IMG/VR virus record: IMGVR_UViG_2654587570_000007 | Length of the DNA stretch: 4,224 nucleotides | Source of the DNA: a virus | Lineage: Duplodnaviria; Heunggongvirae; Uroviricota; Caudoviricetes | Strand: one strand, 5' to 3' | Shown: positions 1-4,224 of the stretch, piece after piece | Layout: each line of letters opens with the position of its first letter | Numbering within the stretch: the first letter of the stretch is position 1 | Notes under the pieces: generated by a model | Seen by the model: the letters and a program-made list of their open reading frames with translations, nothing else | Databases searched by the model: none | What the model was told of the DNA's origin: nothing | Position numbers and translations under genes: made by a program

Positions 1-81
1 GTAGCTGAACAGGAGGGACAGCTGATAGAAACAGAAGCCACTGGAGCACCTCAAAAACACCATCATACACTAAATCAGTAA
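1..81 (+). CDS. 3' end of an upstream ORF (C-terminal 26 codons, product unknown); open from the window edge to TAA at 79-81
   Basis: Frame 1 is the only + frame open at the window start; it translates to VAEQEGQLIETEATGAPQKHHHTLNQ then stop. It is in the same frame as the 136..1059 ORF. Too short to assign a product; a holin C-terminus is possible but unsupported. Confidence 0.3.
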   Translation, partial: VAEQEGQLIETEATGAPQKHHHTLNQ

Positions 82-135
82 GTTGGCAGCATCACCAAAG
101 AGATAAATAATTACCCGGATAAGATTGCTGTTACT

Positions 136-1059
136 GTGGCACTTGAAATTGGCGGGCATCCGTCGTTGTTGTTGCCACATGTGGCGATTAGTCTTGACCG
201 TACTGAAGGTGCCACGCTGGAGTTCTACGAAGCTGAGGCGAAAAAACAGGCGAAGCAGTTTTTCATGGATATTGTTGCCGGGTTATGCGAAGGGGATGAA
301 CCGTCACCGGAAAAGCGCCCCGTAATTTTAGATGCGCAGGATGTATTGATAACCTACAAAGGAAAGCTACCGGGAAGAATTACTTGTTCTCTGAAGATGC
401 CGCCGTCAACACTGCGGTCAGAAAAAGATGATGTTGAATCGCGTATTGAAAAACTGGAGTGCTATATCGCTGAATTGAAAAAAAGCACCCCAACAAAAAA
501 TGAGGTGCTTGCAGCAGACGAAATGAAAGAAGCTATTCCTGATCGCGCGGCGAATCTAAGCTGCGCTTCATGGTTGAAAGAGCATCTTCAGCAGCCTGAA
601 AAAAAACGCCGCGATGAGCAGTTTGCTGCGTTTTACGATTATTGCCGGAAAGTGATGAGCAGAAATCTCGCAGAGTGTTTCAGTATTCATAATGATAATT
701 TCAGTGACCTGGAATGGGAGTGTAACCGGCCATCCTTTGTTGTATCCGGTGATGCTGGGAAAATAACCATCTCAGAAAATGGAAAAGTAACACCGCCATC
801 GCACCAGCATAGTGAGGAGCTCATTGAATTTGCCATTGATTACCTGAAGAACAATAAAAAGCAGGGGCTGATGAAGTGCATTGGTCGTTGCATGGGATAT
901 CTGCAGATAGCTGCTGAGATTGAAGCGCTGGCCAGTGGTGCGGACAAGGATGCAGTTGTGCGGGAGGCTCTTCTTCGTGATTTTGATAATCCGCCCTTTA
1001 AAAAAGTGCCGGCTTACTGGTTTCATCCAGGACTGACTTATCTTAAAGGACGTATATAA
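136..1059 (+). CDS. Hypothetical 307-aa soluble protein of unknown function, immediately upstream of the endolysin; start codon uncertain
   Basis: A 924-nt uninterrupted ORF, with the six-frame track placing the start at GTG 136. No transmembrane segment; charged and Cys-containing. No Shine-Dalgarno was found before GTG 136, GTG 181, ATG 265 or ATG 397. I do not recognise a family from memory. Confidence 0.6.
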   Translation: MALEIGGHPSLLLPHVAISLDRTEGATLEFYEAEAKKQAKQFFMDIVAGLCEGDEPSPEKRPVILDAQDVLITYKGKLPGRITCSLKMPPSTLRSEKDDVESRIEKLECYIAELKKSTPTKNEVLAADEMKEAIPDRAANLSCASWLKEHLQQPEKKRRDEQFAAFYDYCRKVMSRNLAECFSIHNDNFSDLEWECNRPSFVVSGDAGKITISENGKVTPPSHQHSEELIEFAIDYLKNNKKQGLMKCIGRCMGYLQIAAEIEALASGADKDAVVREALLRDFDNPPFKKVPAYWFHPGLTYLKGRI

Positions 1060-1101
1060 GCTGGCTCGTTATCTGTTGCCGATAAATCCTGATAAATATC
1101 C

Positions 1102-1635
1102 ATGAACACCAAAATCAAATACGGCCTGTCGGCTGCCGTTCTGGCGCTGATTGCCGCTGGTGCGCCTGCGCCTGACATTCTCGACCAGTTTCTGGATGAA
1201 AAGGAAGGTAACCACACCACGGCATACCGTGATGGTGCGGGGATCTGGACCATCTGCCGTGGTGCCATCATGGTGGATGGTAAACCTGTTGTTCCAGGCA
1301 TGAAGTTGTCGAAGGCAAAATGCGCTCAGGTTAACGCCATTGAGCGTAATAAGGCGCTGGCATGGGTGGAGAAAAACATCAAAGTGCCATTGACCGAACC
1401 ACAGAAAGCGGGGATTGCGTCATTCTGTCCGTACAACATTGGCCCCGGTAAGTGTTTCCCGTCGACGTTTTATAAACGAATTAATGCAGGCGATCGCAGG
1501 GGGGCGTGTGAGGCGATTCGCTGGTGGATTAAGGACGGTGGCAGAGACTGCCGTATTCGCTCAAACAACTGTTACGGTCAGGTATCCCGTCGCGACCAGG
1601 AGAGTGCGCTGGCGTGCTGGGGAATTGACAGATAA
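1102..1635 (+). CDS. R: SAR-type endolysin (phage lysozyme, T4-lysozyme/GH24 fold, P21 R / Stx-phage R-like)
   Basis: 177 aa. N-terminal weakly hydrophobic Gly/Ala-rich segment YGLSAAVLALIAAGAPAP is typical of a signal-arrest-release domain. Motif EGNHTTAYRDGAGIWTICRG gives the Glu35/Asp44/Thr50 spacing recalled for the P21 R catalytic triad. Near-identical by memory to the R protein of Stx phages. Confidence 0.93.
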   Translation: MNTKIKYGLSAAVLALIAAGAPAPDILDQFLDEKEGNHTTAYRDGAGIWTICRGAIMVDGKPVVPGMKLSKAKCAQVNAIERNKALAWVEKNIKVPLTEPQKAGIASFCPYNIGPGKCFPSTFYKRINAGDRRGACEAIRWWIKDGGRDCRIRSNNCYGQVSRRDQESALACWGIDR

Positions 1636-1725
1636 GCAGAATATTTTGCTGAAAAATGCGGTTTGCTCACACGGACGGATAACACGAAATCCTGCGAACT
1701 GACAAAAACTAAGTGAATAAAAGTA

Positions 1726-1764
1726 AAAACCCCGTTTGTTGGCTGCAAGCGGGGTTTTGTGTTT
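1726..1764 (+). terminator. Intrinsic (rho-independent) terminator-like hairpin between R and Rz, possibly bidirectional
   Basis: 13-bp stem aaaaccccgtttg / caagcggggtttt (one G-U pair), 7-nt loop ttggctg, GC-rich core, followed by T-tract ttttgtgttt. A-tract on the 5' side gives a U-tract on the opposite strand too. Confidence 0.6.
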
Positions 1765-1794
1765 CCTGACTCTGGAAAAGTCAAAGGAGAAAGT

Positions 1795-1932
1795 GTGTTT
1801 GATTTTAGCAAACTGATTCGGGAGATTCGAGTGATGGCTGAAAAATTATCCACCTGGAAGTTCATTCTTATCTGGCTGGTGTTTGTGATTATGGCCTCCG
1901 GTTATTTCATCGGTCAGATACGCTGGTGGTGA
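1795..1932 (+). CDS. Small single-pass membrane protein (45 aa from GTG 1795, or 32 aa from ATG 1834) between endolysin and spanins; candidate lysis accessory
   Basis: Not in the ORF track (below 60 aa). AAGGAG at 1784-1789 lies 5 nt before GTG 1795; alternative ATG 1834 has GGAG at 1821-1824. Product MFDFSKLIREIRVMAEKLSTWKFILIWLVFVIMASGYFIGQIRWW has one hydrophobic helix (FILIWLVFVIMASGYFIG). Stop TGA 1930-1932 is one base from the Rz ATG at 1934, suggesting translational coupling. Confidence 0.45.
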   Translation: MFDFSKLIREIRVMAEKLSTWKFILIWLVFVIMASGYFIGQIRWW

Positions 1933-1933
1933 A

Positions 1934-2401
1934 ATGAACCGCGTACTGTGCGTGGTCATCATTGCCCTGCTGGTGGCCTGTGGTGCGCTTAGTCTGGGGC
2001 TGAATCATTACCGTGATAACGCCATAACCTACAAAGAGCAGCGCGATAAAAAAGTCAGTGAGCTGGAGCAGGCAAATGCAACCATTACTGATATGCAGCA
2101 GCGCCAGCGTGATGTTGCTGCACTTGATGCCAGATACTCGAGGGAATTAGCCGATGCGAGAGCTGAAAATGAAACTCTTCGCGCTGACGTTGCCGCTGGT
2201 CGTAAGCGCCTGCGGATCAACGCCACCTGTCCAGGCTCCGTGCGTGAAGCCCCCACCACCTCCGGCGTGGATAATGCAACCGGCCCCCAACTGGCAGACA
2301 CCGTTACACGGGATTATTTCACCCTCAGAGAGCGGCTGATGACGATGCACAAGCAACTGGAAGGGGCACAGGACTATATCCGCACTCAGTGCCTGAAATA
2401 A
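1934..2401 (+). CDS. Rz: i-spanin Rz (inner-membrane spanin subunit)
   Basis: 155 aa. N-terminal TMD VLCVVIIALLVACGALSLGL followed by a charged coiled-coil-like periplasmic domain. Strong similarity by memory to lambda Rz (NHYRDNAITYK, AITDMQ, RQRDVAALDA, DYFTLRERL, MxKQLEG). Confidence 0.93.
   Translation: MNRVLCVVIIALLVACGALSLGLNHYRDNAITYKEQRDKKVSELEQANATITDMQQRQRDVAALDARYSRELADARAENETLRADVAAGRKRLRINATCPGSVREAPTTSGVDNATGPQLADTVTRDYFTLRERLMTMHKQLEGAQDYIRTQCLK
2154..2339 (+). CDS. Rz1: o-spanin Rz1 (outer-membrane lipoprotein), fully embedded in the +1 frame of Rz
   Basis: 61 aa. Signal peptide with lipobox LVVSAC (Cys20), then CVKPPPPPAWIMQP and WQTPLHGIISPSE, matching lambda Rz1 by memory. 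SD-like GAGGG about 9 nt upstream of ATG 2154. Confidence 0.85.
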   Translation: MRELKMKLFALTLPLVVSACGSTPPVQAPCVKPPPPPAWIMQPAPNWQTPLHGIISPSESG

Positions 2402-2751
2402 GTTTTGTTGATGCGCCGTATCGTCGCTGTATTCCCTCATTAACAGAGACCGCAGCCCGACAGGGAGACTCCTCTGCGCGAGTGTGCGGGGATAATCAAA
2501 AACGATACACACCGGGGTTTACCGCGTTAACGGAGCGCGGCGTTGTCCCCTCATAGTCGCCTGTCCGGTGCGATGGTGGAAGAAGCCGGATGTTTATCAC
2601 TATTAATTGATGACACAGAAATGGATTCATTGAATTTCAGCACGTTTTTGTATTCGTGTTATTGAACATCTGTTTATTTTACTTTTAACATATTGATAAT
2701 AAAAAGAGCTGTAAATCTTTAGATGAGTCGATTTTGTCCGGGGAAGTTCAA

Positions 2752-2889
2752 ATGGATTTTATGCTGACGGTTTCTGGTGTGGTTATCCTGTCCATTGCTT
2801 ATACTGCAGATAAATATGGCTGCCATTTGTTATCACGTATTGGCGCTTATTGTTCGTTGATGCTGATTTTCTCGTCGCTTTTTTTTTGA
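2752..2889 (+). CDS. Possible small hydrophobic protein (45 aa) in the AT-rich island; speculative
   Basis: ATG 2752 is preceded by GGGGAAG (2740-2746) with a 5-nt spacer. Product MDFMLTVSGVVILSIAYTADKYGCHLLSRIGAYCSLMLIFSSLFF. AT-rich promoter-like sequence upstream, e.g. TTGAAC at 2662-2667 then 18 bp then TAACAT. Short, in low-complexity DNA, no homolog recalled. Confidence 0.25.
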   Translation: MDFMLTVSGVVILSIAYTADKYGCHLLSRIGAYCSLMLIFSSLFF

Positions 2890-3025
2890 GTAAGTTATAT
2901 TAATTATAACAAATAATTTTCTGTGTTATTTTTTCAGGCTATCCCGTCAGAGGGGAAGCCTGTACTGCCGGGGAGCGAATGGAAAACTGATGTGTCCGGT
3001 AACTGCGTGTTCTGTGAACACCATG

Positions 3026-3211
3026 TTACTTAATTATGTAATTCATACCCGAACTCTCTGTTGACAGCCTTCTTCTGCAGGCTTCAATAACCCACGCTGA
3101 AAAGTTTCCTGAACCTTTCAGATCAAGAGCGATGTTAATTTGTTCAATCATCTGGTTTGGAAATCGGATGTTGCGGGTTGTTGTTCTGCGGGTTCTGTTC
3201 TTTGATGACAT
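3026..3211 (-). CDS. Small ribbon-helix-helix (Arc/MetJ-like) DNA-binding protein, YlcI/YnfO-like (DUF3950 with conserved NFS motif)
   Basis: 61-aa minus-strand ORF. Pattern RNIRFPNQMIEQINIALDLKGSGNFSAWVIEACRRRL fits beta-strand plus two helices; NFS motif present. SD-like GGGGAAA upstream of the ATG on the minus strand. Family assignment is from memory. Confidence 0.65.
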   Translation of the reverse strand: MSSKNRTRRTTTRNIRFPNQMIEQINIALDLKGSGNFSAWVIEACRRRLSTESSGMNYIIK

Positions 3212-3387
3212 AATGTTTCCCCATATTCAGTGTTGCTGATTTGTATTATCTGAAGTTGCTTTTACGTTAATTTGACGCAGATCAATTAATACGATACCTG
3301 CGTCATAATTGATTATTTCTCGTGGTTTGATGGCGTACACACATGTTGTGATAAACCTTATATAGATGATAATTATTATCATTTCGT

Positions 3388-3394
3388 GGGTCCT
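3388..3394. other. cosQ-like element (gggtcct), about 24 bp upstream of the cosN nick
   Basis: Position and sequence match my recollection of the lambda right end (gggtcctttccgg, then gatccgac and ggttacg). Surrounding sequence from about 3226 onward is near-identical to the lambda right-end region as recalled. Confidence 0.5.
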
Positions 3395-3417
3395 TTCCGG
3401 CGATCCGACCGGTTACG

Positions 3418-3429
3418 GGGCGGCGACCT
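3418..3429. other. cosN: the 12-nt cohesive-end sequence gggcggcgacct; predicted nicks 3417/3418 on the top strand and 3429/3430 on the bottom strand
   Basis: ggttacg|gggcggcgacct|cgcgggttttcgctatttatgaaaattttccgg matches the lambda cos junction as I recall it, and lies just upstream of the terminase genes as in lambdoid phages. Confidence 0.85.
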
Positions 3430-3463
3430 CGCGGGTTTTCGCTATTTATGAAAATTTTCCGGG

Positions 3464-3574
3464 AACCATGTCCGGTTTCTCTGCAAGTTAACTACATAAA
3501 AAATATAAAAACAGGTTTTCCGTGAACCGGACATGCGCAAAAAATAGACATATAAACCGGACATGACCGGTTTT
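3464..3574. repeat. cosB-like region: three copies of an 11-bp repeat (inverted catgtccggtt at 3467-3477; direct aaccggacatg at 3525-3535 and 3555-3565) with an A/T-rich putative IHF-bending segment (about 3485-3515) between the first and second
   Basis: Repeats read directly from the sequence; the two direct copies are 30 bp apart. The layout of one inverted and two direct repeats around an A/T-rich segment mirrors the lambda R3-I1-R2-R1 pattern, but the repeat sequence is not the lambda one. Confidence 0.55.
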
Positions 3575-3612
3575 GTGCTGATTGTGAGGTAAGAGTTTTT
3601 GCGGGGTGAGGA

Positions 3613-4122
3613 GTGGCTACGCAGACTGAAGTTGCCAGGCATTTGAGTCTGACCGATCGCCAGCTTCGCAGATTGCAGAAATTGCCGGGTGCTCCGGTCT
3701 CGAATAAGCGAGGACAACTGGATCTGGATGCCTGGCGTGATTTTTACATATCGTATCTGAGGAGAAGTAAAAACGATGTGCCTGATGGCGATAGCGAAGA
3801 CGACTATGAAGAAAAGTTACTCATTGCCAGATGGAAGTTGATCGAAGAACAGGCAATCGCCCAGCAATTAAAAAATCAGGCGTCCGAAGGAAAGCTTATT
3901 GACACCGGATTCTGTATTTTTGCCCTCAGTAAGCTGGCAATGGCGTTATCCAGTACGCTTGATTCCATCCCTTTATCCATGCAGCGACAGTTTCCTGATT
4001 TAACACCGCGCCATCTTGACCATCTGAAAACCCTTATTGCGAAGGGGGCAAATCAGTGTGCGCGGGCAGGGGATAAATTACCGGATTTACTCGATGAATA
4101 TATCAGAGCAACAACTGAATAA
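3613..4122 (+). CDS. nu1: Terminase small subunit (Nu1-like, DNA packaging protein)
   Basis: 169 aa. C-terminal half aligns closely by memory with lambda Nu1 (GFCIFALSKLA, LDSIPLSMQRQFPDLTPRHLD, LPDLLDEYI). N-terminal winged-HTH region is diverged. GTG start at 3613 is preceded by an in-frame stop and a G-rich SD. Confidence 0.92.
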   Translation: MATQTEVARHLSLTDRQLRRLQKLPGAPVSNKRGQLDLDAWRDFYISYLRRSKNDVPDGDSEDDYEEKLLIARWKLIEEQAIAQQLKNQASEGKLIDTGFCIFALSKLAMALSSTLDSIPLSMQRQFPDLTPRHLDHLKTLIAKGANQCARAGDKLPDLLDEYIRATTE

Positions 4123-4224
4123 TATGATGGCTGCCGTTTCGGTTGCGCTGCAGCCTCTGGTCAGGGTTGTACCAATGACGGCAGTTGAATGGGCTGATCA
4201 AAATTATTATCTGCCTAAAGAATC
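4094..4224 (+). CDS. A: Terminase large subunit (gpA-like), 5' partial, running off the window
   Basis: ATG 4094 gives MNISEQQLNNMMAAVSVALQPLVRVVPMTAVEWADQNYYLPKE, matching the lambda gpA N-terminus by memory (MNIS..., TAVEWADANYYLPKES). It overlaps the Nu1 3' end by 29 nt in another frame, as in lambda. Confidence 0.9.
   Translation, partial: MNISEQQLNNMMAAVSVALQPLVRVVPMTAVEWADQNYYLPKE

Follow-up and report, generated by a model that had tools for sequence, protein, structure and literature searches.

The small membrane-protein gene lying between the endolysin gene R and the spanin gene Rz is most probably, on a modest balance of probability, neither a holin nor a releasin, but part of a mobile, antisense-guarded cassette for late membrane-protein expression, while the holin of the lysis module would be encoded upstream, past a ydfR-family gene interrupted by IS1. 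This joint reading draws directly on the gene order in relatives, the IS1 insertion, the conservation of protein and nucleotide sequence, the range of genomic contexts, and the hairpins preceding the small gene; from these we infer an antisense RNA, gating by the Q antiterminator, a membrane topology, and a function. The features of the window (the whole 4,224-nt stretch of viral DNA analysed) are listed in Table 1.

Table 1. Features of the window discussed in the text, with their positions, strands, and supporting evidence.
Feature	Position	Strand	Evidence
IS1, terminal 96 bp (inverted-repeat end and start of insA)	1..96	-	100% identity to IS1 copies
YdfR/DUF1327-family gene, N-terminally truncated	97..1059	+	PF07041, E 3.8e-32; phrog_1085, E 2.4e-174
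R, endolysin of the lysozyme family, 177 aa, SAR-like N-terminus	1102..1635	+	PF00959, E 2.6e-24
Non-coding spacer after R	1636..1720	+	Sequence comparison; outside the mobile cassette
Predicted cis-antisense RNA, about 78 nt	1718..1796	-	Inferred from promoter and terminator
Bidirectional intrinsic-terminator-like hairpin (stem 1726-1758)	1721..1768	both	Terminator scan, 14 pairs
Leader hairpin over the SD	1762..1790	+	RNAfold of 31 unique leaders
Small-protein gene, 45 aa, GTG start	1795..1932	+	phrog_6632, E 1.2e-29, full length
Predicted antisense promoter within codons 3-12	1802..1830	-	Conserved extended -10, frozen synonymous sites
Rz, i-spanin	1934..2401	+	PF03245, E 2.2e-47; phrog_13
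Rz1, o-spanin lipoprotein, inside Rz in the +1 frame	2154..2339	+	PF06085, E 4.4e-20; phrog_3198

The Lysis Genes and a Probable Upstream Holin

As the initial annotation had observed, no holin gene adjoins R in the window, and no holin-like ORF was found anywhere in its 4,224 nt. The cassette is best explained as an ordinary lambdoid set of pinholin, SAR endolysin, and spanins, in which the holin would go unseen because its gene lies further upstream, beyond a ydfR-family gene carrying the IS1 insertion. The gap in front of R is indeed short, although it measures 42 bp (1060-1101) instead of the 43 bp first given, and the soluble 307-aa ORF described upstream of it proved not to be an intact gene, its frame being open as far back as base 97, the first base after IS1. 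Bases 1-96 are 100% identical to IS1 in at least 5000 plasmid records carrying the annotation “IS1 family transposase”, and in phage and E. coli relatives every match to the window begins at base 97. The IS1/ydfR junction of this window was found in no record among 5426 E. coli genomes or in IMG/VR. The insertion point lies 27 nt into the ydfR-family gene, with the loss of its first nine codons; the RefSeq orthologue, named “YdfR family protein”, begins 27 nt before the match in the relative L001. The truncated ORF scores 110.8 bits against PF07041 (gathering cut-off 25) and belongs to that family, an intact homologue of 329 aa being situated between holin and endolysin in Stx2_95.

In relatives free of IS1 (98-99% identity), a 68-aa class II holin is encoded 4 nt 5' of the ydfR-family gene, and that of L001 matches PF04971, “Bacteriophage P21 holin S”, with an E value of 1.4e-32, which fits the suggestion made at the outset that the holin might lie upstream of the window. 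The order holin-ydfR-R recurs in Stx2_95, PhiR12_1, and K-12 Qin (essQ-ydfR-rrrQ). A PF04971-type holin was found upstream in 117 of the 149 endolysin-context loci with sufficient upstream DNA, and ydfR stands between holin and R in 110 of the 149; a ydfR-family gene between pinholin and R is a common arrangement. The upstream holin is known from relatives; in this genome, IS1 might have deleted it.

The product of R is related to the phage 21 lysozyme structures 3HDE/3HDF (E 8e-17) and to RrrD (4ZPU). It had been called a SAR endolysin from the start, and its N-terminus, in which K4 and K6 are followed by YGLSAAVLALIAAGAPAP, is SAR-like on account of its composition (67% G/A/S/T/P) and hydropathy (mean Kyte-Doolittle value of 1.5). 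The module resembles that of phage 21 (S21 pinholin, R21 SAR endolysin, and Rz/Rz1) and its counterpart in the cryptic prophage Qin of K-12 (essQ-ydfR-rrrQ-rzpQ) in the PF04971 holin of its relatives, its R21/RrrD-type R, and its Rz with embedded Rz1, and it matches Qin exactly in the DUF1327 gene interposed between holin and endolysin. It differs from them in that the DUF1327 gene is of the long form (about 329 aa) and is interrupted by IS1, with the holin out of view, and in that R is split from Rz by a 298-bp insert bearing the small-ORF cassette, an insert absent from Qin.

The Small Membrane Protein

A single-TMD ORF between R and Rz had been described as ending at 1932; it is present, its stop codon TGA occupies 1930-1932, and a single nucleotide separates it from the ATG of Rz at 1934. 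Two start codons had been offered, at 1795 and 1834, of which the former is favoured. The 45-aa reading from the GTG, preceded by the SD sequence GGAG at 1786-1789, agrees with homologues that align from residue 1-3 and whose sequence conservation starts at position 2 or 3, and the pN/pS ratio is 0.33 overall and 0.38 in codons 2-20; the alternative ATG at 1834 corresponds to M14. The small ORF is hence a real gene of 45 aa, recorded in RefSeq as WP_000459345.1, “hypothetical protein”, with homologues in Enterobacterales and Pseudomonas that are 38-98% identical to it. All of these homologues keep L18 and F23, and M14 and W21 are nearly invariant.

The protein has one hydrophobic segment, FILIWLVFVIMASGYFIG, spanning residues 23-40 (18 residues, mean Kyte-Doolittle value of 2.35) and followed by a tail of only five residues, while the N-terminal 22 residues carry charges of +5/-3. 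This N-terminal part is amphipathic and predicted to be cytoplasmic, with a heptad core formed by F4/I11/L18 and L7/M14/W21. The small protein is read as a tail-anchored inner-membrane protein with its N-terminus in the cytoplasm, which probably oligomerises through the heptad core.

M14, besides its place in that core, is preceded by an invariant GAG (GGGAG). The invariance of this codon, E10, is unaccounted for by the antisense promoter described below; it could represent an internal SD sequence for a second start at M14, one that the antisense RNA would leave uncovered.

The small ORF had been considered the only membrane-protein candidate of the cassette, but a second hydrophobic ORF is found at 2734/2752-2889, downstream of R.

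Terminator, Leader, and Predicted Antisense Promoter

In nearly every copy, the small ORF travels as a cassette of about 215 bp comprising a bidirectional terminator hairpin, an SD-sequestering hairpin, and the ORF itself. The terminator hairpin, flanked by an A-run on its 5' side and a T-run on its 3' side, forms the 5' boundary of the cassette, and the spacer preceding it is shared with other R-Rz contexts, namely that of PhiR12_1 and, in part, that of SPN3UB. In 51 of 52 unique cassettes, which come from 10 genera, the hairpin is located about 35 nt 5' of the ORF, and its stem shows compensatory changes (column pair 14/41 being AU in 24 sequences, GC in nine, and CG in four). Hairpin and leader together were recovered in 44 of 45 unique upstream regions, and cassette L179 has no hairpin at the usual place.

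Within the leader, an anti-SD sequence, TTTCCT (1762-1767), pairs with AGGAGA (1785-1790), and an inner stem is formed by GACT (1768-1771) and AGTC (1779-1782). The same two-part helix was predicted by RNAfold in each of 31 unique leaders, with inner-stem compensatory variants including TGACT/AGTCA, CCTTG/CAAGG, CGTTA/TAACG, CATG/CATG, CTTG/CAAG, and CCTG/CAGG. The leader hairpin alone was not significant against per-sequence shuffles, and RNAalifold recovered the outer terminator stem only.

A promoter scan of positions 1000-3000 returned no plus-strand sigma-70-like promoter, only about 35 nt being available between terminator and start codon and the sequence 5' of the hairpin differing between contexts. 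The downstream gene begins 1-30 nt after the small ORF with no terminator between them. As no sense promoter was found, the small gene appears to depend on read-through of the terminator by late, Q-modified transcription.

A candidate promoter was instead recognised on the opposite strand, inside the ORF. Its extended -10 element, TGCTAAAAT (1810->1802), is one of only two matches to TGNTAWWAT in the window and is separated by a 17-nt spacer from a -35-like element, TCGAAT (1830->1825), which is weak (3/6); the promoter was not reported by a generic promoter scan. All 52 unique cassettes have either TGCTAAAAT or TGCTAATAT, whose distance from the terminator is constant. Synonymous variation is frozen exactly where the promoter lies: among 34 unique sequences, GAT, AGC, and CGA are each used in 34 and AAA in 32, in contrast to codon F23, which is TTC in 17 and TTT in 17. 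By the genetic code, CGA is the sole arginine codon that provides T and G at positions 1 and 3 of the -35 element. Likewise, pS is 0.32 in codons 2-20 vs. 0.71 in codons 21-45.

The antisense promoter would yield an RNA of about 78 nt over the ribosome-binding site, complementary to the start codon, the SD sequence, and the leader, and ending at the terminator hairpin with a U-tail. The predicted length ranges from 76 to 90 nt (the latter being an upper bound set by the end of the extracted sequence), and a two-hairpin fold is predicted in 52 of 52 cassettes. A sub-threshold Rfam match to the rimP leader (minus strand, 1791-1702, E 0.054) overlaps this RNA and does not constitute evidence of homology.

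Taken on its sequence, the small ORF is best read as an antisense-guarded small membrane protein, made only late and laid out like a type I toxin. It falls within the size and hydrophobicity range of such toxins (fewer than 60 aa, membrane-targeted), and shares with hok/sok and hokW-sokW a single-TMD peptide no longer than about 50 aa, a structured ribosome-binding site, and, as predicted here, a short cis-antisense RNA over the translation-initiation region. The hokW-sokW pair is a toxin-antitoxin system (type I) of the Stx2 phage Sp5 that aids lysis and release (PMC8621323); the present cassette is likewise resident in a lambdoid Stx-type prophage, and a contribution to induced lysis is plausible. 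It departs from hok/sok in that the TMD is C-terminal instead of N-terminal, no sense promoter of its own was found for the toxin-like gene, and both the antisense RNA and any toxicity are predictions; no sequence similarity to hok/sok-type toxins and no Pfam or NCBIfam match was detected.

The proposed mechanism may be outlined as follows. Within the late operons of Q-type temperate phages, the cassette occupies different places, the most frequent being between endolysin and spanin. In the lysogen, stray sense transcripts would stop at the terminator hairpin, and those passing it would be silenced by SD sequestration together with the antisense RNA. Upon induction, Q-modified RNA polymerase would read through the terminator, and late transcription would overrun the antisense promoter and out-titrate the antisense RNA, so that the peptide is proposed to be made only late. 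By analogy with hokW-sokW of Sp5, its most likely role would be an accessory late membrane function, such as nudging depolarisation and hence holin triggering or the timing of lysis. It is tentatively proposed that the cassette may represent a new, promoterless type I toxin-antitoxin-like element, in which terminator, SD hairpin, and constitutive antisense RNA silence a membrane-active peptide until Q-modified transcription arrives.

The regulatory front end may extend beyond this gene. PhiR12_1 carries the same hairpin and leader before an unrelated 60-aa TM ORF, with a -10-like TATACT at the equivalent codons, and it seems that hairpin, leader, and antisense promoter recur with small TM ORFs of unrelated sequence. 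Small TM ORFs also occupy the R-Rz junctions of both PhiR12_1 and SPN3UB.

Genomic Contexts and Competing Explanations

Among complete E. coli genomes, 899 of 5426 carry the cassette, and it or its homologues were found in 10 genera. Homologues of the small ORF follow five families of endolysin, the non-SAR ones being of GH19, M15, CHAP, and “NNPGNIR” type, and co-occur with recognisable holins of three kinds. In SEN34, Rac-SA53, and prophages of Yersinia and Pantoea, the ORF is located between baseplate genes, and in Pseudomonas phages among tail-tip genes. The lysis genes of SEN34 (a lambda-S-type holin, a soluble lysozyme, and Rz) are complete and about 22 kb away from the small ORF, and a Q antiterminator is carried elsewhere in the same genome. 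Q antiterminators were confirmed in the lambdoid contexts and in SEN34, which are the contexts that this check covered.

The foremost competing explanation, considered unlikely, is that the small ORF encodes a dedicated accessory lysis protein that tunes either the triggering of the holin or pinholin or the step carried out by the spanins, in an antiholin- or Lcc6-like manner, its normal place being between endolysin and spanin and the copies in tail modules being displaced but still co-expressed late. The gene directly follows the endolysin in about 206 of 251 sampled loci, usually directly before the spanin gene, a pattern that spans five families of endolysin and at least three types of spanin; the sample, however, is dominated by near-identical E. 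coli prophages, and baseplate, tail-tip, and tail-fibre sites are common among diverse lineages. Its frequent occurrence at the endolysin-spanin junction could point to a more direct role in lysis or, equally, to a recombination hot spot. The 1-nt spacing to Rz and the small TM ORFs at other R-Rz junctions also speak for an accessory lysis protein, as does the SD hairpin combined with a near-invariant Met14 and upstream GGAG, a combination reminiscent of lambda S with its dual start and sdi. A further precedent comes from Shewanella phage LambdaSo, whose small TM protein Lcc6 is required for pinholin-type lysis although its gene is far from the lysis cassette (bioRxiv 10.1101/2024.01.23.576932); compared by description only, Lcc6 and the product of the small ORF are both small single-TMD phage proteins outside the holin/endolysin/spanin trio that may be encoded off the lysis cassette and accompany a pinholin/SAR-endolysin system. 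Against this, the closely related lysis cassettes of K-12 Qin and SEN34 lack the ORF, only 53 of 468 phage records matching the window contain it, and it does not co-vary with the type of holin or endolysin.

Still less probable is a moron-like element unrelated to lysis, whose product would block superinfection or modulate host membrane proteins, as MgrB and AcrZ do, or whose main product would be a trans-acting sRNA in lysogens. Genes that are neighbours in related phages are split by the cassette at several unrelated sites, namely R|Rz, baseplate V|W, and tail-tip K|I and I|J, and a further site follows a tail fibre. In this the cassette resembles phage morons in the sense of Juhala and Hendrix, likewise small accessory genes found at different sites in different phages, among them the HK97 gp15 moron, which encodes a small inner-membrane exclusion protein. 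The hairpin and U-tail of the predicted antisense RNA are typical of Hfq-dependent sRNAs, and pathogenic E. coli is known to carry sRNA genes in its late prophage regions. Classical morons, however, are expressed from the prophage, being preceded by a promoter of their own and followed by a terminator, whereas here the terminator precedes the gene, a sense promoter is not detectable, and the promoter predicted inside the ORF is antisense. That the terminator lies upstream instead of downstream, with no sense promoter, argues against expression in the lysogen. The small ORF has no PADLOC match, and because it is under purifying selection throughout, the RNA cannot be the sole product.

The initial annotation had favoured a tiny holin or pinholin, or a releasin like that of phage Mu, and a window without a holin, a single TMD beside a SAR-like endolysin, and plausible coupling to Rz gave these proposals some appeal, but they are by now largely refuted and very improbable indeed, given the canonical P21-type holin of relatives and the occurrence of the ORF with a class I holin and a soluble lysozyme as well as in tail modules. 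Database searches with the small ORF gave no Pfam match (E<=0.1), no NCBIfam match, and no match to the PF04971 (Phage_holin_2_1) profile, phrog_6632 being the family that does match, and the protein has one TMD in 45 aa vs. two in S21-type pinholins of about 68-71 aa. The Mu releasin gp25 is a protein of 99 aa with N-out/C-in topology, DUF2730, and a 73-aa anionic cytoplasmic domain, and it is confined to transposable phages without a holin (PMC9239132). It and the product of the small ORF are alike in being small, tethered to the membrane, almost devoid of a periplasmic part, and encoded close to a SAR endolysin. The topology check did bear out the single TMD that had been expected, but it is C-terminal, with a predicted N-in/C-out orientation opposite to that of gp25, a net-basic cytoplasmic part of 22 aa, and no long anionic C-terminal domain; nor was DUF2730 found by Pfam search. 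The hosts of the small ORF are lambdoid Q-type phages with holins, and it also occurs with non-SAR endolysins and in tail modules. Since it follows five endolysin families and sits in baseplate and tail-tip modules too, the small ORF was rejected as either a holin or a Mu-type releasin.

Should the antisense-guarded, promoterless element prove true, any position of a phage late operon would be open to it, in Enterobacterales and Pseudomonas alike; its peptide would serve as a portable helper of lysis timing or membrane depolarisation, and the antisense RNA might have a second role as a trans-acting sRNA of the prophage.

The lysis genes and the whereabouts of the holin

The window derives from the late region of a lambdoid prophage, similar to Stx phages, from E. 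coli or Shigella. Its closest relatives are Stx-converting phages and prophages in a range of E. coli strains, among them UTAK-1 (99.4% identity), D1 and O55:H7 strains. The coordinates of the initial annotation proved essentially right for the start of the endolysin gene R, for both candidate starts and the stop of the 45-aa single-TMD gene between R and Rz (hereafter the small ORF), and for the Rz start codon 1 nt further on; the spacer before R is indeed short, measuring 42 bp rather than 43 bp. Relatives of R include the phage 21 SAR endolysin (structures 3HDE/3HDF) and RrrD, and the N-terminus of R, in which two lysines are followed by a weakly hydrophobic Gly/Ala-rich stretch, agrees with the SAR-domain description in PMC9239132.

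Table. Features of the window
Feature	Coordinates	Strand	Basis or remark
IS1 element end	1-96		Identity to annotated IS1 copies
YdfR/DUF1327-family gene	97-1059		ORF listing and profile searches
R, PF00959 lysozyme	1102-1635		ORF listing and profile searches
Non-coding stretch with strong hairpin	1636-1794		
Small ORF, 45 aa	1795-1932		GTG 1795, or ATG 1834, to TGA 1932; SD GGAG 1786-1789
Rz	1934-2401		ORF listing and profile searches
Rz1	2154-2339		Embedded in Rz
Small hydrophobic ORF	2734/2752-2889	+	See final section
DUF3950 YlcI/YnfO gene	3026-3211	-	
Lambda-like cos region	~3417-3465		Carries GGGCGGCGACCTCGCGGGTTTTCGCTATTTATGAAAATTTTCCGG
Nu1-type small terminase gene	3613-4122		

Thousands of annotated IS1 copies share bases 1-96 at 100% identity, and all relatives align to the window only from base 97. 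Since the RefSeq "YdfR family protein" of the closest relative begins 27 nt before the equivalent of that base, nine codons have been removed by IS1, and what had been described as a soluble 307-aa ORF is a truncated gene whose frame stays open to base 97, at which the IS1 terminal repeat begins. The gene belongs to a long form of the ydfR family (~329 aa when intact; K-12 YdfR has 103 aa), DUF1327 spanning only the first ~90 residues of the product and the C-terminal ~230 residues matching only PHROGs of unknown function (phrog_1085, 36381, 26186).

The ORF listing confirmed that the window holds no holin-like ORF, and the fallback explanation offered earlier, a holin upstream of the window, gained support from the relatives. 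Those free of IS1 encode a 68-aa class II holin directly upstream of the ydfR-family gene, matching Pfam "Bacteriophage P21 holin S" (E 1.4e-32); the order holin, DUF1327 gene, endolysin recurs in the Stx2a phage Stx2_95 and in phage PhiR12_1, and as essQ-ydfR-rrrQ-rzpQ in the K-12 cryptic prophage Qin. Among 149 sampled loci where this endolysin precedes the small ORF and at least 1.8 kb of upstream sequence is present, a P21-type holin lies upstream of R in 117, with ydfR in between in 110 of the 149, and most of the remaining loci have another recognisable holin. The lack of a holin beside R is thus the normal consequence of an interposed gene, and its position outside the window follows from IS1 pushing it further away. 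The lysis cassette is an ordinary P21-type one with an interposed, IS1-hit ydfR gene, for which no new biology is needed, and it cautions against over-reading lambdoid lysis cassettes where a DUF1327 gene or an IS element splits S from R. The IS1/ydfR junction was found neither in 5426 complete E. coli genomes nor in IMG/VR, and IS1 may have mediated deletion of the holin in this genome. Since IS1 is classically polar, expression of R, Rz and Rz1 from pR' may suffer if Q-modified polymerase fails to run past it, and lysis may be defective in this prophage.

A conserved gene between R and Rz

The small ORF is matched end to end by phrog_6632 (45 positions, unknown function; E 1e-29) and is annotated by RefSeq in relatives as a 45-aa hypothetical protein. 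The database search proposed in the initial annotation gave no match in any Pfam, NCBIfam or PADLOC family, those of holins and releasins included. Homologues with 38-98% identity were retrieved by tblastn and pattern searches from Escherichia, Salmonella, Citrobacter, Yersinia, Pantoea, Brenneria, Sodalis, Trabulsiella, Providencia and Pseudomonas. The family is narrow: phmmer, run exhaustively on 1.8 billion cluster representatives, returned only 30 clusters, all of short proteins. The homologues align from residue 1-3 and pN/pS, which is 0.33 over 37 unique coding sequences, is 0.38 in codons 2-20, which argues that the 45-aa reading is the coding one. Judged by this conservation, the small ORF is a real, conserved gene. 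Together with the hairpin and leader described below it forms a mobile cassette, mostly unannotated, which is carried by 899 of 5426 complete E. coli genomes (~17%), many Stx phages included.

The protein consists of a 22-residue amphipathic, net-positive N-terminal part, an 18-residue TMD and a 5-residue tail. The N-terminal part carries a clean heptad pattern (F4, I11, L18 and L7, M14, W21), in which L18 is invariant, as is F23, and M14 and W21 are nearly so. The product would accordingly be an oligomerising, tail-anchored helix of predicted N-in topology.

Many E. coli prophages hold a second allele at the same R-Rz site (loci L191-L274, IMG/VR contigs; cassette ~3001-3132), which encodes 44 aa (LIDFSKLIRELRLMISQLPNWKFLLVWSIPFLWVVSQLIVAIKG) from a TTG start with ~60% identity to the small ORF. 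Its terminator hairpin is almost the same, unlike its leader, in which the SD (GGGAGG) occupies the loop of a GGCAG/CTGCC hairpin. Such an arrangement hints at recombination break-points located at the hairpin and at an SD/anti-SD pair displayed in a loop.

Terminator hairpin and Shine-Dalgarno leader

A GC-rich hairpin, preceded (5') by an A-run and followed (3') by a T-run, lies ~35 nt upstream of the start codon in 44 of 45 unique upstream regions; that of the window (1726-1758) was also picked up by a terminator scan. The stem varies in sequence between lineages with its pairing retained, the A-run is nearly invariant among cassettes, the sequence upstream of the A-run is unrelated from context to context, and the next gene begins 1-30 nt after the small-ORF stop, all of which argues for a bidirectional terminator carried within a mobile unit. 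The sole copy without a hairpin at the usual distance (L179, IMGVR_UViG_2880350357_000011, ~2900-3138) is preceded by a soluble GH24 lysozyme; its leader has been swapped for ~75 nt of unrelated sequence, and a possible remnant, CGGGGTTTT, lies further upstream.

Between T-run and start codon, RNAfold predicted the same two-part helix in nearly all unique leaders, a conserved TTTCY pairing with the SD (GGAGAA). The inner stem of 4-5 bp is compensatory (TGACT/AGTCA, CCTTG/CAAGG, CGTTA/TAACG, CATG/CATG, CTTG/CAAG, CCTG/CAGG). Single-sequence shuffles of this very short stem were not significant, so the case for it rests on recurrence with different sequences. RNAalifold on a MAFFT alignment of the leaders recovered the outer terminator stem only, with no consensus for the leader and 5' coding region, and the SD hairpin is therefore drawn from the per-sequence folds and the compensatory arm pairs.

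A predicted antisense promoter within the coding sequence

Synonymous variation is unevenly distributed along the small ORF, pS being 0.32 in codons 2-20 as against 0.71 in codons 21-45. Across 34 unique sequences, Pseudomonas ones included, D3 (GAT), S5 (AGC), E10 (GAG) and R12 (CGA) each show a single codon throughout, F4 is TTT in 27 of 27 and K6 is AAA in 32 of 34, whereas F23 (TTC 17, TTT 17) and K22 (AAA 20, AAG 11) vary. The loci were collected partly by back-translated peptide patterns, and homologues derived from tblastn show the same frozen codons. Read in reverse complement, codons 3-6 give TTTGCTAAAATC, an extended -10 (TGnTAAAAT) on the minus strand from 1810 to 1802 and one of two such matches in the window; TGCTAAAAT or TGCTAATAT stands at the site in all 52 of 52 unique cassettes. 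A weak -35-like element, TCGAAT or TCGCAA, lies 17 nt upstream, its T and G being supplied by the invariant CGA, the sole Arg codon able to give both. This codon usage points to a predicted antisense promoter inside the 5' codons of the small ORF. An internal start at 1834 with an SD of its own, beyond the reach of the predicted antisense RNA, may be what keeps E10 (GAG) and M14 invariant, in place of the promoter or in addition to it.

Transcription from the predicted antisense promoter would start ~7 nt downstream of the -10 (~1796-1794), yield an RNA complementary to the start codon, SD and leader, and stop at the terminator hairpin, followed by TTTTTACTTTTATT on the minus strand. The predicted RNA measures 76-90 nt in all cassettes, 90 being an upper bound set by the length of sequence extracted for each, and folds as a 5' stem-loop plus terminator; a terminator would always lie upstream of the small ORF because it belongs to this RNA. 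In PhiR12_1 the same hairpin and leader precede an unrelated 60-aa TM ORF, with a -10-like TATACT at the equivalent codons, so the regulatory front end appears reusable. Homology of that ORF to the small ORF was rejected (hhalign probability 0.2%).

Other candidates were discarded: an internal antisense promoter at 1917-1888 from a generic scan is unconserved in homologues, and a sense promoter overlapping the A-run or hairpin is contradicted by the sequence upstream of the hairpin, which differs between contexts. An Rfam scan of the whole window (E<=1) returned only a sub-threshold rimP-leader match on the minus strand and a spurious lncRNA match, with no AgvB, AsxR, Sok or other known sRNA. 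Of the Pas sRNAs, PasA, PasC and PasD were rejected as counterparts because they are encoded elsewhere than at R-Rz, in the interval that separates the holin from the sialate esterase or Q gene.

Proposed regulation and function

With no plus-strand promoter detected for the small ORF by the promoter scan, its sense transcripts must derive from the late operon. In the lysogen, expression of the peptide would be blocked at three levels, by the terminator, by sequestration of the SD and by the antisense RNA; once the prophage is induced, polymerase modified by Q would run past the terminator. Q genes occur in the lambdoid contexts and in the Salmonella phage SEN34. The design of the cassette, apparently antisense-guarded and promoterless, is unusual. 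Were both the antisense RNA and the late-only gating true, the cassette would offer a compact, testable model of a membrane-active peptide silenced in lysogens and freed under antitermination, a further candidate for tuning when lysis occurs and, through it, Shiga-toxin release, and a further candidate sRNA in the late regions of pathogenic E. coli prophages.

The genomic contexts bear on what the peptide may do. Flanking genes of 251 loci, a sample dominated by E. coli prophages, were clustered and Pfam was run on representatives. The small ORF directly follows five kinds of endolysin (GH24 SAR, GH19, peptidase M15, CHAP and an unassigned 'NNPGNIR' type), usually with a spanin gene next downstream. 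It also lies between a baseplate spike gene (gpV-like, Apex motif) and the following baseplate gene in SEN34 and in Rac-SA53 (Escherichia), and prophages of Yersinia similis and Pantoea stewartii carry it at the same site. Pseudomonas phages and prophages have it among their tail-tip genes, either between K and I or between I and J, and in a Sodalis prophage it comes after a tail fibre gene. SEN34 has a Q-type antiterminator, with a lambda-S-type holin (PF05106), a 149-aa lysozyme and Rz at the normal place; its small ORF lies ~22 kb further along the late operon than the lysis genes.

The favoured reading gives the peptide a putative accessory role in the membrane late after induction, with a possible influence on depolarisation or on the timing of lysis. 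There is a parallel in Lcc6 of LambdaSo, a small TM protein encoded apart from the lysis genes that can be needed for pinholin-type lysis (bioRxiv 10.1101/2024.01.23.576932). A regulator dedicated to lysis, as the placement between endolysin and spanin genes might suggest, is a possible but rather doubtful reading beside the tail and baseplate sites and the closely related lysis cassettes that exist without the small ORF. That the cassette is a moron unrelated to lysis, or an sRNA, is unlikely; insertion at several unrelated sites and the predicted antisense transcript would suit it, and the upstream position of the terminator, the failure to detect a sense promoter and the conserved protein would not. 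The initial proposal of a mini-holin or pinholin, or of a releasin for a holin-less SAR cassette, is highly improbable and went unsupported, since in lysis cassettes a holin (P21, lambda-S or another 2-3-TMD type) coexists with the small ORF, which moreover follows non-SAR endolysins, occupies tail and baseplate sites and matches no such family. The Mu releasin, which belongs to transposable phages without a holin, is a DUF2730 protein of 99 aa with N-out/C-in topology (PMC9239132), and the small ORF, its topology here being predicted, shares none of these features.

Other small membrane-protein genes and the cos region

Different small single-TMD ORFs occupy the R-Rz junction in other lambdoid phages, namely a 36-aa TM ORF overlapping the R stop codon in SPN3UB (L003 2736-2846), and the 60-aa TM ORF of PhiR12_1, which is followed by a 43-aa one (L008 3145-3396, 3411-3542). 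The endolysin-spanin junction thus seems to gather small membrane-protein genes.

In the window, the interval from Rz to cos contains another small hydrophobic ORF, MDFMLTVSGVVILSIAYTADKYGCHLLSRIGAYCSLMLIFSSLFF; it is "hypothetical" in RefSeq in relatives and has no match in Pfam, PHROG or PADLOC. The only other perfect extended -10 of the window, TGTTATAAT at 2903-2911 on the minus strand, stands directly 3' of it, and the ORF could be another small membrane protein with an overlapping predicted antisense transcript. Further downstream, GGGCGGCGACCTCGCGGGTTTTCGCTATTTATGAAAATTTTCCGG, apparently a match to phage lambda's left cohesive end (cos), lies ~150-200 bp upstream of the Nu1-type small terminase gene.

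What the first reader, a model, noticed from the sequence alone, without database searches (positions are those of the whole stretch)
1636..1933. 298-bp insert with a strong hairpin terminator splits the R-Rz junction
In lambda the R stop and Rz start overlap. Here a 298-bp segment is inserted, carrying a GC-rich 13-bp stem-loop with a T-tract (1726-1764) and then the small TM ORF. A terminator inside a late operon implies that downstream expression depends on Q-type antitermination or readthrough, or that the hairpin ends a separate transcript. A toxin/antisense arrangement (type I TA-like) is an alternative for a small hydrophobic ORF next to a bidirectional hairpin.
Basis: seen in the sequence. 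Interest (0 to 1): 0.5.

Follow-up and report, generated by a model that had tools for sequence, protein, structure and literature searches.

The report
Self-silenced membrane microgene cassette between R and Rz
The 298-bp stretch between the phage lysozyme and spanin genes is a mobile mini-cassette (terminator hairpin, structured leader, 45-residue membrane protein gene, probably its own antisense RNA) found in about a quarter of complete E. coli genomes and in Shiga-toxin phages, and I found no description of it.

Summary
R ends at 1635 and Rz starts at 1934. The 298-nt gap holds a strong hairpin (1726-1758) with U-rich tracts on both strands, and a small transmembrane ORF.

The hairpin does not belong to R. 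It is the 5' end of a portable cassette made of:
- an A-tract, a GC hairpin and a U-tract;
- an anti-SD sequence and a small second stem-loop that sequester the Shine-Dalgarno;
- a GTG start;
- a 45-aa single-pass membrane protein (phrog_6632, function unknown), whose stop lies 1 nt before the Rz ATG.

The same cassette sits between endolysin and spanin in at least five unrelated lysis cassettes. It also sits among tail or baseplate genes in Salmonella, Yersinia, Pantoea and Pseudomonas phages. Both stems show compensatory changes.

Relatives with the same R carry other small-TM-ORF sets (gaps of 298-1426 nt). K-12 Qin has the no-insert state.

A minus-strand extended -10 (TGCTAAAAT, 1810-1802) is kept in one fixed register in every homolog, at synonymous sites and through amino-acid changes. 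It predicts an ~80-nt antisense RNA covering the SD and ending at the same hairpin.

Best reading: a late-operon microgene locked by a terminator, SD sequestration and probably a cis-antisense RNA. Transcription, toxicity and protein function are untested.

The parts
1102..1635 (+). R, SAR-type phage lysozyme (177 aa): upstream neighbour of the insert
   Evidence: PF00959 and phrog_7 endolysin; annotated as lysozyme in relatives.
1636..1711 (+). R-distal spacer shared by all gap classes, including the ant class
   Evidence: The first 86-95 nt of the gap match 933W-type and BP-4795-type phages at 87-92% identity. Their gaps then diverge into ant plus a B-type small ORF.
1712..1725 (.). A-rich tract (AAAAGTA upstream of the AAAA stem base). 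It is the template of the U-tail of a minus-strand transcript and the 5' boundary of the portable cassette
   Evidence: AAAAGC(A/G)AAAA is conserved upstream of the hairpin in E. coli, Salmonella, Citrobacter and Pseudomonas modules. In L090 and SEN34 the module begins about 15-25 nt upstream of the hairpin, just after the preceding gene.
1726..1758 (.). SL1: bidirectional intrinsic-terminator-like hairpin (14-bp stem, 5-nt loop)
   Evidence: It is conserved in all 21 listed modules, with different upper-stem sequences. On a first 10-sequence alignment, 5 of 15 predicted pairs have compensatory changes. The plus-strand fold is more stable in 14 of the 19 module copies compared.
1759..1767 (+). 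U-tract and anti-SD (GTGTTTCCT); TTTCCT 1762-1767 pairs with AGGAGA 1785-1790
   Evidence: MFE and centroid structures. The same closing helix around SL2 appears in many modules. GTTTC(C/T) is nearly invariant.
1768..1782 (+). SL2: small stem-loop abutting the SD (GACT / AGTC here, 7-nt purine-rich loop)
   Evidence: Covarying arms across modules: CCTTG/CAAGG, CCTG/CAGG, CATG/CATG, CTTG/CAAG, CGTTA/TAACG, TGACT/AGTCA.
1784..1789 (+). Shine-Dalgarno AAGGAG, 5 nt before the GTG start
   Evidence: Read directly from the sequence; (A)AGG(G)AG is conserved in all leaders.
1795..1932 (+). 45-aa single-pass inner-membrane microprotein gene (GTG start): MFDFSKLIREIRVMAEKLSTWKFILIWLVFVIMASGYFIGQIRWW
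   Evidence: phrog_6632. 97 homologous protein clusters in Enterobacterales, Pseudomonas and metagenomes. Many synonymous differences in the TM part (for example 10 synonymous / 4 non-synonymous versus Rac-SA53). The N-terminal 13 codons change only conservatively or synonymously in Pseudomonas homologs. KD19 maximum 2.13 at residues 24-42, with 5 K/R and 3 D/E N-terminal to the TM. The stop lies 1 nt before the Rz ATG.
1834..1836 (+). Invariant internal ATG (Met14) with GGGAG at 1820-1824: a possible second start giving a 32-aa form
   Evidence: M14 is invariant. Arg9 uses the rare codons CGG/AGG, which create GGGAG. Some gene callers annotate the 32-aa form. The dual start itself is inferred.
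1802..1810 (-). Predicted extended -10 promoter element TGCTAAAAT on the minus strand (weak -35 TCGAAT at 1830-1825)
   Evidence: A promoter-like element this strong occurs in 2.3% of shuffles anywhere in the region and in 0.5% at this position. TG, T-12, A-11 and T-7 are invariant in 16 of 16 sequences retrieved without using this motif, including third positions of codon 4 (T, amino acids F/I/L/Y) and codon 5 (C, amino acids S/I). The same register holds in the unrelated first ORFs C, D' and MKESS but not in the internal ORFs B and D. Background frequency is 0.12% of 1719 ORF starts.
1716..1796 (-). Predicted ~80-nt cis-antisense RNA (not demonstrated): 5' end opposite the start codon, anti-SD, SL2', SL1' terminator, U-tail
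   Evidence: Geometry follows from the -10 element and the hairpin. Fold -21.9 kcal/mol, z = -3.8, two stem-loops. No Rfam family matches at threshold.
1934..2401 (+). Rz i-spanin (Rz1 o-spanin embedded at 2154-2339): downstream neighbour, start 1 nt after the small ORF's stop
   Evidence: PF03245 and phrog_13. The same 1-nt spacing is kept in front of spanins of other families (DUF2514 in E. fergusonii).

Best explanation
The 298-bp segment is mostly a portable, self-insulated microgene cassette (about 1712-1932), inserted in the hypervariable slot between the endolysin gene R and the spanin gene Rz of a lambdoid (Stx-phage-like) prophage.

Cassette parts, in order:
- a bidirectional intrinsic terminator (SL1, 1726-1758);
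- a leader in which TTTCCT (1762-1767) and a small stem-loop (SL2) sequester the Shine-Dalgarno;
- a weak GTG start at 1795;
- a 45-aa N-in single-pass inner-membrane protein whose stop abuts the Rz start.

Proposed mechanism. In the lysogen, unmodified RNA polymerase coming from upstream stops at SL1, and any read-through mRNA is poorly translated. In addition, a conserved extended -10 promoter on the opposite strand (1810-1802) probably makes an ~80-nt RNA that is antisense to the start codon, SD and leader and ends at the same hairpin. After induction, Q-modified polymerase ignores SL1. The late transcript then outnumbers or occludes the antisense RNA, the microprotein is made together with the lysis proteins, and ribosomes terminating at 1932 can re-initiate on Rz.

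Shown: the anatomy, its conservation and covariation, its mobility between contexts, and the coding signature. Inferred: termination, the antisense transcript, Q dependence, and the harmfulness of the protein that would justify such locks. The protein's molecular role is unknown. My guess is a membrane-active late function, either lysis-modulating or excluding other phages.
For: 1. Anatomy of the hairpin, leader and ORF.
2. The insert is optional and modular. Among 80 loci with R at least 94% identical, the gap takes discrete sizes and holds 1-4 small TM ORFs (types A, B, C, D). The same hairpin and leader head the array in every class except the ant class, which lacks the hairpin. K-12 Qin and Sakai Sp3 have R/Rz overlapping.
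3. The full-length segment is present in 1337 of 5426 complete E. coli genomes and in H-19B and many Stx phages.
4. The hairpin belongs to the ORF. The unit hairpin + leader + GTG/TTG + homologous ORF recurs behind four endolysin types (177-aa and 162-aa PF00959, GH19, and a 138-aa 'NPGNIR' protein) and in front of different spanins. It also recurs among baseplate or tail genes in SEN34, Rac-SA53, Pantoea, Yersinia, Pseudomonas phages and metagenomic contigs.
5. Both stems covary.
6. Coding signature and family breadth.
7. Antisense promoter. Shuffle test: 0.5% at the right position. TG, T-12, A-11 and T-7 are invariant, including at two synonymous sites across the residue variants F/I/L/Y and S/I, in 16 sequences retrieved without using the motif. 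The register is identical in the unrelated first ORFs (C, D', MKESS) and absent from the internal ORFs B and D. Background is 0.12%.
8. A sibling ORF of the same gap (B type, XECs191) gave RIBOseq signal in E. coli Sakai (PMC5597208 supplements).
9. Head and tail genes lie downstream across cos (3418-3429; cos recognised from my own knowledge), so read-through is obligatory in viable phages.
Against: - No transcript data of any kind exist for this locus. No Hfq-bound orphan peak of Tree et al. 2014 that I checked lies in an R-Rz gap, but every Sakai prophage I inspected has the ant class or no gap, so this says little.
- G-U pairs make SL1 more stable on the plus strand in 14 of the 19 module copies compared. 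The hairpin is therefore tuned first for the sense RNA, and the minus-strand terminator is weaker in this window (-12.8 versus -19.9 kcal/mol).
- The -35 of the antisense promoter is poor (3/6).
- The -10 lies in AT-rich early codons, which are common at gene starts for translational reasons.
- The A, C and D' N-termini may be distant homologs, so the agreements in register are not fully independent.
- No sense promoter belongs to the cassette, unlike classical morons or type I TA loci.
- Protein toxicity and function are unknown.
- In this particular prophage an IS1 sits between the holin and R, so the late operon may be crippled.
Confidence: 0.5

Rival explanations
1. Sense-only cassette. 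The segment is a late-operon moron-like insert with a terminator and structured leader and a small membrane protein gene, but no antisense RNA is made. The minus-strand -10-like motif is a by-product of conserved, AT-rich early codons (D-F-S-K) selected for the peptide or for efficient initiation.
For: The plus-strand fold of SL1 is favoured through G-U pairs. The -35 is weak. No Rfam or literature record of an sRNA exists here. Early codons are generally AT-rich (established knowledge).
Against: Third-position T of codon 4 and C of codon 5 are invariant in 16 of 16 sequences, although the encoded residues change (F/I/L/Y; S/I) and although the Pseudomonas-type homologs use GC-ending codons elsewhere. 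The same register is found in the unrelated N-termini MKESS and MEKYK, but not in the internal ORFs of the arrays. Background is 0.12%. The conserved A-tract upstream of SL1 gives a U-tail only to a minus-strand RNA.
Confidence: 0.27
2. The hairpin is simply the terminator or 3'-stabiliser of the S-R message (or of a convergent transcript). It ends a separate lysis transcript, and the small ORF next to it is incidental.
For: The hairpin lies 90 nt after the R stop and has a canonical terminator form on both strands. The ylcI/ynfO-type gene at 3026-3211 is transcribed towards it.
Against: The ant-class gap behind the same R lacks the hairpin: homology stops at gap nt 86-95, before it. The hairpin accompanies the small ORF into baseplate or tail clusters and behind unrelated endolysins. 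The convergent gene is 1.3 kb away, with all of Rz in between.
Confidence: 0.06
3. The microprotein is a dedicated lysis accessory (antiholin-, releasin- or spanin-regulator-like), placed before Rz because it acts with the SAR endolysin, pinholin or spanin. The leader only sets its dose.
For: It sits exactly between endolysin and i-spanin in at least five different lysis cassettes and keeps the 1-nt stop-start junction. It is a single TM helix with an amphipathic, charged N-terminus and a possible dual start, reminiscent of holin/antiholin pairs. Small membrane proteins do regulate SAR endolysin release in phage Mu (PMC9239132, abstract seen).
Against: Close homologs with the same leader sit in tail or baseplate clusters far from lysis genes. 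The gene is dispensable, since the same R/Rz occur with other small ORFs or none. It is not specific to SAR endolysins (GH19 cassette). There are no Pfam, NCBIfam or PADLOC hits.
Confidence: 0.15
4. Nothing functional: a chance hairpin and a spurious ORF in a recombination scar between modules.
For: Mosaic junctions of lambdoid phages accumulate non-coding scars. The ORF is short and has no named family.
Against: Fold z-scores of -3.7 to -5.4. Covariation in two stems. Protein-level conservation from Escherichia to Pseudomonas with a synonymous-substitution signature.
Confidence: 0.02

Closest known systems
Phage morons (Juhala et al. 2000 definition; e.g. HK97 gp15, lambda bor/lom)
   Same: An extra, dispensable small gene lies between two late genes that are adjacent in related phages. 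It is mobile between unrelated late-operon slots and encodes a membrane protein.
   Different: Classical morons carry their own sigma-70 promoter upstream and a terminator downstream, and are expressed from the prophage. Here the terminator is upstream, no sense promoter is present, and the design looks made to prevent prophage expression.
Type I toxin-antitoxin loci with 5'-overlapping cis-antisense RNA (symE/SymR, hok/Sok geometry)
   Same: A hydrophobic protein under 60 aa. The SD is sequestered in the mRNA. The predicted sRNA promoter lies in the first codons and reads back over the start codon and SD to a Rho-independent terminator.
   Different: Toxicity and the sRNA are not demonstrated. 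There is no dedicated toxin promoter, because the mRNA is the phage late transcript. There is no sequence similarity to Hok, Ldr, Ibs, TisB, ShoB, ZorO and similar toxins (no Pfam or NCBIfam hit). The gene is translationally abutted to the next operon gene.
Phage P22 sar RNA / ant (own knowledge: Liao, Wu, Susskind 1987); also IS10 RNA-OUT and lambda OOP
   Same: A small (~70-80 nt) phage antisense RNA starts just inside the regulated gene, covers its ribosome-binding site and ends at an intrinsic terminator. Its effect depends on the strength of the opposing sense transcription.
   Different: No sequence relation. Here the unit is a portable cassette found in many phage types, and its terminator also faces the sense transcript.
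Q-dependent read-through of internal terminators in lambdoid late operons (lambda tR' and downstream terminators; StxS at tR' of Stx phages, PMC7547250)
   Same: An intrinsic terminator lies inside a transcription unit that only antitermination-modified polymerase traverses.
   Different: tR' lies directly after pR' and is part of the Q switch. This hairpin is 90 nt after R, belongs to an optional cassette, and no short sense RNA is expected from it.
Sibling small ORFs of the same gap (phrog_4906 'B', phrog_1115 'C', 'D'; Sakai ECs_5713/5732/5741, XECs191)
   Same: The same slot, the same single-TM architecture, and shared N-terminal (MxDKL) or C-terminal (IRWW / ALKS) motifs. The C and D' types use the same hairpin and leader.
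   Different: They belong to different PHROG families. The B and D types are internal to the arrays, without a hairpin or an antisense -10.

Membership tests
Intrinsic (Rho-independent) terminator | GC-rich stem-loop immediately followed by a U-rich tract | tested here: met
   14-bp stem with 6 G-C pairs, 5-nt loop, then UUUUGUGUUU on the plus strand and UUUUUACUUUUAUU on the minus strand.
Intrinsic (Rho-independent) terminator | Transcripts actually end there | not testable with these tools
   No Term-seq or RNA-seq data are available for a strain with this insert. The supplements of PMC7547250 are not held.
Phage moron | Extra gene between genes that are adjacent in related phages | tested here: met
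   rrrQ/rzpQ overlap in K-12 Qin, and R/Rz overlap in Sakai Sp3. Gap classes vary among close relatives.
Phage moron | Own promoter upstream and terminator downstream of the gene | tested here: not met
   No sense-strand promoter-like site lies in 1636-1795. The terminator lies upstream, and the ORF's stop abuts the Rz ATG.
Type I toxin-antitoxin | Small (<60 aa) hydrophobic membrane protein | tested here: met
   45 aa; KD19 maximum 2.13 at residues 24-42.
Type I toxin-antitoxin | Antisense sRNA complementary to the toxin mRNA | tested here: inconclusive
   A conserved extended -10 in a fixed register plus a bidirectional terminator predict an ~80-nt RNA. There is no expression evidence and no Rfam family.
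Type I toxin-antitoxin | Toxicity on overexpression, neutralised by the RNA | not testable with these tools
   Requires an experiment.
Type I toxin-antitoxin | Homology to a known toxin family | tested here: not met
   No Pfam, NCBIfam or PADLOC hit. PHROG annotation is unknown function.
Holin / antiholin | Membrane protein encoded in the lysis cassette, often with a dual-start motif | tested here: inconclusive
   It lies in the cassette here and in four other cassette types, and a possible Met1/Met14 dual start exists. However, homologs with the same leader lie in tail or baseplate clusters, and the prophage relatives already carry a class II holin.
Known RNA families (Rfam 15), incl. EHEC prophage sRNAs AgvB, AsxR, STnc100, HnrS region | Covariance-model match at gathering score | tested here: not met
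   The best hit is the rimP leader on the minus strand at 29.9 bits against a gathering score of 47, driven by the terminator hairpin alone. Nothing was found in 9 related loci. The HnrS segment of Sakai has no match in the window.

The most novel reading that the evidence does not exclude
The cassette is a new, widely spread class of phage-borne 'locked' membrane microgenes. One bidirectional terminator both insulates the gene from non-antiterminated sense transcription and terminates a cis-antisense RNA that is launched from inside the gene's first six codons. In effect this is a type I toxin-antitoxin-like module that uses the phage late transcript as its toxin mRNA. It would fire only when Q (or an equivalent late regulator) is active, and it is exchanged as a unit between lysis and tail operons from Escherichia to Pseudomonas.
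Probability: 0.4. Interest if true: 0.75.

Novelty: new variant of a known kind. Interest (0 to 1): 0.6.

Why it matters
About a quarter of complete E. coli genomes carry this segment (1337 of 5426). EHEC strains carry up to a dozen related copies, and classical Stx phages such as H-19B carry it too. It is usually unannotated or called 'hypothetical'.

If the model holds, it would add three things:
- a further membrane protein to the pinholin / SAR-endolysin / spanin lysis cassette of Shiga-toxin phages, which is relevant to the timing of lysis and toxin release;
- a compact natural device (terminator, anti-SD leader, antisense RNA) for keeping a membrane-active gene silent in lysogens;
- a clear example of a non-coding leader and microgene moving together as a unit between operons of very different phages.

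All of this can be tested directly with a Northern blot, a reporter fusion and a deletion.

Tried and rejected
- The antisense promoter flagged by the consensus scan (-35 at 1917-1912, -10 at 1893-1888) is not conserved in the Salmonella or E. fergusonii homologs. Rejected.
- Known EHEC prophage sRNAs. HnrS (EcOnc10-12) lies at the 3' end of the ylcI-type gene, on the other side of Rz, and is absent from this window. The Pas sRNAs lie upstream of the holin. The EcOnc peaks I checked in Sakai Sp3, Sp6, Sp12 and Sp15 are not in an R-Rz gap, and those prophages have the ant class or no gap. This was uninformative for the hairpin.
- Rfam, Pfam, NCBIfam and PADLOC gave no family.
- Literature searches on spanin and small membrane proteins, 'between R and Rz', type I toxins in lysis cassettes, and the enterobacterial microproteome found no description. 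The only relevant item is RIBOseq evidence for the sibling B-type ORF.
- The 10 genome contigs homologs were found with a DNA pattern that contains the -10 motif. I did not use them to test its conservation, only for the hairpin, the leader and the genomic context.
- Folding 1759-1840 gave an alternative pairing of the anti-SD with the internal SD, but it is not better than shuffles (z = -1.3). No claim is made from it.
- My first leader pattern scan was too strict (it required 5 pyrimidines) and returned only SEN34-like loci.
- Structure prediction of a 45-aa helix was judged uninformative and was not run.
Full report
**1. Setting**

The window is the late region of a lambdoid, Stx-phage-like E. 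coli prophage. In order it holds:
- an IS1 end at 1-96;
- a truncated YdfR/DUF1327-family gene at 136-1059;
- the SAR-type lysozyme R at 1102-1635;
- the 298-nt gap;
- Rz at 1934-2401 with Rz1 embedded at 2154-2339;
- a DUF3950 (ylcI/ynfO-type) gene on the minus strand at 3026-3211;
- lambda-type cos (GGGCGGCGACCT at 3418-3429, recognised from my own knowledge);
- the small terminase subunit at 3613-4122.

A 99.4%-identical prophage in strain UTAK-1 shows the intact order: Q, SASA esterase, class II holin, YdfR, lysozyme, a 45-aa hypothetical protein, Rz, terminase and head genes.

**2.

The gap is exactly 1636-1933. The hairpin at 1726-1758 has a 14-bp stem and a 5-nt loop and is followed by TTTTGTGTTT. 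It folds far better than shuffled sequence: z = -3.7 in a 101-nt context and z = -4.2 in a 51-nt context. The opposite strand also forms a hairpin followed by UUUUUACUUUUAUU.

The small ORF runs from GTG 1795 to TGA 1932. AAGGAG lies 5 nt upstream of the start, and the stop is 1 nt before the Rz ATG.

**3. The gap is a swap site**

Among 80 IMG/VR loci whose R is at least 94% identical, R and Rz never overlap. The gap takes discrete lengths: 298 (n=26), 335/336, 438, 478, 486/487 (n=18), 499, 642 (n=25), 978/993 and 1426 nt.

Each class holds one to four small single-TM ORFs, of four types:
- A: the ORF of this window, phrog_6632;
- B: MSDKLITL..., phrog_4906;
- C: ...ISRALAFAIKWV..., phrog_1115;
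- D: ...AFAIRIVAIAVLVWAIRWW.

The 993 class adds an antirepressor gene and the 1426 class a methylase gene.

The 298-nt query matches 2132 of 5426 complete E. coli genomes. In 1337 of them it matches over at least 80% of its length, and it matches 323 phage records. The match is mosaic:
- the first 86-95 nt are shared with 933W/BP-4795-type gaps;
- the first 156 nt (through the hairpin and leader) are shared with the C-first classes;
- the rest is specific to type A.

The no-insert state exists for the same lysozyme family. In K-12 Qin, rrrQ overlaps rzpQ by 4 nt. A second case of overlapping R and Rz is Sakai Sp3, with a 165-aa R.

**4. The hairpin belongs to the small ORF, not to R**

All array classes begin with the same hairpin and leader. 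The ant class, behind the same R, lacks it.

Homologs of the 45-aa protein were found by protein search only. They occur in two kinds of context.

Between endolysin and i-spanin of unrelated lysis cassettes:
- Salmonella: 162-aa PF00959 lysozyme with Rz;
- E. fergusonii: GH19 endolysin with a DUF2514 spanin;
- Citrobacter braakii: 138-aa 'NPGNIR' endolysin;
- Citrobacter sp.: GH19 endolysin with another spanin;
- phage SPN3UB.

Outside lysis cassettes:
- after baseplate genes in Salmonella phage SEN34, E. coli phage Rac-SA53, Pantoea and Yersinia;
- after tail-tip genes in Pseudomonas phages;
- after a tape-measure gene, a tail-fibre gene or head genes in Sodalis and in metagenomic contigs.

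In every case the ORF is preceded by the same unit: an A-tract, a GC hairpin, a U-tract, a ~35-nt leader and a GTG or TTG start.

E. fergusonii carries two such units in tandem. The first has an unrelated ORF (MKESS...WVKWW).

**5. Structure conservation**

SL1 keeps its A/U and CCCCG/CGGGG base, but the upper stem changes with compensation (for example GUUUG/CAAGC, GAUUG/CAGUC, GAAGUG/CACUC, GACUG/CAGUG). In a first 10-sequence alignment, 5 of 15 predicted pairs have double changes. The 21 listed modules fold at -22 to -34 kcal/mol over the ~82-nt hairpin-plus-leader context.

A second stem-loop, SL2, sits just 5' of the SD and covaries: CCTTG/CAAGG, CCTG/CAGG, CATG/CATG, CTTG/CAAG, CGTTA/TAACG, and TGACT/AGTCA in this window.

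The nearly invariant GTTTC(C/T) after the U-tract pairs with the SD. In the window, 1762-1767 pairs with 1785-1790. The start codon is non-AUG in the A-type modules.

G-U pairs make SL1 more stable on the plus strand in 14 of the 19 module copies compared. The sense RNA is therefore at least one of the strands under selection.

**6. The ORF is a gene**

The family has 97 clusters (E up to 0.01) in Escherichia, Salmonella, Citrobacter, Enterobacter, Klebsiella, Yersinia, Providencia, Trabulsiella, Pseudomonas and metagenomes. D3, S5, K6, E10, R12, M14 and F23 are invariant in a 12-sequence alignment.

The TM half accumulates synonymous differences: 10 synonymous / 4 non-synonymous and 12 / 6 in two comparisons. 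The first 13 codons change only conservatively or synonymously even in Pseudomonas. This supports the GTG start.

Met14 is invariant and is preceded by GGGAG built from rare Arg codons. A second 32-aa product is therefore possible (inference).

The predicted topology is an N-terminal amphipathic cytoplasmic segment, a TM helix at residues 24-42, and a C-terminal RWW.

There is no Pfam, NCBIfam or PADLOC family.

A sibling ORF of the gap (B type) gave RIBOseq signal in E. coli Sakai as XECs191 (PMC5597208 supplements).

**7. A conserved antisense promoter**

Codons 3-6 (GAT TTT AGC AAA) read TGCTAAAAT on the minus strand (1810-1802), which is an extended -10. The predicted start at about 1795 lies opposite the start codon. 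The RNA would cover the SD and leader and stop at SL1, giving about 80 nt with two stem-loops and a U-tail.

A promoter-like element of this strength occurs in 2.3% of dinucleotide shuffles of 1759-1870, and in 0.5% at the right position.

In 16 distinct sequences retrieved without reference to this motif, TG, T-12, A-11 and T-7 are invariant. This includes two third-codon positions: codon 4 always ends in T although it encodes F, I, L or Y, and codon 5 always ends in C although it encodes S or I. The variants read TAAAAT, TAATAT, TAAGAT, TATAGT and TAAACT.

The same register gives:
- TGCTAGACT in the unrelated MKESS ORF;
- TATACT in the C and D' first ORFs (with a 4/6 -35 in type C);
- TGATAAAAT in a distant NFIK homolog.

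The internal ORFs B and D have nothing comparable. Among 1719 other ORF starts in the fetched loci, TGnTAnnnT in that register occurs in 0.12% and TAnnnT in 2.1%.

This is the strongest argument that the hairpin is bidirectional for a reason. It remains a prediction:
- there is no RNA evidence;
- the -35 is weak;
- early codons tend to be AT-rich;
- the A, C and D' N-termini may share ancestry.

**8. Interpretation**

The segment is best explained as a portable microgene cassette that keeps a membrane protein silent until late transcription. Its locks are:
- an intrinsic terminator facing upstream transcription;
- SD sequestration plus a weak start codon;
- probably a cis-antisense RNA that uses the same terminator.

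The terminase, head and tail genes follow across cos in the same unit, so functional phages carrying the cassette must read through SL1. In lambdoid phages that is the property of Q-modified polymerase (established knowledge).

The tight stop-ATG junction suggests termination-reinitiation into Rz.

The role of the protein is not known. Its repeated position before spanins suggests a lysis link. Its presence in tail operons and its dispensability argue for a general late membrane function or a moron-like accessory role.

**9. Comparison with known systems**

The cassette meets the moron criterion of an extra gene between adjacent genes, but not the promoter-gene-terminator layout.

It has the size, hydrophobicity, SD sequestration and predicted antisense geometry of type I TA loci (symE/SymR-like) and of P22 sar/ant. 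However, toxicity and the RNA are untested, and there is no homology to known toxins.

No Rfam family or published sRNA maps here.

I therefore file it as a new variant of known kinds (moron / antisense-guarded small membrane protein), not as a member of any named family.

**10. Verdict**

The anatomy and mobility are well established by comparison. The mechanism is inferred and can be tested with simple experiments.

Noticed in passing
window 1-98: End of an IS1 element (100% matches annotated as IS1B transposase). All prophage relatives align only from position 97 on. The IS1 truncates the YdfR/DUF1327-family gene (136-1059; the profile match starts at position 24) and separates the holin from R, so this prophage's late operon is probably disrupted.
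   Followed up: partly
window 136-1059: A 307-aa YdfR/DUF1327-family protein of unknown function (phrog_1085) occupies the S-R slot. Relatives carry versions of about 100 to 330 aa there, so the S-R junction is a second variable slot of the lysis cassette.
   Followed up: no
window 3418-3465: GGGCGGCGACCTCGCGGGTTTTCGCTATTTATGAAAATTTTCCGG is the lambda cos sequence (own knowledge). It lies between the DUF3950 gene and the small terminase gene, so the head and tail genes are downstream of the hairpin in the late transcript.
   Followed up: no
window 2734-2889: Another small hydrophobic ORF (51 aa by ORF scan; PGAP calls a 46-aa hypothetical protein in a relative) lies in the AT-rich region after Rz. 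It matches no PHROG or Pfam family.
   Followed up: no
window 3026-3211 (-): A YlcI/YnfO (DUF3950) gene convergent with the late operon. In E. coli Sakai the multicopy sRNA HnrS (EcOnc10-12) maps to the 3' end of the longer homolog of this gene. The HnrS part has no match in this window.
   Followed up: yes
L004 2657-2985; L006 1895-2382; L005 3338-3484: Sibling R-Rz gaps carry arrays of two to four other small single-TM ORFs (types B, C, D) that share N- or C-terminal motifs with the ORF of this window (MxDKL..., ...IRWW, ...ALKS). This suggests a recombining paralog family. The B type was scored as translated in Sakai RIBOseq (XECs191).
   Followed up: partly
L090 2686-2908 and 3721-6138: An E. 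fergusonii prophage has two hairpin-led cassettes in tandem. The first has a different leader stem (CGTTA/TAACG) and an unrelated ORF (MKESS...WVKWW). Directly after the spanin lies a convergent LRR/NEL (IpaH/SspH-type) effector gene.
   Followed up: partly
L101 2560-2643 (-): Phage Rac-SA53 has a strong Rfam hit to sRNA-Xcc1 (78 bits, above the gathering score) about 1 kb downstream of its copy of the cassette, next to an antirepressor gene.
   Followed up: no
window 1825-1830 / codon 12 of the ORF: Arg12 is encoded by the rare codon CGA in 15 of 16 divergent homologs. This coincides with the weak antisense -35 (TCGAAT / TCGCAA), but it could equally reflect some other RNA-level constraint.
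   Followed up: no

Follow-up and report, generated by a model that had tools for sequence, protein, structure and literature searches.

In several lambdoid phages, the slot that extends from the spanin genes to the DUF3950 gene next to cos is occupied by a small accessory gene of the bor/iss type. Annotation of phage 434 places a bor/iss-like gene there, on the other strand, and a bor-type gene lies likewise between the spanin genes and the DUF3950 gene in lambda and in DLP12 (borD). Bor itself is an outer-membrane lipoprotein of about 97 aa. A second point of reference is the HK97 moron gene product gp15, a small, YebO-related inner-membrane protein of superinfection exclusion that is expressed from the prophage and whose gene differs in composition (PMC3594210). 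Small membrane proteins of this sort, encoded by prophages, have proved to control phage entry. The term moron (Juhala et al., 2000) is used here according to the definition given in PMC3594210, and the features considered below are extra DNA at a defined position, a deviant base composition, a promoter and a terminator of its own, and expression from the repressed prophage. Two further kinds of small element enter the comparison, namely the small hydrophobic peptides of type I toxin–antitoxin modules, such as tisB/istR-1 and zorO/orzO, and Hfq-bound sRNAs, of which prophage intergenic regions of pathogenic E. coli encode many (PMC4104026).

In this study, we analyse the corresponding slot in a 4,224-nt stretch of a Caudoviricetes virus (IMG/VR record IMGVR_UViG_2654587570_000007), referred to as the window. 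The window represents the late region of a lambdoid prophage, and its features are collected in Table 1. The gene that closes the slot on the right, which the first-pass annotation had called an RHH gene, belongs to the YlcI/YnfO family (NCBIfam NF041551 at 9e-9, Pfam PF13132 at 9e-19).

Table 1. Features of the window, in order of position.
Feature	Position	Strand	Remarks
IS1 end	left end of window		
DUF1327 ORF	136-1059		
Lysozyme gene	1102-1635		
Small single-helix ORF	1759-1932		matches phrog_6632
Rz	1934-2401		Rz1 embedded
Rz1	2154-2339		inside Rz
Segment A	2402-2588		GC-rich conserved stretch downstream of Rz
Left flanking pentamer AGCCG	2584-2588		AACCG in other alleles
Optional cassette	2589-3000	plus	412 bp, GC 0.36; between segment A and ynfO 3' end
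Conserved block upstream of sORF	2621-2712		92 nt; 40-130 nt before start codon
Candidate sigma-70 promoter TTGAAC-18 nt-TAACAT	2662-2691	plus	8/12 matches; inside conserved block
Candidate divergent promoter TTTACA-17 nt-TATGTT	2687-2715	minus	9/12 matches
Shine-Dalgarno GGGGAAG	2740-2746	plus	5 nt upstream of ATG
sORF, 45 aa (MDFMLTVSGVVILSIAYTADKYGCHLLSRIGAYCSLMLIFSSLFF)	2752-2889	plus	ATG start; predicted two-helix membrane protein
T9 homopolymer	2879-2887	plus	sORF 3' end; takes in T of TGA stop
Right-hand segment common to TonB cassette	2931-3000		contains hairpin 2935-2962
Right flanking pentamer AACTG and YnfO-related sequence	3001-3025	minus	aligned to EC958 and O111
YlcI/YnfO family gene (DUF3950)	3026-3211	minus	convergent with sORF
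Lambda-like cos region	between YlcI/YnfO gene and small terminase gene		
Nu1-type small terminase gene	3613-4122		
Large terminase gene, start only	right end of window		

The first-pass annotation, made from the letters of the window, had described positions 2402-3025 as an ORF-poor island of acquired cargo that is AT-rich from about 2580 to 2940, contains promoter-like hexamers and a Shine-Dalgarno-led 45-aa sORF, and lacks any Bor-like ORF. Most of this description holds. The GC content falls from 0.575 in 2402-2580 to 0.324 in 2580-2940, the mean of the window being 0.467, and in a sliding analysis the lowest-GC stretch of 361 nt begins at 2573, so that the AT-rich segment is the compositional minimum of the window. 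When the boundaries established below are applied, segment A has a GC content of 0.58 and Rz of 0.55, compared with 0.36 for the cassette, whose most AT-rich sub-parts are 2589-2751 (GC 0.29) and 2890-2934 (GC 0.13). No plus-strand ORF of at least 60 aa overlaps 2402-3025, the sole long ORF in the region being one of 121 aa on the minus strand (2147-2512), largely antisense to Rz; nor does 2402-3025 contain an ORF of the approximate length of Bor, about 97 aa. The sORF stands where it had been placed, with its GGGGAAG 5 nt before the ATG. The promoter-like hexamers, by contrast, are present but do not exceed chance (2 found, compared with 2.8 +/- 1.7 in shuffled sequences). Three plus-strand ORFs from the region, of 55, 45 and 36 aa, were scanned against Pfam, and none gave a match; a minus-strand ORF of 44 aa (2630-2496) was discarded, its ATG being missing in the SHP24 allele.

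The GC-rich and AT-rich parts of the region have different histories. Segment A is found at 94-99% identity in 138 phage records, mostly of Stx-converting phages, and at the same 94-99% identity in about 1900 E. coli records; among these the cassette may be present or absent, and most lack the AT-rich part. In VT1-Sakai, the cos region directly abuts segment A. Because it is conserved with or without the cassette and adjoins cos in VT1-Sakai, segment A is conserved backbone of lambdoid and Stx phages rather than cargo. An ORF at 2389-2556 within it matches phrog_6954, a family labelled 'Rz-like spanin', at 1.4e-16, but its coding status is doubtful, since alleles differ in the stop codon (TAG or TGG) and in the start, and a 13-nt deletion occurs in one of them.

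The adjoining 412 bp behave as an optional insert at a fixed site. A search with positions 2402-3400 retrieved prophages in which segment A adjoins ynfO. In one of these, EC958, the site is empty, the junction reading GGTGGAAGA-AACCG-AACGTTCA; the stop codon of ynfO is reached 14 nt past segment A. In the O111:H8 strain 08-4347, a gene for a 108-aa TonB-family lipoprotein is inserted at exactly the point of the empty EC958 junction and is bounded by perfect AACCG repeats. The sORF cassette of the window lies at this same nucleotide, flanked by AGCCG on the left and AACTG on the right, and the sequence of 3001-3025 beyond AACTG aligns with longer variants of YnfO, at the 3' end of their coding sequence and around the stop. 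Among 5426 complete E. coli genomes, the sORF cassette was found in 734 (about one in seven) and the TonB cassette in 417; phage records with the sORF cassette number just 2. Copies of the sORF cassette in the complete E. coli genomes total 788; its carriers include O104:H4 strain 2011C-3493 and strain 2014C-3061, the latter being 100% identical to the window over 2402-3025. Comparison with related prophages thus finds the AT-rich segment present, absent or swapped for the TonB gene. The proposal of acquired cargo consequently stands for 2589-3000, because this segment is present or absent among homologous prophages and another gene takes the same nucleotide elsewhere, while it fails for 2402-2588, which is conserved backbone.

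The two cassettes are related at one end. About 65 nt at their right ends are common to both (alignment score 11 compared with 3.3 +/- 1.5 in shuffles, P 0.0005), and alignment of their left ends gave no similarity. The left neighbour of the sORF cassette is segment A in every locus that extends far enough, and three contexts occur on its right: lambda-type Nu1/A terminase genes, an HNH gene with another terminase, and a truncated terS. Two other structural explanations were considered and rejected. MITE-like terminal inverted repeats at 2593-2621 and 2899-2929 are attributed to chance because their order relative to each other is wrong and the SHP24 allele does not conserve them. Positions 2965-3000 do not represent the 5' end of a downstream gene; the ORF of locus L008 that had suggested this consists of cassette sequence joined to only the C-terminal half of a small terminase subunit.

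The sORF itself is not new to annotation. PGAP/RefSeq carries it as a hypothetical protein, in a 45-aa form (WP_000347012.1) and a 46-aa form (WP_000347013.1), the latter being the commoner allele with a run of eight T; an alternative start, TTG at 2734, would give 51 aa. Pattern scans yielded about 100 loci on viral contigs and 59 metagenomic loci, and nearly all of these roughly 160 loci keep the frame intact. They form three lineages, the main one, an L007 type with 91% protein identity, and an SHP24 type with 81% DNA and 71% protein identity, and the reading frame, whose conservation the first-pass annotation had proposed as a check, is kept across all three, down to that 71%. A frameshifting insertion occurs in a single viral locus (L023). 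Apart from it, the 123 nt of ORF compared contain no indels, whereas several occur in the flanks, and indels are otherwise limited to those flanks and the T-run at the 3' end of the ORF. This run is T8 in 83 loci, T9 in 14, and T6 or T7 in 4, and database proteins show a T10-type tail; the variants alter the last residues only (...LFF, ...LFFE, ...LFLSKLY and ...LFFFLSKLY). In seven loci, ATG is replaced by GTG, so that a start codon is kept. The GGGGAA of the Shine-Dalgarno sequence is preserved in the window and in the SHP24 and L007 lineages, and nearly every allele retains the sequence; a metagenomic allele, L177, has the weaker GGGTTA instead. In the C-terminal half of the product, LLSRIGAYC.L.LIFSSLFF is nearly invariant.

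Substitution patterns give a more measured picture. The Nei-Gojobori dN/dS against SHP24 is 0.31, but a transition-aware permutation, which keeps the 18:6 transition bias observed in this main pairwise comparison, indicates that taking the ratio as strong coding evidence overstates it: as few amino-acid changes arise with P 0.28, and the frame stays open with P 0.69. When events across lineages are pooled with polymorphisms, synonymous and nonsynonymous changes number about 20:22, where 32% synonymous would be expected (P 0.03), and the replacements in the sORF tend to conserve hydropathy (P 0.07). The synonymous-substitution check put forward in the first-pass annotation therefore came out in part, with a modest pooled excess and an unremarkable pairwise permutation. 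Among 46 unique alleles, variable sites amount to 22% in the ORF and 18% in the block at 2621-2712, the two parts of the cassette that vary least, compared with 41-58% elsewhere; within the main lineage, polymorphism density in the ORF is no lower than in its flanks. The statistical power of these comparisons is small because the lineages are just three and shallow. Taken together with the intact frame, the patterns suggest that the sORF likely codes for a peptide.

The product is predicted to be a small membrane protein. Hydropathy analysis gives two hydrophobic segments with DKYGCHLLSR between them, a pattern kept at 71% protein identity, and AlphaFold models two helices at residues 3-22 and 24-43 (pLDDT 74, from a shallow alignment). 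The product contains neither a lipobox nor a signal peptide. Its C terminus, LFF or LFFE, has no charged tail, and no holin family of Pfam or PHROGs matches it. No model in Pfam, NCBIfam or PADLOC matches the product, and PHROGs returned a single weak match, obtained for the SHP24 allele only, to a family whose function is unknown (E 0.046). Likewise, no true homologue emerged when 1.84 billion representative proteins were searched in full with an HMM; a word-indexed search and two scans of species-representative genomes gave nothing outside Escherichia, and Foldseek found no match to the predicted fold in PDB or BFVD. Three genome matches to a 22-mer were rejected as chance hits in AT-rich MAGs, and the literature gave no result for the sequence of the peptide or for its RefSeq accessions. 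The sORF product is an orphan restricted to Escherichia.

Upstream of the sORF, the conserved block stands out from its surroundings. Against its 18% of variable sites, the flanks at 2592-2620 and 2713-2751 have 41-45% (46 alleles), and it is 80-93% identical between the window and the diverged SHP24 allele, compared with 57-67% in the same flanks. This conservation suggests that the block probably holds the promoter/operator region of the sORF. The plus-strand promoter candidate falls below the 9/12 threshold of the promoter scan, the minus-strand candidate reaches it, and their -10 elements overlap; neither can be distinguished from chance frequency. Downstream of the minus-strand candidate there is no conserved ORF and no terminator, the minus-strand RNA folds with z +0.6 to +1.4 relative to shuffles, and the folding energy of the block is no better than that of shuffles. 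On the 3' side, positions 2885-3030 fold better than shuffles (z -2.6 for the plus strand, -3.2 for the minus strand), and the hairpins there show no covariation. Past the sORF stop codon lie an AU-only hairpin followed by T6 (2911-2934) and a GC hairpin that no U tract follows (2935-2962), with a weak terminator-like hairpin on the plus strand at 3007-3021; a GC-rich hairpin with a U tract occurs on neither strand of 2589-3000, and the T9 run is not a canonical terminator because no stem precedes it. Rfam 15, with AgvB, AsxR, Esr41 and STnc100 among its families, gave no match in 2402-3025 at E up to 1. Of the two payloads envisaged in the first-pass annotation, the small protein gains support, moderate as regards substitution statistics, whereas the sRNA finds none in Rfam, terminators, folding or covariation.

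On balance, we favour, with slightly better than even confidence, the reading that 2589-3000 is a moron encoding an orphan small membrane protein at a recurrent lambdoid insertion point, located between the conserved post-spanin segment and the stop of a ylcI/ynfO-type gene next to cos. Two of the moron features are directly observed. The extra DNA occupies a defined position, with the empty site of EC958, the TonB alternative and the direct cos junction of VT1-Sakai as comparators, and its base composition deviates (GC 0.36, compared with 0.58 in segment A, 0.55 in Rz and 0.47 in the window as a whole). As to a promoter of its own, there is the conserved block, whose best plus-strand candidate matches at 8/12, promoter-like sites being at chance frequency; as to a terminator, there are the AU-only hairpin with T6, the GC hairpin lacking a U tract and the weak hairpin at 3007-3021. 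The payload would be the 45/46-aa sORF, and its product is predicted to form a two-helix hairpin in the inner membrane, the basic loop of which (K21, H25, R29) would point toward the cytoplasm. Q-antiterminated late transcription in lytic growth would be expected to cover the sORF, because it lies on the strand of the late operon and no terminator-like site stands between Rz and the sORF; the conserved block most probably provides a promoter with regulatory sites, through which the repressed prophage, too, could express the gene. The most likely role would be in the lysogen envelope, such as keeping other phages from entering or changing the activity of a membrane protein, which is suggested by analogy with other cargo (Bor/Iss-type proteins, the TonB-domain lipoprotein) and with HK97 gp15; an essential phage function appears less likely. 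A further proposition, namely that the peptide is a small-protein effector made from the repressed prophage, for instance for superinfection exclusion or modulation of a membrane protein, and that the slot swaps unrelated envelope cargo at one nucleotide position via shared ends, is tentative and in our view rather unlikely.

Other explanations of the cassette have to be set against this reading. It might be non-coding: an AT-rich spacer, a regulatory segment or the remnant of something decayed, with the block at 2621-2712 as its conserved feature and a 45-aa ORF that is open by chance and was annotated by pipelines. We regard this as unlikely. In its favour, about 69% of random mutation sets keep the frame open, the transition-aware permutation is not significant for the main pairwise comparison, main-lineage polymorphism is not depleted in the ORF, and no homologue was found outside Escherichia. 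It sits poorly, however, with a frame that is open in about 160 loci of three lineages, with indels that fall in the flanks rather than the ORF save in the one frameshifted locus, with a start kept through ATG to GTG replacement and a conserved Shine-Dalgarno sequence, with the pooled synonymous excess (P 0.03), and with the retention of the hydrophobic two-segment pattern at 71% protein identity. If the sORF does code, it could instead serve the phage as a late-expressed accessory of the lysis cassette, acting for example on holin or spanin timing and made from the late operon only. Its strand, its place directly downstream of Rz/Rz1 without an intervening terminator-like site, and the occurrence of other small single-helix ORFs in lysis cassettes, such as the phrog_6632 match in the window, are all compatible with such a role. 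We nevertheless consider it quite unlikely, given that the cassette is optional, related prophages with the same lysis genes having none or the TonB-family gene in its place, that its composition is unlike that of the lysis genes, and that read-through expression needs no strongly conserved upstream block. Holins, moreover, typically end in a charged hydrophilic C-terminal tail, unlike the LFF or LFFE terminus found here.

The conserved block also bears on two explanations that involve an RNA. In a type I toxin–antitoxin-like module, the peptide would be a membrane toxin countered, as in tisB/istR-1, by a short antisense RNA that starts at a divergent promoter and overlaps the toxin mRNA at its 5' end. 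The small, hydrophobic peptide would suit this arrangement, and so would the promoter candidates: the minus strand carries the best consensus match of the region, its -10 overlapping that of the plus-strand candidate, the predicted starts at about 2698 (plus) and about 2680 (minus) would give a 5' overlap of about 18 nt, and the block containing both is the most conserved part of the cassette. Yet these promoter matches occur at chance frequency, the minus-strand RNA has neither a terminator-like site nor a stable structure (z +0.6 to +1.4), and no toxin or antitoxin family of PADLOC, Pfam or Rfam matches. Most type I toxins have a polar tail and do not consist of two hydrophobic segments, whereas the sORF product has two such segments and no polar tail, and we regard this explanation as very unlikely. 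Least probable of all, in our assessment, is a trans-acting small RNA as the payload of the AT-rich segment, the alternative offered by the first-pass annotation. Many Hfq-bound sRNAs do lie in prophage intergenic regions of pathogenic E. coli (PMC4104026; Pas preprint), but the published ones of EHEC and EPEC map elsewhere: the Pas sRNAs (bioRxiv 10.64898/2026.05.13.724894) and the EcOnc/anti-sRNAs (PMC4104026), which were considered as candidates and rejected, are located between PR' and the holin gene, which they precede, or within structural operons. Within the window itself, there is no match to an Rfam family, AgvB, AsxR and Esr41 included; neither strand of 2589-3000 has a GC-rich hairpin with a U tract, the conserved block folds no better than shuffles, and the 3' hairpins are without covariation.

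Under the favoured reading of 2589-3000 as a moron for a small membrane protein, the peptide, if made, would enlarge the accessory gene repertoire of many pathogenic E. coli lineages by a small membrane protein. Should the tentative effector proposition also be true, about 13% of complete E. coli genomes would carry that effector, O157:H7, O104:H4, O55:H7, O111 and O145 strains among them. The locus is also a precisely defined site beside cos at which cargo recurs, and sequence suffices to tell its states (empty, sORF, TonB-domain lipoprotein) apart.

Compared with the systems introduced above, the sORF cassette combines a familiar position with unfamiliar cargo. With respect to type I modules, tisB/istR-1 and zorO/orzO share with the sORF a small hydrophobic peptide, and the candidate divergent promoters of the sORF overlap; the locus differs from them in having no recognisable antisense RNA gene, no family match and two hydrophobic segments. 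HK97 gp15 provides a precedent for the proposed role, also as an add-on unit in a lambdoid phage, although it sits in the tail operon and the sORF beside cos. The two are unrelated in sequence, no Pfam family, YebO included, matches the sORF product, and a role of the latter in exclusion is suggested by analogy. The bor/iss-type gene occupies the same slot and, like the sORF cassette, is optional cargo for a small envelope protein, predicted as such in the case of the sORF product. Bor, however, is about twice as long and encoded on the opposite strand, whereas the 45-aa product is encoded on the strand of the late operon, and the two share no sequence relation. A further counterpart is the TonB-family cassette (WP_000828070.1) of O111/O145-type prophages, whose cargo, 108 aa with a lipoprotein-like N-terminus, is unrelated to the sORF, but which uses the same insertion nucleotide and strand and occurs at a similar frequency (417 compared with 734 genomes). 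The sORF cassette represents a known phenomenon, an ordinary prophage add-on that leaves the current understanding of lambdoid phages unchanged.

The slot between segment A, the GC-rich backbone that follows Rz, and the 3' end of ynfO accommodates cargo other than the cassette carrying the small membrane-protein ORF (sORF). The TonB-family protein encoded there in one O111:H8 strain has a lipoprotein-like N-terminus (MKRNLPLIILLSSLVMGC), and its cassette, which is bordered on both sides by perfect AACCG repeats, is carried by 417 of 5426 genomes. The further state found in strain OkiPb01712 is without an annotated gene, and its ORFs (63 and 79 aa) lie on the minus strand only.

Features of the window and of compared E. 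coli loci (L114, L115), in the coordinates of the record named
Feature	Position	Context	Remarks
IS1-type insertion sequence end	window 1-96, match reaching to about 120	left edge	plasmid record matches
Strong intrinsic-terminator-like hairpin	window 1726-1758	between lysozyme gene and small ORF/Rz	within lysis cassette
Small ORF before Rz	window 1759-1932	directly adjoins Rz start codon	GTG start gives 57 aa, ATG at 1834 gives 32 aa
Segment A ORF	window 2389-2556; L115 1407-1655		match to phrog_6954, labelled 'Rz-like spanin'
Homopolymeric T-run	window 2879-2887	sORF 3' end	variable length
TonB-family protein gene (108 aa)	L114 1839-2165	E. coli O111:H8 08-4347	alternative cargo, same insertion point as sORF cassette
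Further slot state (about 0.9 kb)	L115 1690-2595	E. coli OkiPb01712	between segment A and ynfO

Within the sORF itself, variation was found in the terminal T-run. Of the viral loci recovered by pattern scans, 83 have T8, 14 have T9 and 4 have either T6 or T7; a tail of the T10 type is present among database proteins. Depending on the length of the run, the product measures 44 to 51 aa, with the differences confined to its C-terminal tail. Because assemblies break at the T-run, many database entries for the protein are marked 'partial'.

Segment A also contains an ORF, which in some prophages extends to 82 aa by starting within the 3' end of Rz in a different frame; its stop position reads TAG in the window vs TGG in O157-type alleles. 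The spanin label of the phrog_6954 family that it matches looks like an annotation artefact.

Further upstream, the hairpin of the lysis cassette comprises 14 pairs (AAAACCCCG...CGGGGTTTT) followed by GTGTTT. An A-run upstream and a T-run downstream suggest, from the sequence, that it could act bidirectionally. Rfam returned for this hairpin a sub-threshold rimP-leader match alone, on the minus strand. The small ORF that precedes Rz has a single hydrophobic helix and matches phrog_6632 at 1.4e-29, and its counterpart in related prophages is annotated as a 43-aa hypothetical protein.

Several loci are rearranged or interrupted. In two of them (L008 and L009, positions 440-927), the sORF cassette is fused, near window position 3000, to part of a terminase: the C-terminal half of the small subunit (positions 86-162 of the 162-position phrog_641 profile) together with a split large subunit. 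This arrangement indicates a rearranged and probably defective prophage. In one genome, that of the canine E. coli Eco_23-3511, the region is interrupted by an IS3-family element, whose transposase carries an AL1L pseudoknot feature. The first 96 nt of the window have more than 13,000 match places in more than 5000 plasmid records, where the matches, if annotated, fall under 'IS1-like element IS1B family transposase'. With this IS1-type end at the left edge of the window, the prophage late region is therefore interrupted upstream of the DUF1327 ORF (136-1059).

Follow-up and report, generated by a model that had tools for sequence, protein, structure and literature searches.

Lambda-like phages differ in the DNA that their terminase accepts, and the locus considered here raises the question of which DNA its packaging machinery would recognise. 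The window, by which we mean the whole stretch of 4,224 nucleotides that was analysed (from IMG/VR record IMGVR_UViG_2654587570_000007, Caudoviricetes), carries a cohesive-end site and the start of a terminase operon (Table 1). Packaging specificity determines the DNA in the particle and thus which phages, satellites and cosmids move together. The genetics of lambda-like specificity rests on lambda, 21 and N15, and that of Monarch has been inferred (PMC4669245). The explanation that we prefer, and which as a whole we regard as probable, is that an E. coli lambdoid prophage has a complete cohesive-end site of the lambda type at 3388-3572, with the terminase genes directly after it, and that the sequence of this site would confer a separate packaging specificity on the same cutting chemistry. 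The packaging system itself is known; the specificity variant would be new.

The cohesive-end site and its repeats

Table 1. Features of the cos-terminase region (window positions; bp are counted from the left cohesive end)
Feature	Position	Strand	Basis
Block homologous to right end of lambda, cos and bp 1-45	3102..3462	+	Local alignment with lambda junction -308..+45; megablast
cosQ-like heptamer GGGTCCT	3388..3394	+	Lambda-identical, equal offset from cosN
cosN, 12-base cohesive-end sequence GGGCGGCGACCT	3418..3429	+	12/12 identical to lambda bp 1-12
bp 13-45, including I2-region equivalent TATGAAAATTTTC	3430..3462	+	100% identity to lambda
R3-equivalent, candidate TerS site CATGTCCGGTT, bp 50-60	3467..3477	+	Exact repeat
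A/T-rich spacer with phased A-tracts	3478..3524		I1-like TAACTACATAAAA at 3489-3501 (bp 72-84)
R2-equivalent, inverted relative to R3 (AACCGGACATG on plus strand), bp 108-118	3525..3535	-	Exact repeat
R1', third exact copy, R2 orientation, bp 138-148	3555..3565	-	Exact repeat
R1-equivalent CATGACCGGTT, R3 orientation, bp 145-155	3562..3572	+	Repeat with 1 mismatch
TerS (Nu1 family), GTG start, 169 aa	3613..4122	+	PF07471, phrog_57, phrog_7289, AlphaFold model
TerL start (gpA-like), overlapping TerS 3' end, running off the window	4094..4224	+	Translation MNISEQQLNN...TAVEWADQNYYLPKE

The preliminary description had called cosN and its flanks essentially those of lambda, and local alignment bears this out: from cosQ to bp 45 (3388-3462) 73 of 75 positions are identical to lambda, and from bp -8 to +45 the identity is 100%. 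The homology ends exactly at bp 45/46 in this alignment and megablast agrees, as its matches to lambda, HK629, HK630 and DE3 stop at query position 263, corresponding to 3462 in the window; the mosaic joint to non-lambda DNA is thus 3462/3463. cosQ, which in lambda is the packaging termination signal, lies about 30 bp 5' of cosN; the heptamer GGGTCCT is conserved in all family members and is also found 5' of cosN-like sites in distant phages with the MATQ-type small terminase described below. Because lambda-type cosN spans 3418-3429, the predicted top-strand nick falls at 3417|3418, consistent with the position put forward earlier, and the bottom strand would be nicked at 3429|3430. An IHF-consensus match with two mismatches is present at 3447-3459, within the lambda-identical bp 13-45. 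When cos and Nu1 are compared with those of other types, the stretch from bp 1 to about 45 is common to all four (MATQ, N15/Monarch, lambda/phi80 and 21), and the types diverge beyond it.

Three cosB repeats, one of them inverted, had been noted before. The three exact copies stand, with one inverted relative to the other two (AACCGGACATG is read on the minus strand at 3467-3477 and on the plus strand at 3525-3535 and 3555-3565), but there are four copies in all, the fourth (3562-3572) carrying one mismatch. It is this imperfect copy whose orientation corresponds to that of lambda R1. R1' and R1 overlap to form the palindrome AACCGGACATGACCGGTT, and this inverted pair spans bp 138-155. With up to two mismatches allowed, six matches to the repeat were observed where 1.15 were expected, and none of 200 shuffles gave at least six. 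That the repeats differ from the lambda R sites was also correct, as the lambda motif CGTTTCC is absent from the cosB of the window. Among 42 distinct variants R3 is invariant, and the R columns are less variable than the rest of cosB (1/40 vs 22/105, p = 0.005).

R3 of lambda and N15 is located at about bp 48-63 (PMC4669245), and the window has the complex-cosB layout of an R3 at this distance, an R2 in inverted orientation and an R1 oriented like R3, to which an extra inverted copy is added. The R3 and R2 cores of the window lie at bp 53 and bp 110. In L172 and L175, whose spacers are unrelated to that of the window, ATGTCCGGTT and an inverted copy of it occupy these same positions; this lineage is the cluster of P0037, which has 64% identity with the TerS of the window. 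The spacing from the R3 to the R2 core is 57 bp in the window and in phage 21 and 59 bp in lambda, and the forward R1-type core lies at bp 145 in L148, bp 157 in lambda and bp 155 in phage 21. The geometry may differ, since the R core of the window is 2-3 bp nearer to cosN than those of lambda and 21. Within the R3-R2 spacer of the window no IHF-consensus match with up to two mismatches was found. The I1-like TAACTACATAAAA aligns by position with TAACTTAATGTTT of lambda and TAACTTTTTGTTT of phage 21 at bp 74, and it has three mismatches to YAANNNNTTGATW, against 0-2 in the relatives (at bp 66-74), two in lambda and one in phage 21. We therefore claim it as a positional equivalent of I1 only, and as a poor IHF match.

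The MATQ-type small terminase and its linkage to cosB

TerS lies directly after cosB and overlaps the start of TerL, and the annotation of PhiR12_2 has the same overlapping TerL gene. We take the N-terminus of TerL to resemble that of lambda gpA. The preliminary description had seen in TerS a Nu1 with a diverged DNA-binding N-terminus and a conserved C-terminal half. The N-terminus is not recognisably lambda-like, but the C-terminal half is only moderately conserved, as follows from the partial coverage in tblastn and Pfam: only aa 73-164 align to lambda Nu1 (45.7% identity), and PF07471 (Phage_Nu1; 70.5 bits vs a cut-off of 30) covers aa 49-150 only. phrog_57 matches the full length of TerS and phrog_7289 the N-terminus (E = 1.8e-42). 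A search of NCBIfam gave no match, a PDB sequence search with TerS a chance match only, and the window gave no match in Rfam or tRNA scans.

The word "diverged" also needs amending. The N-terminal "MATQ" domain has not drifted from that of lambda but belongs to a separate and widespread class of DNA-binding domains in small terminases. The predicted winged-helix domain comprises aa 1 to about 55 and the remainder is a Nu1-like body. The homologues begin at MATQ, and in an alignment of 23 sequences the N-terminus of the class reads MATQxE(V/I)AxHLxL..R..R.L...P...G..D.D..R..Y, all near-invariant columns of which are present in the window TerS. An exhaustive representative search of a 50%-identity library found 40 clusters of the class, and a word-indexed protein search, for which the N-terminal 80 aa served as query, gave E. 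coli fragments only. In the AlphaFold model of TerS (pLDDT 87.7; 81-88 for the models overall) this domain has a beta-helix-helix-wing-helix arrangement, with a strand, H4-10, H15-22, a wing and H38-55. The top Foldseek matches were MerR-type winged helices, the TerS DNA-binding domains 7lw0/7lxs and the lambda TerS N-terminus 6hn7_B (TM 0.56-0.65), with E-values of 0.4-1 that are weak because the domain is small.

Do the repeats and this domain belong together? Among the loci fetched, a MATQ-type TerS follows ATGTCCGG sites in 84 of 84 cases and an N15/Monarch-type N-terminus follows GGTTGTTGT sites in 20 of 20; TerS of lambda and phi80 comes after CGTTTCC sites and that of 21 after RTGTCGG. 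In the reverse test, 105 of the 117 scorable matches to the DNA pattern were followed by a MATQ TerS, the other 12 being PICIs. TCCGG-core sites at the R3 position almost always precede a MATQ domain in Pseudomonas, Aeromonas and enteric phages, and among 22 clusters in all, (G/T)TCCGG(TT) sites occur 3' of a cosN-like sequence in 17 of the 19 that have Arg at residue 19. The distance of about 50-60 bp between site and cosN rests on the recorded cohesive ends of the window type, L172, L175, L148 and phiARM81ld. In distant MATQ-type phages TTCCGGTTCCGG adjoins TerS, and its position in phiARM81ld, bp 55-68, is that of R3. The earlier suggestion of a distinct specificity in which cosB and TerS co-vary is supported by this linkage in both directions, by the divergence of the four types beyond about bp 45, by the conserved core positions and by the capture of the site by PICIs described below.

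We propose that a lambda-like large terminase would nick the lambda-identical cosN, where it would be positioned by the small terminase. Along a site ordered cosQ, cosN, I2-like segment, R3, bendable A/T spacer, inverted R2 and R1'/R1 pair, the MATQ-type winged helix would bind CATGTCCGGTT sites and not the CGTTTCC of lambda; if so, the phage would accept its own DNA for packaging but reject that of lambda, 21 or N15-type phages. The exchangeable module would consist of cosB and TerS residues 1 to about 25-55, and would come from a widespread class recognising TCCGG-core sites.

Within this class, one residue of the recognition helix (TDRQLRRLQKL in the window) varies together with one base of the site. 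In all 4 informative clusters that have Arg at residue 20 the site is GTCCG, and in all 13 that have another residue it is TTCCG, when the sites are counted only 3' of cosN; a count over the whole 250-bp upstream region is confounded by TTTCCGG of the I2 and cosQ regions. Residue 20, which is Asn, Thr, Ser, Asp, Glu or Lys in the TTCCGG group, is the sole perfect discriminator among TerS positions 1-28. The covariation has p = 4e-4, uncorrected for phylogeny, and about 0.06 after correction for some 150 residue-position tests. Two of the four clusters with Arg at both positions 19 and 20 are sister lineages. L350 is one further case of Arg-Asn with TTCCGG, and scans for more Arg-Arg lineages gave none with P0048 and only one Arg-Asn relative with P0057. 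There is a parallel in lambda, where N21 goes with TTTCC, and in phage 21, where R21 goes with TGTCGG; bp 56, which is T or G, is already known as a determinant of the lambda/21 difference (PMC4669245). Arg20 probably reads the G of GTCCGG. The class offers a natural test set for a "code" between recognition helix and DNA site, Arg20 with G and others with T.

Genomes, satellites and alternative explanations

Among 5426 complete E. coli genomes, 1138 (about one in five) have the cos type of the window, which appears to have gone unstudied so far. The type is also carried, with its TerS, by PhiR12_1 to _5, phages for which complete genomes are on deposit with K-12 or E. coli C named as host; their TerS is 94% identical to that of the window. 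No publication about the E. coli PhiR12 phages came up in a literature search. In PICI satellites the captured segment is precisely 3388-3572, running from cosQ to R1', and their copies keep the repeats, R1' included, together with cosN, in the absence of any downstream TerS. The captured block is the published orphan cos2 of EcCICFT073. In our literature search this cos2 was mentioned only in the two original papers (Fillol-Salom et al. 2018, 2019), where its cosB went unrecognised as a phage cosB. Other PICIs pair the window-type cos with an N15/Monarch-type cos. The two cos copies of L284 do not represent a concatemer of a small element.

Why would a satellite carry two facing cos sites? 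Our reading, to which as a joint proposition we give slightly less than an even chance, is that the module of cosB and TerS head would be a further, uncharacterised lambda-like E. coli specificity and the cognate of the orphan cos2 in PICIs of the EcCICFT073 family. The two facing sites would then let helpers of two specificities package the PICI, by a direct route in which cos2 or the Monarch-type cos is read by the helper's own TerS and by an Rpp-mediated route via cos1. The same joint proposition holds that a single helix residue (Arg20 vs Asn/Thr/Ser) sets a single site base (G vs T) in the MATQ class, the same switch as between phage 21 and lambda. It would give a testable explanation for the second cos of EcCICFT073, which lambda and phi80 do not need, and suggests the hypothesis that PICIs broaden their helper range by gathering cos sites with several different specificities.

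Could the specificity be that of phage 21 in disguise, each terminase recognising the other's cosB? The R cores differ little (CATGTCCGG in the window, TCATGTCGG in 21), both TerS have Arg at the equivalent helix position, the R3-to-R2 spacing is equal, and phage 4, the natural helper of EcCICFT073, has a 21-type TerS and cosB (PMC9026076). However, the extra C in the window core moves GG one base pair relative to TGTC, the core of R3 lies 3 bp nearer to cosN than that of 21, and the two DNA-binding domains cannot be aligned by BLAST. The known 21 determinants at positions 20 and 24 are Glu20 and Ser24, against Arg19 and Lys23 in the window (PMC4669245), and the wider MATQ class conserves CCGGTT, which the 21 sites lack. 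We consider such cross-recognition unlikely. It is more improbable still, and in our judgement hardly credible, that the repeats serve as operators, as sites of translational control of the terminase operon or as a transcription terminator instead of packaging sites. They do sit just 5' of TerS, and a weak terminator-like hairpin (CCGGGAACCATGTCCGG) with a T-rich tail was called at 3459-3475; yet their conserved distance is to cosN and not to the TerS start, PICIs retain them with cosN where no TerS follows, and their layout mirrors R3-I1-R2-R1 of lambda. The hairpin has five pairs only, formed by R3 with CCGG of the I2-like segment; it overlaps R3, and its reading as a terminator was rejected. 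Promoter-like and terminator-like signals in the window were not clearly above shuffles (2 vs 2.7 and 3 vs 1.4, SD 1.1, respectively).

Somewhat less unlikely than either is that the design is real and the prophage defective, its cos being a relic that is never used, a matter on which our view extends over 4.2 kb. Cryptic lambdoid prophages are common in E. coli. There is visible damage in some relatives, where an insertion sequence truncates TerS (L006 and L007) or R1 is replaced (L029), and the I1-like site is weaker in the window than in its relatives. Against this, cosQ, cosN, all R copies, the 169-aa TerS and the start of TerL are intact in the window, and near-identical loci (98-99%) occur in many strains.

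Comparison with known systems

With lambda the window shares an essentially identical cosQ, cosN and bp 1-45, the order R3, A/T spacer, inverted R2, R1 and then TerS overlapping TerL, a Nu1-family TerS body and a gpA-like TerL N-terminus. However, lambda has CGTTTCC(T/G)TTCT sites and the helix SIRTIQNWQEQ where the window has CATGTCCGGTT and its own helix, the N-terminal domains cannot be aligned, the linker of the window TerS is shorter and lacks the ENEKLRREVEELR segment, and the window has the extra inverted copy abutting R1. Phage 21 is the classic alternative specificity, in which cosQ and cosN are identical and cosB and the recognition helix differ, and it resembles the window in its R core (CATGTCGG, or TCATGTCGG, vs CATGTCCGG), in the Arg equivalent to residue 20 and in the 57 bp between R3 and R2. 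It differs in lacking the extra C of the core, in the 3 bp shift relative to cosN, in the lambda-like N-terminus of gp1 (MKVNKK...) in place of the MATQ type, and in its TC(A/G)TGTCGG sites and helix DPRTIERWQSQ.

The N15/Monarch type (PMC4669245) has the same complex cosB layout after a lambda-type cosN, and from aa 26 on the window TerS shares 71-72% identity with the TerS bodies found in Monarch-type prophages (L004, L177-L196). Its GGTTGTTGTT sites and its N-terminus M-A-(V/F)-LLNKSDMA (MAFLLNKSDMA in the Monarch type) occur together in L004, L005 and L177-L196, and neither was found in the window. The two types look like alternative cassettes swapped at bp 45 of cos and near residue 25 of TerS. 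cos2 of EcCICFT073 (Fillol-Salom et al. 2018, 2019) shares the cosQ-cosN-R3-spacer-R2-R1' block, at about 89% identity with 3388-3572, but it lies in a satellite, is followed by no terminase gene, faces the Rpp-dependent cos1 and has a further degraded forward R1 copy. Lastly, Aeromonas phage phiARM81ld and Pseudomonas phage LPPA33 share the MATQ-type N-terminal domain (about 50-60% identity over aa 1-55) and TCCGGTT-core sites at the R3 position, whereas their cosB is simple, with TTCCGGTTCCGG in tandem immediately ahead of TerS, Asn is at residue 20, the core is TTCCGG and not GTCCGG, and the cosN sequences are different.

The cos site and its repeats

The 4224 bases of the window cover the junction of the late region and the head genes of an E. 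coli lambdoid prophage. Among complete genomes the top match is the bovine strain UTAK-1 at 99.4%, compared with about 98% for O157:H16 and O55:H7 strains. The RefSeq features annotated under the best whole-window matches include a YdfR family protein. The AT-rich stretch between Rz and the DUF3950 gene gave no Rfam or tRNA matches; it contains a short hydrophobic ORF and the only perfect IHF consensus of the window.

The preliminary description took cosN and its flanks to be those of lambda, and this is what we found. In a local alignment against the joined lambda ends, window 3102-3462 corresponds to lambda -308 to +45, with 73/75 identical positions from cosQ through bp 45 and 100% identity from bp -8 to +45. 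The homology breaks exactly at bp 45/46, and megablast matches to lambda-type phages end at the same base. The window holds a real and complete cos site.

Features of the window and of related loci (window coordinates unless a locus is named; bp are counted from the left cohesive end, bp 1 = window 3418)
Feature	Position	Strand or orientation	Lambda	Phage 21
DUF1327 ORF	136-1059			
Phage lysozyme	1102-1635			
Small membrane ORF (57 aa, single hydrophobic segment), between lysozyme and Rz	1759-1932			
Rz, Rz1-like frame embedded	1934-2401			
AT-rich, mainly non-coding DNA (~620 bp), Rz to DUF3950 gene	2400-3025			
Perfect IHF consensus TATCAATATGTTA	2686-2698	minus		
Hydrophobic ORF (51 aa)	2734-2889			
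DUF3950/YlcI gene	3026-3211	minus		
cos region	between DUF3950/YlcI gene and TerS			
cosQ GGGTCCT	3388-3394			
cosN GGGCGGCGACCT	3418-3429			
AACCGGACATG, exact copy	3467-3477	minus		
TAACTACATAAAA	3489-3501			
AACCGGACATG, exact copy	3525-3535	plus		
AACCGGACATG, exact copy	3555-3565	plus		
AACCGGACATG, one mismatch	3562-3572	minus		
R3 core start	bp 53	forward	bp 55	bp 55
R2 core start	bp 110	inverted	bp 114	bp 112
Additional copy (R1')	bp 138-148	inverted	none	none
R1 core start	bp 148	forward	bp 157	bp 155
Nu1-family small terminase (TerS)	3613-4122			
gpA-like large terminase, start only	from 4094			
Two-cos cassette, kind A island	L272:9891-10710	minus		
Two-cos cassette, kind B island	L266:9484-10085			
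IS-TerS junction, L006/L007	about 1000-1500 of the locus			

Three cosB repeats had been described; three exact copies were indeed present, but the number did not stand, since a fourth, imperfect copy makes the palindrome AACCGGACATGACCGGTT with the third. This match count was reached by 0 of 200 shuffles. Judged by the core positions in lambda and phage 21, the layout is lambda's: R3, spacer, inverted R2, R1. The R3-to-R2 spacing of 57 bp is the same as in phage 21, whereas that of lambda is 2 bp longer. The A/T-rich spacer contains phased A-tracts, and TAACTACATAAAA occupies the place of the I1 elements of lambda and 21. A strict search of the window's R3-R2 spacer for the IHF consensus (≤2 mismatches) gave nothing, while in close and distant relatives the I1 place has 0-2 mismatches to that consensus, on par with lambda's own I1. 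For the family an involvement of IHF is plausible; for the window copy it is uncertain.

The 241-bp cos region was found, at least 80% covered, in 1138/5426 complete E. coli genomes, and TerS on 264 IMG/VR contigs. The cos and TerS also occur, with 91% nucleotide and 94% protein identity, in PhiR12_1, _2, _2_star, _4 and _5, all complete phage genomes according to their records, which give K-12 or E. coli C as the host. Across 42 distinct close variants the R sites are less variable than the remainder of cosB: a minor allele exceeds 10% in 1/40 of their columns and in 22/105 of the other cosB columns (Fisher p = 0.005). Some copies are rearranged. In L029 (IMG/VR 2537561979_000009) R3 and R2 are unbroken, and the R1'/R1 palindrome is cut off after AACCGGACAT, with some 60 bp of unrelated DNA between this point and TerS. 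In L006 (Shigella flexneri SFBU1023) and L007 (E. coli ECMA0423) the end of an IS transposase gene adjoins TerS at about residue 68, and cos and the DNA-binding head have therefore been deleted in these prophage remnants. One contig, L284, carries two window-type cos sites in the same orientation, at 1897 and 7359, 5.4 kb apart and each followed by TerS; their flanks are not duplicates, so a concatemer was ruled out.

The TerS head and its partner sites

The divergence previously noted at the Nu1 N-terminus was confirmed: lambda Nu1 can be aligned only to TerS aa 73-164 (45.7% identity), and the Pfam Phage_Nu1 match is limited to aa 49-150. PHROGs places the entire TerS in phrog_57 (terminase small subunit) and its N-terminus in phrog_7289. 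HMMER, run exhaustively with aa 1-62 as the query, gave 40 clusters, the majority of 150-210 aa and starting MATQxE(V/I)AxHLxL(S/T)(D/E)R..R.L...P...G..D.D..R..Y. The TerS N-terminal domain is a separate class, called here MATQ-type. One member, P0038, is a predicted 2465-aa protein with 19 separate matches to the 62-aa domain, an odd repetitive architecture or possibly an artefact. In AlphaFold models (pLDDT 87.7 for the whole TerS, 81 for the domain) the domain consists of a short strand, two helices spanning residues 4-10 and 15-22, a wing, and a third helix, which is long. The closest solved folds are MerR-type winged helices, RdfS excisionase, the phage TerS DNA-binding domains 7lw0 and 7lxs and the lambda TerS N-terminus 6hn7_B; with TM 0.56-0.65 yet E-values of only 0.4-1, the modelled winged-helix fold is likely but statistically not firm.

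Do the head and cosB vary together, as had been proposed? Throughout the fetched loci that carry a lambda-type cosN, each cosB motif goes with its own type of N-terminus: MATQ TerS with ATGTCCGG (84/84), the N15/Monarch-type N-terminus, another packaging specificity, with GGTTGTTGT (20/20), the lambda and phi80 N-termini with CGTTTCC, and that of 21 with RTGTCGG. In Monarch-type loci (L004, L005, L177-L196) the TerS body, from residue 26 on, shares 71-72% identity with that of the window, and both N-terminus and cosB are of N15/Monarch type. With a shared body and a differing head and cosB, the latter two look like an exchangeable cassette, whose joints would lie close to bp 45 of cos and to residue 25 or so of TerS. 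The nearest outgroup (L172-L176, the cluster of P0037, 64% identical to the window TerS) has nearly the same helix and retains ATGTCCGGTT at bp 53 with an inverted copy at bp 110; its spacers are unrelated and contain good IHF matches.

Farther afield, the DNA before TerS of Pseudomonas-, Aeromonas- and Vibrio-like MATQ phages has a cosQ-like GGGTCCT and a cosN-like GGGTAATTCGAG, which a T-rich element resembling I2 separates from TTCCGGTTCCGG; in phiARM81ld, whose record begins at the cohesive end, TTCCGGTTCCGG lies at bp 55-68. The lambda cos layout, including cosQ, seems to be conserved well outside enteric lambda-like phages. In the Pseudomonas-like loci L092-L147 the GGGTCCT stands about 30 bp upstream of the conserved GGGTAATTCGAG, which the T-rich element follows.

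A candidate recognition rule emerged when TerS N-termini were clustered at 80% identity and motifs counted downstream of cosN. GTCCG outnumbered TTCCG in 4/5 clusters with Arg20 (helix ..R-R-L), and TTCCG outnumbered GTCCG in 13/14 clusters without it, each group with one tie and no reversal. Residue 20 is the sole perfect discriminator within positions 1-28; its association with the motif has a Fisher p = 4e-4 when phylogeny is ignored, two of the four Arg-Arg clusters being sister lineages, and about 0.06 after multiple-test correction. Window residue n aligns with lambda n+1, and residue 20 therefore corresponds to Asn21 of lambda, which has TTTCC sites, and Arg21 of phage 21, which has TGTCGG sites. 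The T/G base is bp 56, a key lambda/21 discriminator in the genetics of Feiss and colleagues; the protein residues published as determinants of lambda/21 specificity are 20 and 24 rather than 21 (PMC4669245). We tentatively propose that Arg20 may pair with the G of the site. L150 and L151, with the TerS helix SVRQVQRL (Gln19-Arg20) and upstream a tandem GTGTCGTGTC, whose core resembles that of phage 21 and lacks CCGG, possibly represent a further specificity variant.

Proposed capture by PICI satellites

A DNA-only IMG/VR scan for cosN, 37 unspecified bases and CATGTCCGGTT gave at least 120 loci. Among the matches listed, 105 sites had a MATQ TerS next, 4 lay too near a contig end for scoring, and 12 had no terminase after them. 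These 12 lie within 6-13-kb elements. The sole annotated one, L266, has genes for an integrase, an Ash-family protein, a D5/P4-alpha-like primase, SSB and capsid proteins resembling gpE and gpD; EcCICFT073-type PICIs, which are phage satellite islands, have been described with this gene set (PMC6092414). In kind A (L230, L239, L272, L302, L342) the site faces a cos with GTGAAGGTGACACCACCACCAC, then an rppA-like gene, a cassette present in 53/5426 complete E. coli genomes. In kind B (L231, L238, L245, L253, L266, L269, L313; 14/5426 genomes) it faces, about 535 bp off and with no rpp between, a complete Monarch/N15-type cos with three GGTTGTTGT sites.

By sequence, kind A is EcCICFT073 and its published cos2 is the window-type cos, which matches the cos2 sequence that both Penades-lab papers give in their supplements. 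Both papers reported no identifiable phage cosB in the island and found that lambda and phi80 need cos1, not cos2; our literature search found cos2 mentioned nowhere beyond them. In cos1 a cosB is followed by the rppA-like gene, the same arrangement as phage cosB and TerS. We infer that with cos2 the islands have captured a cos of the window-type specificity, which would allow direct packaging by helpers with a window-type TerS. Phage-island homology (~89% identity) is limited to window 3388-3572, from cosQ through R1'; R1' is retained and forward R1 poorly retained. The confinement of this homology to 3388-3572 independently supports the stretch as the functional packaging unit.

A probable variant packaging specificity

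How might the site work? Sequence and structure models predict that the winged-helix head of TerS would bind R3 and R2, with the spacer bent intrinsically or through IHF. By analogy with lambda, the C-terminal part would position a lambda-like TerL on the lambda-identical cosN, TerL would nick 12 bases apart, and packaging would run rightward, towards the terminase genes, and terminate through cosQ.

Could the repeats instead be regulatory or terminator elements? This is unlikely, since their spacing from cosN is maintained and they persist where no TerS lies downstream. The most serious rival is cross-specificity with phage 21, because the two R cores are just one inserted C apart; we nevertheless regard it as improbable. 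The window copy of cos may also lie in a defective prophage. The interpretation first advanced, a distinct packaging specificity on a lambda cosN, gains support from the pairing of cosB motif and TerS N-terminus.

Three points add to the first description: the MATQ/TCCGG class is a wider one, Arg20 covaries with G, and the cos is identified with the orphan cos2 of PICIs. The cos site appears to be a new specificity variant of lambda-type packaging and nothing categorically new: the system of which it is a variant is the known one of lambda.
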